Source of the DNA: Squalus acanthias
Lineage: Eukaryota
DNA length: 64,000 bases
Assembly (NCBI GenBank): GCA_030390025.1
Contig: CM059432.1
Location: forward strand, 25,360,001 to 25,424,000
Reading direction: 5' to 3'
Part shown: one piece after another, positions 1 through 64,000 of the stretch
How positions within the stretch are numbered: the first letter of the stretch is position 1
How the letters are laid out: every line of letters begins with the position of its first letter
The notes under the pieces: model-generated
Database searches by the model: none
Told to the model about the DNA's origin: nothing
Seen by the model: only the letters and a program-made list of their open reading frames with translations
Translations under genes and position numbers: made by a program

Positions 1-290
1 GGCCACTTTAGAGTCAACCACATTGGTGTGGTACTGGAGTTACATGTAGGCCAGACAAGGTACCGACAGCAGGTTTCCTTCCCTAAAGGATATTAGTGAG
101 CTAGGTTTTAATGACAATCCGACAACCTCATGCTCACTTTTGCTGATACCAGCATTTTGCTTCCAGATTTCTTTTTGGGTTGAATTCAAGTTCTTAAAAT
201 GCCCTGATGGGATTTGAATTGACGTTTTCTGGGTTATTAGTCTAGGCTTCTGAAGTATTATTCCAGTAATATAACTGTTACATGACCATA
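1..290 (-). mobile_element. tRNA-derived SINE fragment (SlmI/MetaSINE-like core), 5' part
   Basis: Reverse complement matches the core of the + strand copy at 59095-59580 (cactaatrtcctttagggaaggaaacctgc...acatgtractccag...gttgactct). Family name is from recalled similarity. Confidence 0.6.
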
Positions 291-338
291 CCCATATACA
301 AGGCTCTGGTATAATCATTTTATGCAGTAGGACTACTA

Positions 339-1231
339 GGGGTAAAAATTCAGTTGGTTGCGCCTCCCGTTAGCGCCTTAAGAGGGCGCTAATGGGGCGC
401 AAAGCCGCTAACGCCCGGGCGCAGCGATGTTTGCGCCGCTCGAGAACTTAACTTGAGATTGTGCGGCGGCGCTAAAACTTACCGCTGCGACCACCTGCGC
501 GCGCAGATTGTGACGTCATTCCATGGTGCAACGCCCTTGTGGCGCCCCGTAGTGGAAATTGAGTGGCGCCCCCTGCCTTACCGCCTGGCGCTAGCAACGA
601 CCAGAAGACTGGAACGCTATCAATCGCTGTGGGGCTGGGGGGGGCGCTATTTAAAGGGGGCCTCTTCCTGTCTTTTATTGTTGGTGGCATTTTTGAACTA
701 CGCATTCTGAGAGAGAGAGGGAGAGACTTCTGGAGAGATTCAACGTTGTGTGAAGGAGTTTTGGGTACTGAGCAGCACTTTGCAGGTTCATTTTGATTTG
801 CCCTTCCTTGTATCGATTTAGCAGAGACTGTGGGAGCTGCACTCTGAGCTCTTTGCCTGGTACTCTCCATTGTTCTTTCCAGCACATTTGATGTGCAAGT
901 CTCTCCAGGCCGAGATTCAAGGCTGCAATGAACAGGATGTGGATGGAAAGCAAGATTAACCATCCCCTTTAAGAACTGGCCCGTGCCATTGTGTGTGTGT
1001 TCCATTGCTGACTGACATTACATGAGCTTCGCCAGCGCTCTGAGTTAGCGCCTCACTCCTTAGCCTTTGCGCCTTAAGACAGGTGTGCAGCGCCTGCTTT
1101 AGCGCTCCACTCACCTCCCGGGGCGGTAAAAGTGAAGTTTCCAGTCAGTGCCGATAATTAGCGCCAGGTGCTAATATTTGCGTCCAGACGATGTTTGCGC
1201 CCCAAATGGGGCGCGACCTAATTTCTACCCC
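339..1231. mobile_element. Harbinger-derived MITE, family A, copy 1
   Basis: TIRs GGGGTAAAAATT / AATTTCTACCCC; 3-bp TSD CTA (336-338, 1232-1234); arrays of (T)AGCGCC motifs near both ends; homologous to 2491-3382 and 31987-32882. Confidence 0.93.
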
Positions 1232-1243
1232 CTAGAGTTTAAT

Positions 1244-1599
1244 CAGCTAGGACTATCCTACATCTTAGGGCACTTGGATTGCATGGTTATCCGGAGTCAG
1301 GAATCGCAGCCCCAATGACAGATCTAGCCATCCAGGTTCCATCAATAATCCAGGCTGACTGATGAGTCAACAATTCCTTGGAGTAGTAAGGACCTGCCTG
1401 GCTCAGTTATAAAATTTCCAAGCCTGCCGCAGTGGATTAACATGTTTCCATTGCCAGGCGTGTCACATTGGAGCCAAGCCAACCCCAAAGAGGCCCTTTC
1501 CGTGGGATGACTCACTGCTGGACCTGTCATTGAGGCAGCGATTCCTGACTCCCGATAACCATGCAATCCAAGTGCCCTAAGAAGTGGGATGACCCACTG
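1244..1599. mobile_element. Foldback/MITE-like element with ~85-bp imperfect terminal inverted repeats
   Basis: 1244-1329 (…cttagggcacttggattgcatggttatccggagtcaggaatcgc…) is the reverse complement of 1517-1599. Ends are CAG…CTG; no TSD recognised. Confidence 0.7.
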
Positions 1600-2490
1600 C
1601 CTTGAAGAGAAAATGGAGGAGGGGGAAACAAAACGAAAAAGAAACTAATAACAATGTAATCTAAATAAAATGCAAATTCACTTAAGAAAACATTGATCGA
1701 AAAACACATTTGCTTTAAGAGCAATCTCTATACAGATGTTGTCCAATTTATTTCCATTATACTGTATTTCTGACCTGTATATCTTGCGTGTGTGGGGTGT
1801 GAGGGGAATTATACAATTGCAGTGATGCATTGTGGTTAACATAAAGTGACCTTACACCCTTCAGTTCTGCAGCATGTGTCATTAATCATCCGTTGGTGAA
1901 CCCCACCTAGTCACAAATGAAAAACATCAGAATTTCTTAATAGACTATTCTTAAAAGGTGATGAGATGTGTCATCTTCCCTTTATAGCACAGATATGCTT
2001 TTGGATTTTTCCAATAAGATTGCTGTTAACTGTCAAATACACTTTGCCTTGGTCTCACACAAATATGTTGGGCATGTGTTTCACAGGTTACTGCACTGGA
2101 AAACAGGTCATTTCACGGTAATTTATCCCTGTGTACTGATTGTCGGATCAATTAGTAATGGTTCAAAAGTGAATTCCTGAGACAAACAATTAGAGCCAAG
2201 AACTAAAGGGACTGATTTACCTGGCCCTCATCTGTCCAGGCAGAGCTACAGCCTTTTTTGATGTCCCAGGCCGTAAACGAGGGGCTAGTGCCAGCAAAGA
2301 GGCCAGAAAAATAGATTGTGGCTGCAGGACCCACTGCTGGCCTAAGGGCCTTCTGGTTGCCGTTGGAGATCAGTAGCCAGATGCCTTTGGGCCTGAAAAT
2401 TATTGTTAGCCCGCACAATAAAAATGGCCACTGAACTTCTGGCCCTGCTGTCAGGTTCCTACTATTACAAGGTCACCAATATGAGGCCAA

Positions 2491-3382
2491 GGGGGAGAAA
2501 TTCAGTATCGCCCCATTTGGGGCGCAATTATCGTCCGGGCGCAAAGATTAGTGCCTGCCGCTAATTATCGCCACCGACTGCAAACTTGACTTTTATCGCC
2601 CCTGGAGGTGATTGGAGCGCTAAATCAGGCGCTTCACACCTGTCTTAAGGTGCAAAGGCCGAGGAGCGAGGCGCTACCTCAGAGCGCTGGCGAAGCTCAT
2701 GCGATGTCAGTCAGCAATGGAACACAGACACAATGGCGCAGGCCAATTCTTAAAGGGGAGGTTGATCTTGCTCTCCATCCACATCCTGCTCATTGCAGCC
2801 TTGAATCTCGGCCTGGAGAGACCTGCACATCAAATCTGCTGGAAAGAACAATGGAGAATACCAGGGAAAGAGCTCAGAGTGCAGCCCCCACAGTCTCTTC
2901 TAAATCGTTACCAGGAAGGGCAAATCAAAATGAACCTGCAAAGTGCTGCTCAGTACCCAAAACTCCTTCACACAGCGTTGAATCTCTCCAGAAGTCTCTC
3001 TCTCTCTCTCTCAGAATGCGTGGTTCTAAAATGTTACCAACAATAAAAGGCAGGAAGCGGTCACCTTTAAATAGCGCTCCCCCAGTCCCTTCCTGACTGC
3101 AAAACGCTCCCCTCAACCTGTCGTTGCTAGTGCCAGGCGGTAAGGCAGGGGGCGCCACTCAATATCCGCTCCAGGGCGATACCGGGGCGTTGCGCACTCG
3201 ACTGACGTCACGATCTGCCGGCGCAGGAGATCATGGCGGTAGTGTTTAGCGCCACCGCAAAATGTCTAGTTAATTTCGCGAGCGGCGCAAACATCGCCGC
3301 GCCCGGGCGCTAGACTCTTTGCGCCCCATTAGCGCCCTCTTAAGGCACTAACGGGAGGCGCAACCAACTGAATTTTTCCCCC
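2491..3382. mobile_element. Harbinger-derived MITE, family A, copy 2 (inverted relative to copy 1)
   Basis: TIRs GGGGGAGAAATT / AATTTTTCCCCC; TSD CAA (2488-2490, 3383-3385). Confidence 0.94.
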
Positions 3383-3479
3383 CAAATCTTTTACTGGAAA
3401 TGGCTGCCCAACCAATGAGGGAAGAGGAAACGATCAGGGAAATCAGTCCTGGAGAGTTTTAATAACTCTGAAGACAAGC

Positions 3480-5070
3480 TAGTCTAAATTTTCCTCAGTG
3501 ATGCAATCAAGTGTGGCAGGGCAGAACTTCCACCTGCCAAAAGTCAAGAGCGCTGACCCCACCTTCGTTTCTGGAGTCAGGGTGATTTGCCTAAGTCAGG
3601 AGAGCTCTTTGAAATTGGCAGCTCACCATTTTGGGGCATTATTTAGGACAACAGATCCCCAAGGAGAACAGTTCAGGGTAATGGGGTCAGTACCAATTCA
3701 ACCAACCCAAGCACTGCCACTCAAGGCAGGAAGAAATTAAGTGACCTTACCAGGCCAGGCAAAGCAAGAGGAGATAGTCATATCTTCTAAGAATGCACTG
3801 TACTAAGCAGTGTATTATAATACTTGAATTCCTTATCATCAATGGCCAACGTGCTATCCTTCCTACCCATCAGGAAGGCAATTCTGCCTCCACAGTCAGC
3901 ATGTGCATCTTCTTGGCTCAAGAATCCAGGGATCCAGATCTCAAGCTTTAAGAGAAGGATGTTTGCAGAGCACCAAACTGGGAATGGTGTTTAATACTGT
4001 GCAGTGCGCCAATTGTAGGAGTACACCACACTTATCTGCGGTAACTTAATGAATCTCTTTGTAGTCTATCCTGGTGCACATGGTGGCTACAGAGATATCT
4101 GCAATGGGTGCTTCCACGACAGAGGACCTTAGGGCAATCTATGTTTCTTTCATGGATGCTCAACTACTGGTATAGAGGTGCCAGTTGGCTGATCTGGATA
4201 TACATTAGCCAATGCCCTCACACACTCCTGCCACTCAAGTAGGACCTAGAAGGAGCACGAGATTAGGGTTAAGAGTTCACACCTCACATACTGGCACCAT
4301 GAAAAAGGACAATGGTAAGGAACACTAGGAAGATTCACACACTTTTGAGTAACATTTACGGTTCCACTAAAATTACAACACTGCCTTTTCTTGGTTTTAA
4401 ATACTTTCCTCATTTGTATGTGGTCATCCTTTCCCTTTTGGAATATCCCTCCTGACTCCTGACCACTGTCCTCCAACAGACAGGGCACATCATCATCTTT
4501 TTTATTGTGAAGGGCAAGGCCCATTGTGTAGGACACAACCAAGGTTAAAACAATTTGGAGAGAGTTAAAATGAGAGCCATTGTATTGAGTCATGACTTAA
4601 ACATTGAGGATGCAGGGAGCAGAAAGATTGTGCAGGATAGCATGTTTGGAGTTTTGGAAGAAACTGAGAAGGGCATAATAGCAAAACCAGCTCATTGCTC
4701 TAATGGGATCTTTCTGTGCTCAACATTTGCCTATATAACAAGAGCTGCACTCCAAAACAAAAACATTGGTTCACTGTACGTGACATGGTTTGGGACATTT
4801 TTGAGAGACATGATAAAATGTTGCATAAATGCACATCTTACTATCTTAGATGGGCCAAATAGCTGGAGTGTAGTTGATGTTCCTTGACCTCTGACTACTG
4901 TGCCATTATTGATCCCCCATTTACAAAATGTACGCAACCAGTGAGGGTGCAGCCAACATTGGTTCCATCAATACTCCCCTCCCTCTCCTTTATTGCCAGG
5001 CTAACCTTACAAACTTGTGCATATGTGGAATTAAAGGTAGAAGCTCGACTGGAGCACAGTCTATTAGAAT
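3480..5070 (-). pseudogene. Highly decayed LTR-retroelement internal sequence (possible integrase remnant)
   Basis: Minus-strand reading gives CxxC-like 'CSSC' followed by 'TQYNGSHFNS' (~4590-4561), resembling the integrase DNGxxFxS motif. Many stops; weak similarity only. Confidence 0.3.
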
Positions 5071-5074
5071 CTTT

Positions 5075-5241
5075 GAGGTAGATTTTCATCTTCACTGCCT
5101 GGGTGGAGTAGACCGCCCGCCTGCCCTTTATGGAACCCACCTAATTTTCATTCCATTGAAATCAATAAATTTAAATCTGGCCAGTTCTATAAAGGGTGTG
5201 ATCCAGATTATAGCCCAGTAGGTGAAGATGAAATCTATCCC
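5075..5241. mobile_element. Small Harbinger-type MITE
   Basis: Inverted ends GAGGTAGATTTTCATCTTCACTGCCTGGG / CCCAGTAGGTGAAGATGAAATCTATCCC; TSD TTT. Related to 59601-59707. Confidence 0.75.
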
Positions 5242-5796
5242 TTTACCTTTTATATTATAACCCTTGGGGGATGGAGAACAGGCTCATCTCCATATGCTTG
5301 ATGACTGCTCAGCTCTTCACAAGAGTCTGTCCTTGCTAATTTATAAGAAAATGCAAACGCTCTGATCATTATTTCATGTTCCCCTGTCTTGCCTTCACCT
5401 TTGCCGATGATAATCTTCCTTTGCACCAATGGCTAACCAGGCCTCTTCCCTCTCTGAGGCTGCATAAATAGAATGAAATAATTGGGTTCTATTTCTTTTT
5501 AACAGAGCGTCTGCCTTCAGCTCGCAGCACAGCCGTGGGCTGCACATCAGTAGTGAGGACGTGTTATCTGCAGCTGGCCGACTTTTATCTCTCATTGTTT
5601 CTGCCAGGCTATTTACCAATTACTCTGCCAATCACTTTGAGTCTAGGGTAAAACGGTTGTTTTAAAACCTTTTTTTTTCTCAATGCTGATACAATTTACT
5701 GTTATCATTGGGATCCTCAAAATAAGAACCCTTAATCCATCCATCCCAACTGCAAATATTTTTCAATTGTAGGTGAGCAATGTATAAAAAATATTA

Positions 5797-5880
5797 GGGC
5801 GAAATTGGGCTCGGTAGCGCCCGTTTTTTAGGAGCTTTGGGGCCCTTAAGGTTCCAAAATGGCGTCTGTGGCGTGCGCCA
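5797..5880. mobile_element. Truncated Harbinger-MITE end
   Basis: GGGCGAAATTGGG…TAGCGCCCG terminus resembling families A/B; cut off by the SINE tail at ~5885. Confidence 0.55.
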
Positions 5881-5884
5881 AAAA

Positions 5885-6600
5885 AAAGAGAAAGACTTGC
5901 ATTTATGTAGCGCCTTTCATGACCACCGGACGTCCCAAAGGGCTTTACAGCCAATTAAGTATTTTTTTGAAGTGTAGTCACTGTTGTAACATAAGAAATG
6001 CGGCAGTCAATTTGCACACAGCAAGCTCCCACAAACAGCAATGTGATAAATGACCAGACACCGCTGCTCTTCTTCAAAATAGTGCCACGGAAACTTTTAT
6101 GACCATCTGAGAGAGCAGACGGGGCCTGGTTTAATGTCTCATCATTAAATAAATTAGCTACATCATTAAATAAATTTAAAACAGAAATAGACAGTTTCCT
6201 AGAAGTAAAGGGCATTAAGGGTTACGGGGAGCGGGCAGGAATTTGGACATGAGTCTAGGTTCGGATCGGTCATGGCCCTGTGGGTAGTGGAGCGGGCCCA
6301 GGAACCGTGTAGCCTGATTCTGCTCCTATTTCGTGTGTGCAATTCTGTTAGATGCAGGAGATGGTTCTGTGATAGTAGATAGTAGATTGGCGGTTAGGAT
6401 CAGATCAGCCATGATCTTATTGAATGGCGGAGCAGGCTCGAGGGGCCGATTGGCCTACTCCTGCTCCTATTTCTTATGTTAAAGACAGCACCTGCGGTGT
6501 CAGCCTAGCTTTTTGTACTCAAGTCTCTGAAGTGGGACTTGAACCCACAACCTTCATAACTCAGACAGCAAGAGTGCTACCAACTGAGCCACAGCTGACA
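5885..6600 (-). mobile_element. Deu-domain SINE (SacSINE1/AmnSINE1-like), interrupted by a CR1 3' piece
   Basis: Reverse complement of the near-complete copy at 40800-41230: tail at 5885-6142, tRNA-like head at 6481-6600. Confidence 0.85.
6143..6480 (+). mobile_element. CR1 LINE 3' end with doubled terminal motif
   Basis: …aaatagacagtttcctag…aagggttacggggagcgggcagg…; canonical tail gatcagccatgatcttattgaatggcggagcaggctcgagggg…ttcttatgtt. Confidence 0.88.
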
Positions 6601-6824
6601 CATAACATTGAGACATGTGTGCACGATTCAGGAGTACCTGCAGAACAGGAGAGAGGCTTGCGTGATCATAGACAATAAATCATTGAAGATTCACAAGCAA
6701 TGTGACAATGCCATTAGGAAGGTTAATAAGGTTGTGGTTTGTATTGGTAGGACAATGCAAAATAAAACTAAGAACACTATATGTAAGCTGAACAAGTCAG
6801 CAGCACAGGTTTACTTGATGTATT

Positions 6825-7564
6825 GGCCCAAAAATTAGTCTTAGTACACGAGAGTACGCACTGTGTACTCTCGCGTATTCTGTCTCCAATTGCCGGTTTA
6901 CTGCATGCACTGCGCATGCGCTGAAAACCGGCACTTGGTGAACTCAAAAGGGGGTGGTTCCTAGGTGAACCGCGTGCGCGCTACAGGCTGCGCGCACGCA
7001 GTGCACTTAGTGCTTTGAACGCGCAGGTAAGCATGGAAGATTTTGCACATAAAGAAAGGAGGCGTAAGACCCTCTTTTAACAAGGTAAGTAGTTAATTAA
7101 GTATTATTTTAAAAAATTTTCAACAGGTTTATCTTTTTTAGTGACTTTAAAGAAAGGTAAGTTTATTTTTATAACTTTTAAAAATATTTTAAATTTTTTC
7201 AAAAATTAAATTTTTTGTTTAAAGTGGTTAATTTATTTAACTATACTTATTTTATTAATGTGATGGTTTTTTTAAATTTAATTGAGGTTTAGCTGTTCTT
7301 TTGGGGGGGTATAGATTCATAGCTTTGACAGCCCTTGCTGTCAAAACTATGAATGAAAGATGGTGTGCTGCCATTGGCTCTAACTGAATCACGTGATCCA
7401 CAGCTCGCACGAATTAACTGCGTCTGTGGGATATGCACACACTGCACAGCTGCAGCCTTGAAACTAAAGTTCGTGTGAGCTCGGAAGGAAAAGGCAGGCG
7501 CGCAGTGAGATATCGCGGGGAAGCCTTACCCCCGCAGGAAGGCTCCGTCTTTAATTTCTGGGCC
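6825..7564. mobile_element. Harbinger-derived MITE, family C, copy 1
   Basis: TIRs GGCCCAAAAATT / AATTTCTGGGCC; TSD ATT; AT-rich core; homologous to 9687-10449 and 25898-26663. Confidence 0.93.
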
Positions 7565-7587
7565 ATTATATCTAGGTTTGGTCCCCA

Positions 7588-8990
7588 TATAAAGGAATAG
7601 CCATATTCAGAAAAATACACCATCCTATGAACAGAATTCTGACTTTATTAAAACATGACAGACTGGGTTTAAAAATCTAGAAGCCTCAACAACACAAAGC
7701 TGTAAACACCATACAGGCTTTTGAGATAAAGATCAGTTGTTGACACTGAAACAAAAGCTTCATTGAAACAGAGGGTTGGAGGTTCCTAGAAGTCTGAAGT
7801 TTTGGAAAGAGCACAATGGAATCCCCAGTTAAGGTGTCATAAACCAACACTTTGAAATGAATCACATAAATTAAAGAAACATATGCCTTCATAAATATGA
7901 CATCAAATGAAAGACAGGAGACATAATTCTTGGTACAACCAATTGAAGTAGCTCGGAAGACAATCATGTACTCGGTTGAAGTGTTTATAATTTACATGTT
8001 GTCAAAAGATACAAGCAAAAGACTTTCATAAATATGACATCAATAGATGCACCAAGCAATCACATTGTTTGTGTTAAACTTGGAACAGATAGGAGACACG
8101 AAGTCTGTTTAAAACCAGCTGAGGTGATTTAAGAATTGAATAGAAGACCTTCGTAAGAATGGCATCAAATAGATACATCTATTATAACCGTTTTTTATGA
8201 TAAGTTTTGAACACCTAAAGGTAGAGACACAAGTCTGCAAGCTAACAGCTGAACTGACAGTAAGAATAGAAAGACGTTAACAGAAATATAACTAGAGATA
8301 ATTAGCTTACATCAGCAGGAAACTTCAAAGGATATACCACTGAAAAAAGGGTATAAAAGATTGGATTTTCAAATGGGAAAACAGAATTCGCTGGAAGGGG
8401 CAAACGATTCTCAACTTCAGAGGCAAGCTCTGTAAGTTTTCAACTCTTTGAGTCTCGGGTGATCAAAGGTATTTGTATTTGATTTTGGTGGATATCCTGG
8501 ATTAAGACTAAGTAGAAATGTAAAAATGTAACAAAGTTAAGATTTGAGAATAAGGATCTCTGAGAATAAGAATTGTAAGCTATTTGTTTTTAGAACTGTT
8601 AATGTTGCGACTGAATCACCAACTGTTAACTACATGTCGGTTCTTTAATAAATCTATATATTTTTAGAATTGTCTCACATAGTACTTCTGTATCAAACTC
8701 GCAAACTCAATCTCTGTACACTCTTTGGTGAGGAGTTGCAGAATTCTGGGGGAGTTTTCCAAACCCTCATAATATCCAGAAGGTTACAGTCTAGTTAAAC
8801 TTATTAAAAGTGCTATCTGGAGGACGGTAACATCTTCAAGATGTTCCTTTCCTTTAGGGAGAGATAGTCTAGACCTTTAGACCCAATTAAGGATTCAGCT
8901 ATCTCTAACTTTAGTTGAAGGTGAATGTCTGGGGAATACGCCTGATCCGGGGTGGCCCGAAAAGGGCTAGGACTAGTAATAATCCTTTCA
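7588..8990 (+). mobile_element. Solo LTR (~1.4 kb)
   Basis: 4-bp TSD CCCA (7584-7587, 8991-8994); ends TATAAAGGA…TCCTTTCA (decayed TG…CA inverted ends); TATAAAA 8352, AATAAA 8647; internal U3-like repeats (ttcataaatatgacatcaa x2). Removal restores the host CR1. Confidence 0.8.
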
Positions 8991-9050
8991 CCCAAACATG
9001 GCGGGCAATATCAAAACCCTGAAAAGGTGCAGAGGACCATACGGATACCT

Positions 9051-9320
9051 GGGGGGGGAAACTTTAACCCAAAAAACAGGTGGGTTGGGGTCGGGTGGGA
9101 GGTTGCAGTGTTAAAAAACTGAATCCCGACCCCAACCCACCCACTTCCGGTTTTAACGGAGGCGGGACAGGGGTGGGCAGCCAACCCGCTCCCAGGAGCC
9201 TCCCCACCTGGCTGGCTGAGGGCGGGAAACAGAGCTTTGAAATGTTAATCAGGCCCTGCCATTAAATTTGGCAGGGCCTGCGGGAAACCAGTTCTCCCGG
9301 GCTTCCCAACCGCTTTCTAG
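9051..9320. mobile_element. Truncated Harbinger MITE, family D
   Basis: GGGGGGAAACTTTAACCC…gggttggggtcgggtggg…cttccggttttaacggaggcggg; matches the left end of 37436-39035. Confidence 0.75.
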
Positions 9321-9686
9321 CCTTAGGATTCTTAGCATAGGCTCTAGGAAAGCAAGATATTTTCATTACAGAAGAATAAGCCTTAAGGATATATTTTTGA
9401 CTGTTTTTAAAATGATAAACGGATTTGATTCTGTCCAGTGGACAAGTCTAACTGATGCATAAGTATGGAAGAATCAGAGGGCATGAGTGTAAAATATGTA
9501 GGGAAAGAGTTCGGTTACATGTTTAAAAATATTTCTTTTCACAGAGAATCATTGGTCTCGGGAACAAACTACCAAAACGTGCATCGAATGTGAATTTACT
9601 GCAGCCTCTCCAAAGGAAGATGAACAAGTTCCTGAGAGATGAAGACATTTCCAGTTATAGGGGGTAAGTCAACTGGGAATAATAAT

Positions 9687-10449
9687 GGCCCAGAAATTCG
9701 GCGCTTGTCGGATGAGTACGCGCTGTGTACTCACCCGTAAAGCCACTTGAAGTGCCGGTTTCCTGCATGCACTGCGCATGCGTGGGAAACCGGAACTTCC
9801 GGTCTCGTGAAGGGAGGGGTTCAGAGGTGAACCGCGCGCGCGGGAGAGGCTGCGCGCATGCAGCGAACTTTGGGTTTTTTTCAGGTTTCTCCGGGAAGGT
9901 AAGTATGGAAGAAGCTGCGCTTCTAAAAAGGAGGCGCAAGACCCGTTTTTAACAAGGTAAGTGGTTAATTAATTACAATTTAAAACATTTTTCAACAGGT
10001 TTATCTTTTTTAGATACTTTAAAGAAAGGTAAGTTTATTTTTAGCATCATTAAAATGTATTTTAATTTTTCAAAAATTAAAATTTTTGTTTAAAGTATTA
10101 AATTTATTTAACTTATAGTTATTTTAAAAATGTGATGTTTTTTAAAACATTTATTTGAAGTTTAGGTGTTGTTTTGGGGCTGATTTCAATTCATAGATTT
10201 GACAGGTCTTCCTGTCAAATCTATGAATGAAAATGCCCTGCTAGGATTGGCTCTCTATGGCCCACGTGATCCCAGGGGACGCTTCGAACTAACTGCGCCC
10301 CTGGGACACGCAAGCACTGCGCGCCGGCAGCTGCAGGAGGCCCAGGACCCGAAGTTCTCGTGGGCCCAAAACACAACGACAGGCGCGGTAGGTAAGTACG
10401 CATGCGATGCTTGCACCCGCAGGAAGCCGGAAAACCGAATTTCTGGCCC
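9687..10449. mobile_element. Harbinger-derived MITE, family C, copy 2
   Basis: TIRs GGCCCAGAAATT / AATTTCTGGCCC; TSD imperfect (AAT/AAA). Confidence 0.92.
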
Positions 10450-10499
10450 AAAATTTATGAGTTACAGCCCTCTCTTGCGGCTCTGCTTGATTTCCTTAG

Positions 10500-10760
10500 G
10501 GTTTCAGCGAAGCACTTTTTCACGCAAAGAATAGTGGAAATCTGGAACTCACTCCCTCAAAAGGCTGCGGATGCTGGTCAATTGAAATTTTCAAGACTGA
10601 GATCGATAGATTTTTGTTAGGTATGTGTGTTATGGGGTATGGAACAAGGGTGGGTGGAGGGTAAATGGAGTTGAGGTACAGATCAGCTATGATCTAACTG
10701 AATGACGGAACAGGTTCGAGGAGTTGAATGGCCTGCTCCTGTTCCTATGTTTCTATATTT
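10500..10760 (+). mobile_element. CR1 3' fragment
   Basis: 'KHFFTQRIVEIWNSLPQKA' plus gatcagc…gaatggcct…cctatgtttctat tail. Confidence 0.85.
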
Positions 10761-11094
10761 CCCAGAGTCTTTTCTAAATTGGTCTGGTTTTTTTCTCCAC
10801 CAAAGAGATTGTATAAATGGGGGCGCGGGAGTGGCCATGGGTCAGTGGTGTGCAAACCTGCCCCATGTCTGCATTGGATGATAAAACAAGGGGCTGGTTT
10901 GATGGATTAAATGTTTATTTTGCCCATCCTTCTTTTCATACATGTGTCTCTGATTCATGCCACCTGTTCCAAGGCACTTCCACATCTAGCGACAAGTCTG
11001 TCTGGTACACAACATTAGTGCAACTATACATTTACTGGGAGACCAATCTATGTGCCTCCCAATTCTTTTTTTACACCATATATCCCTTGTTACA

Positions 11095-11512
11095 ACACGG
11101 TGGCATAGTGGTTAGCACTGGTGCCTCACAGCGCCAGAGACCCGGGTTCGAATCTGACCTCGGGTGACTGTCTGTGTGGAGTTTGCACATTCTCCCCGTG
11201 TCTGTGTGGGTTTCCTCCGGGTGCTCCGGTTTCCTCCCACAGTCCAAAAAAATGTGTGGGTTAGGTTGATTTGGCTATGATAAATTGACCCTTAGTGTTA
11301 GGGGGGATTAAATATGTGGGGTTATGGGGATAGGATGGGATATGTTAGGGGAATTACATACACGGGGGTAGGGTGGGATATGTGTACTGTGGGGATTAAA
11401 GCAGGGACAGGGTACTGGATTTGGATGATCAGCCATGATCGTATTGAATGGCGGAGCAGGCTCGATGGGCCGAATGGCCTACTCCTGCTCCTAGATTCTA
11501 TGTTTCTATGTT
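11095..11512 (+). mobile_element. HE1-type SINE (V-SINE superfamily)
   Basis: A box (tggcatagtgg), B box (ggttcgaatc), V-domain core (tgtgtggagtttgcacattctccccgtgtctg…gggtttcctccgggtgctccggtttcctccc) and CR1/HER1-derived tail; possible TSD tgttaca. Confidence 0.9.
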
Positions 11513-11514
11513 AC

Positions 11515-12725
11515 ACCTGTGCTCCTTCAAACCTTGTGCTTTTCCTCAGTGGTACAAAGGTGCGGTGTGGCTGGCTGGCTGGTGCGCTAGTCCAGGTGCC
11601 TTTTTGAACTCTGGTGGTGCTCATCTTAGGGCAACCGAATCTTAGCTCCTGGCTGCATCTCCTGTACTGCTGCCAGTCTTACCTATTTCTGCTCTTCCCT
11701 GCCCTGCCTTCTACTTATGCAGGTATCTGAAGAGGCGTGTGACAGGCACTATCCTGAAAGGCAGCATCATCCTGGGAGCACAAATCTGACAGTCACTGGC
11801 TCTGCATGGCCACTGATCTGTGGGAAAGCAAACCAAATGGTACCAATGAGACTGTTGAATCTCTGAAAGATACTTCTCTTTATTGCTGCCTCAATCATTT
11901 AGAGACCAGCAGAGATGGTCTGGTACCCATAGCCTCTATTGTCAGAGCCTCTTTTGCAGCTTGGCCTGCCCTCGGGACCTCTATGATTTGGACTTTTGCT
12001 GCAGATTGGCCTGGAGCCAATCCAGGGTTGACTGCTGTGCTGCACACACATCCATCATGTTGCTGCCAATCCGGGTAGTGGACTCCAACTAATGTGCCAT
12101 CTGCTCTGTGTTCTTGGACACCATCCCTACTGCCTGTACGTATGTTCCATGCTCTGATAGCATCCTTTTTAAAAACTGGAGACCTGAGATCTGGCTTCTG
12201 GGACTCATCAGCTGCGGGCTAAAGTCTCCTGATCTTCCAACCAATGGCATCTGCCTCCTCATATTGCACTCCTAGCTCCCCCTGCACACTCCTGCTCTAT
12301 GCATGACCCTGTGCACTGCTCTCTGACTGACTAACTAATGCTGGTCCAGGGAGGGTGTCTGTAGGCTTGTGCTTCAGAGGAAGAAAGTGACTGGCTGCAT
12401 GTGAAGAAGTGCTGGCAAGGCCTGAAACAGAGAGTCCAGGTTTCTCTTCCTGCTCCATCCCCAACATTTGCTTGTTTCTATGGCACACCCAGGAGAGAAC
12501 AAGGAGAAAGGTAAGTATGGGTAGCTGAGAAGTAGGGTTCTATTATACTTTCAGTACAAGGAATGATATGAGGATTTAATTATGTACTATATTTTGATGA
12601 AAGATTACACGAGTTACAGGAGCATAAAAGGGAAAAGAAGACGAATATTATGACTGACCTGCAGCTGGTATGTCCCCCTCTACTTCCCTATCTTCCACTT
12701 CTTCTCCTGTGCACTTTCCAGGAGT
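11515..12725 (-). pseudogene. Remnant of a Harbinger Myb-like accessory gene (end of exon 2, intron, last exon)
   Basis: Minus strand: gaagtagagggggacatacc…cag|gtcagt resembles the exon-2 end at ~50845-50885; polypyrimidine acceptor ~12490-12510; C-terminus 'GCPK…PLRKSTR' resembles 'PRG*PPK…PRRST' at 52480-52590. Confidence 0.55.
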
Positions 12726-12744
12726 TTAATGGTTTCCTCCTCAT

Positions 12745-12990
12745 GTAGAACCACAGATGTTTGCAGCACAGAAGGAGGTCATTCGTATCCGTGCTAGCTC
12801 TAATCTAAAATTAATCCCACTGTCTTACTCGCTCCCTATAGCCTTCCATGTTTCCCTGCTTCAAATGCTTACCCAATTTTCTTTTAAAACTGCAATGATT
12901 CTGCCTCAACTAATCCCTGTAGCAAAGCATTCCACGCTCTCACAACACTCGACTTAAAATCTCTGCAACTCTCTTCCTCATTCTCTTAGC
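12745..12990 (-). mobile_element. Old CR1 3' fragment
   Basis: Reverse complement of the …ctccttctgtgctg tail type also seen at 26700-26860 and 61294. Confidence 0.65.
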
Positions 12991-12993
12991 GAC

Positions 12994-15900
12994 AACTAGG
13001 GCTGTAGAGAGGGCTTTAAACTAAATAGTGGGGGGGAGGGTCCAGGTGAGTGGGAATTTAAAAAGTCAATGAGAAATGAAAAACCAATAGAGCAGGATAG
13101 AGATGGGGGAAATAATAGCCAGAGTGTGACAGGAAGGAACAGAATATTTAAAAATAAGAGTGCAACAGAAAATGGGGCCAAAACAAGGAGAAATGGTAAA
13201 AAGACAAAGTTTAAAGCTCTATGTCTGAATGCACGCAGCATTCATAACAAGATAGATGAGTTGACGGCACAAATAGATACAAATGGGTATGATTGATCGC
13301 CATTACAGAGACGTGGTTGCAAGGTGACTAGGGCTGGGAACTGAATACTCCAGGGTATTTGACAATTCGGAAGGATAGACAGAAAGGAAAGGAAGATGGG
13401 GTGGCTTTGTTGGTAAAGGATGGAATCCGTGCAGTGGTGAGAAGTGATATTGGCTCAGAAGATCAAGATGTAGAATCTGTTTGGGTGGAGATAATAAATA
13501 ATAAGGGGAAAAAGTCTCTGGTGGGTGTAGTCTACAGGCCCCCGAACAGTAGCAATACTGTTGGACAGAGTATAAATCAACAAATAATGGAGGCCTGTAA
13601 AAAAGGTACGGTAATAATCATGGGTGATTTTAATCTCCATATTAATTGGACAAATCAAATTGGCCATGGTAGCCTTGAGGAGGAGTTCATAGAGTGTATC
13701 CGGGATGGTTACCTAGAACAGTATGTAATGGAACCAACCAGGGAGCAGGCTATCTTGGATCTGGTACTGCATACTGAGACAGAATTAATAAATGATCTCA
13801 TAGTAAAGGATCCTCTAGGAAAGAGTGATCATAGCATGGTTGAATTTCAAATTCAGTTGAAGGGTGAGAAAGTTGTATCTCAAACCAGTGTCCTGATCTT
13901 AAACAAAGGCAATTACAATGGCATGAGGGCAGAACTGGCTAAAGTGGACTGGAAAAATAAATTAAAGGGTAAGACAGTTGAAATGCAGTGGCGGACATTT
14001 AAGGAGATATTTCATAACTCTCAACAAAAGTATATTCCAGTGAGAAAGAAAGAAAGATTTTAAGAGAAGGGAGCACCATCCGTGGCTAACTACGGAAGTA
14101 AAGGATGGTATCAAATTGAAAATGAAGGCATACAATGTTGCCAAGATTGGTGGGAGGCCAGAGGATTGGAAAAATTTTAAAAACCAGCAAAGGAAGACTA
14201 AAAAAAAATAAAGAGAGAGAAGATGAATTATGAGAGTAAACTGGCAAGAGCTTCTACAAGTATATAAAAAGGAAGAGAGTAGCTAAAGTAAACGTTGGTC
14301 CCTTAGAGGATGAGACTGGGGAATTAATAATGGGGAACGGGGAAATGGCAGAGACTCTGAACAAATATTTTGTATCTGTCTTCACGGTAGAAGACACTAA
14401 CAACATCCCAATAATGGATAATCAAGGGGCCACAGGGAGGGGGGAACTAAAAACAATCACTATCATTAAGGAAAAAGTACTTGGTAAGATAATGGGACTA
14501 AAAGACGACAAGTCCCCTGGACCAGATGGCCTGCATCCCAGGGTCTTAAAAGATGTGGCTGCAGAGATAGTGGATGCATTGGTTGCAATATACCAAAATT
14601 CCCTGGACTCTGGAGAGGTCCCAATGGATTGGAAAATCATAAATGTAATACCCCTATTTAAGAAAGGAGGGAGACAGAAAGCAGGAAACTATAGACCAGT
14701 TAGCCTAGCATCTATCATTGGGAAAATGCTGGAGTCCTTCATTAAGGAAGCAGTAGCAGGGCATTTGGAAAATCATAATGCAGTCAAGCAGAGTCAGCAT
14801 GGTTTTATGAAAGGGAAATCATGTTTAACAAATTTGTTGGAGTTCTTTGAGGATGTAACGAGCAGGGTGGACAAAGGTGAGCCAGTGGATGTGGTGTATT
14901 TGGATTTCCAGAAGGCATTTGATAAGGTGCCACATAAAAGGTTACTGCATAAGATAAGAGCTCACAGAGTTGGGGGTAATATATTAGCATGGATAGAGAA
15001 TTGGCTAACTAACAGAAAGCAGAGAGTCGGGATAAATGGATCATTTTCCAGTTGGCAAACGGTAACTAGTGGGGTGCCACAGGGATCGGTGCTGGGGCCT
15101 CAACTATTTACAACCTACATTCATGACTTGGATGAAGGGACCAAGTGTAATGTAGCCAAGTTTGCAGATGATACAAAGATGGGTGGGAAAGCAAGTTGTG
15201 CAGAGGACTCAAAGAATCTGCAAAGGGATATAGACAGGCTAAGTGAGTGGGCAAACATTTGGCAGATGGAGTATAATGTGGGAAAGTGCGAGGTTATACA
15301 CTTTGGCAGGAAAAATAAAAAAGCAAATTATTGTTTAAATGGAGAGAGATTACAAAATGCTACAGTTCAGAGGGACCTGGGGGTCCTTGTGCATGAAACA
15401 CAAAAAGTTAGCATGCAGGTACAGCAAGTAATCAAAAAGGCAAATGGAATATTGGCCTTTATTGCAAGGGGGTTGGAGTATAAAATCAGGGAAGTCCTGC
15501 TACAACTGTACAGGGTATTGGTGAGACCACACCTTGAGTACTGCGTACAATTTTGGTCTCCTTATTTAAGGAAGGATATACTTGCATTGAGGCAGTTCAG
15601 AGACGATTCACACGGTTGATTCCTGAGATGAGGGGGTTGACTTATGAAGAAAGGTTGAGCAGGTTGGGCCTATACTCATTGGAATTTAGAAGAATGAGAG
15701 GTGATCTTATTCAAACATATAAGATACTGAGGGGGCTCGACAAGGTAGATGCAGAGAGGATGTTTCCCCTCGTGGGAAACTCGGGGGCATAGTTTCAGAA
15801 TAAAGGGTCGCCCTTTTAGAACTGAGATGAGGAGGAACTTCTTCTCTCAGAGGGTCGTAAATCTGTGGAATTCTCTGCCCCAGAGAGCCGTGGAGGTTGG

Positions 15901-16084
15901 CTCATTAAATATATTTAAGGTGGAGATAGACAGATTTTTGCAAGATAAGGGAGTGAAGGGTTATGGGGAGCAGGCAGGGAAGTGGCGTTGAGCCCAAGAT
16001 CAGCCATGATCTTATTGAATGGCGGAGCAGGCTCGAGGGGCCAAGTGGCCTATTCCTGCTCCTATTTCTTATGTTCTTATGTTC
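12994..16084 (+). mobile_element. CR1 LINE: ORF1 end, disrupted ORF2 (APE endonuclease + RT) and 3' tail
   Basis: 'LCLNARSI', 'GVVYRPP', 'MGDFN', 'SDH' endonuclease motifs (13359-14063); '[10 protein letters not shown]', 'KFADDTK' RT motifs (14330-15619); stops and frameshifts; (TTCTTATG)n tail. Confidence 0.97.
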
Positions 16085-17124
16085 ATCGCTGACTCCCCGA
16101 CCAGATAGGTTTAGGGCAAGATTTTCAACAGATTGATCATGAGACGGCAAAAAATATCTACTCTAAGAGGAGGGAAAAAAGCACAGTAGGCCAAAGATCT
16201 GACGTGTTTCAAGTGCACTTGCTAGGTACTTTAATTGAAGTGCGTTGAATGGTACAAAAATGCTGATCTACATTCAGAGGAGGTTTTTGTGCAGTACTGT
16301 AATTGATGGTTTTGATACTTCGTAAATATGTCTCAACGGGCCAACTAAATGGTTATGGTGGCATTAAAAACATTTACAATTTGAAATTTCATTAGAACAG
16401 GTTATGGCTTATTGTCCATTAGGGAGCCATTTTGCGGCTGTGATTCATTTCCAATAGGTTACAGGTATCCAAATATGTCATCTTCTGTGGAAAAATCATG
16501 TGCAGCTTTTTGATTGTGTGCTTTGTAATTCTGTGAATGTGCGTAGCGTGTGGGGAGCATGCATCCAATATTATCTGTCTTCGCAACACTGTAGCTGAGA
16601 CAGACACATCATACTGTTATATGAAGAGCAGAAGATGAATAAAGCTCTTTCCTTCTGCTTTTCTCTCTCCCTTGCTTTGCCCCTACCCCACTCTCTTTGT
16701 GTCTCTCTCTCTTTCTCCCCGCCATGTCGGAATTTGCAGAAAGAATGACTCTTTATTTCTTTCTGATTCTCTCTTTGTATATTTTGTTCTTCCTCCACTT
16801 TCTTTTTTTTTCATCATTTTACTCTACTTCCCTCTCCCTTACGCCTTCTCTTACAGTTTTACGCTGGACTTGCTGGTCTGGTAGGGATAGCAAGTTCACA
16901 GTGATGTGCGCAAGAACTGTGATTACACGGCTCATGCACTCCATCTTACAGCTACATGGAGGAAGAGGTCTACTTTCCAGTCTGCAACCTACAGTTAGCC
17001 TTCCACCAACTAAAGAGATATTTTTCCCTTTCCTCCGCCAAAGGCATTGACTTATGCTAGGATACAGCTCCATGGACCGTGAATGTCCTTTGGCACCCCA
17101 CAATTCTCTCTCTCTCTCTCTCTC

Positions 17125-17500
17125 TGATAGTGAGCCTGGTCAGGCTATCTGACAATGGGGGAGGCACAGTTGTGCCAAACCTATCCTCACACAATCAAGG
17201 TGATTCTGCACTTTCATCGGGGAAGTTTTGCTCAGCGGTAGCGTGAGTCAGAAATAGGGCTGCTGCATTGTACTCACAATTCTCCAATCCCCATTCATTT
17301 CGGGAGTGTGGGATCATGGAGTCACCCCTAATGTCCACACACGAGCACTCTCTCTGGCTGGCAATGAGGAGTGGGAATCTTGGCTAACTGTTCTCCTTTC
17401 TCTAGCCTGGAAATTCTGACACCAATTTTGTACCCCTGCTGCTATCTCAGATGAGATTAGATAACTCAGTATAGAATGAACCTGTGGTCAATGTTACATC
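17125..17500 (-). mobile_element. Old SINE family (AmnSINE2-like, tentative); other copies ~30200-30515, 40560-40720, 41280-41420, 48230-48565, 57690-57790
   Basis: Shared block ccattcttcatgtgtga…ccacac…tttccagcagg…atcaggag…ctggctga…ctagc…tgagattagctaactcag recurs in at least 5 places. Confidence 0.55.
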
Positions 17501-17598
17501 TCAGTGGAAGCAAAGGATCCCGTGGCACTCTCCAAAGAGGAGCAGAGATTCTTTCAGTGTCCTGGTTAACATTTAGCCCACAACTTCTAAAACAGATT

Positions 17599-17953
17599 GG
17601 GGTAGAAATGAGTGCACGTTGCACCTGTTTTTCAGGTGTAAAAGGGCAGGCGTTAGGCCCCTTTCATATGTTCATTCGGGGCCTAACGCCTGGCTAAGGA
17701 CTCTGCTGGGTAATTTGTTTTTGATGAGCAGAACAGATGCCAAGCCTGCCCCATTCACCATTCTTCAGCGGCCGCTGCAACCGCCAATGAAAGGTAAGTT
17801 TTTTTTTAAATAAAATTTTAATCTTGTGCATATAATGTTGATGAAGTCCGAGGTTGAGTTTTGGGCCAGCCACAGGCCTCTCAGTTGGGGTGAGTGTTTC
17901 CATCCCAACGCCGAGTATAGGCCCAAACACAGGCCCAGACAAACTCCCACCCC
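17599..17953. mobile_element. Harbinger-type MITE, family E
   Basis: GGGGTAGAAAT…ACTCCCACCCC; TSD ATT/ATC; gttgcacctgtttttcaggtg shared with 43114-43370. Confidence 0.75.
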
Positions 17954-18112
17954 ATCAACTGGTCATTTATTTCATTGCTGTTAGTGGAACCTTGCTGTGT
18001 GTAAATTAGCTGCTGCATTACCTACATTACAACAGTGACTATAATTCTAAAATATTTTCTGTGAAGTGTGTGAGATGCCCTGAGGTCATGAAAGGCCCTA
18101 TATAAATACAAG

Positions 18113-18856
18113 GGGGGAAAAATTGGGTGGCGCCCATTTTGGGGTGCTAACGTCGCCGGGTTTAGCGCCCCAAAAAAGTTAGTGTCCCTCCGCTATAACT
18201 TCAGTAGTAGCACCCCAAGCATGAGGTGGGGCACTACTAGAAGCATTCCACCTCCTTCTTGGGGTGCTAATACTGAAGTTCGCGACGCTATGTGCAACAG
18301 CGCCACATGCGGCGGCACGTAGCGCTGTGTCATTGCAGGCCTCCCTACCCTGATTAAAGGGGAGGGGCCTAGCGCTGCGCACGCCAGGGCCCTGCTGGAC
18401 CAGCGGGGAGCGGGGTGCCGTGAAAACATCCCGGCACTCAAAAGGACTGCCCGGTTGAGCGATCACGGTCGGCACCCCACATAAAAAAGGGAAAGGGGAC
18501 AGGTGCTGGCAGTCGGCCAAAATAAAAATGGCCGCACGACACCTGTTCTTTAATTAGTGCCGCCGCCGCCGCAGCAAAAACGCCCTCGATCCTGTCGGAC
18601 ATATCGTCCGGCGATAGGTCAGGGGGCGCAAGGGAAGTTTGCAGTTGGGGAACAAGTAGGGCGCTGTGCATGGCGATGACGTCATTGGCGACGGTGCAGC
18701 GCCACCGGGCGTCGCCAGCTACCTGCTGCTGCTAACCTCCCGCTGAATTTCACAGGAGGCGTTAGCGGCTCCACGCCCGGGCGCTAGGGGATTTGCGTCT
18801 CATTAGCGCCCCCTGGGGCGCTAACGAGAGGTGCAAACCAACCCAATTTTTCCCCC
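18113..18856. mobile_element. Harbinger-derived MITE, family B, copy 1
   Basis: Perfect TIRs GGGGGAAAAATTGGGT / ACCCAATTTTTCCCCC; TSD AAG; homologous (inverted) to 56621-57332. Confidence 0.94.
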
Positions 18857-20119
18857 AAGTTCTTTCTTTCATTCATAATGCATTACTCACTGGGAGAGAC
18901 ATTGCAATCAATTCTTTTCAATACATAGAAATTAGTTGAAACATGGCCAATTGTACTGCTCGGGTTTTAGAAGTATCTAGCTAAGACACTGTCTTTGCAC
19001 TGGCTGCTGTTATACTGTCACGAGTCCAAAGCAGAACCAACCTACAGCGGCAGATTCTTATTGTCCTTTTGGCATCTTGGATATGTCAGTCAGCACCAGG
19101 GCCAAGGGATCAGTATAAAGAGAGTATTTCTTGGTAAGCTTTGTGAAGTAATGATACTCCTAAACATCCCTTTGTCATACATGGCACATATTAAAAGCAG
19201 TGTTGGGATCCCTATTAAAGCCCTCCATCAATCCAGCTAGGCCAGAGCCTCAGAAGAATAAGCACACTGCTGAAGCTTGACATTTCCATTCTCTGCCTTG
19301 GCCTATTCAAACTAAATTAGGTGTCAAATTCAAGGCAATTATCTTACATGAAACTCATGTGTACTGTGCACCAGACAGTGATAGACAGAACTCAATTCGG
19401 GTTTGACCTTTAGTGATGGGAAAAAGCCTCCATTTGCTTCTCCTGGGCCTGATCCGAGCCCACGGCCTTTCAGTGAACATCTGCACCTGGCGCTCGTGTA
19501 TTATTCAGCTTTTGACACGAGCCCTCCAGTTACTTTTTAAGGAGATGATTCATGCATTTCATTCTTAACAGAAATTCATTTCAGAATCTTTTCATTATTT
19601 AAACGCTCTCATTGTTCTCAGTGAGAACTGATAGATGGAAGAATGTCAGACAGCTCTTATACTGAGCTGCAGGGGCCGATGACAAAATCACTCACCGGCA
19701 GCAGCACGTCCTGGTGATTTCTGCATCAGGGACTTAATGCCCACCAATCTTGGCTTTGAATTGGCTGGGAGAGGGGTCTTTGAATCCAGTTCTCAGCCAA
19801 TAAAATCAATTCAACTGAAAGTTGCTCCCACCTCCAAAGTGAGGCAAAGGGTTACAGTAACTTAAAGATCTGAAAGCTACGAAAAGTAAAAGAATAAGGT
19901 TAGAATATTCTTAGATAGAAAAGATAAAAAATAAATGTATAATTGACAACAGGAAATGGATGAAACTCTTCTTCAACAATAATAACAAGATAACCACTCT
20001 TTTTCTGCCACTGTTAATGACCCATTGATGAAGTCAAAGAAATGAACAGTTTCAACAAAAATGGACAAAAATGTTAATTTTCATTCTTGGGAAGCAGCAA
20101 TTAAAACACTTTTTTTTTG

Positions 20120-20630
20120 GATATGAGCTTATCACATAAAAACATCTCAAAGTGCTTCACATACAATGAATTCCTTCAAAGTGCAGTGATTGTTGTTCAT
20201 GAATAAACAATCATTCTGCCCAGCAAGATCCCACAAACGGAATAGAATGAATAACTAGCCATTCTATTTTTGGTGGCATTGACGGAGAAAGGAATGTTGA
20301 GGAGTACACGGGATGAATTCCTTGCTCTCTCTTTAAACAGTGTAACATGAGGGCTGGAGAAGTACTTTTATTAATTTATTGCTCCTGGCACAAAGCTTTG
20401 TTTGATGAGAGCAAATATTGGGAATTGGGGCATTGTGCCCAGAGTGTCTGAATCATGGCCTGTATGAATTTTTGCCTATTAAAATGAATGGATGGGAAAT
20501 TGTGTGCACTCTGAATCAGACATTCTCACCTCTATGCCAGAGTGCCCAAAATGTGCTTCCATCAGAAGAAACCTTGCATCAGGAGTACTAAATTGTAAAG
20601 TTGACCCTGGGATCTTTAACGTTCAACTGA
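20120..20630 (-). mobile_element. Deu-SINE remnant containing an old MITE (~20351-20606)
   Basis: SINE resumes at tgggatctttaacgttc (20607). The insert has imperfect inverted ends (…aatttattgctcct / aggagtactaaatt…gaccc). Confidence 0.6.
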
Positions 20631-20669
20631 ATTGAAACATTAAGAAGCAACGGAGTGTACAAAATACAG

Positions 20670-22610
20670 CGAAAGCTATGGACCCTGACAACATCCAAAC
20701 TGTAGTGATAAAGATTTGCACACCAGAGCTAGCCACCCACCCAAACACGTTGTTACAATCCAGCTGTTACACTGGCATCTGCTTGACAAGATGGAAAATT
20801 GCCAGGTATATCCTATTCGCAAAAAGCAAATTTGACCTGGTCAATGACCACCATATCAGCCTCCACAGTGAACTGTTTGAAGGAGTCGTCAATAGTGCCA
20901 TCAAGTGAGATCCAATCACCAGTAACCTGCTCACCGATGCTCAGTTCGGGTTCCGCCAGAAATAGTAGGCTCCATACCTCATCACAACCTGTAACTGGAC
21001 AAGAGCTGAATCCCAGAGAGAAGTAATTACCTTTGATATCAAGGGGTAACTGAGTATGCCACAAAGGAGCCCTGGAAAAACTGAGGTCAATAGGGGTCAA
21101 AGGGTTAACCCCTTGTAGAAAGTATATACAGACCCTTAATTTTAATATTTCTTGAAATGCTTTGCCAGGCAAAAAAGTTTTACAAGGTGAAATAATGTTG
21201 GTAAATGTAACAAGCAGTCTTTCACTGATCAGGCAGGAAACATGGTTGTGACTGCAGGGGGTAGTGATAGTCAACAGAGATAAACAAACCCCTTGAGTAT
21301 TGTAGACATGGTGTCTCTGGTGACATTCCTGAGGTGAGAAGTCAAACCTTTGAAGTTTTGAAATGCAGAATACGACGTAACTCATGAACCGAACCAAGTG
21401 GTTTTCTGCCACCTTTGTAAACTTTAGGAGTGAATGAACAATTTTGGGTTGTGATAAGGACAAACTGAATAATAACCACACAGGATGTGTTAATGTAAAC
21501 GCTTGACAGCTCAAACAGCTCAGACCAACATTAAAGGAACATTTCACTATCTCTGAATGAATGATTTAATACAAAAGACAAGGAAAGCTGTATAAAACAC
21601 AATGGCTAAAGAATATCAGCACTGCCGTCAGAAGAAGGTGGCTTGGCCAGTCATCTCACCTACGAGGATAAAGCTACAGTCAGAGGAAGGAGGGGCCTGG
21701 CCAGTCTTTTCGCTAACGAGGACCTACAATCAACGCTGGACCGATCATCGGCGGGTGGTTGTATGTATGATTTCCTGTAATATTATTGGTGAACTGCTCG
21801 AATAGTGGTTGGGGTTTTGAAACTGTCTTAGGAACAATAAAAGGTTAAAGACAGAACCCGTGTGTCTGGTGCAATTTCTCATTAGTCTCAAGTCCGAACT
21901 CTATAACCTGTTGGACGGGGCGAGGGGTAATTCCGCATGTCTTACACCCTCCAGTGGCTTGAGTCATATCTGACATGCAAGAAGATAGTCATGGTTGTCA
22001 GTAGCCAATCAGTCCCAGGAGGTTGTTGTAGGATTCCTTAAGGTAGTGTCCTTGGCCCAAGCATCTTCAGCCTCTTTGCCAGGAGTGGGACTGTTCACTG
22101 ATGACTTCACAGTGCTCCGTTCCATTCGCAACTCCTCCACTAATGAAGCAGCCCATGCCGACCTACAGCAGGACCTGGGCAGACAAGTGGCAGGGAACAT
22201 TTGCATTTCATAACTGCCAAGCAATGACCACTTCCAACAAGTAAAAGGCCAACCATCTCACCCTGACCTTTAACTGCACCATCATTTCAGAGTCCATTAT
22301 CATCAACATCCTGGGGGTCATTAGTGACCAGAATGTAACGGGACCAATCATATCAACATTTTGACTACACAGGCAGAGCATTGGCTGTGTGCTCTGCAAT
22401 GAGTGGCTCCTGTCATCTCAAAGCTTTGACAAGTCTCGAGTTAGTTGTGTGAGGAAATACTCACCATTTGCACTGCAGCAACTTCTCAATCTATATCAAC
22501 AACATTTCCCAGCCACATATCTCTACCACTGAGAAGGACAATGGCAGCAATGTTGTGGGAGCTCATCATCACTTCCAAGTTCCCATTGTTCCAAGCCATT
22601 CACCATCTTG
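20670..22610 (+). pseudogene. Decayed non-LTR retrotransposon RT (CR1-clade type, second tail family), split by a solo LTR
   Basis: 'AMDPDNIQTVVIK', 'QFGFRQ', 'VGLFTDD', 'LQQDL' remnants; contiguous across the LTR TSD. Confidence 0.75.
21114..21946 (+). mobile_element. Solo LTR (833 bp)
   Basis: TGTA…TACA ends; 4-bp TSD CCCT (21110-21113, 21947-21950); TATAAAA 21591, AATAAA 21836; internal ~50-bp tandem duplication 21625-21722. Confidence 0.88.
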
Positions 22611-23005
22611 ATTTTTTTCTTTTATTCATTCATGGGATGTGGGTTCAGCATTTATTGCCCATCCCTAATTGTCCTTGAGAAGGTGGTGGTGAGCTGCCTT
22701 CTTGAACCGCTGCAGTCTGTGTGGTGAATGCATTCCCACAGTGCTGTTAGGTAGGGAGTTCCAGGATTTTGACCCAGCGATGATGAAGGAACGGAGATAT
22801 ATTTCCAAGTCAGGATGCTGTGTGATTTGGACATATATTGCTGTTTCTTCCTCATCACTAAGTCAAGATTTTGAAATTCCCTGTCTAACAGCATCATGAG
22901 GGGACCATCACCACAAGGATTGCAAAGACAAGGCTCACTACCATCTTCTGAGGTCAACTAGGGATGGACAATAAATTCAGCCTTGCCATCGTCACCCACA
23001 TTTCA
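22611..23005. mobile_element. Two opposed LINE 3' tails (…caaggrcaattagggatgggcaataaatg type)
   Basis: 22611-22815 on the minus strand and ~22870-23005 on the plus strand; same tail as the SINE at 59095-59580. Confidence 0.7.
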
Positions 23006-23964
23006 CTGACTCAGATTGGGGTTTCATGGATGCCGAATGTCCTCCAGTACCTTTCTAAAACAATGTATAAATCTAGGCAGTGAATGGTGGAAGCTACTTT
23101 TCCCGGGACAGTATCACACCTGAGCTAGTTTATGTCCTCCCACGATGCACATTTTCTAGCAGAGGTCTCTGGATATTGATCAGGAGCAGGAAACCTTGCT
23201 GCTTTATCTGTTTTGTGCTCCATCTTCACTCTGATGAGACGAGGAATCAAGCCCAGGACTTTCTTGATCTGTATGGCTCAGTAAATCATAGGGCAGTATA
23301 TTTGCTCATGAAGTCACTGGTGAAGGTAACTATACCTTTCCATTAATTTATAGGACATTTTTGAACTTGCTATTTCTAAAGAAAGAGTTGATGAAAGTCA
23401 GGGGTGTGTGCCAAGCAATCTGCTGTGCTAATCCCCAATGCCACAGAAGCCTGGACTATAGAGATGTAAGGCAGGGACCTTGGCACTTAGCTGCTGGTGC
23501 CCTTTCCATAACAACCAATTGCTTTGTTTCCTTTATAAGTAAGAAACAGATGGTGACATTTAACCCTAAGTTTAAAATGATTAATTTAACTAATTGAATG
23601 AGTAAGTGATGTAAAATTGTTAAGTATGTTTGGATATTTGCAGGCACAAATATTATTTTCCAACTGATTTGACCCTGCCAATTTTATTAAGTGTTGGTAA
23701 GTTATATTATTCATATTTTGCTGAATTTTGCCCATTGCACATTAAATTGATCTGCTAATCACAACTTCAAGGGAAGTAATGGGTTAAAAGCAGATGGTTC
23801 CTTCAATTCAGCATGTTTTGATCACTTCTATAGTATGATTAGATGGAAAAATAATTTACAGGACGAGAAATGCCATTGTGGTCCATCTGGCATTGCAATC
23901 CCAGTGTCCAGGAACTAACGTATCCCACAATACCTCACTATCAAATCTTTCACCTGTTACTTAT

Positions 23965-25235
23965 AAGAAGAAAGAAAGAATTTGTATTTATATAGCACCT
24001 TTCACAACCTCAGGATGTCCCAAAAGGACTCACGACCAATGAAGTATTTTGAAGTGTGGTCACTGTTGCAATGTAGGGAAATGTGGCAGACAATTTGCAT
24101 GCACTGGGGGTGATTTTGCCAACGGGGAGCTTTTGGAGGCGGGACTCCCACTTGTCGGGTTTCAGTCCCGCCTCCAACAACTTCTGGCCAACCCAAGCTA
24201 TTTTCCCTTGATTGACCTTGTTAAGCCTACCCAGCGGGCTTAGTAGGCCAATTAAGGGAAAGCCGGTTGCAGAGAACGTCAACGTATGACGTTTCATCTG
24301 TCAAAAATTTTTGACAGATGAATTGTCATCATTTGACTGCATTCTCTGTAGTTTGATGAGGTCTTGAATTCAAGACCTCATCAAACATCTTTCTTTTGCA
24401 GAAATGAGATGGTTGTTACATTGGAGAATGCAACGGGCATCTGTCATCTCCAACGCGGAGGTGCGAGACTCTCCGCATACACACCGACTGAAGCCTGCAG
24501 GAAGAATCAAAGGTAAGTACACTTTTTCTAACACTTTGCACTTACCTCAGATACTCACCTCTCCACACTTGCACCCATCACTTACCATCACAGCACACTT
24601 TTGCAGCCCTCTGACCCCTGCAGACCCACTACTCGCCTCGCTGACCTGGCGGGTTTCGGGGCCTTCGGGAAGCCCGCACTTGTGAGGGCAAAAAGGGGAT
24701 AATCCTATTTTCTGCCTGTTAACTTCCTGTTAACAGGCAGTTAATAGGTTTAAATCCCTTCCCGCCTCCAAGGAGACAGGACCCAGCGCGGGACGGCTAC
24801 TCGCCTCCTGGGAAGATGACATGGAGGCGGGTTGGGGGCAGGTTGGGCACCCGCCCCCAAATTCTGCCATTTTCCCGGCAGTCCCACCTTCATAACTGCC
24901 TCCCCAGGGCTGGCAAGATCGCGCCCATGGTCCCAGAAACAGCAATGAGATAATTAACAGATCACTTTTTTTTGCAGATGATGGTTGAGGGATAAATGTT
25001 GGCCAGGGCACCACAAGAACCTTTTGCTCTTTATCAATTGGTGCCATGGGATCTTTTACATCCACCTGAGAGAGTAAGTAAGACCTCAATTTAGCATCTC
25101 ATCAGAAAGACAGCACCTCCAACAGTACTGTACTGAATTGTTAGCCTAGATTGTGTGTACAAGTTTCTGGAAAGGGGTTTGATCCTACCACCTTCTGACT
25201 CAGAGGCAAAAATGCTATCACTGAGTCAAGATTGA
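23965..25235 (-). mobile_element. Deu-SINE (SacSINE1-like) split by a MITE
   Basis: Tail 23965-24105; body and head 24927-25235. Confidence 0.85.
24106..24926. mobile_element. Harbinger-type MITE, family F
   Basis: TIRs GGGGGTGATTTTGCC / GGCAAGATCGCGCCC; GGAGGCGGG/CCCGCCTCC subterminal repeats; interrupts a SINE. Confidence 0.85.
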
Positions 25236-25504
25236 CACCTTTATCCAGCTTTCTCTTGAATTTTCTAACACAATCAGTCCCATTGCCTCCATTTGCCAGT
25301 CTATTCCATAAGTTCACCACCCCATGCATAAGAAGATTAAATCGTTTTCGCATTCCCTCTTCTAAGTTATAGGATGTTCTTTTTTGTTGATGGAATTTTT
25401 TTAATCCTGCACTTGACACTATTTATTATGTTACATTGTGTCAATACTGAAAATGCTGCAAAACACTATTGAATTTCTTTGTCAGTAAAAACAACTTTGC
25501 TTTT

Positions 25505-26860
25505 CAAAACAGAAAATACAAGTTATGCGAAACCTTTATAAATCATTGGTAAGGCCTCAGCTGGAGTATTGTGTCTCATTCTGAGCGCCACACTTTAGGA
25601 AGAATGACAAGGCCTTGGAGAGGGTGCAGAGGAGATTTACCAGAATGATATCAGGGATGAGGGACTTCAGTTATGTGGAGCGACGAGAGAAGCTGGGATT
25701 GTTCTCCTTGGGGCAAAGAATTTTAAAGGGAGATTTAATAGAGGTGTTAAAAATTATGAAGGGTTTTGATAGAGTAAATAAAAGAAAGTGTTTCCACTGG
25801 GGGGTGAGTCAATAATCAGAGGACACAGATTTAAGATCATTGGCAAAAGAACCAGAGGGAAAATGAGGAGATTTTTTTCACGCAGCGAGTTGTCATGGGC
25901 CCAGAAATTCGCCTCTCCGGCTTGCCGCGGGGGTAAGGATCGCGCGCGCACTTACCTACCGCGCCTGCCGTTGTGTTTTGGGCCAACGGGAACTTCAGCT
26001 CCTGGTCCTGCTCCAAGAGCCGGCGCGCAGTGCTTGCGTGTCCCAGGGGCGTAGTTAGTGCGATGCATCCCCTGGGATCACGTGGGCCATGGAGAGCCAA
26101 TGGCAGCAGACCATCTTTCATTCATAGATTTGACAGGAGACCTGTCAAATCTGTGAATTGAAATCGGCCCCAAAAGAACAGCTAAACTTAAAATAAATTT
26201 TTTAAAAAACCATCACATTTATAAAATAACTATAGTTAAAATAAATTAACCACTTTAAACAAAAATTAAAAAAATTTTAAAAGTTAAAATACTTTTTAAA
26301 AGTGATAAAAATAAACTTACCTTTCTTTAAAGTATCTAAAAAAGATAAACCTGTTGAAAATTTTTTTAAATTATACTTAATTAACCACTTACCTTGTTGA
26401 AAACGGGTCCTGCGCCTCCTTTTTAATAGTGTAGTTTCTTCACTACTTACCCTCGCGTAGAAACCTGAAAAAAAATCTAAGTTTGCTGCGTGCGCGCAGC
26501 CTCTACCGTGCACGCGGTTCACCTAGGAACCGCCCCCTTCGCCATACCGGAAGTTCCGGTTTCCCGCGCATGCGCAGTGCATGCAGGAAACCGGCACTTC
26601 GGGACGCATTACGGGTGAGTACGGACTGTGTACTCACCCGGGAAGGGCCGAATTTTTGGCCCCACGATCTGGAATGCACTGCTTGAAAGGACGGTGAAAA
26701 TAGTAACTTTCAAAAGGGTATTGGATATATAACTGAAAGGAAAAATTTGCAGAGCTATGGGGAAAGTGCAGGGGAGTGGGATTAATTGGATAGCTCTTTT
26801 AAAGAGCTGACACAGGCACGATGGGCCGAATGGCCTCCTTCTGTGCTGTAACATTCGATG
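25505..26860 (+). mobile_element. CR1 3' fragment split by a family C MITE
   Basis: 'ERVQRRFTRMI…', 'RGHRFKIIG'; resumes atctggaatgcactgc at 26667; tail gggccgaatggcctccttctgtgctgtaa. Confidence 0.9.
25898..26663. mobile_element. Harbinger-derived MITE, family C, copy 3 (inverted)
   Basis: GGCCCAGAAATT…AATTTTTGGCCCC; TSD ATG/ACG. Confidence 0.92.
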
Positions 26861-27349
26861 GTTTCATAGGGCGTGTGAATCTTACTTTTTTCTATCTGAG
26901 TACCAGCAGTCTGGAGATGAATTCTTACAGAGTATACCAGGACAGCAAACAGTACCAGCCTTCGAATGCAACTCAGTCTTGAAGGTCACATTTGCATAAC
27001 ACTTACTGTTGAGCACTTAACCGAGAGGGAATGACTACAGTTCAGTTAGATATATATGTACCAATACCATCAGTGCTGGAGGAAGACTTATGAGTAAAAT
27101 GTATTGCACGACCTGACAGATTTATGCATTTGGTTTTAAATTTCTTGGTTATTTATTGTGCACCATGTAATTTATCAAATTTTACAGTAGATTTTAGACC
27201 AGGCTATAAGGTAATAGCAGGCATTAGAGGTGCATTTACTGCAAGTCGTAAAGTATCAAAGCAAATGATCTAAATCTTATTTCAAATTGTAAATGTGCAT
27301 TGTACTGAAGCACGATATGAAAGCAATATTTTTTTTTAAATATGTATCG

Positions 27350-27525
27350 AGAAAAGAAAATTCTGGAAATGTACTCCAGGTAAATCAGTATCTGAAAGAC
27401 AAAAATAATAGTTTAACGTTTCCTTCATCATGTGACTCCTTTCTACCTCAAACTGTAACCGGTCTCTCTTTTTCAGATACTGAGTGACCTGCTGTGTATT
27501 GTACTATATTCTGTTTTCTTTTCAT
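27350..27525. repeat. Inverted pair of Penelope-type terminal sequences (mini palindrome)
   Basis: Left arm resembles 30871-30965 (gaaaattctggaaat…cagtatctg…aacgtttc); right arm is its reverse complement (cagatactg…acctgctg…tattctgtttt). Confidence 0.5.
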
Positions 27526-27924
27526 ACTAGCTGACGTGCCATGTCATTGCTCATAGTTTGGGATCTGGGGCATGGTTCTGATGTTTAGCTGTTTAGTGTT
27601 AGGGGGCGGGGGGTGGGGGCCAGAGTATATTTAACCTGGATTGTCCCGTTAAACCTACTTTTCAAATTCTTCGTGTGGGAAAGTGGCCTAAATAGGTACA
27701 TCCCCCAGCAAATTAGAAGTTAATTATTGCTTATAAACCCTTGGTTCCTGCCCATGAGGAGAAGCTAGTTTATCAAGATAAGAAAAAACAGCATAAGTTT
27801 GGATTTAATTCTCATTTAAAAAAAAATACTATTGCCACTTTGTAGTATGACATTTGAGGTGTGACATCTGATGATTGGTGAATGCATGCTATATGCAAAA
27901 TATTGACGGATTTGTTTTATTATT

Positions 27925-28855
27925 ATGTACGAGGCTGGCTAAGACCCTAGATGCCTGTGAGAAGATGGTGGTGGGCCTTCTTCTTAAGCCACTGCAGTCC
28001 ATGTGGTGAAGGTAGTCCCACAATACTGTTAGGTGGGGAGCTCCAGAATTTTAATAACATAAGAAATAGGAGCAGGAGTAGGCCATATGACCTCTCAAGC
28101 CTGTTCCACCATTCAATAAGATCATGGCGGAAACTTTTACATCAAATACACTTACTCTCACTATCACCATATCCCTTGAATCCCTTAGTGCCCAAAAATC
28201 TATCGATCTCAGTCTTGAATAGACTCATCAACTGAGCAACCACAGCCCTCTGGGGTAGAGAATTCCAAAGATTCACAACCCTCTGAGTGAAAAAATTTCT
28301 CCTCATCTCAGTCCTAAATGGCCGACCCTCTTATCCTGAGACTATGACGCCTAGTTCTAGATTTTGACCCAGCAACGATGAAGGAACAGTGATATATGTC
28401 CAAGTCAGGATGGTGTGTAATTTGGAGGGGAACTTGGAGGTGATGGTGTTCCCATGGACCTGCTGCCCTTGTCCTTCCAGGTGATGGAGGTTGCGGGATT
28501 GAGAGATGCTACTAAAGAATCTTTGGCAAGTTGCTGTAGTGCACCCTGTAGATAGTACACAATGCAGCCATGATAATCCAATGGTGGACAGAGTGGAAGT
28601 TTAAGCTTGTGTATGGTGTGCCGGTCAAGCAGAATGCTTTGTCCTGGATAGTGTTGAGCCTCTTGAGCTTTGTTGCAGCTGCACCCATCCAATCACGTGC
28701 AGAGATTCCATCACACTCCTAATGTGCCTTGTAGGTGGTGGAGAGGCTTTGGGAAGTCAGAAGTTGAGACACTCCCCACAGAATAGCCAGACTCTGACCT
28801 GCTCTAATAGCCACAGTATTTATCTGACTGGTCCAGTAAAGTTTCAGGTCATAGG
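27925..28855 (-). mobile_element. LINE 3' fragment (same family as 20670-22610) containing a CR1 tail at ~28055-28360
   Basis: Host sequence …ccagaatttt|gacccagcaacgatgaagg is interrupted by aacataagaaataggagcaggagtaggcc…. Confidence 0.8.
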
Positions 28856-29273
28856 TGTTTGAACTCTGGTGTTTGCTGTTTTTGTTTTATTTCACCATTT
28901 TAATTTTTTCTATTTCTTTTCCCTCTTAGCTCACTATCTAGGAAAGAAAATACAGTACCTTCTTCATGTCATTCAGCTAGATCTTGAAAGAATCTAAGAA
29001 CTGTACCTCCATCAGCCTGTCCATAAGTCCATTCCAAGTGTTAATCAATCCTGAATTTAACTTTCACCAAATTTATCAGTTGTTCTACAATCATACCTTG
29101 CCTTTCTATACTATTTAGTATTTTTTACACATCTATAAGGTCCCTTCCCAACTCCCTCCTTTCAAGCTAAAGAGCCCAGTCTCTCTGCCTTTCCCTAGAC
29201 TCAGTCTTCTGATGATAGGGATCAGTTTGGGGTCTAATGTCTGCACCACCTTCAGGACTTGAATGTTTTCAAT

Positions 29274-30053
29274 GGCCAGGATTTTGCGGTGGTAATGATG
29301 GCAAAGCTGTCAGCATTCGCCATCATTACTCTTCTGAAGCTGACCGTAACTTCAGGATTTAGCGCTTGCGCAGATAAATGCGTATATCCTGAAGTTGCGG
29401 CCATTAATTCCCTGCTCCACCACAGGCTGTACTTGGAACTCCCCATGGCCAGCAATCAGTGAAATCACTTGAACTGACAAAAACTTCCCCTTTTCCACTC
29501 TTATATCGCTGTTAAACACCTTATAAAAGGTTAAGTCTTGTTGAAAGAGGTGAAGCTGGGTTTTTAATGATGTATTGACTGCTGAACAACTGTTCTGGCA
29601 CTGAAAAACTAATTTTATATTTGTGGAATGTCAAATTTCTCTATGATAAAAATTACCAGATTTTTTAAATAATAAAAAGTAATTTTTTACATTTTTTTTA
29701 AAGTTTGATTATGATATTTCAGCTTTTACCTTAACCCCACATGTATGTCCAAATCTTTATTTCACTCTCTGTAAAATTTGTAAAAAGTATTGATAAAGCT
29801 TCTTTTTATTTCCTGGTTTGCTGTCTGTGATAATTCTTCAATGTAATTGGCTGCTGAGACAGCTTGGCTGCTTAAACAGCTTGATAACATCACTGCTGCT
29901 CTATGCTGGAGGTCCCCTTTTGACAGCTCTACAATCAAATTAAGGTTGAGAAAGCCAAGGTTTTCGCACAGAGATTGCGAGACCTTTGGGGGCAGCTTTT
30001 TTGAGGTCAGTGGCAATCGCTGTTGCTTTGTTGCTGACTGCAAATTTCAGGCC
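29274..30053. mobile_element. Older Harbinger-type MITE, family G, inside a decayed minus-strand CR1
   Basis: GGCCAGGATTTTGC / GCAAATTTCAGGCC. The right TIR nearly equals the left TIR of the autonomous-type element (GGCCTGAAATTTCC, 49847). AT-rich core. Confidence 0.8.
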
Positions 30054-30870
30054 CTTATAGTTAGGTGGCCAAAACTGGACATATTACTCAAGGTGTGGGC
30101 TGACCAGGGCACTGTATAGTCTTAGAAAAGGCACTCTCCGATTTATGTTCCACTGATGTCATTCAATATTCTATTAATTTTGCTTATTGCTGCTCCTCCC
30201 TTTCATTTCCTGAAGGTACTGACTTTTATTGAGTTTTCAGCTGGCAGCCCTCCAGTACCTCAGCCAAGGTACCATTCTTCATGTGTGAACCCAGTCAATG
30301 AATGGTATTAAACAATTCACCATCGAGATTATCACTGGTAAACCCAATCCTGTCCTTACTCAACATCCACACATTCACACTTTCTAGCAAGAATCACTGG
30401 CTAGTAATCAAGAGTGGAATCCCTGGTTGATTGTTCCCCCTTCCTAGCTCAGGGGCACTGATACCAATCATAAAGGCCCAAATACTGCCACAATTGAGAT
30501 TAGCTAACTTAGCCAAGATCAATTTGACAGAATCTTTTTCTGCTTGATATTAAAATTCTCATCCTCATGTTCAAATCCCTCCATGGCCTCACCCCTACCT
30601 ATCTCTGTAACCTCCTACAACCCTACAACCCTCCAAGAACACTGAGCTCCTCCAACCCATCACCACTACCTTTGGCCCATCATGAAAGGCACAATATAAT
30701 TGAAAGTCTTTCTTTTTTTTCGCACACAAGACTGATGTAAGCTGGCGACAGAGGTGCCTGTCCGGGTGCTCTTCCAATTGCAAGCATCTTGTGTGTGCTT
30801 CCCGGTGAAGGTTGCTCATAACCAGCATAAGCAAATGTGCAATAGCAGGTGAATCTCCAAAAGTCTCACA

Positions 30871-31700
30871 TAAAAACAGAAAATGCTGGAAATACTCAGC
30901 AAGTCAGGCAGTATCTGTGGAGCGAGAAACAGAGTTAACATTTCAGTTCGATGACCTTTCGTCAGAACTGGAACTAGTTAGAGATGTAACAGGTTTTAAG
31001 CAAGTACAGAGGCAGGGAAAGGGGGTGGGGAGAAAAAACCTGTGATATGGTGGAAGGCAAAAGGGGTTGGTAATGGGACAAGTAAAGAAACAAAGGATGG
31101 GTCTAGAGGAGCTGTAAATGGCAACAGCAGAACCATTACCAACAACTGCTGTCCGAAAAAATGGGAGCAATGGTTATGATCTGAAATTGTTGAACTCAAT
31201 GTTGAGTCCTGAATGTTGTAAAGTACCTAATCAACAGATGAGGTGCTGTTTGTTGAGCTTCCATTGAGCTTCATTAGAACAGTGTAGGAGGCCGAGGACA
31301 GACAGGTCAGAGTGATAGTTAAAATGACAAGTGACTGGAAGCTCAGGATCACATTTGCGGACTTAAAGGAGGTGTTCAGCAAAGCAATCACCCAATCTAC
31401 ATTTAGTCTCCCCAGTGCAGAGGAGACCCCATCGTGAGCAGTGAATACAGTTTACTAAATTGAAAGAAGTACAAGTAAATCGTTGTTTCACCTGGAAGGA
31501 GTATTTGGGGCCCTGGACGGTGGGGAGGGAGGAGGTGAAAGAGCAGGTATTGCATCTCATGCACTTGCACGGTAAGGTGCCGTGGGAAGTGTTGGGGGTG
31601 ATTGAAGAGTGGATTAGGGTGCCGCAGAAGGAATGGTCCCTTTGGAATTCTAAAAGGAGAAGATATGTTTGGTGATGGCATCGTGCTGGAGGTGGCAGAA
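30871..31700 (-). mobile_element. Penelope-like element 3' fragment (GIY-YIG endonuclease remnant)
   Basis: 'PCKCMRCNTC…FTCTSFNLVNCIHCSRWGLLCTGETKCRLGDCFAEH' corresponds to the Penelope Cys-rich linker plus decayed YIGET motif. Confidence 0.9.
30933..30969 (-). ncRNA. Minimal type I hammerhead ribozyme motif (decayed)
   Basis: AGTT-CTGACGA-A-AGGTcatcgAACT-GAAA-TGTT-AACT; helix I AGTT/AACT; helix II has one mismatch. Confidence 0.65.
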
Positions 31701-31986
31701 ATGGCACCTCCAGCAAGTTGCAAGTGGAGTCTGGTGGGGAGGAAGGTGAGGACAAGGGGAACCAATAGTTGGCCAGACTTGAGGACATGGCACATTTTAG
31801 ACCCAGGAACTGTTGAAGGAGTTGGGGAGGGAGAGTTTGGAGATGTGCTGCCACCACTCAGCAAGTATCCTCCTTTACTTCATTTCATTGTTACTCTTAT
31901 GCACTCAGTAACACAGACGCATACACATAGCACAACATCTGAATGGTAGACAATATATTTTCATCTTACTTCTGTTGGAAGATATT

Positions 31987-32882
31987 GGGGGAAAAATTCA
32001 GTTGGTTGCGCCTCCCGTTAGCGCCTTAAGAGGGCGCTAATGGGGCGCAAAGCATCAAGCACCCAGACGCGGCGATGTTTGCGCCGCTCGCGAAATTAAC
32101 TAGACATTTTGCGGCGGCGCTAAACACTACCACCACGATCTCCTGCGCCGGCAGATCGTGATGTCAGTCGAGTGCGCAACGCCCGGTATCGCCCCGGAGC
32201 AGATATTGAGTGGCGCCCCCTGCCTTACCGCCTGACGCTAGCAACGACAGGTTGAGGGGAGCGAATTGCAGTCATGAAGGGACTGGGGGAGCGCTATTTA
32301 AAGGCGACCGCTTCCTGCCTTTTATTGTTGGTGCCATTTTTGAACCACGCATTCTGAGAGAGAGAGAGAGAGAGAGACTTCTGGAGAGATTCAACGCTGT
32401 GTGAAGGAGTTTTGGGTACTGAGCAGCACTTTGCAGTTTCATTTTGATTTGCCATTCCTTGTATCGATTTAGAAGAGACTGTGGGGGCTGCACTCTAAGC
32501 ACTTTCCCTGGTACTCTCCATTGTTCTTTCCAGCAGATTTGATGTGCAGGTCTCTCCAGGCAGAGATTCAAGGCTGCAATGAGCAGGATGTGGATTGAAA
32601 GCAAGATCAACCATCCCCTTTAAGAACTGGCCGGTGCCATTGTGTGTGTGTTCCATTGCTGACTGACATCACATGAGCTTCGCCAGCGCTCTGAGGTAGT
32701 GCCTCGCTCCTCGGCCTTTGCACCTTAAGACAGGTGTGAAGCGCCTGATTTAGCGCTCCAATCACCTCCAGGGGCGATAAAAGTCAAGTTTGCAGTCGGT
32801 GGCGATAATTAGCGCCAGGCGCTAACCTTTGCGCCCGGCCGATACTTGCGCCCCAAATGGGGCGATACTGAATTTCTCCCCC
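31987..32882. mobile_element. Harbinger-derived MITE, family A, copy 3
   Basis: TIRs GGGGGAAAAATTCAGT / ACTGAATTTCTCCCCC; TSD ATT. Confidence 0.94.
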
Positions 32883-33434
32883 ATTGTGTTCTGAATCCAC
32901 TGTAATTTATTTCCTTTTACTCATTGTTCAGGGTCTTCTCAGGATGAGGCCACATCATCTAATGGCAGCCATGATCCACTAAGCAACACTCCCAACCTCT
33001 CAGCAGCAACTGCAGTGCACCATGGAGCAAATGATAACTTCATGTACATAACAGTAGTGGTCTCAACACCGAGCCCTGAGACACGAGGAGACCTAGGAGT
33101 CTTAGTAGATTCAACGCCACACATGTCCTGCCAATGGAGCATAGGAACAGGAATAGGCCAATCAGCCACTTGAGCCAGTTCCACCATTCAATTACATCAT
33201 GGCTGATCTGTACCTCAATTCAATTTACCTTCCTTTGTTCCATATCCCATGGTAACCTTACCCAACAAAAATCTATATAATGCAGAGCGGCAATCAACAA
33301 AGTCAAGTGAATGTTGAACTGCATAACTAAGGCAGTTGAATATACGTTGTAATGATCCAGCGTCACAGTGCTCCGGGATGTTTGCACCTTGAATGCTGTG
33401 TCTAGTTCTGGTTGCCAAAAGCAAGGGATAAGGC

Positions 33435-33745
33435 AGTACTTCTTTCGGATGAGACGTTAAACCTGCTCTCAAAGGTGAACGTAAAAAATCCCATGGCACT
33501 ATTTCGAAGAAGAACAAGGGAGTTATCCTCGGTGTCCTGGCCAATATTTATCCCTCAATCAAAATTACCAAAACAGATTATCTGGTCATTATCACACTGC
33601 TGTTTGTGAGAGCTTGCTGTGCACAAGTTAGCTGCAGCGTTTCCTACATTACAACAGTGACTACACTTCATTGGCTGTCAAGTGCTTTGGGATATCCAGT
33701 GGTCGTGAAAGGTGCTATATGAATGCAAGTCTTTCTTTTATTCTT
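33435..33745 (+). mobile_element. Deu-SINE (SacSINE1-like), 5'-truncated
   Basis: tctttcggatgagacgttaaacc…aaaggtgctatatgaatgcaagtctttc. Confidence 0.88.
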
Positions 33746-33784
33746 TTACACAGAAGAGGCATGAGACTTATTTTAGTATCAAGT

Positions 33785-34180
33785 CTTAGTTAAGAAAAGG
33801 CTGGAGAGAACTGAACTTTTCAGCCTGGAAAGATAGCATCTGAGAGGTAATATTATAGCGATATAAGATAGTCAAAGGGAATGGAAAAGGTAAGTCTAGC
33901 ACATTACTTTAAATTAAATTGCAGGAATAAGCGGCGGAGGCGGCGGGGGGGGTGGGTGCAAGTTCAAACTAGTTAAAGGTAATCTAAGGACTGATATCAG
34001 GGAATTCTTCTTTACACAAAGAGTGATCAACACATGGAATGAGTCGTGGTGGCAAAAATCCTGGATCATTTAAGAAACAATTGGATGTTGAAATTGAACT
34101 TTAAGATCTTTCTGGATGACTGAATTAAGATGGGCTGAATGGCCTTCCTCATCAATAATGATTTTATAATCTTGTGATGA
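33785..34180 (+). mobile_element. Old CR1 3' fragment
   Basis: …ttttcagcctgga…ctgagaggt…ttcttctttacacaaagagtg…gatgggctgaatggccttcctc. Confidence 0.65.
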
Positions 34181-35024
34181 ACGTTTCCAATAGACATTTA
34201 GCTTTATGAATATGCCTTCAATGGACTAGATTAGCAGTGTGCCTAGTTTATATGGTGAGGTGGGGTGGAGGCGGGGGTGGGGGGTGGTGGTGGGTGCAGT
34301 CCCAAAGAACGTGAAATTCAAGGTGACAACAGATTAACATAATTACAATACTGCAATGAGCTGCCACTGGTTACCAGGCAGCCTCCCTTTGTCTGAGATT
34401 TTGCTTCACCCTGAAATATAGTACACTACAATTGGGCACACATATATATGAGAACAGATGCATGTACAAAGGATCAATTAATATTGGAACTTTTATATTA
34501 CAGACAAAGTGTATTCTTTTGAAATCTCCCCAAATCATAAATGCTTCTAAACGAGATAACTCCACAGTTATCAATGCCTCTCAATGACCTCTGGTTGTCC
34601 TCTTTGTGCTTTGGAACTGATGGTTAGAAAGAAAAAGAGTTTATATCGAACTGTCCTTCCTGTAACATCGTGAAATTCTTCACTAGCAATGTTCGAAATG
34701 GGAACAATCTTTTCTACGACTGTGAAGGGTATTGAGAAGGCATGGAGAATATAATTAGGCAGGTAGTGTAGGAATGTGCTTCAAAGCAAAAACATACCTC
34801 AGTGCTTTAGATATGATTAAACTGCTCACAATTTAAAAAAAACACACAACTTGCCTCTTACTAGCAAATGCAGGTAACAAATGTAACCCAGCTATTCAAG
34901 AAAAGAGGGAGAGAGAAAACAGGGAACTACAGGCCAGTTAGCCTGACATCAGTCGTCGGGAAAATGCTGGAATCCATTATTAAGAAAGTGGTAACAGGGC
35001 ACTTAGAAAATCATAATAGGATTA

Positions 35025-35520
35025 TGATGCGGAAATGCCGGTGTTGGACTGGGGTGGACAAAAGTGAGAAGTCGCACAACACCAGGTTATAGTCCAACAG
35101 TTTTATTTGAAATCACAAGCTTTCGGAGCGCTGCTCCTTCGTCAGGTGAAGTGAAGAAATACAAATCGGCAAAGCATATATAGACAGAGAACAATGTCTG
35201 TGCAGAGTACAATGTCAGATGACTACAGTTAATCTTTCTGACTGCCTTTTATCACACCTCGGCAGAGAGACAATCAGGTCAGTCAGGAAGACATTATATC
35301 AAAGATATAGCAAGATACAACTAAGACAATGAGGTGGGGTCACAGGGGGTCTAATGTGTCAGATGCTGCAGTCTGTATGGAAAACCATAAACTTTAAACT
35401 TTTTACTTTTTTTACTGGAAATCACATCTGTGAACAAGCCAACGATGACTCGAGTCTGGATGACTCTACGTCAGGTGGGGTTACATGTAGCGTGACATGA
35501 ACCCAAGATCCCGGTTGGAT
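35025..35520 (-). mobile_element. Penelope-like 3' fragment (same family as 42282-42951)
   Basis: TSD TAGGATTA (35017-35024, 35521-35528); homologous to 42515-42950. Confidence 0.88.
35113..35149 (-). ncRNA. Minimal type I hammerhead ribozyme motif (intact core)
   Basis: TCAC-CTGACGA-A-GGAGCagcGCTCC-GAAA-GCTT-GTGA: helix I TCAC/GTGA, 5-bp helix II, palindromic AAGCTT in place of helix III. Confidence 0.8.
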
Positions 35521-36719
35521 TAGGATTAGGCAGAGTCAACATGGTTTTATGAAAGAGAAATCGTGTTTGACAAATTTGTTAGACTCTTTTGAAGATGTAA
35601 CTAACAGGGTAAGTAAAGGGGAACGAGTGGATGTAGTATATTTGGATTTCCAAAAGGCATTTGATAAGGCGCCACATATAAGGCTGCTATGCAAAATAAG
35701 GGCTCATGGATTTGGGGATAATATTTTAGCATTGATAGAGGATTGGTTAATGGACAGAAAACAGAGAGTAGAGAAAATGGGTCATTTTCTGGTTGGCAGG
35801 CTGTAACTAGTGGGGTGCCGCAAGGATCAGTGCTTAGGCCTCAGCTACTTACAATCTATGTTAATGACTCAGATGAAGGGACCGAGAGCAATGTTGTAAG
35901 TTTGCTGACAATACAAAGCTAGGTGGGAAAGTAATCTGTGAGGAGGGCACAAGGAGCCTACAAAGGGATATAGACACATTAAGTGAATGTTCAAGAAAGT
36001 GGCAGATGGAGTATAATGTGGGGAAATGTGAGGTTATTCACTTTGGTAGGAAGAATAGAAAAACAGAATATTTTTTAAATGGTGAGAAATTATTAAATGT
36101 TGGTGATCAGAGAGATTTAGGTGTCCTGGTACTGGAAACACAGTAAGTTAGTATGCAGGTACAGCAAGCAATTAGGAAGGCAAATGGCATGTTGGCCTTT
36201 ATTGCAAGGGGGTTGGAGTACAAGAGTAAGGAAGTCTTACTACAATTGTACAGGGCTTTGGTGAGACCGAATACTGTGCACAGTTTTGGTTTCCTTATCT
36301 GGGGAAGGACATACTTTCCTTAGAGCCGGTGCAACAAAGGTTCACTAGATTGATCCCTGGGATGAAAGGGTTATCCTATGAGGAGAGATTGAGTAGATTG
36401 GGCCTATACTCTCTGGACTCCAAAGGGCTGTGGATGCTGTTGTTGAGTATATTCAAGGCTGAGATCGATAGATTTTTGGACTCTGGGGGAATCAAGGGAT
36501 ATGGAGATTGGGCGTGAAAGTGGAGTTGAGATCGATGATCAGCCATGATCTTATTGAATGGCGGAGCAGGCTCGATGGGCCGTATGGCCTACTCCTGCTC
36601 CTAATTCTTATGTTCTTATATTCCTTCCGCACTGTAAGATAGTCAAATACCTGTTTTTTAACATCCTACCACGCATCTAACCATTCAATTCAAATACAGT
36701 TTAGTCTCTTATCCTTTCT

Positions 36720-37167
36720 TGTACGCATACTCCCAGTTAGCTGTTATGTTGCAAGCACTCCTATCTATCTACTCATTTGTATTTAATGCACTCCTGTTTG
36801 TCTATTATCCTGAATATAAAACACTGTTATCAATCTACCATCTTGCATGTAATACATTACTGATCGTCTATTATCCTGTAACACACTTCCATCAATCTGC
36901 TATCCTGTATGTAAAATACTCCTTACACTGTATACAGCATACGCCTAGTTATCGGTTATCCTATAGGTAACACATTGCTAGCTTTCTGCTATCCTATATG
37001 TAGTGCACCCTTGTCTATTCATTATGCTGTACATGCTCACGGCCATCTTGTCGGTATCACATTGCGGTCTGCCTGTTATCCTGTGTGTAACATACTCCCA
37101 GTGGTCTATTATCCTGTATGTAACACATTCCCAGCTATCTGTTATTGTGTATGTAACCCACTCCTTT
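36720..37167. repeat. Degenerate ~33-bp minisatellite
   Basis: More than 10 units approximating ctrttatcctgtatgtaacacactccNNNNNNt. Confidence 0.75.
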
Positions 37168-37435
37168 GACAGTACTTACTCTTGGAATTATGTTATCTTT
37201 TAGCTTTTTCTTTAAACACCATTCAGCGCTGAGCCCAGGAAAGAAATACATTGCAAGGAGCAATTTATGAGATTTTCTAGAGCCTGAGGCTGAGTGAAGT
37301 AAATGTAAAATGTCATATGACTCTGGTCGAAGGCTTGTGCGTAACAGATGGAGGCTACTGAAAAGGTCCAAAAAATATATTCAGTTTGAAGAATTGGAAC
37401 CAGGCTCACTTTTTACTTACCATCTAAAGGATATA

Positions 37436-39035
37436 GAGTGGAATTTTAATCCCCAAAAATGGGTGGGTTTGTGTCGGGTGGGATGTTAACATTTTTAAAA
37501 TCTCAAACCCAAACCCAACTTCCAGTTTTAATGGAAGCGGGATGGGGGAGCGGGTGGGGGGGCAGGTGGGAGGGCGGGTGAGGAGTCGGGTGAGGAGTCG
37601 GGTGAGGAGTCGGGTGAGGAGTCGGGTGAGGGGTCGGGTGAGGGGGCGGGTGAGGGGTCGGGTGAGGGGGCGGGTGAGGGGTCGAGTGAGGGGGCGGGTG
37701 AGGGGTCGGGTGAGGGGTCGGGTGAGGGGTCGGGTGAGGGGGGCGGGTGAGGGGGTGGGTGAGGGGTCGGGTGAGGGGTCGGGTGAGGGGTCGGGTGAGG
37801 GGGCGGGTGAGGGGGTGGGTGAGGGGGTCGGGTGAGGGGTTGGGTGAGGGGGCGGGTGGAGGGGTAGGGGGGGCGGGTGTGGAGTCGGGTAAGGGGTCGG
37901 GTGAGGGGTCGGGTGAGGGGTGGGTGAGGGGTCGGGTGAGTGGTCGGGTGGAGGGGTGGGTAGAGGGGCGGGTGGAGGGACGGGTGGAGGGGCGGGTGGA
38001 GGGGCGGGTGGGGGGGGCGGGTGAGGAGTCAGGTGAGGGGTCGAGTGAGGGGCGGGTGTGGACTCAGGTGAGGGGTCGGGTGAGGGGCCGGGTGAGGGGT
38101 GGGTGAGGGGTGGGTGAGGGGGCGGGTGGAGGGGTGGGTGGGGGGGTCGGGTGTGGAGTCGGGTGAGGGGCCGGGTGAGGGGTGGGTGAGGGGTGGGTGA
38201 GGGGTCGGGTGAGTGGTCGGGTGGAGGGGGGGTGGGGGGGCAGGTGTGGACTCAGGTGAGGGGTCGGGTGAGGGGCCGGGTGAGGGGTGGGTGAGGGGTG
38301 GGTGAGGGGGGGGGGGTGGAGGGGTGGGTGGGGGGTCGAGTGAGGGGGCGTGTGGGGGTTGGGTGAGGGTCGAGTGAGGGGGCGTGTGGGGGTTGGGTGA
38401 GGGTCGAGTGAGGGGGCGTGTGGGGGTTGGGTGAGGGGTCGGGTGGAGGGGGAGCGGGTGGGGGGCGGGTCAGGGCGCGGGTGAGGGGACGGTTGGGGGG
38501 GCGGGTGAGGGGTCGGGTGGGGGTCGAGTGGGGGGTCGGGTGAGGGGGCGGGTGAGGGGGCGGGTGGGAGTCAAGTAGGGGTTCGGGTGAGGGGTCATGT
38601 GAGGGGCGGCTTGGGGGGCAGGTGGGGGGTCAGGGGGCAGGGCAGGCATCCAACCCACTCCCAGAAGGCGGCTTGACCACTTAAATATTATAATGAAGCT
38701 GCGCATCTCAGATTTTATCTTTCTTCCAGGTTTAACCCTGGCCAGCTGGCTCGGGAAACCCGTCAGCTAAAGGGAGGCGAGGACTGCTGCGTGGAACAGG
38801 TAAGTACTTTTCCAGCACTGTTTGTGGGCCAGAATGAGCAGGAGTGCTTCCCCTCCGGCCCACCAAGTTAACCTGCTTCCCTCCCCACGATCAGACCCCT
38901 CCCCGCGATCACCGACTCCCCTCCCACCAATCACGGGCCCCCAACCCCCACCCCAACGATCGGATACCCCCTGCGAGCACCGATCTGAACTCCTCCCACA
39001 CGCTTGGAAATCCTGCCCCAGCAAAAATCAGGGCC
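37436..39035. mobile_element. Harbinger-type MITE, family D, expanded by an internal minisatellite
   Basis: GAGTGGAATTTT…AAAATCAGGGCC; TSD ATA/GTA; sequence on both sides of the array is colinear with 9051-9320. Confidence 0.78.
37545..38640. repeat. G-rich 12-bp minisatellite (GGGTGAGGGGTC)n
   Basis: About 90 imperfect units; most regular at the left end. Confidence 0.97.
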
Positions 39036-39139
39036 GTACTTTCTAAATGGTACATGTAGATATCCTCCATCCTCTGTCACAGCCACAACTCCATTTCCCA
39101 TCATTTTCTGCTGGGAATTCTTGAGCAAGGCATTGGATT

Positions 39140-39620
39140 GTTTTGCTGCCTGTATCCTAACTCGCACCAAGTCCCGTTCACCCATCACCCCTATGCTCGC
39201 TGACCTACAGTGGGTCCCAGTCTAAATAATATCAACCTTCTGTTCAAATCCTTCCATCACCTCACCCCTTCCTATCTCTGTAACCTCCTCCAGCTCTACA
39301 AGCCTCCGAGAAATCTATGTTCCTCCAACTCTGGCCTCTTGTGTATCCCCCACTTTCTTTGCCCCACCATTAGTGGCCGTGCCTTCAGCCGTCTAGGCCC
39401 TAAACCCTGGAATTCCTCCTAAACCTATTTACTCTCTCCACTTCTCTCTCCTCCTTTAAGACTGCTTAGAGCCTACCACTTTCATCAAGCATTCTGTTAG
39501 ATGTCCTAATGTCTCCTTCTTTGGCTCGGTATCAACTTTTGTCTGATTATGCTCCTGTGAAACATCTTGGGACATTTTATTATGTTAAAAGTGCTATATA
39601 ATTGCAAGTTATTGTTGTTG
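39140..39620 (+). mobile_element. L2-clade LINE 3' fragment (related pieces ~30545-30710, 42150-42280, 42960-43110)
   Basis: 'AACILTRTKSRSPITPMLADLQW', 'GRAFSRLGPKPWNS'; tail gtgaaa…ttgggac…gctatata…gcaag shared with the Deu-SINEs. Confidence 0.85.
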
Positions 39621-39784
39621 ATTAACTAAAAGTTAGTTAGTGAGATTGTGTTGAAGCAATGATAATCTGCGTGTTTAATCCAAATAGCTACTCTATGATA
39701 CAATATATCAGTGACTGTACTGTATTTTTGTAAATAGACTTGTCGCAACCAGATTGTGGGGGTTTTGTTAGTAAATTAGCTCTT

Positions 39785-40065
39785 ACTGTCAGAGGTGCCA
39801 TCTTTCAGCTGCGACATTAAACTGAGGTCCTGTCTGCCCTCTCAGATGGACATAAAAGATCCCATGGCACTGTTTTGACAAAGAGCAGGGGAGAGCCCCC
39901 TGGTGTTCTATTTATCCCACAACCAACACCTAAAACAGATTATCTGGCCATTATCTCATTGCTGTTTGTGGGACCTTGCTGAGTGCAAATTGGTGCCACA
40001 TTTCCTACATTACAACAGTGACTACATTTCAAAAATACTTCATTGGCTGTAAAGATGTTTCCTTC
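39785..40065 (+). mobile_element. Deu-SINE fragment
   Basis: gaggtgccatctttc…aaaagatcccatggcact…cctacattacaacagtgact. Confidence 0.85.
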
Positions 40066-40799
40066 TTTCTTTAACAGCTCCTGTTTAATAATTGTACACA
40101 GACAAAATGTCATCAAGACCTGGAGTGATTATTAAATTCTATATGGGTTAGCATAGCTTTTGGTATATGTCAGAGCCAATGTAGTTAGAGAAAAAAAAGG
40201 TGATGAACACAGAATGTAATCAGCACCGATCCCACAATTATAATATAACCTCACAGAATCCCATGTATTATGAATGTGACATGATATTACATTCAATCAG
40301 TTATTACACAGCACTTTGAGGTTTTATTTAAAATGACTGTTTTCTCCATATATTCTCTGTCAAACGAGATTTGAATAATCTCTCATGGAGCTGACAACAG
40401 GAGCAGTTTCAGTGAGATATTGAAACAAGCTGAAGCTAGCTATATATTTGAATAGAGAGGGACCTGAAGATTGAGAACTTCCAATCATTCATTAAATATG
40501 TATTAAAAACACTGGAAAGTAACACACACAAAGCAATTTATTTTCTTATCCAATTTTCTCCCCATCTCTTTTCAAAACGCTGACTCATGATGGGGCTCGA
40601 TTTCACAGAAGTCAGTCACTCTCTGGTATCTCGTCCAAGTAGCCATTCTTCACGGGTGAGGCAAGATAGTGCGTGGCAGCAGATCACACAGCTGTGGAAA
40701 GGATGAGGGCATCACGACCTGGTCTTATCTTCTCCTTTGAGAAAGATTTTCTCTACGCGCTTTGTATAGCAGTCATGACCGTGCTCTTGATCTTGAATG

Positions 40800-41232
40800 T
40801 CTGCCTTGGCTCAGTGGTAGCACTCTCGCCTCAGAGTCAGAAGGTTTTGAATTCAAGATCCAGTCCAGAGACTTGAGCACAGAATATTGAGGGAGTACTG
40901 CACTGTTGGATGTGCCGTCTTTTGGATGAGACATTAAACCATGACTGCCTTCTCAGGTGGACATAAAAGATACCACGGCATTATTTCGAAGAAGAGCAGG
41001 GGAGTTCTCCATGGTGTTCTGGACAATATTGATCCTTCAACCAGCATTACTAAAAAAATAGATTGGTCATTATCACATTACTGTTTGTAGGACCTTGCTG
41101 TGTGCAAATTTGGCTGCCATGTTTCCTTACATTACAACAGTGACAACATTTGAAAAGAACATCATTGGCTGTAAAACACTTTGGGACGCCCTGAGGTCAT
41201 GAAAGACGCTGTATAAATGTAAGTCCTTTCCT
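40800..41232 (+). mobile_element. Near full-length Deu-SINE (SacSINE1-like)
   Basis: tRNA-like head (tggctcagtggtagcactctcgcctc…), Deu core and L2-type tail. Confidence 0.88.
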
Positions 41233-42281
41233 ATTTTTTAAACCCATTTACTATTTGGCTATGCTTAGTGTGCAGTGGAAACCTTCCTTCTCTATGCCCA
41301 CACATGTGAACTTCCCAGCAGGCGTCTCTGGACATTGATCAGGAGCAGAAAGTCTGGCTGAATATTTTTCCCTATCTCTAGTCTAGTTGTAGCACCCTGA
41401 TTGCCACCCAGGCTGAGGTCATGGGCTAAACTTGCTACCAGCACTCGTCACTGAGAAGGTTGGTTGTCACATGCGACAGACAGCTTATCGGGCGCACAGA
41501 TATCAACAGATGGAAAATCGTGAACAGAAACACCAGCGATTTTTCCTGGTAAGCCGCACTCTGGACAAGGCCTGACATTGGAATGGGCTCCTGGGAAATT
41601 GAGCACAAACCAGTGAATCAAACCTGGCGCACTTTCATCCTTACAGCACAGTTCACACGACAGAATCCGTTTCCAAACCGAGCTAGCAGGAGAGCTTAGC
41701 ACAAAGCAACGGCTCTTTCAATTCAAAGACTTCTTACCATTTTGAGGACTTACACACACACACGTTTGCAGCAAAAAGGCGTCAAACAAGCTTGCAATTT
41801 TTTTCCGCCGAGTCAGGTCATGCTGTGACTGAAGATGTATTTGGTGATTTAGTACCTTCCTCTAATTACACAGGGTGACTGGTTGCAGATGGACCCTTTT
41901 GCTGTCACACTAATCTTCATTGTTATAACAGCCTTGTCTGTTATGGAGCATGCTGTGTGTTGCACTTGACTGTCCCCTACTCATTGTATGATAACACACT
42001 GGGCACAACATTCCTCTGTTCATGTTTCTTTGTTTAAAAAAAAGTAGTTGTGAGCAAAGAGTAATGGAATGTGGGGGGAAAGAGCCAGAGGTTAAAGCGC
42101 CTGTGTTGCGCACAGGTCTGAGCATGCCTATTCCTTGAAAACAGGAGCAAAAAACATTAGATAAAAGGCCATTCCTGTGTAACGGTTGTCATGGTGCTTT
42201 ACTCCTCTTCATCCTCCTCAACCTCTCCACATTTTTGGTAACTGTACCCCCCTCCATTGCATCTTCTCTGTGATCTACCTT

Positions 42282-42951
42282 GGTACATCGGCGAGACCAT
42301 GCAGACACTGAGACAACGTATGAACGAGCACCGCGCAACAATCGCCAGGCAGGATTGTTACCTCCCAGTCGGGGAACACTTCAGCAGTCAAGGACATTCA
42401 GCCTCGGATCTGCGGGTAAGCGTTCTCCAAGGCGGCCTTAGGAAAACACGACAACGCAAAATCATCGAGCAGAAACTGATAGCCAAGTTCCGCACTCATA
42501 AAGACGGTCTCAATCGGGATCTTGGGTTTATGTCACGATACATGACGTGATCCGGACTCGAGTCGTCGTTGGCTTGTTCACAGATGTGATTCCCAGTAAA
42601 AAAGTAAAAATTTTAAAGTTAATCGTTTTACATACAGACGGCAGCTTTTGACACGTTAGACCCCATGCGATTCCACCTCATTGTCTCAGTTGTATCTTGC
42701 AATGTCTTTGATGTGGTACCTTCCTGGCTGACCTGATTAACTTTATCACACCTCGGCAGATAAACAGTCAGGATGATTGAATTCAGTTGTCTGCAATTGT
42801 AAGTTACACATGCATTGTTCTCTATCTATATATGCTTTGACGATTCTGTATCTCCTCACTTCACCCGACGAAGGAGTTGTAACTCCGAAAGCTTGTGATT
42901 TAAAATAAAACTGTTGGACTATAACCTGGTGTTGTGCGACCTCTCAATTTT
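42282..42951 (+). mobile_element. Penelope-like element 3' fragment, GIY-YIG endonuclease C-terminus
   Basis: 'WYIGETMQTLRQRMNEH…EQKLI…GLNRD'; 9-bp TSD ATCTACCTT (42273-42281, 42952-42960). Confidence 0.93.
42861..42898 (+). ncRNA. Minimal hammerhead ribozyme motif with a core substitution
   Basis: TCAC-CCGACGA-A-GGAGTtgtaACTCC-GAAA-GCTT-GTGA (CUGA changed to CCGA). Confidence 0.7.
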
Positions 42952-43113
42952 ATCTACCTTTGTGGCATTGCTCTCTCATGGTTTAATTCTTACCTGTTCT
43001 TGTGCATCCAATACATCTCCTTTCATTGCCCATAAAGTCACCTCCAGTGTCCCCCGTGACTCCATCCTTGATATTCTACTTAGTCTCATTCATAGGCTGC
43101 CACTTGGTGACAG

Positions 43114-43370
43114 TGGGGTCTGAATTCCACATAGTTGCACCTGTTTTTCAGGTGAAGCGGGCACAACAATAATAAATTTAGCAGTGCGACAGCCCATAGC
43201 TGAGTTGCGCGTGTGTGAGGCCATTGCTAAATTCATCCTGAGATATTAATAAGTGGCCTTGACAGGCGCCAGTAAAGAACAAAGCATTGATTGAAATATT
43301 AAAATGAAGGTTCTGTGCCTGAATAAGAACCCCTTTGCTAAATTTGTATGTGGAAGCTCCTGTTTCGCTA
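43114..43370. mobile_element. Truncated Harbinger-type MITE (family E-like)
   Basis: GGGGTCTGAATT…gttgcacctgtttttcaggtg; followed by a Deu-SINE tail at 43380-43480. Confidence 0.6.
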
Positions 43371-43536
43371 AATTTTACATTGCTACATTTCCTACATTAC
43401 TGCACTTCACAAGTACTTCATTGACTGTAAAGCACTTTGGGGTTCCCCGAGATCGTGAAAGACACTATATAAATGCAAGTTAATCTTAACCACAAGATCA
43501 TTGCAGTCGGGAAGCATGCTGTGGAAGTACTATTTA

Positions 43537-44518
43537 AAGGGATCAGTGGTGGGGCCTCAGCTATTTACAATTTATATTAATGACCTAGATGAAGGGACTG
43601 AGTGTAATGTATCCAAGTTTGCTGATGATACAAAGCTTGGTGGGACAGTAAGCTGTGAGGAGAACACAAGAGTCTGCAAAGGGCTATAGATAGACTAAGT
43701 GAGTGGGCAGTAAGGTGGCAGATGGAGTATAATGTAGGTAAATGTGAGGTTATTCACTTTGGTAGGAAGAATAGAAAAACAGAATATTTTTTAAATGGTG
43801 AGAAACGTTCAAATGTTGCTGTTCAGAGAGATTTAGGTGACCTCGTGCAAGAAACACAGAAAGCTAGCATGCAGGTACAGCAAGCAATAAGGAAGGCAAA
43901 TGGCATGTTGGCCTTTATTGCAAGGGGGTTGGAGTATAAGAGTAAGGAAGTCTTGCTACAATTGTACAGGGCCTTGATGAGACCACACCTGGAGTACTGT
44001 GCACAGTTCTGGTCTCATTTAAGGAAGGATATACTTGCCTTGGAGGCTGTGCAGCAAAGGTTCACTAGATTGATTCCTGGGATGAGAGGGCTGTCCTATG
44101 ATGAGAGATTGTGTAGAATGGGCCTATACTCTCTGGAGTTTAGAAGAATGAGAGGTGATCTCATTGAAACATACAAGATTCTGAAAGGTATTGACAGGGT
44201 AGATGCTGAGAGGTTGTTTCCCCTGGCTGGAGTGTCTAGAACTAGGGGGCATAGTCTCAGGATAAGGGGTGGGCCATTTAAGACTGAGATGAGGAGGAAT
44301 CTTTGGAATTCTCTGCCCCAGAGGGCTGTGAATGCTGAGTCTTTGAGTATATTCAAGGCTGAGATAGATAGATTTTTGGACTCTAGGGGAATCAAGGGAT
44401 ACGGAGATCGGGCGGGAAAGTGGAGTTGAGGTCGATGATCAGTCAATGATCCTATTGAATGGCGGAGCAGGCTCGATGGGCCGTATGGCCTACTCCTGCT
44501 CTTACTTCTTATGTTCTT
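43537..44518 (+). mobile_element. CR1 RT 3' fragment
   Basis: 'GSVVGPQLF…KFADDTK'; ORF 43722-44429; canonical tail. Confidence 0.95.
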
Positions 44519-44689
44519 CACCTCAATTAAGGTAAGTCTCTGCTTGGATCCAATAGGCTACCGGAGAATTTTTTTGATTTTTGATGGTATTTGTGGCTAC
44601 TGTTTTGTGGAGATGAACTCGGAGAGTGATTTTTGGGAGGTCTTGCACCCTGTCAAAGGATTGCTGTTCCGCTGGTGTTCTGTTTGGCC

Positions 44690-45700
44690 TGCCCATGGGG
44701 CTGCGACATGGGGGGGTGGGGGGCAGGGACGGCTGAAGCAGCAACAGGGAAGGCAGCAGGGGACTGCACAGGCTGCTAGAAGAGGGCGAATGGGGGAACG
44801 GCGAAGGAGGCCTTACACCATGATCGTGTACAGGAACCAGATTTCCTACCTCACCTTCACAGAGGCAGTTGCGGTTCTCTAGGGTGGCAGTGACTGAGCT
44901 CTGCCACCTGCTGAACCAAGATTTGCAGCCCAGCACAAGGCCATAGGAGTAGGCTCGAAGGGCCAAATGGCCTACTCCTGCTCCTATTTCTTATGTTCTT
45001 ATATTCTTATCCACAGCACCGCCTGTGGCTGTGAAGGTCACTGTGGCCCTGAACTTTTATTCATCGGGCTTCTTCCAATGTTCGGCAGGTGACATCATAA
45101 CATCTCCCAGTTTGCTGTGCACACTGCAATCAAGAACGTCACAGATTCACTATTTTCTGGGCACCAGGAATTCATCATCTTACCAATGGAGGCTGCCAAG
45201 CAGGACGAGAGCGTGGTGGGCTTTGCAAGAGTTGCTGGATTTGCTCAGGTACGGGGGTCATCGACTGCACCCACGTGGCCCTGTATGCTCCCGTACAAGA
45301 TCAAGCCCTCGACTACAACAGCAAGTGGTTCCATTCCTTAAATGTGCAAGTCCTTTGTGACCATAGGCATTGAGTTATGTGGGTCTGTGCCGGGTATCCT
45401 GTCAGTAATCATGATGTCTTCATCCTGCGCCAGTCCTCAATATCCCCTCTCTTCCACCAAGACTGCCAGGTTTAAGATGGTTACTTGGGGACTGGAAACC
45501 TGACAGGAACCTGTTGCATTTGACCCAACTTCAACTTGAAAAGAGGGCAAGTTTGGAGCCGCAAGAGGAGGAAGAATTTGAGGAGAACTAGGAAGAAGGG
45601 TAAGAGGAGGCTGAGACTGTTAAAGAAGAGCAAGGCCCAGCAGTACTGCCAGTTGCCAGACCTCTCAAGCAGCAGCTCATTAATGAGAGATTCTCATGAA
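44690..45700 (+). pseudogene. Harbinger transposase pseudogene (second element)
   Basis: 'RRRPY…VYRNQISYL', 'AVKVTVALNFYSSGFFQ', 'GVIDCTHVA', 'WLLGD' and an acidic tail; frameshifts and deletions. A 64-bp CR1 tail is inserted at 44947-45010 (TSD CCAYAG). Confidence 0.88.
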
Positions 45701-45970
45701 TGTTCCCTCCCCTCCCCAATGCACCAACAGTCATTCCATCCAGCTAAACCAGTCCTCACAACTACCATCTGAGTGCCCTCATGTAGTCCAGCTTCATGGG
45801 TGTTGCCCTTACATGACTAAGCACATCAAGACCTATAGCAATCCAAGAAAAAACGTTTACTATGCCAAGATATCTCATCACTCTTCATTTGACAATTGCT
45901 TATACTGAATATAGAGAACTAAAAATTATGTGAAGACCTAGTGCTTGTCTTCTGTGCTCGCTTAACTATT

Positions 45971-47796
45971 ACATAGATACATAGATACATAGAAGATAGG
46001 AGCAGGAGTAGGCCATCCGGCCCTTCGAGCCTGCTCCGCCATTTAATGAGATCATGGCTGATCCTCCAATTCAGTATCCCGTCCCCGCCTTCTCTCCGTA
46101 ACCCTTAACCCCTTTTGCCTGCAGAAATATATCTAATTCCCTCTTAAATATATTTAATGAGCTGGCGTACACTGCCCTCTGTGGCAATGAGTTCCACAGG
46201 TTCACCACCCTCTGAGTGAAGAAATTCCCCCTCATTTCTGTCCTAAATGGTTTAGCCCTTATCCTTAAATTATGTCCTCTAGTTCTGTTCTCACCCGCCA
46301 AGGGAAAGATTCCTTCTGCATCTAGTCTGTCTAGACCTGTCAGAATTTTATACACTTCTATGAGGTCCCCTCTCAATCTTCTAAACTCCAGTGTGTACAT
46401 CCCTAAACTACATAGTCTCTCCTCATAGGTCAATCCCGCCATTCCTGGTATCAGCCTGGTGAATCGCCGCTGCACCCCCTCCATGGCAAGAACATCTTTC
46501 CTCAGATGAGGCGACCAAAACTGTACACAGTACTCGAGGTGTGGTCTCACCAGTGCCCTGTACAGCTGCAGCAAGGTATCCCTGTTCCTGTATTCCAACC
46601 CTTTTGCTATGAAGGCCAGCATACCGTTTGCCTTCTTGACCGCCTGTTGCACCTGCATGCTCGCCTTCAGTGACTGGTGTACAAGAACACCCAGGTCTCT
46701 CTGTACTTCCCCCTCTCCCAATTTATTGCCATTTAAATAATAATTTGCCCTCCCGTTCCTGCACCCAAGGTGGATAACTTCGCACTTGTCCACATTATAG
46801 TGCATCTGCCATTTATCCGCCCAATCACCCAGTCTGTCCAAATCGCTCTGGAGCTTCCTGGTCTCCTCCTCTGAGCCCACCCCCCATCCTAGTTTAGTGT
46901 CGTCTGCAAATTTGGAAATGCTGCATCCGACTCCCTGATCCAGGTCATTAATGTAAATTGTGAACAGCTGGGGACCCAGGACAGATCCCTGTGGTACCCC
47001 ACTTGTTACTGCCTGCCATTCAGAAAATGAGCCGTTTATTCCAACTCTCTGTTTTCTATCTGACAGCCAGTTCTCTATCCACGTCAATACTTTCCCCTTT
47101 ATCCCATGAGCTTCAATTTTCCCTGCTAATCTTTTATGTGGGACCTTATCGAAGGCCTTTTGGAAGTCCAGGTACACCACATCTACTGGCTCTCCCCCAT
47201 CTATTTTACCAGTTACTCCCTCAAAAAATTCCAATAGATTAGTCAAGCACGATTTACCCTTTGTAAATCCATGTTGACTCTGTCCTATCCTGTCCCCATT
47301 TGCTAAGTGCTCCGCTATTTCATCCTTAATGATGGACTCCAGCATTTTGCCCACAACTGATGTAAGGCTTACAGGTCTGTAATTACCTGCTTTTTCCCTA
47401 CCCCCCTTTTTGAATAGTGGGGTAACGTTAGCTACCCTCCAATCCATGGGCACTGTTCCCGAGTCTAATGAATTCTGAAAAATCATACTTAGTGCATCCG
47501 CTATCTCTAGGGCCACCTCCTTCAGCACCCTAGGATGCATGTTATCAGGCCCTGGGGATTTGTCCGCCTTCAATCCCTTTAGCTTCCTTAACACCATATC
47601 CTTAGAGATATTGATTTGCGTCAGTTCCTCCTTTGCAAATGTCCCTATTTTTCCCGATATCCCAGGGAGGTTTTTTGTGTCTTCCTTCGTAAAGACTGAC
47701 CCAAAGTATGCATTTAGTTGGTCTGCCATTTCCTTATTTCCCCTTATATATTCCCCCGTATCTGACTGCAATGGGCCAACTTTGGTTTTCACCAGT
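45971..47796 (-). mobile_element. Young 5'-truncated CR1 inserted into the Harbinger remnant
   Basis: TSD CTATT (45966-45970, 47797-47801); tail (ATCTATGT)n. Confidence 0.96.
46071..47792 (-). CDS. CR1 ORF2 reverse transcriptase, 5'-truncated, uninterrupted 573 codons
   Basis: All RT motifs ([29 protein letters not shown]) through to the native C-terminus with no stop; endonuclease absent. Confidence 0.9.
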   Translation of the reverse strand: MKTKVGPLQSDTGEYIRGNKEMADQLNAYFGSVFTKEDTKNLPGISGKIGTFAKEELTQINISKDMVLRKLKGLKADKSPGPDNMHPRVLKEVALEIADALSMIFQNSLDSGTVPMDWRVANVTPLFKKGGREKAGNYRPVSLTSVVGKMLESIIKDEIAEHLANGDRIGQSQHGFTKGKSCLTNLLEFFEGVTGKIDGGEPVDVVYLDFQKAFDKVPHKRLAGKIEAHGIKGKVLTWIENWLSDRKQRVGINGSFSEWQAVTSGVPQGSVLGPQLFTIYINDLDQGVGCSISKFADDTKLGWGVGSEEETRKLQSDLDRLGDWADKWQMHYNVDKCEVIHLGCRNGRANYYLNGNKLGEGEVQRDLGVLVHQSLKASMQVQQAVKKANGMLAFIAKGLEYRNRDTLLQLYRALVRPHLEYCVQFWSPHLRKDVLAMEGVQRRFTRLIPGMAGLTYEERLCSLGMYTLEFRRLRGDLIEVYKILTGLDRLDAEGIFPLAGENRTRGHNLRIRAKPFRTEMRGNFFTQRVVNLWNSLPQRAVYASSLNIFKRELDIFLQAKGVKGYGEKAGTGY

Positions 47797-47801
47797 CTAT
47801 T

Positions 47802-48145
47802 CTAGTGGTCCTACGAGCTGCATTCCCAGCTACAGCAAGGGAAGTGAAAGGCTACTGAACTTCCATTGAGGATTTCTGAATTGGCTGTTGTGGCCGTCCT
47901 TGAGTAGCTTAGGCCAGAGAAGGCCTAGCTGCAGACCGCAGTAGCTCGACGGCAGCTGGGGCAGTCTGGCTCAGCTGGCTGTCTGGCGCCAACAAGGGTC
48001 CTGATTGAGAGTGTGGTGGGGGGAGCAGGCATGCTGTCATCCTGTGATAGGACAGTTTCTGTCTCTCCCATGGAAACAATGCCAATTTCAAGGTGTTGCA
48101 CCTCAGCACTCCCGCTGCTCCCAGCAATGCCTTCCTTCATGTTTT
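47802..48145 (-). pseudogene. 3' end of the Myb-like gene of the second Harbinger element
   Basis: Convergent to the transposase; 'QGRPQ…AARRTTR' resembles the other two Myb-like C-termini in this window. Confidence 0.55.
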
Positions 48146-49077
48146 GAAAGCCAAGAGCTTGTTGTGTTCGGATTGATCAGTTCAAAATCAAAATCCATCA
48201 GCTAATTTTAACCAGTTTCTTTCCCATATGATTTTTTTCACTCTTTTGAAGGCATTAGGTCATGAGGTGATACAATTCTGTGTGCACTGGCCATCTTCTA
48301 ATATCCTAGCCAAGTAAGTATTCTTCATTTGTGAACCTCGACACTGAGTGTGGTTGGCATCTTCAACCATGGGGATCACAGTTATGCCCTATGCTGTCTG
48401 CAGCTAATACCCACACACGTGCATTTTCCAGCAGGAATTACTAGATAATAATCAGGTACAAAACATCTAGCTGATATTTTTCCTCTCGCTCACCAACGGT
48501 AGGGGTGATGTAATTGGCCTTTGTGTCCAAGGGCTCTGCTGCTCTCCTGCCTGAGGTCTGCTATCTGGGTTTGGAGAGGGAACATTTTGCTTTGCTTCTT
48601 ACCCACAAGAGATAAATTTGCTCAGTTATAGTGATATAAATGAGATTTATATTGACATTTTTCATTTTTGAAGGATTACATTTTTTGAAGTAAACCGGAT
48701 ACATTTGATGAATTATTTTTAGCCTTTCGGAGACACGGGTTAACCAAATATTTTAGCAAAATGATTAATCCCTAAAAAAAACTATTTGTAACGTAGCCTG
48801 TAGCTGAGTGATAATAGGATTAAATTCCTTTCATCATTTGTTGTTGGGTCTCAGACTGGCTATGTATTGTCAAGTCTAATATTGTCACTAGTCCTCTTTG
48901 ATGTACATGCCTCCAGGCCAACTCATGAGATTATAGGAAAAGTTGTTCACTGAATACAAAAGCATAAGGCCAGCTAAATGAAGGCTACCATTGTGACCTC
49001 CAACTAAAGTTTGGTTGGATGCAACTCAGTTCCTGGTGGACATGGGCCTACAGCACAAAACTGTCTCCAGTTTGGCA

Positions 49078-49222
49078 TTAGAATCATAGAATCTTACAGC
49101 ACAGAAGGAGGCCATTTGGCCCATTGTGCCTGTGCCGGCTCTTTGAAAGAGCTATCCAATTAGCCCCATTCCCCTGCTCTTTCCCTCAAGCCCTATAAAT
49201 GCTTCCTTTTCAAGTATATATC
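49078..49222 (-). mobile_element. CR1 3' tail
   Basis: agaatcatagaatcttacagcacagaaggaggccatt…. Confidence 0.85.
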
Positions 49223-49555
49223 CACGGCCTGATGTCACCGTTTGAAATGTTCAAAGTACGTACTGTACCTGAGTCTGAAGATCGTGATGACCGATGGACT
49301 GTTACTGGATTCCTTTTTGTCCATACTGGTTTTGGGGTTTGAATCAACCCTGCAGCCACTGTCCTTGCTTCCAAAAGCAATCTTGTTGAGAATGCACGTC
49401 CGAAGAAGCGCACGCACCCTGAGCCCACGTGATGCGGTTGTCCGTTCTCTGAGAGTATCGTTAGGAACAGGTTCCACTGTACAGGGACTGTACTTGGCAC
49501 ATCAGTTTTGTTGTTATATCTGCTTCCAAACTGAATGTCCTAGCATTGTTGTAGC

Positions 49556-49846
49556 TGATAACCAGAGGCCATAGATTTAAAATCATTGGCAAAAGATCTA
49601 GAGGGGAGAAGAGAAGACATTTTTTTCACTGAGAGTTGTCGGAATCTGGAACACTCTATCTGCAAAGGTGTGGAAGCTGATTCTATAAATAATTTTAAAA
49701 GGGAGTTGGACAGGTACTTGAGGATGAGGAACTTACAGGATTACCGAGAAAAAGCAGGGGTGTGGGACTAAGCACGACTGCTCTTTCAAAGAGCCAGCAC
49801 AGGCACGACATGCCAAATGGTCTCCATCTGTGCTGTAAGTTTCTAT
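49556..49846 (+). mobile_element. CR1 3' fragment (target of the Harbinger insertion)
   Basis: accagaggccatagattt…ctgtgctgtaagtttctat. Confidence 0.85.
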
Positions 49847-50010
49847 GGCCTGAAATTTCCTTACCTTGGCGGGCCCAGTGCAGGCGGTCGCCATGTTGGG
49901 TCCCGACCACGTTGCCACCTCCATCCCGCTCCACAGAATGGCTTTCCGATAATGGGGCCTGTTAAGCCGCCCTGCACGTTGCCTGGCCCAATTAAATGGA
50001 GCTGGTCTGG

Positions 50011-50056
50011 TGACGTCATCGATGATGCGTTTTCAGCCAGTATATTTAAAGGGACC
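50011..50056 (+). promoter_or_regulatory. Putative promoter of the Myb-like gene (TGACGTCA + TATTTAAAGGG)
   Basis: CRE palindrome at 50011-50018 and TATA-like element at 50043-50050, ~90 bp upstream of ATG 50138. Confidence 0.5.
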
Positions 50057-50137
50057 ATGGCCACATTGCATCTGAAGGTTCGCCTAGGATAGTGCAGTCA
50101 GTGCAATTGGTTTCCACTGCTGCACACAGGGGCACAA

Positions 50138-52593
50138 ATGACTGCACAGAGGCAGAGGGCTGCACCCTGGTTCTCCGATGACTCCCTCCACATGTTTGTG
50201 GAGGGAGTCAGAGCACGCAGGGCGGTCCTCTTCCCACCTGATGGGTGGAAGAGACCTCCCCAGCAAACCAAAGGAGCCTAGCTCCAGATAGCTGAGGAGG
50301 TGAACAGCAGGGACGTCGTGAGGGGCACCTGGGTGCAGTGCCGCAAACGCTACAACGATCTTGTGAGATAAGGAAAGGTGAGTCCAAAGCTACACTCACC
50401 TTCATCCTGCTGTGCCTCTCATCACATCCCCATCACTCTGCCTTCCCAACCCTACTCCTGCACATCCTTACTCACACCAACTTACCTTGTACCTCCACCC
50501 ATCCCTCTTTCTCTATCTACATTATCACATCCCCATCTTACTAGCCACCACTCACACTCAGCCTCTTCCTAATGCAATCATACCAACTAACAACATACAA
50601 GGAGGCCACTTGGAATTGCCACTCCACTCCATCATAGTCACCCTCTACACATGTAATCCATCCATTCCTTACACTCATTCCATCACGCTGACTCAACCTT
50701 CTCTTCTTTCCCTCCTTGCAGGAAAAGAGAGCCCACAATAAGAGGGAGAGGGAGAGAACTGGTGGAGGACCACCAGCACTCGTAACCCTGACCACTGCAG
50801 AGGAGGCTGCGTTCGAGCTCTAGGGAGTGTCCGAGCACCCAGAAGTGGGAGACGTAGAGAGGGGGACATCTCAGCAACCTGGTGACAGAATCACTTTTCA
50901 CACAGCTACATGGCATACATCAGTCACTCATATGGGGGCTGATGTCAGCAGCCACTGAATGATAATTATGTGTATAATGTTATCTGTGGACAATGTACAT
51001 ATGACATATGTAACTCATCTTTTTACACTCCCACTGGTCCATCAATAGCCCCCCCCCCCCACTCCCCCGCCACTGTCCAGGAGGAAGCCAAAGACAACTC
51101 TTCAGAGGAGCGTCACCTGACATAAGCCAACCCAGCACCAGTGCAGATATGCACACCTCAGTGGGTCCCTTGCGACATAGAGTAGTTGTGTCTCACAAAT
51201 CACAAGTGAGCAAGAGCAGATGGTGGAGAAAGGGACCGCAGTGGAGACTCCTCGTTGGAGGGCACAGGACTTTCCTAGCTCTACTCAGCTGCATACAGAC
51301 ACTGAGCCTCAGGGGCCATCCAGAAAGAGGGTGATCCTGGAGCTGCAGGAATAAGTGCAGGAGGCTCTGAAAGGTTTTGCGAGCGTGATGACTGTCACTG
51401 TTCAGAGAATGGAGGAGTCCTTCTCCAAAATGAGCACCACCATGTTGCAGGCAATGGCGACTGTAGAGTCCTCCATGGATAAGATGGCCACCTACATGGA
51501 GCAGCTAATGCGCCACTCACAGGAGCACATGGTATCTATGCAGAATAGATGGCTATCTATGGAAGATAGCTGGCTATCTATGGAGAATAGATCCCAGAGG
51601 CTCACAGACGTCCTCTCTAGGAGGGATGTCAGTGTAAACGTGAGCCCTCATGCACTGGAGAGGTACCACCAACGCTGCCTCCGCAAGATCCTGCAAATGC
51701 ATTGGCAGGATAGGTGCACCAACGTCAGTGTTCTTGCTCAGGCCAACATCCCCAGCATCGAAGCTTTGACCACGCTCGATCAGCTCCGATGGACGGGTCA
51801 CATTGTCCGCATGCCCGATACGAGACTCCCAAAACAAGCGCTCTACTCGGAGCTCCGGCACGGCAAGAGAGCCCCAGGTGGGCAGAGGAAACGCTTCAAG
51901 GACACCCTCAAAGCCTCCTTGAAAAAGTGTAACATCCCCAAAGACACCTGGGAATCCCTGGCCCAAGACCGCACAAAGTGGAGGAGAAGCATCCGGGAAG
52001 GCGCCGAACACCTCGAGTCTCTTCGCCGGGAGCAAGCGGAAGCCAAGCGCAGGCAGCGCAAGGAGCGCACGTCAACCCAAGCACCCCACCCACCCGCCCC
52101 TTCAACCACCGTCTGCCCCACCTGTGACAGAGACTCTAGGTCCCGCATTGGACTCATCAGTCACCTGCGAACTCATTTTTACTGTGGAAGCAAGTCATCC
52201 TCAGTTCTGAGGGACTGCCTAAGAAGGGTCCTCATGATCCCACTGAAGTGCAGCAAGGTGCTCTCCAGCTCTTTGTTAGCAGGAAAGTGCAAGTAGCCCA
52301 TGTGAGGGATGATGGCGAGAGGGGACATGCAAATCCTCTCCAAGCGCTCACATTTCCCCCCTCTTGCCAACCCCTCAGTCAGAGCTCCAGATGCTTCCTT
52401 GGACAGCTATGGCCAAGTCTGTCCCTGCACAGTTGCAGAAGGAGCAGAGACTTTGGCGAGGCCCTCACAGGCTCCAAAACCCAGAGGATGACCGCCAAAA
52501 GTGTCTAAGAAGGTGCAGCAGGGAAGTGAGGAGATTGCCTCTACCTCTGCTGAAGCCACAGAGGTAGCACCACGTAGAAGCACGTGTAAATGA
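50138..52593 (+). pseudogene. Harbinger Myb/SANT-like DNA-binding protein gene (MSANTD/NAIF1-like), 3 exons, inactivated
   Basis: Exon 1 (50138-50377) 'RAAPWFSDDSL…A*LQIAEEVN…TWVQCRKRYNDL' with donor GTGAGT; exon 2 from 50722 'EKRAHNKRERERTGGGPP'; stops at 50279, 50369, 50821; RTE insertion in the last exon. Confidence 0.9.
51653..52227 (+). mobile_element. RTE-clade LINE 3' fragment
   Basis: 'QLRWTGHIVRMPDTRLPKQALYSEL…GGQRKRFKD…CPTC…HLRTH'; tail …gggactgcctaagaag; TSD GYCCTCATG (51644-51652, 52228-52236). Confidence 0.93.
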
Positions 52594-52698
52594 AAGATGC
52601 CACACAAGTAGAATCACAAGGGTAGTCACTTGGGTGTTTGGTTCAATGTTATTGTGAAGTTTCCGCTAATTTAATCTTTACCATAAATATATTTATTT

Positions 52699-54138
52699 TC
52701 AAAACTTGGACAAATTTTTGTGCACAATGGGAAGTGGCTTAGTTAGTTGGAGTGAAGGGTCAGACCTAACTTTACCTCCAGCATTGATGGTCAGTGTGAA
52801 AGGAATGGATTGGTCATTGTAGGGATGCTTTATGGTATTGGTGTGGGGTGTTGCCAACTTGGCAGCCATATAGGTGTACTGCGTAAAGTTAAGTAAATCT
52901 GGCCATGATGAGGCCATCCCTGACCTCCCGGGCAGCAATGTGCTTGCGTACTGGTGCCCTCTGCACCATAGATTCAGCCAGCTCTTCCTGCTCCTCGTCT
53001 TCCACCTGATGCCCCACCTCCTCCTCCTACTCCTCCTCTGAAGAGGCTGTGTGCTCGTGCCTTGTTCCTCATGCAGCTTTAATCCCCGCTGCTGCACTAT
53101 GTTGTGCAGGGCACAGCAGACCACGATGATTCTGGATACCCTGTCTGCTGGGTACTGAAGGGCTCCTCCAGATCTGTCAAGGCATCTGAAGCACATTTTG
53201 AGCATGCCTATTGTCTGCTCTATGACACATCTGGTGGAAATGTGGCTTTCATTATATCTCTCCTCGGCCTCAGTACTTGGCGTCCTCAAGGGTGTCATGA
53301 GCCATGTCTTCAGTGGATAGCCCTTGTCTCCAAGCAGCCAGCTGGAAAGTGAGTTTGGAGGTGCGAAGTTCTGAGGGAGGGGGGACTGGCGCAGGGTGAA
53401 AGAGTCATGACAGCTGCCAGGGAAGTTGACACACACATGCCTGATGATCTTCCTATGGTTGCAGACCAGCTGCACATTGAAGGAGTGAAAGCCCTTGCGG
53501 TTGACAAAGACTCCTGGGTTATAATGGGGTGACCTGATGGCTACATGTGTGCAGTCGATGATGCCCTGCACTCGTGGGAAGCCAACCAGAGCGGAAAAGC
53601 CGAGTGCCCACTCAGTAACACTGGCTTCATCTGTGGCAAAGTTGATATAATTGGCTGACTTGTCAAACAGGGCATCAGTGACCTGTGTGATGCATCTGTG
53701 GGCGGCCGACTGCCAGATGCCACAAATGTCTGCTGCAGATCCCTGGAAGGCGCCTGAGGCAAAGAAGTTGAGGGCAATGGTGACTTTGACAGCCACTGGT
53801 AAGGCTTGTCCACCCGCTCCTCTGGGCTGCAGGTCTTCCTCCAGCAAGCTGCAAATGTCTGCAACAACCTGACGCAATAGCCTGAGCCTCCTTTTGCACT
53901 GCTGCTCAGTCATGTTGAGGAAGCTCATCCTCTGCCTGTATACCCTGTGTTGGGGGTATCGCCTCCGGCATGCTGCAGCCCTGCGCTGATGCCCTCTGTC
54001 CTGTGCAGGATCAGGTGGTTGAGGAGAAGGTTGGTGATATTGTTGTTGGTGCTGCTGGTGTGCCTGGTGCTGCTGGTGTTGGGGCTGATCGTGGTCAGAT
54101 TCTGAGGACCAAGGTGAGACAGTATAAACAGTACCCAT
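52699..54138 (-). CDS. HARBI1-family DDE transposase; catalytic core open, acidic tail frameshifted
   Basis: [15 protein letters not shown] and IEQTIGMLK (D-D-E), plus NRKGFHS and CCALHN. The native tail 'EEE*EEE…[10 protein letters not shown]' (ends 52889) lies in another frame. TATAAAA on the minus strand at 54328-54334. Confidence 0.92.
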
Positions 54139-54682
54139 GCTGATGAAATAGATGGCAGGTGAAGTAGAGGTGACAGAAGCATTCTGTCAATGGTGAGAGA
54201 GGTTCTTCCAATGAGGTGACAATGGATGGAGACTTTGCTTGAAACACTTGCAGCCTGCAGGAAGCTCAATCTGTGTTGCAAATGCAGTGAGAAGCATGAG
54301 GAAAGTGATCAGCTGTCAGGTGGGAGCTTTTATAGTACATTTCATCCTGTCAACTAATCAGCTGGAACAATGGCCACTCATCTCCCACCTCAGGTTTACA
54401 GACCTGGTTCCCGAGCAGCGTGGTCCCTGTGGGAATCCAGTGAAATTGACACGGTCAGTTTAAAATCACTCTTAAGGGTCTGACAACAAGGTAATAATTG
54501 TTAAAATTGGGTCCCCCGCCCCTGCCGGTCGGGTCGGCTCCACAAAGACAGACACACCTATTGGAAAGGCTCGCTGTCAAAAAAAACAACTTTCCCACCC
54601 GACCCGCCACCAATCGGAAAAATTTGATTATATGCTGATCATAATCTCAGCTGGTTCTTCAAGATTGTTGGGAAGATTTTTA

Positions 54683-54779
54683 CAGTACATAAAATGGCCA
54701 TTTTGAAAATAAGGACACCTGCAAAAAAAGGACAGCTGATGCCAGTCCCTTAGGCGTCCATAATTTACAGGTTTCACTG
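54683..54779. mobile_element. Tiny pogo/Tc1-type element remnant
   Basis: TA-CAGT…GGTTTCACTG-TA; internal aaggaca repeats. Confidence 0.45.
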
Positions 54780-54987
54780 TATCTTAAATCTGTGTCCTCT
54801 AGTTACCGACCCTCCTGCCAGTGGAAACTGTTACTCCCTATCTACTTTATCAAAACCCATTAAATTTTACTCGGGGGTCTGAGGACAATTCCTATGGGAA
54901 ATGGAAAATGTAATTGGGAATACTTTTCTGAGACTGATGTTGAGGCAAGTTATTATGGTAGAATGGAGGGACTTTACTCAGCATTTA

Positions 54988-55325
54988 ATCATGAATCACA
55001 AAAAGTTAGCATGCAGGTACAGCAAGTAATTAGGAAGGTAAATGGAGTGTTTGCCTTTATTGCAGAATGCAGAATGTAGATGCAGAGAGTCGTGAATCTT
55101 TGGAATTCTCTTCCCCAGAGAGCTATGGAGGCTGGGTCATTGAATATATTTAAGGAGGAGATAGACAGATTTCTGAAAGATAAGGGAGTCAAGGGTTATG
55201 GGGAGCAGGCAGGGAAGTGGAGTTGAGGCCAAGATCAGATCAGCCATGATCTTATTGAATGGCGGAGCAGGCTCGAGGGGCCAAATGACCTACTCCTGCT
55301 CCTATGTCTTATGTTCTTATGTTCT
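54988..55325 (+). mobile_element. Internally deleted CR1 3' fragment
   Basis: 'HESQKVSMQVQQVIRK' joined to 'QRVVNLWNSLP' plus canonical tail. Confidence 0.9.
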
Positions 55326-55654
55326 AACCAACCTGCTGTAAAAGTGCTTGATAATGACACAAGGAATAACTTACCTCTCCCAGTGCAGAGCTTCCTGCTC
55401 CTGACCAAAACGGGACCTTCCTGCACCACTGTGACTTTTTTGTTCCATTTTGCACATCATCCATCCTGTGGCATCGCCAAGTGAGGTTCCTAATTTCCTA
55501 CTAAATTAAGGGAGCTAGATAAAAACTGCCAAAAGCATTGAAAGGGTTAACACCAATAAGTTTCAGCTCCAGTACAGATAAGTGGAGTCAGGAAGAGCTG
55601 GAAAAAAACCATGAAGGATAAAAAAAACAGAAAGAAAGCAAAAGGAAAAAATAA

Positions 55655-55940
55655 ATAACACTTGCATGTCGATAGCACCTTATCCTCAGCACATTCCAAA
55701 ATGCTTTACATAGAGCGGATTACTATTGGATTGCAGTCACCGTTGTTATGTGGAAAATGTGACAGCCTGTTGGCACACAGCAAGATCCTGCAAACAGTAA
55801 GTAAATGAACGACCAGATAATCAGTTTTTGTCAAAGTTGATTGAGGGAGGAATATTGGCCAGGACAGCAGGAGAACTCCTTGATCTTCTTCAAATAGTGC
55901 CAGATCCAGCTGAGTGTGCAAGTGGTGTCTTGGTTTAATA
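55655..55940 (-). mobile_element. Deu-SINE fragment
   Basis: Reverse complement of the SacSINE1-like core and tail. Confidence 0.8.
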
Positions 55941-56061
55941 TTTTGCTATCAGGATCAGAGAGATGAGAGATGAAAGGAGGAATACACAAGTGTTACTATC
56001 TAGTTGTCATGATACTTTTGAAGGATTTTGGACTTTTCAATATGGACTTTAATGCCTGCTT

Positions 56062-57530
56062 TTAAGAAAGCCTAAAAGAATGGACTTGAACCCGTGGATT
56101 ACTTTGTAACAGAGCAGAATTTGGTTAAAAGTATAAACAACAAAGGAAGCAAGACAGAACTGTTAAAAATGTTGCCAAAATCAGAGTGCATGGTGGTCTT
56201 TGCTTACTGTCCAGTATGTTGAAGAGAGAAAGTGTCACAGACTAACTGCTCGCTTGCTGTTTTCCTCAAGGACAAATCTTGTTCAAAACTTGCTGGACTC
56301 TCAAAGGACACTGACTGCTAACAAGGAGAGATAAACAAAGACAGCAACAGATAAGCAGAGAATAACAAAGACAGCCATCTACCGGTCTTTGGGAGCTGTG
56401 AGAAAACTGTTGTAATCATCAGTGTGTTCTACCCAGCAACAAACTTGGAAAAGAAGACATAAAAACAATGATTTCTAGGAGATCAGAAGAAGCAAACAAA
56501 GAAGAAGTTGCTGACGACTGTTTAACCCCTCATCTGCTGGAACAGACGAGCTGATCATTCTGAGTTTCGAGTTGAACTAACTGGATAAGGTTATATGGCA
56601 TCTTTATCTTAAAAGCTGTTGGGGGAAAAATTGGGTTGGTTTGTGCCTCTCGTTTGCGCCCCCGGGGGGTGCTAACGGGGCGCAAATACCCTCGTGCCCG
56701 GGCGCGGCACCACTAACGCCTCCCGCGAAATTCAGTGGGAGGTTAGCGGCGGTGGTAGTCGGTAGCACCCCGCGCCGCCGGCGATGATGTCATCGCCGTG
56801 CGCAACGCCCCGCTTGCTCCCCGGCCACAAACTTCCCTTGCGCCCTCTGACCTATCGCCACACGATATGTCCAACAGGATCAGGGGGCGGTTTGGCAGCG
56901 GCGGCAGGGCAAGTTAAAGGGCAGGTGTCGAGCGGCCATTTTTATTCTGGCCGACTGCCAGCACCTGCCCCCTTTCGCTTTTGTATGTGGAGTGCCAGCC
57001 GCGATCGCTCAGCCCGGCACTCCTCTTGCGTGCCGGGCTGATTTCACGGCACCCCATTTCCCAGTCGTCCGGCAGGGCCCTGGTGTGCGCAGTGCTAGGC
57101 CCCTCCCCTTTAATCAAGGGAAGAGGCCTGCAATGACGCGGCGCTACGTATCGCGAAATTCTGTAGTAGCGGCTCAAGCAGGAGATGGAACGTTTCCAGT
57201 AGCGCCCCAACTCCTGCTTGGGGCGCTACTACTGAATTTACGGCGGCGTGGGGCTAATTTTTTCAGGGGCGCTAAAATTAGCGCCCCGGCGATGTTTGCG
57301 CCCCAAAATGGCCACCACCCAATTTTTCCCCCGTTGTGACTTAATGTTTTCCTCAAGGACAAATCTTGTTCAACATACTGGACAGTAAGCAAAGACCACC
57401 ATGCACTCTGGTTTTGGCCAAATTTTTAACAGTTCTGTCTTCATTCCTTTGTTGTTTATACTTTTAACCAAATTCTGCTCTGTTACCAAGTAATCCACGG
57501 GTTCAAGTCCATTCTTTTAGGCTTTCTTAA
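56062..57530. repeat. 162-bp inverted duplication (56062-56223 / 57369-57530) plus 29-bp direct repeat (56258-56286 / 57345-57373), in LTR-like DNA
   Basis: Arms align with about 6 mismatches by eye; the direct repeat is exact. Confidence 0.9.
56621..57332. mobile_element. Harbinger-derived MITE, family B, copy 2
   Basis: Perfect TIRs GGGGGAAAAATTGGGT / ACCCAATTTTTCCCCC; TSD GTT. Confidence 0.94.
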
Positions 57531-58728
57531 TGTCAATAAAATTATTTAGAAAGTGTTTCGGTCTCGGTTGATTTTTACCTTTTATACCCTAAAAACAAAC
57601 CTACACTTTCCTGCTTTGGAGAGGCTGGAATTACTGAGTCTATCTTCATTCGGTGGGCACACATTCCAGTTGTCTTCCCCTCCACAGCCTGGTCATGCTG
57701 GCATCATTGGCAGCACCATCTACTGCTACCTCACGCAGATCAGCTAATTCAACACAGGCCAGGAAACAAAACCTACGGCTTTCCTGGTCGGTATCACTGC
57801 AGGCAGGCCTTTGGGGGAAGACCAAATCGATTTGTGTGACAATCGCGTTTTTTTTATTTTTTATTTCCTTGACTGAAATTAAAATTCTTCTTCAGCAAGC
57901 TCACAGAGATCAAAGCTGGCAACTACCCGAGAAAGAAAGAAAAATATCAAATAAGGGAAATTTGCATACTTGATAGATGATCCATTTGTAGAGTTACTGA
58001 AACAAACTGAATCTGTTTTATCTTATGCTTGATCAAGTGCAATGAGCTTTTATTGCATTTATTTAATAAGGCATGGAACACCAGGCTGAGTATGACAGCA
58101 TAAACTTCAATACAGACAGTCATCAGGTAGCAACATGGAACTCACTAAGGCTATATAAGTGGTTTATAAATTTTTCCGAATCCATTTCAATTTCTCTATA
58201 TAATTTTCCCCTTATCTAAGCTGCATCGATCATTACATTTATCTGTATCAGCACATTGGGACATTTGTGGCCTAATGTAAAGTATGTTGATTTGACAGGG
58301 GCTGCAGCAGAGACTGCATGTATTTGCTGGATTGAAATCCAGTCTACTATAATGCTACCTGACTGAAGGGAGCCAAACTGTAGTTCCAGTTATAAACATG
58401 ATACGGATTCTCTGGTACTTTTGTGATCCAATTGAATAATAACCATAGCTTTCTTAACAGAGCTTTACACTAAAAACACAGCATAACTGATGTCCTGTTT
58501 ATTTTAAAGCCCCCCCCCCCCCCTCCCACCGATGATAAAGCTGCAGCTTCGACGGCTGCTCAATAAAGTGAATGAGGTGATGGTGCTCTCTCCTGAGGCA
58601 TCGAAGTCCAACTGAAGGGCAGTTTCAAGGCACCATCCTCATAATTTGCATTCAAATGTGCAACTTCCTGGCCGGAGCATCAGCTCGTCTCCTGGACATG
58701 AGGATAAAAATGTTACACAAATGTTCAA

Positions 58729-58912
58729 AGGAACATAGGAATTGCTAGACGAAAAAAGACCAAGGTCCATCTAGGTTCGTCTTCTATCATCCTGGTACTC
58801 ACATGATACAATAATAATGGAGTTGTTGACTAACCATAGCAATCAATCTCTATCGATTAGTCTACAACAGACTCAGACATGGATGAAAACCCTAGTGATG
58901 GAGAGCTTTGGT
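58729..58912 (-). mobile_element. CR1-type 3' end (different tail family)
   Basis: Minus strand …agatggaccttggtcttttttcgtctagcaattcctatgttcct. Confidence 0.55.
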
Positions 58913-59094
58913 TTAAAAAAATAAAGAATGTAAGATATCAAGGAATGAGAACAGGCCATTTATCACATTCCCTCCAAAAATGAAAATAACTTTGGATGAG
59001 CTCAAACTACCAGCAATTCTATTCAGAAGATTTAAAGATGGAGATGATGTGGCAGGTAATCTGAGTTTGTCCATCAAATCTATAAAGAACCACC

Positions 59095-59580
59095 ATAGGA
59101 GTACGGTAGCATCGTGGTTATGTTTTTGCTATTGTATTAGTAATCCAGAGGCCTGGGCTAATTATCCGGAGACGTGAATCTCACGGCAGCTGGGGGAATT
59201 TAAGTTAATTAAATTCAGTTAATTAAATAAATCTGGAATTTAAAAAAAAAAGCTAGTATCAATAATGGCGACCGTGAAACTACCAGATTGTTGTAAAAAC
59301 CTCTCTGGTTCACTAATGTCTTTTAGGAAACCTGCCTATATGTGACTCCAGACCCACAGTAATGACTCTTAACTGCTCTCTGAAATGGCCTAGCAAGCCA
59401 CTCAGTTGTAACAAACCGCAACGACAAAGTCAGCACTGTGGGAGTACCTTCACCACACGGACTGCAGCGGTTCAAGAAGGCGGCTCACCACCACCTTCTC
59501 AAGGGCAATTAGGGATGGGCAACAAATGCCGGCCTTGTCAGCGACGCCCACATCCCGTGAACGAATAAATAAATAAAAAA
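59095..59580 (+). mobile_element. tRNA-derived SINE (SlmI/MetaSINE-like) with LINE tail
   Basis: ggtagcatcgtggtta head; ggttcactaatgtc…tgtgactccagacccacag…ggcctagcaagccactcagtt core; aagggcaattagggatgggcaacaaatg…gaataaa tail. Confidence 0.7.
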
Positions 59581-59600
59581 TTCTGCCCATTACAGCATCT

Positions 59601-60009
59601 GGGGGTAATATTCAACTTTACTGCCTGGGTGATTGTGGGTTTTACAATAGATGGGCGATCTGCTCCAGCACATTACTGCCCAGGTGGTAAAATTGAAAAT
59701 TACCCTCTTTTTCTCTTAAATCTTTCTAAGAATTTTGCCTCCATCACCCTACCTTACCTAGAAGTATTGATCACCCTTTAGGGGTAATGTTCCAGCTTCA
59801 TGCTCCTGGTCGGGGTGGGGGGGGAGTTGGGAGGGGGAGTCTCGCTCACATGGAACACATATCAGAATTTCAGGAAGGCACTGTGCATTATTTTCCAACT
59901 ATTTAAACTAATGGTCAGAAAATATTGTGCCGTGCTCTCCCAAATTTCTGTTATGCGCTTCGAACATCTGAGGCCACCTGGTGATAGCACAAAGTCGAAA
60001 AATCGGCCC
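59601..60009. mobile_element. Two small Harbinger-type MITEs (59601-59707; 59781-60009)
   Basis: GGGTAATATTCAACTTTACTGCCTGGG / CCCAGGTGGTAAAATTGAAAATTACCC; GGGGTAATGTTCCAGCTT / AAGTCGAAAAATCGGCCC. Confidence 0.6.
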
Positions 60010-60074
60010 TTTTGTCCAAATCACTTCTGGACACCCTAAATTAGCCTTTCACAAATTTGGCCAAGTTTCAGCTT

Positions 60075-60470
60075 GGACCAGTTGCAGTCAGAGGTTTGTG
60101 GGTTCCAGCTCCATTTCAGGAACTTGACACTTCAGTGCCATACTGAAGGAGTACTGCATTGTCTGAGGGGCTGTCTTTTGGATGAGTAATTAAAAATCTG
60201 TTCATTTAGGTGGATATATGGTGTACTGGTCAAAATAAAAAGCAGGGAAGTTCTCCTGGTATCCTGGCCAACAGTTATCCCTCGACTAATATGACCATAA
60301 ATTGAACATTTATCTCATTGCTATTTCTGAGATATTACTGTGTGCAAATTGGCAGCCATATTTATTTACAAAACAACAGTAACTATACTTCAAAAATAAT
60401 TAATTGTCTGTGAAGCACTTTGAGGTGTCCTAAAGATGTGAAAGGCACTATATAAATACAATGTTATTTG
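60075..60470 (+). mobile_element. Deu-SINE (old copy)
   Basis: agtcagaggtttgtgggttc head … aaaggcactatataaatacaa tail. Confidence 0.8.
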
Positions 60471-61293
60471 TTTGTACTTCCTCATCATAGGATCATAGAA
60501 ATTACAGAATAGAATGAGACCACTTGGCCCAGTGCTGTGCCCAAGCTCAGTCTTCAACTGGAGCTACCATGCCCTACTCTCACCATCTAACTTGAAATCA
60601 TGTTCTGGATTTAGCTTTTCTGCACCGTTCAAAGTCTTATGCTGTATTTCTATTAGTCTGAGCAGAGCTCAACTCTCAGGGGTTCAAATGCAAACCCCCT
60701 CAAGCACTTTTTAAATCCAATTTAACACCACACTGAAGTTGCACATCATACGGTGTCAAACCAAAATTGGGTGAGACTGCCGCTTCCAGGGTTACTCACA
60801 TTGTTTCTTTCTGAAATCAGGTTGTGCCTTGAATCCAGATTTATAATGCGGCCTTAAAGTCACTGCAAAATAGAAACTACTTCACAGCAATGTTAAAGCT
60901 GTAGTTTAAATGCAGCCTTGTAGACTTTAGTCACTTCCTTTCACAGCTGAAAGTCCCAAGTTTCTCCATTCTGCTCTCATAACTCAGTCTTCTGACTCGA
61001 GAGATCAGCCTTGTAACTCTTTTCTTTGATATCATGTGCCATTAAGGCACTAACCAATTGTGCCACAAAGGTTGCCCTTTGTGTGTTTTCCATCCCCAGT
61101 TGTAAAGGTAATGCCTCATTAACTGAAGTTGTGACTGGAATAGTTTCCTTGTAGGAGTTCCGAGCAGGAGGATCATTTTTTTGGCAACTTCATGAACCAC
61201 AATTATTTTTAAACAGATTGATGGTGCTACATCAAATAAAGGATGGGGAAACACAGCAGTGGAGAGAGAAAGAGAGGAGAAGAAAGGGAGAGC

Positions 61294-64000
61294 GAATCAT
61301 AGAATCATAGAGATTTATGGCACAGAAGGAGGCCATTCGGCCCACCGTGTCTGTGCTGGCTGAAAAAGAGCTATCCAGCCTAATCCCACTTTCCAGCTCT
61401 TGCAGGTTACGATACTTCAAGTGCATATTTAAGTACTTTTCAAATGTGATAAGGGATTCTGCCTCTACCATCCTTTCAGGCAGTGAGTTCCAGACCCCCA
61501 CCACCCTCTGGGTGAAAAAAAGTTCTCCTCAACTCCCCTCTAATCCTTGTACCAATTACTTTAAATCTATGCCCCCTAGTTATTGACCTCTCTGCTAAGG
61601 GAAATAGATGCTTCCTATCCACTCTATCTCGGCCCCTTATAATTCCATACACCTCAAGTAAGTCTCCCCTCAGCCTCCTCTGTTCCAAAGAAAACAACCC
61701 CAGCCTATCCAATCTTTCCTCATAGCTAAAATTCTCCAGTCCTGGCAACATCCTTGTAAATCTCCTCTTTATCCTCTCTAGTGCAATCACATCTTTCCTG
61801 TGATGTGGTGACCAGAACTGCATGCAGTACTCTAGCTGTGGCCAAACTAGTGTTTTATACGGTTCTAGCATAACCTCTCTGCTCTTATATTCTATGCCTT
61901 GGCTAATAAAGGAAAGTATCCCATATGCCTTTTTAACCACCTTATCTACCTGTCCTGCTATCTTCAGGGATCTGTGGACATGCACTCCAAGATCCCGCTG
62001 TTCCTCTACATGTCTCAGTATCCTACCATTTATTGTGTATTCCCTTGCCTTGTTAGCCCTCCCCAAATGCATTACCTTACACATCTCCGCATTGAATTCC
62101 ATTTGCCACTTTTCTGCCCACCTGCCCAGTCCATTGATATCTTCCTGCAGTCTACAGCTTTCTTCCTCGCTATCAACCACACGACCAATTTTTGTATCTT
62201 CTGCAAACTTCTTAATCATGCCCCTACATTGAAGTCTAAATCATTGATATATACCACAAAAAGCAAGGGAGCTAGTACTGAGCCCTGCAGAACCCCACTG
62301 GAAACAGCCTTCCAGTCACAAAATCACCCATCGACCATTACCCTTTGCTTCCTGCCACTGAGCCAATTTTGGATCCAATTTGCCACTTTTCCTTGGATCC
62401 CATGGGCTTTTACTTTTTTGACCAACCTCCCATGTGGGACCTTGTCAAAGGCCTTGCTAAAATACATGTAGACTACATCAAATGCACTATCATTATTGAC
62501 CCTCCTCGTTACCTCCTCAAAAAATTCAATCAAGTTAGTCAGACAAGACCTTCCCGTAACAAATCCATGCTGACTGTTCTTGATTAATCTGTGACTTTCT
62601 AAATGATGATTTATACAGTCCCTCAGAATTTTTTCCAATAACTTGCCCACCATGAGGTTAGGCTGACTGGCCTGTAATTATTCGGTCTATCCCATTCTCT
62701 CTTTTTAACAATGGCACAATGTTAGTAGTCCTCCAGTTCTCTGGCACCATGCCTATAGCCAGAGAGGATTGAAAAATGATGGTCACAGCCTCCGCTTGCC
62801 TCTCTTAACAACCTGGGATGCATTTCATCCAGGCCTGGCGATTTATCTACTTTCAAAGATGCTAAACCTCTTAATATTTCCTCTCTCACTATGTTTATCC
62901 CATCTAATATTTCACACTCCTCCTCCTTAACTACAATGTCTGCATTGTCCCTCTCTTCTGTGAAGACAGATGCAAAGTATTCATTAAGAACCATACGCAC
63001 GTCTTCTGCCTCCACACTTAGATGACCTTTTTGGTATCTACTAGGCCCTACTCTTTCCTTAGTTATTCTCTTGCTCTTTATGTATTTATAAAACATCTTT
63101 GGGTTTTCCTTGATTTTACTTGCCAATATTTTCTCATGCCCTCTCTTTACTTTCCTAATTTCCTTTTTAATTTCACCCCTGCACTTTCTATACTCCTCTT
63201 GGCTTTCTGTAGTATTGAGCTCTCAGTATCTGACAAAAGCTTTCCTTTTTTTCCTTATCCTACTCTGTATGCACCTTGACATCCAGGGGGCACTAGATTT
63301 GGGAGTCCCACCCTTTTTCTTTTATTTGCTCTGGACCCCTCCTATCTCCTCCTTTAATGCCTCCCACTGCTCTGACACTGATTTACTTTCAAGTAGCTGA
63401 TTCCAGTCCCCTTTTGCTAAATCTCATCTCAACTAAGTAAAATTGGCCTTTCCCCAATCGAGAACTTTTCCACCTGGTCTATCTTTGTCCTTTTCCATAA
63501 CTATGCTAAATCTAACTGAATTATAATCACTACCACCAAAATGCTCCCCCACTGATACCCCTTTCATCTGCCCAGCTTCATTCCCTAAAACTAAGTCCAG
63601 AACTGCCTCCTCTCTTGTTGGGCTTGTTACCTGCTGGCTAAAAAAAGTTCTCCTGAATGCATTTTAAGAATTTTGTGCCTTCTATTCCTTTTACACTGAT
63701 TCTATCCCAATTAATATTAGGGTCGTTGAAATGCCCTACTGTTACTGCCCTATTGTTTTTGCACTTCTCAGAAATTTGCCTATATATTTGCTGTTCTTTC
63801 TCCCTGACTGTTTGGGGGTCTATAGTACACTCCCAGCATTGTGATTGCCCCTATTTTGTACTTCAATTCAACCCATATGGCCTAATTTGATGATCCTACT
63901 AACATATCATCCCTCCTCACAGCTGTAATTGTTTCCTTAACCAATATTGCGAACCCCCTCCCTTTTTATCCCCTTCTCTCTCTCTCTCGTCCTGTAACCA
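61294..64000 (-). mobile_element. CR1 LINE ORF2 (endonuclease part + RT), disrupted, running off the window
   Basis: ORF pieces 62722-63126, 62324-62653 and 61476-62219 (KFAEDTK); tail (TTCTATGA)n. Confidence 0.96.

Follow-up and report, generated by a model that had tools for sequence, protein, structure and literature searches.

PIF/Harbinger elements are defined by TIRs, a 3-bp TSD and a two-gene autonomous partner (PMC9179366, PMC4482050, PMC2836001). Their non-autonomous forms and the Tourist-like MITEs, such as mPing and zebrafish Harbinger3N_DR, are characterized by short TIRs starting with G, a 3-bp TSD, non-coding sequence and a high copy number (PMC2836001, PMC9179366, PMC4482050). 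Binding to the transposon ends is described for the Myb-like protein of Harbinger elements (PMC2836001, PMC9392472). In bats, the Helitron HelibatN3 carries the promoter, first exon and splice donor of NUBPL; it is a rolling-circle element that captured a piece of a host gene and has one donor, and its chimeric transcripts were demonstrated (PMC4778049). Maize Ds1/Ds elements (hAT) are non-autonomous cut-and-paste elements with several donors on one strand and acceptors; Ds1 has three donors and two acceptors, which lie within 35 bp of the ends and were shown to be used (PMC5432752), so that multiple donors in a non-autonomous DNA element have a precedent.

The element considered here is located at 9687-10449 of the window, the whole stretch of 64,000 nucleotides of Squalus acanthias DNA that was analyzed, and belongs with two relatives to a family designated Family C. 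It is like the Harbinger MITEs described above in its short TIRs, 3-bp TSD, non-coding sequence and high copy number, and an autonomous two-gene Harbinger with a similar TIR is present in the same genome. Unlike mPing and Harbinger3N_DR as described in these sources, Family C has internal, co-oriented strong donors, acceptors and candidate micro-exons. If active, it would resemble HelibatN3 as a non-autonomous DNA element that spreads a promoter and a donor, and it could splice to downstream host acceptors; it differs from HelibatN3 in being bounded by TIRs, in having several donors, in consisting of seemingly transposon-born sequence and in being known from sequence alone. Ds1 belongs to another superfamily, and in contrast to its terminal sites the conserved sites of Family C are internal, downstream of a CpG-rich promoter-like segment. 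No description of a donor cluster of this kind in vertebrate Harbinger MITEs was found in the literature searched, most subscription journals, Repbase and Dfam being outside the search.

Classification, ends and copy number

The three copies in the window and the ends of copy 2 were as follows.

9687..10449, + strand: Family C copy 2, 763 bp, non-coding, with local hairpins in a chain; contig depth limited to about 9683-10457
9687..9701, + strand: left TIR of copy 2, 15 bp, one mismatch to the right TIR within the first 14; AAT flank at 9684-9686
10435..10449, - strand: right TIR of copy 2; AAA flank at 10450-10452, the TSD AAT/AAA having one mismatch
6825..7564, + strand: Family C copy 1, which represents the second subfamily (71-74% identical with copies 2 and 3); TSD exact, ATT/ATT
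25897..26662, - strand (inverted): Family C copy 3, 86% identical with copy 2; its TSD is CAT/CAC

The copies, two on the + strand and one on the - strand, are 740-766 bp long, at the upper end of the usual length definitions for MITEs, and are not independent events. TIRs of 12-15 bp were present in all three; the 3-bp TSD was exact (ATT) in one copy and had one mismatch in the other two, and it was exact in four of the four copies checked of the neighboring families A and B. The TIR GGCCCAGAAATT matched the end GGCCTGAAATTT of the autonomous Harbinger at 49847 in 10 of 12 letters. The original prediction of a Harbinger-type non-autonomous element was thus upheld by the TIR, the 3-bp TSD and the likeness of the TIR to that of an autonomous Harbinger in the window. 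The TSDs ATT, AAT/AAA and CAT/CAC are not of the TWA or CWG form; ATT fits the ANT given for the Pangu group (PMC4482050), three copies being too few to place the subgroup.

A search of six frames yielded no ORF conserved across the three copies. Two element-derived peptides (74 and 78 aa) were sought within longer proteins as a sign of exonisation, and in this weak test 0 of 220 and 0 of 147 candidates scored. Contigs similar to Family C at 80% likeness numbered 853, 774, 867 and 965 in four public sequencing runs, and contig depth covered the element and fell to near zero beyond the TIRs, which identifies a high-copy family. By these features Family C is a shark PIF/Harbinger-type element, non-autonomous and present in high copy number.

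No Rfam match at the gathering threshold was obtained in the whole window. Pfam was run on 66 of the 106 stop-to-stop frames of at least 90 aa in the window and detected mobile-element domains only, namely LINE reverse transcriptase and endonuclease, a weak GIY-YIG and a DDE_Tnp_4 transposase, and no host exon. An exact 21-nt Family C pattern had no match in viral contigs, among which a transposase scan also confirmed none; its eight matches in metagenome contigs were rejected as chance, all eight being without further family sequence.

Donor motif

The four donors of copy 2 are listed below.

9897-9904, + strand: donor 1; family majority GG|GTAAGT; 14-nt spacer after T7CAG
9955..9962, + strand: donor 2, AG|GTAAGT, unchanged in all three copies
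10027-10034, + strand: donor 3, closing a candidate 30-nt or 15-nt micro-exon
10390..10397, + strand: donor 4, limited to one subfamily and absent from copy 1; it forms an arm of a weak subterminal hairpin in copy 3

Four co-oriented AG|GTAAGT sites had been predicted in the 763-bp element, and AGGTAAGT was found at 9897, 9955, 10027 and 10390 (211, 269, 341 and 704 bp from the left end), all on the + strand and with none on the - strand within 9687-10449. The equivalents expected in the other copies were also recovered: copy 1 has AGGTAAGC at 7025, AGGTAAGT at 7083 and 7155, and no fourth site, and inverted copy 3 has ACTTACC four times, corresponding to three AG|GTAAGT and one GG|GTAAGT. The description of the donors as four perfect sites holds for copy 2 but not for the family, in which copy 1 is without donor 4 and position 9897 is G rather than A in the majority (67-84% of the depth in four of four runs); a perfect donor 1 is therefore a trait of copy 2 or its sub-branch. 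In the family pattern one GG|GTAAGT accompanies three AG|GTAAGT; AG|GTAAGC is found in the copy-1 subfamily.

The expected excess over shuffled sequence was obtained, since none of 5000 dinucleotide shuffles of the element reached four AGGTAAGT (better-strand mean 0.017, maximum 2). In a look-elsewhere test limited to 8-mers of at least three letter types and at least two G/C, any 8-mer reached four occurrences in 2 of 2000 shuffles. A tandem-duplication origin of the donors was tried and rejected, 0 of 12 flank comparisons being significant. The letters common to the donor sites span -2 to +6 only and are variable beyond, and the splice consensus is likewise confined to about -2 to +6. Together with the polypyrimidine acceptors found upstream of donor 3 on the same strand, this limit makes the motif readable as a splice signal.

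Sixteen of the 18 AGGTAAGT in the window were inside Harbinger-type intervals (16.5 kb) and two were in the other 47.5 kb; with Family C excluded there were seven in 14.3 kb versus two in 47.5 kb (p 0.0008), the intervals having been drawn by hand, partly once the motif had been seen. The motif thus recurs in other Harbinger families of the window; the five copies of families A and B in the window have none. Three of the seven sites outside Family C (12509, 24540-24547 and 50480-50487) look like antisense CTTAC-rich intron sequence of Myb-type genes, an assignment shown for 50480-50487 only and made by resemblance for the other two, and some matches to the motif are accordingly unlikely to be donors.

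Acceptors, micro-exon and conservation

Acceptors on the same strand, framing micro-exons of 15 or 30 nt ahead of donor 3, had been overlooked in the original prediction.

9875..9904, + strand: acceptor-like T7CAG followed by donor 1; T7CAG in the copy 2/3 subfamily only
9989..10034, + strand: acceptors 9998 and 10013, candidate 30-nt/15-nt micro-exon and donor 3; the two longest invariant runs
10035..10182, + strand: AT-rich core resembling an intron; 10037-10182 contain T 73, A 48, G 19, C 6
10183..10234, no strand: central hairpin with 24-nt arms, 92%; holds TTTGACAG|G

The acceptors TTTTCAACAG (9998) and TTTATCTTTTTTAG (10013) precede donor 3 by 30 and 15 nt, and TTTATCTTTTTTAG is the only sense acceptor with at least 8 pyrimidines in 10, the rule applied, in all three copies. 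Donor 2 is separated from the acceptors by 42 or 57 nt, which is short for a vertebrate intron. The sense strand past donor 3 is T-rich with G over C, and AATAAA occurs three times antisense and not at all in sense in each of the three copies, a composition that fits intron-like sequence behind a promoter. A further candidate acceptor, TTTGACAG|G, is located 177 nt past donor 3.

In the three-copy alignment the longest invariant runs, of 25 and 28 nt, coincided with the acceptor and donor 3 region. The block 9947-10043 had 87 of 97 non-CpG columns invariant versus 360 of 550 elsewhere, a contrast reached in 0 of 5000 permutations, for which the 97-column window length was chosen by the analyst and the clustering of misaligned columns was ignored. 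Within the AT core, donors 2 and 3 and the two acceptors were invariant in 40 of 40 columns versus 148 of 200 other columns (p 3e-5), the acceptor letters having been picked post hoc with the alignment already seen. The non-signal letters within the block were kept in 47 of 59 cases versus 101 of 141 in the downstream AT core (p 0.29). In an unbiased test of all four donors, copy 3 kept 31 of 32 letters (p 0.07) and copy 1 kept 25 of 32 (p 0.33), neither being significant; with donor 4 dropped post hoc, copy 1 kept 23 of 24 letters of donors 1-3 although the subfamilies are 27% apart (p 0.005). A conservation focused on the splice signals is suggested by these comparisons.

Promoter-like segment and hairpins

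9709..9737, no strand: left subterminal hairpin; in the copy 2/3 subfamily both strands of its arms carry the donor-like word GG|GTGAGT
9753..9802, no strand: CpG-rich hairpin with TGCGCATGCG at 9773 and ACTTCCGG at 9795, copy 1 being without ACTTCCGG
10246..10268, no strand: ATTGG (CCAAT on the - strand) and CACGTG, kept in all three copies

The 212 bp ahead of donor 1 (9687-9898) have a GC content of 0.59 and a CpG o/e of 1.15, and with the motifs they contain they provide copy 2 with promoter-type sequence followed by a sense donor. The motifs named in the original prediction were all present: TGCGCATGCG at 9773, which we take to be an NRF1-type word, TTCCGG at 9797 (within ACTTCCGG at 9795), presumably an ETS-type word, and CACGTG at 10263, assumed to be an E-box. 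Because the NRF1-type and ETS-type words are arms of one hairpin, they may be promoter sites, transposition sites or both.

The DNA fold of copy 2 had a z of -10.6 versus 20 shuffles. Position 9712 in the left hairpin was G in more than 99% of the depth; in copy 1 this hairpin is kept, with its arms changed compensatorily and the GTGAGT word lost. The arms at 9709-9737 and 10189-10229 were judged by eye to have compensatory changes between the copy-1 and copy-2/3 subfamilies, which may reflect selection or template-switch repair.

Sequencing contigs over the element

Contigs from four public runs (of eight runs in two studies) were aligned to 9590-10510 at 80% likeness; the runs are RNA by guess only and may be DNA, and contigs drop rare forms, so that no weight was placed on them with regard to splicing. 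Among 40 of 203 variant rows listed, none fell in the GTAAGT hexamers, the acceptors, or the ETS-type, CCAAT or E-box words, which means that copy 2 carries the majority letters there and nothing more. The contig joints listed were 9718>9775 and 10207>10410, one contig each, with ends other than GT..AG and none at a donor, and no loose contig end lay at a donor among 24 of 328 listed (from runs that are possibly DNA). Unspliced contigs, among 32 of 3465 listed and again from runs that are possibly DNA, extended over donors 1-3 (9843-10043), over donor 4 (10330-10431) and across the stretch between donor 3 and the central hairpin (9999-10261).

Other Harbinger elements and a possible source of the donors

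49847..54640, - strand: autonomous-type Harbinger, near full-length; transposase frame 52699-54186 (-); terminal GGCCTGAAATTT at 49847; left end fuzzy
44519..45487, + strand: Harbinger transposase remnant H2; transposase part 44860-45487, tblastn E 5e-39
17598..17945, + strand: short H2-related element with a donor at 17792

The transposase frame at 52699-54186 is open for 495 codons, matches Pfam DDE_Tnp_4 with an E of 2.7e-37 and has shark proteins named putative nuclease HARBI1 as its closest relatives, at up to 76% identity. A convergent Myb/SANT-like gene, broken by stops, runs from about 50138 on the + strand; its exon matches the Myb_DNA-bind_5 part of P0043 (E 1e-6), and a true-looking donor at 50378 marks the end of Myb exon 1. 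No AG|GTAAGT was found in the transposase leader and left end (54640) of this element. A LINE 3' fragment is inserted in it at about 51640-52245. Its right end adjoins a LINE 3' tail repeat (49816-49847) like that at 49070-49125, and the element seems, from this junction, to have inserted into a LINE 3' tail.

H2 has a sense AG|GTAAGT at 44530, followed by T-rich sequence and about 165 nt upstream of a probable ATG at 44696 (start inferred). The surrounding region, 43113-45960, is a decayed Harbinger interrupted by a short interspersed repeat, by a CR1 fragment (43538-44518) just upstream of the H2 leader and, within the transposase, by a CR1 tail piece (44946-45007). AGGTAAGT had been predicted at 17792, 24511 and 38798 in MITEs described as unrelated; the sites are there, but the element at 17598 aligns with H2, with a z of 9.7 versus the presumed H2 left end and of 4.6 versus the H2 leader past the donor (0 of 300 shuffles each). 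From the H2 sense donor and the 17598 element, in at least one family the donor plausibly represents the first donor within the 5' leader of a transposase gene.

The connection of Family C itself to these elements was less clear. Among 30 comparisons, that with the H2 leader gave a z of 4.5 for copy 2 (0 of 150 shuffles, around the central hairpin) and of 1.6 for copy 1. Other high scores between Family C and Harbinger sequences were driven by AT-richness or by the motif itself, and a multiple alignment of Family C with the H2 leader was unconvincing. Against the ends of the 49847-54640 Harbinger, Family C gave no alignment (z at most 1.1), and an autonomous parent of Family C was not found within the 64-kb window.

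Origin of the splice signals

Judged on the letters, the splice signals of Family C look unusually well kept. We put at about even the chance that Family C has kept from an autonomous Harbinger parent its promoter and its spliced non-coding 5' leader. A deletion derivative would have kept the left two thirds, with the parent's promoter and multi-exon non-coding 5' leader, laid out as a CpG-rich promoter, a short first exon for which donors 1 and 2 are alternatives, a micro-exon closed by donor 3, and then a T-rich intron with the TTTGACAG acceptor joined to the short right end. Mobilization would take place in trans, by a transposase and a Myb-like protein recognizing the Family C ends. The donors would be real splice signals by origin; each copy, having inherited them, would be a potential promoter-plus-donor (first-exon) cassette, with host chimeric transcripts as a by-product. 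We infer the descent of the Family C interior from such a leader, its transcription and its splicing. Copies might also, as the original prediction proposes, serve as an array of landing sites for U1, with exon trapping, telescripting (suppression of premature polyadenylation) or nuclear retention as conceivable effects.

Counted in favor of the inherited leader are the TIR and TSD, the copy number, the motif excess, the same-strand acceptors and the H2 sense donor at 44530; against it stand the parent not found, the weak likeness to the H2 leader, the 54640 end without AG|GTAAGT, the short spacing from donor 2 to the acceptors and the three of seven motif sites outside Family C that are antisense-like. 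Inheritance from the parent's 5' leader had been named beforehand as an alternative, with neutral decay of the donors; the inheritance gained support from the 44530 donor ahead of a transposase remnant, but the decay did not, on three copies and a weak test. Idle signals should decay, yet these are kept, which points to separate derivation of the subfamilies from related parents or to selection past the loss of coding. If Family C is an inherited leader only, it would be an ordinary, abundant Harbinger derivative that pre-installs promoter-plus-donor cassettes, and might give rise to alternative first exons and, in shark annotation, to false gene models.

Donors close to a promoter stimulate transcription and prevent early polyadenylation. 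A less probable alternative to the inherited leader is selection in the non-autonomous lineage, in which master copies with a promoter and strong U1 sites were transcribed in the germline, lay in open chromatin and were mobilized more, the donors being a maintained or gained cis-function. Two colinear subfamilies only 71-74% alike keep every letter of donors 2 and 3 and the two acceptors and fewer of the letters in between, the best 97-column window was matched by none of the permutations, donor 4 and the T7CAG acceptor are in one subfamily only, as a gain would allow, and AATAAA is confined to the antisense strand; but there are three copies only, the acceptor letters were post hoc, the unbiased test was not significant for either copy, and families A and B spread without AGGTAAGT. 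Protection of reporters from HUSH did not come from splice sites or spliceosome assembly in one study, which leaves selection via HUSH evasion unsupported by that source (PMC8770142). In its wider form, which we advance tentatively and with a good deal of doubt, shark Harbinger MITE lineages would keep and gain strong U1 sites and a micro-exon behind a housekeeping-type promoter despite being non-coding, transcription and splicing would aid mobilization or tolerance, and thousands of copies would seed alternative first exons throughout shark genomes. Should selection in the non-coding lineage maintain the signals, RNA-processing signals would contribute to what makes a MITE succeed, a testable answer to why some MITE families outrun their parents.

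It is rather improbable that the motif is instead read on DNA, with GGT(A/G)AGT as the binding site of a Myb/SANT trihelix protein or a host factor and the U1 match a coincidence. GGTRAG words do occur in the subterminal hairpins at both ends of copies 2 and 3, and in the autonomous element CCTTACC adjoins the TIR on its inner side. For the Harbinger-derived factor MSANTD3 a short motif of this sort is said to exist, but the literature search found no paper to confirm it. A Myb-like protein is known to bind transposon ends (PMC2836001, PMC9392472), but the conserved donors 2 and 3 are internal (270-340 bp from the end), on one strand and paired with polypyrimidine-AG tracts, copy 1 kept the left hairpin and lost its GTGAGT word, and cartilaginous fishes are without MSANTD3 (PMC9392472).

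We find it very unlikely that, in the manner of Ds1, donors and acceptors allow the removal of copies from host pre-mRNA by splicing, or their exonisation, so that tolerated copies survive. A donor-like word some 26 nt in from the left end (copy 3 and the family majority) and, in copy 1, an acceptor-like word some 27 nt in from the right end recall the three donors and two acceptors of Ds1; these terminal words are weaker, however, and not common to all three copies, splicing would leave about 55 nt by the coordinates, which is no multiple of three, and the strong conserved donors of Family C are 210-340 bp inside, whereas the Ds1 sites are less than 35 bp from the termini (PMC5432752). Chance or a mechanical origin by tandem duplication, hairpin correction or base composition has hardly any probability left, for although palindromes with compensatory changes follow one another along the element and donor 4 lies within a weak one, the shuffles (0 of 5000), the look-elsewhere test (2 of 2000), the dissimilar donor flanks, donors 2 and 3 with no antisense partner in the element, and the recurrence of the motif in other Harbinger families all argue against it.

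Additional features of the window

In the TIR elements at 38700-38810 and 17620-17800, polypyrimidine-CAG|GT(T/G)T, 70-160 nt and AG|GTAAGT form a cassette-exon-like unit. The TIR element at 24107-24928 has at least five hairpins, one of them a perfect palindrome of 36 bp (24351-24386), and shares a TGACAG hairpin with Family C; downstream of its sense donor at 24511 come CACTTACC/ACTCACC repeats and an acceptor rich in T. A G-rich minisatellite of ~1.1 kb with GGGTGAGGGGTC-like units (37545-38635) has expanded within the TIR element 37437-39036. A weak GIY-YIG match at 42242-42550 (E 0.005, below the cut-off) is possibly a Penelope-type remnant. A coiled-coil-like frame at 11512-12530 (- strand), which resembles 51355-51700 and for which tblastn gave no confirmation, is a probable remnant of a Harbinger Myb-like gene. 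The region 56062-57530 is probably another young TIR element: its inverted arms of 162 bp are 96% complementary and separated by 1145 bp, within which a family B element (56621-57332) is nested.
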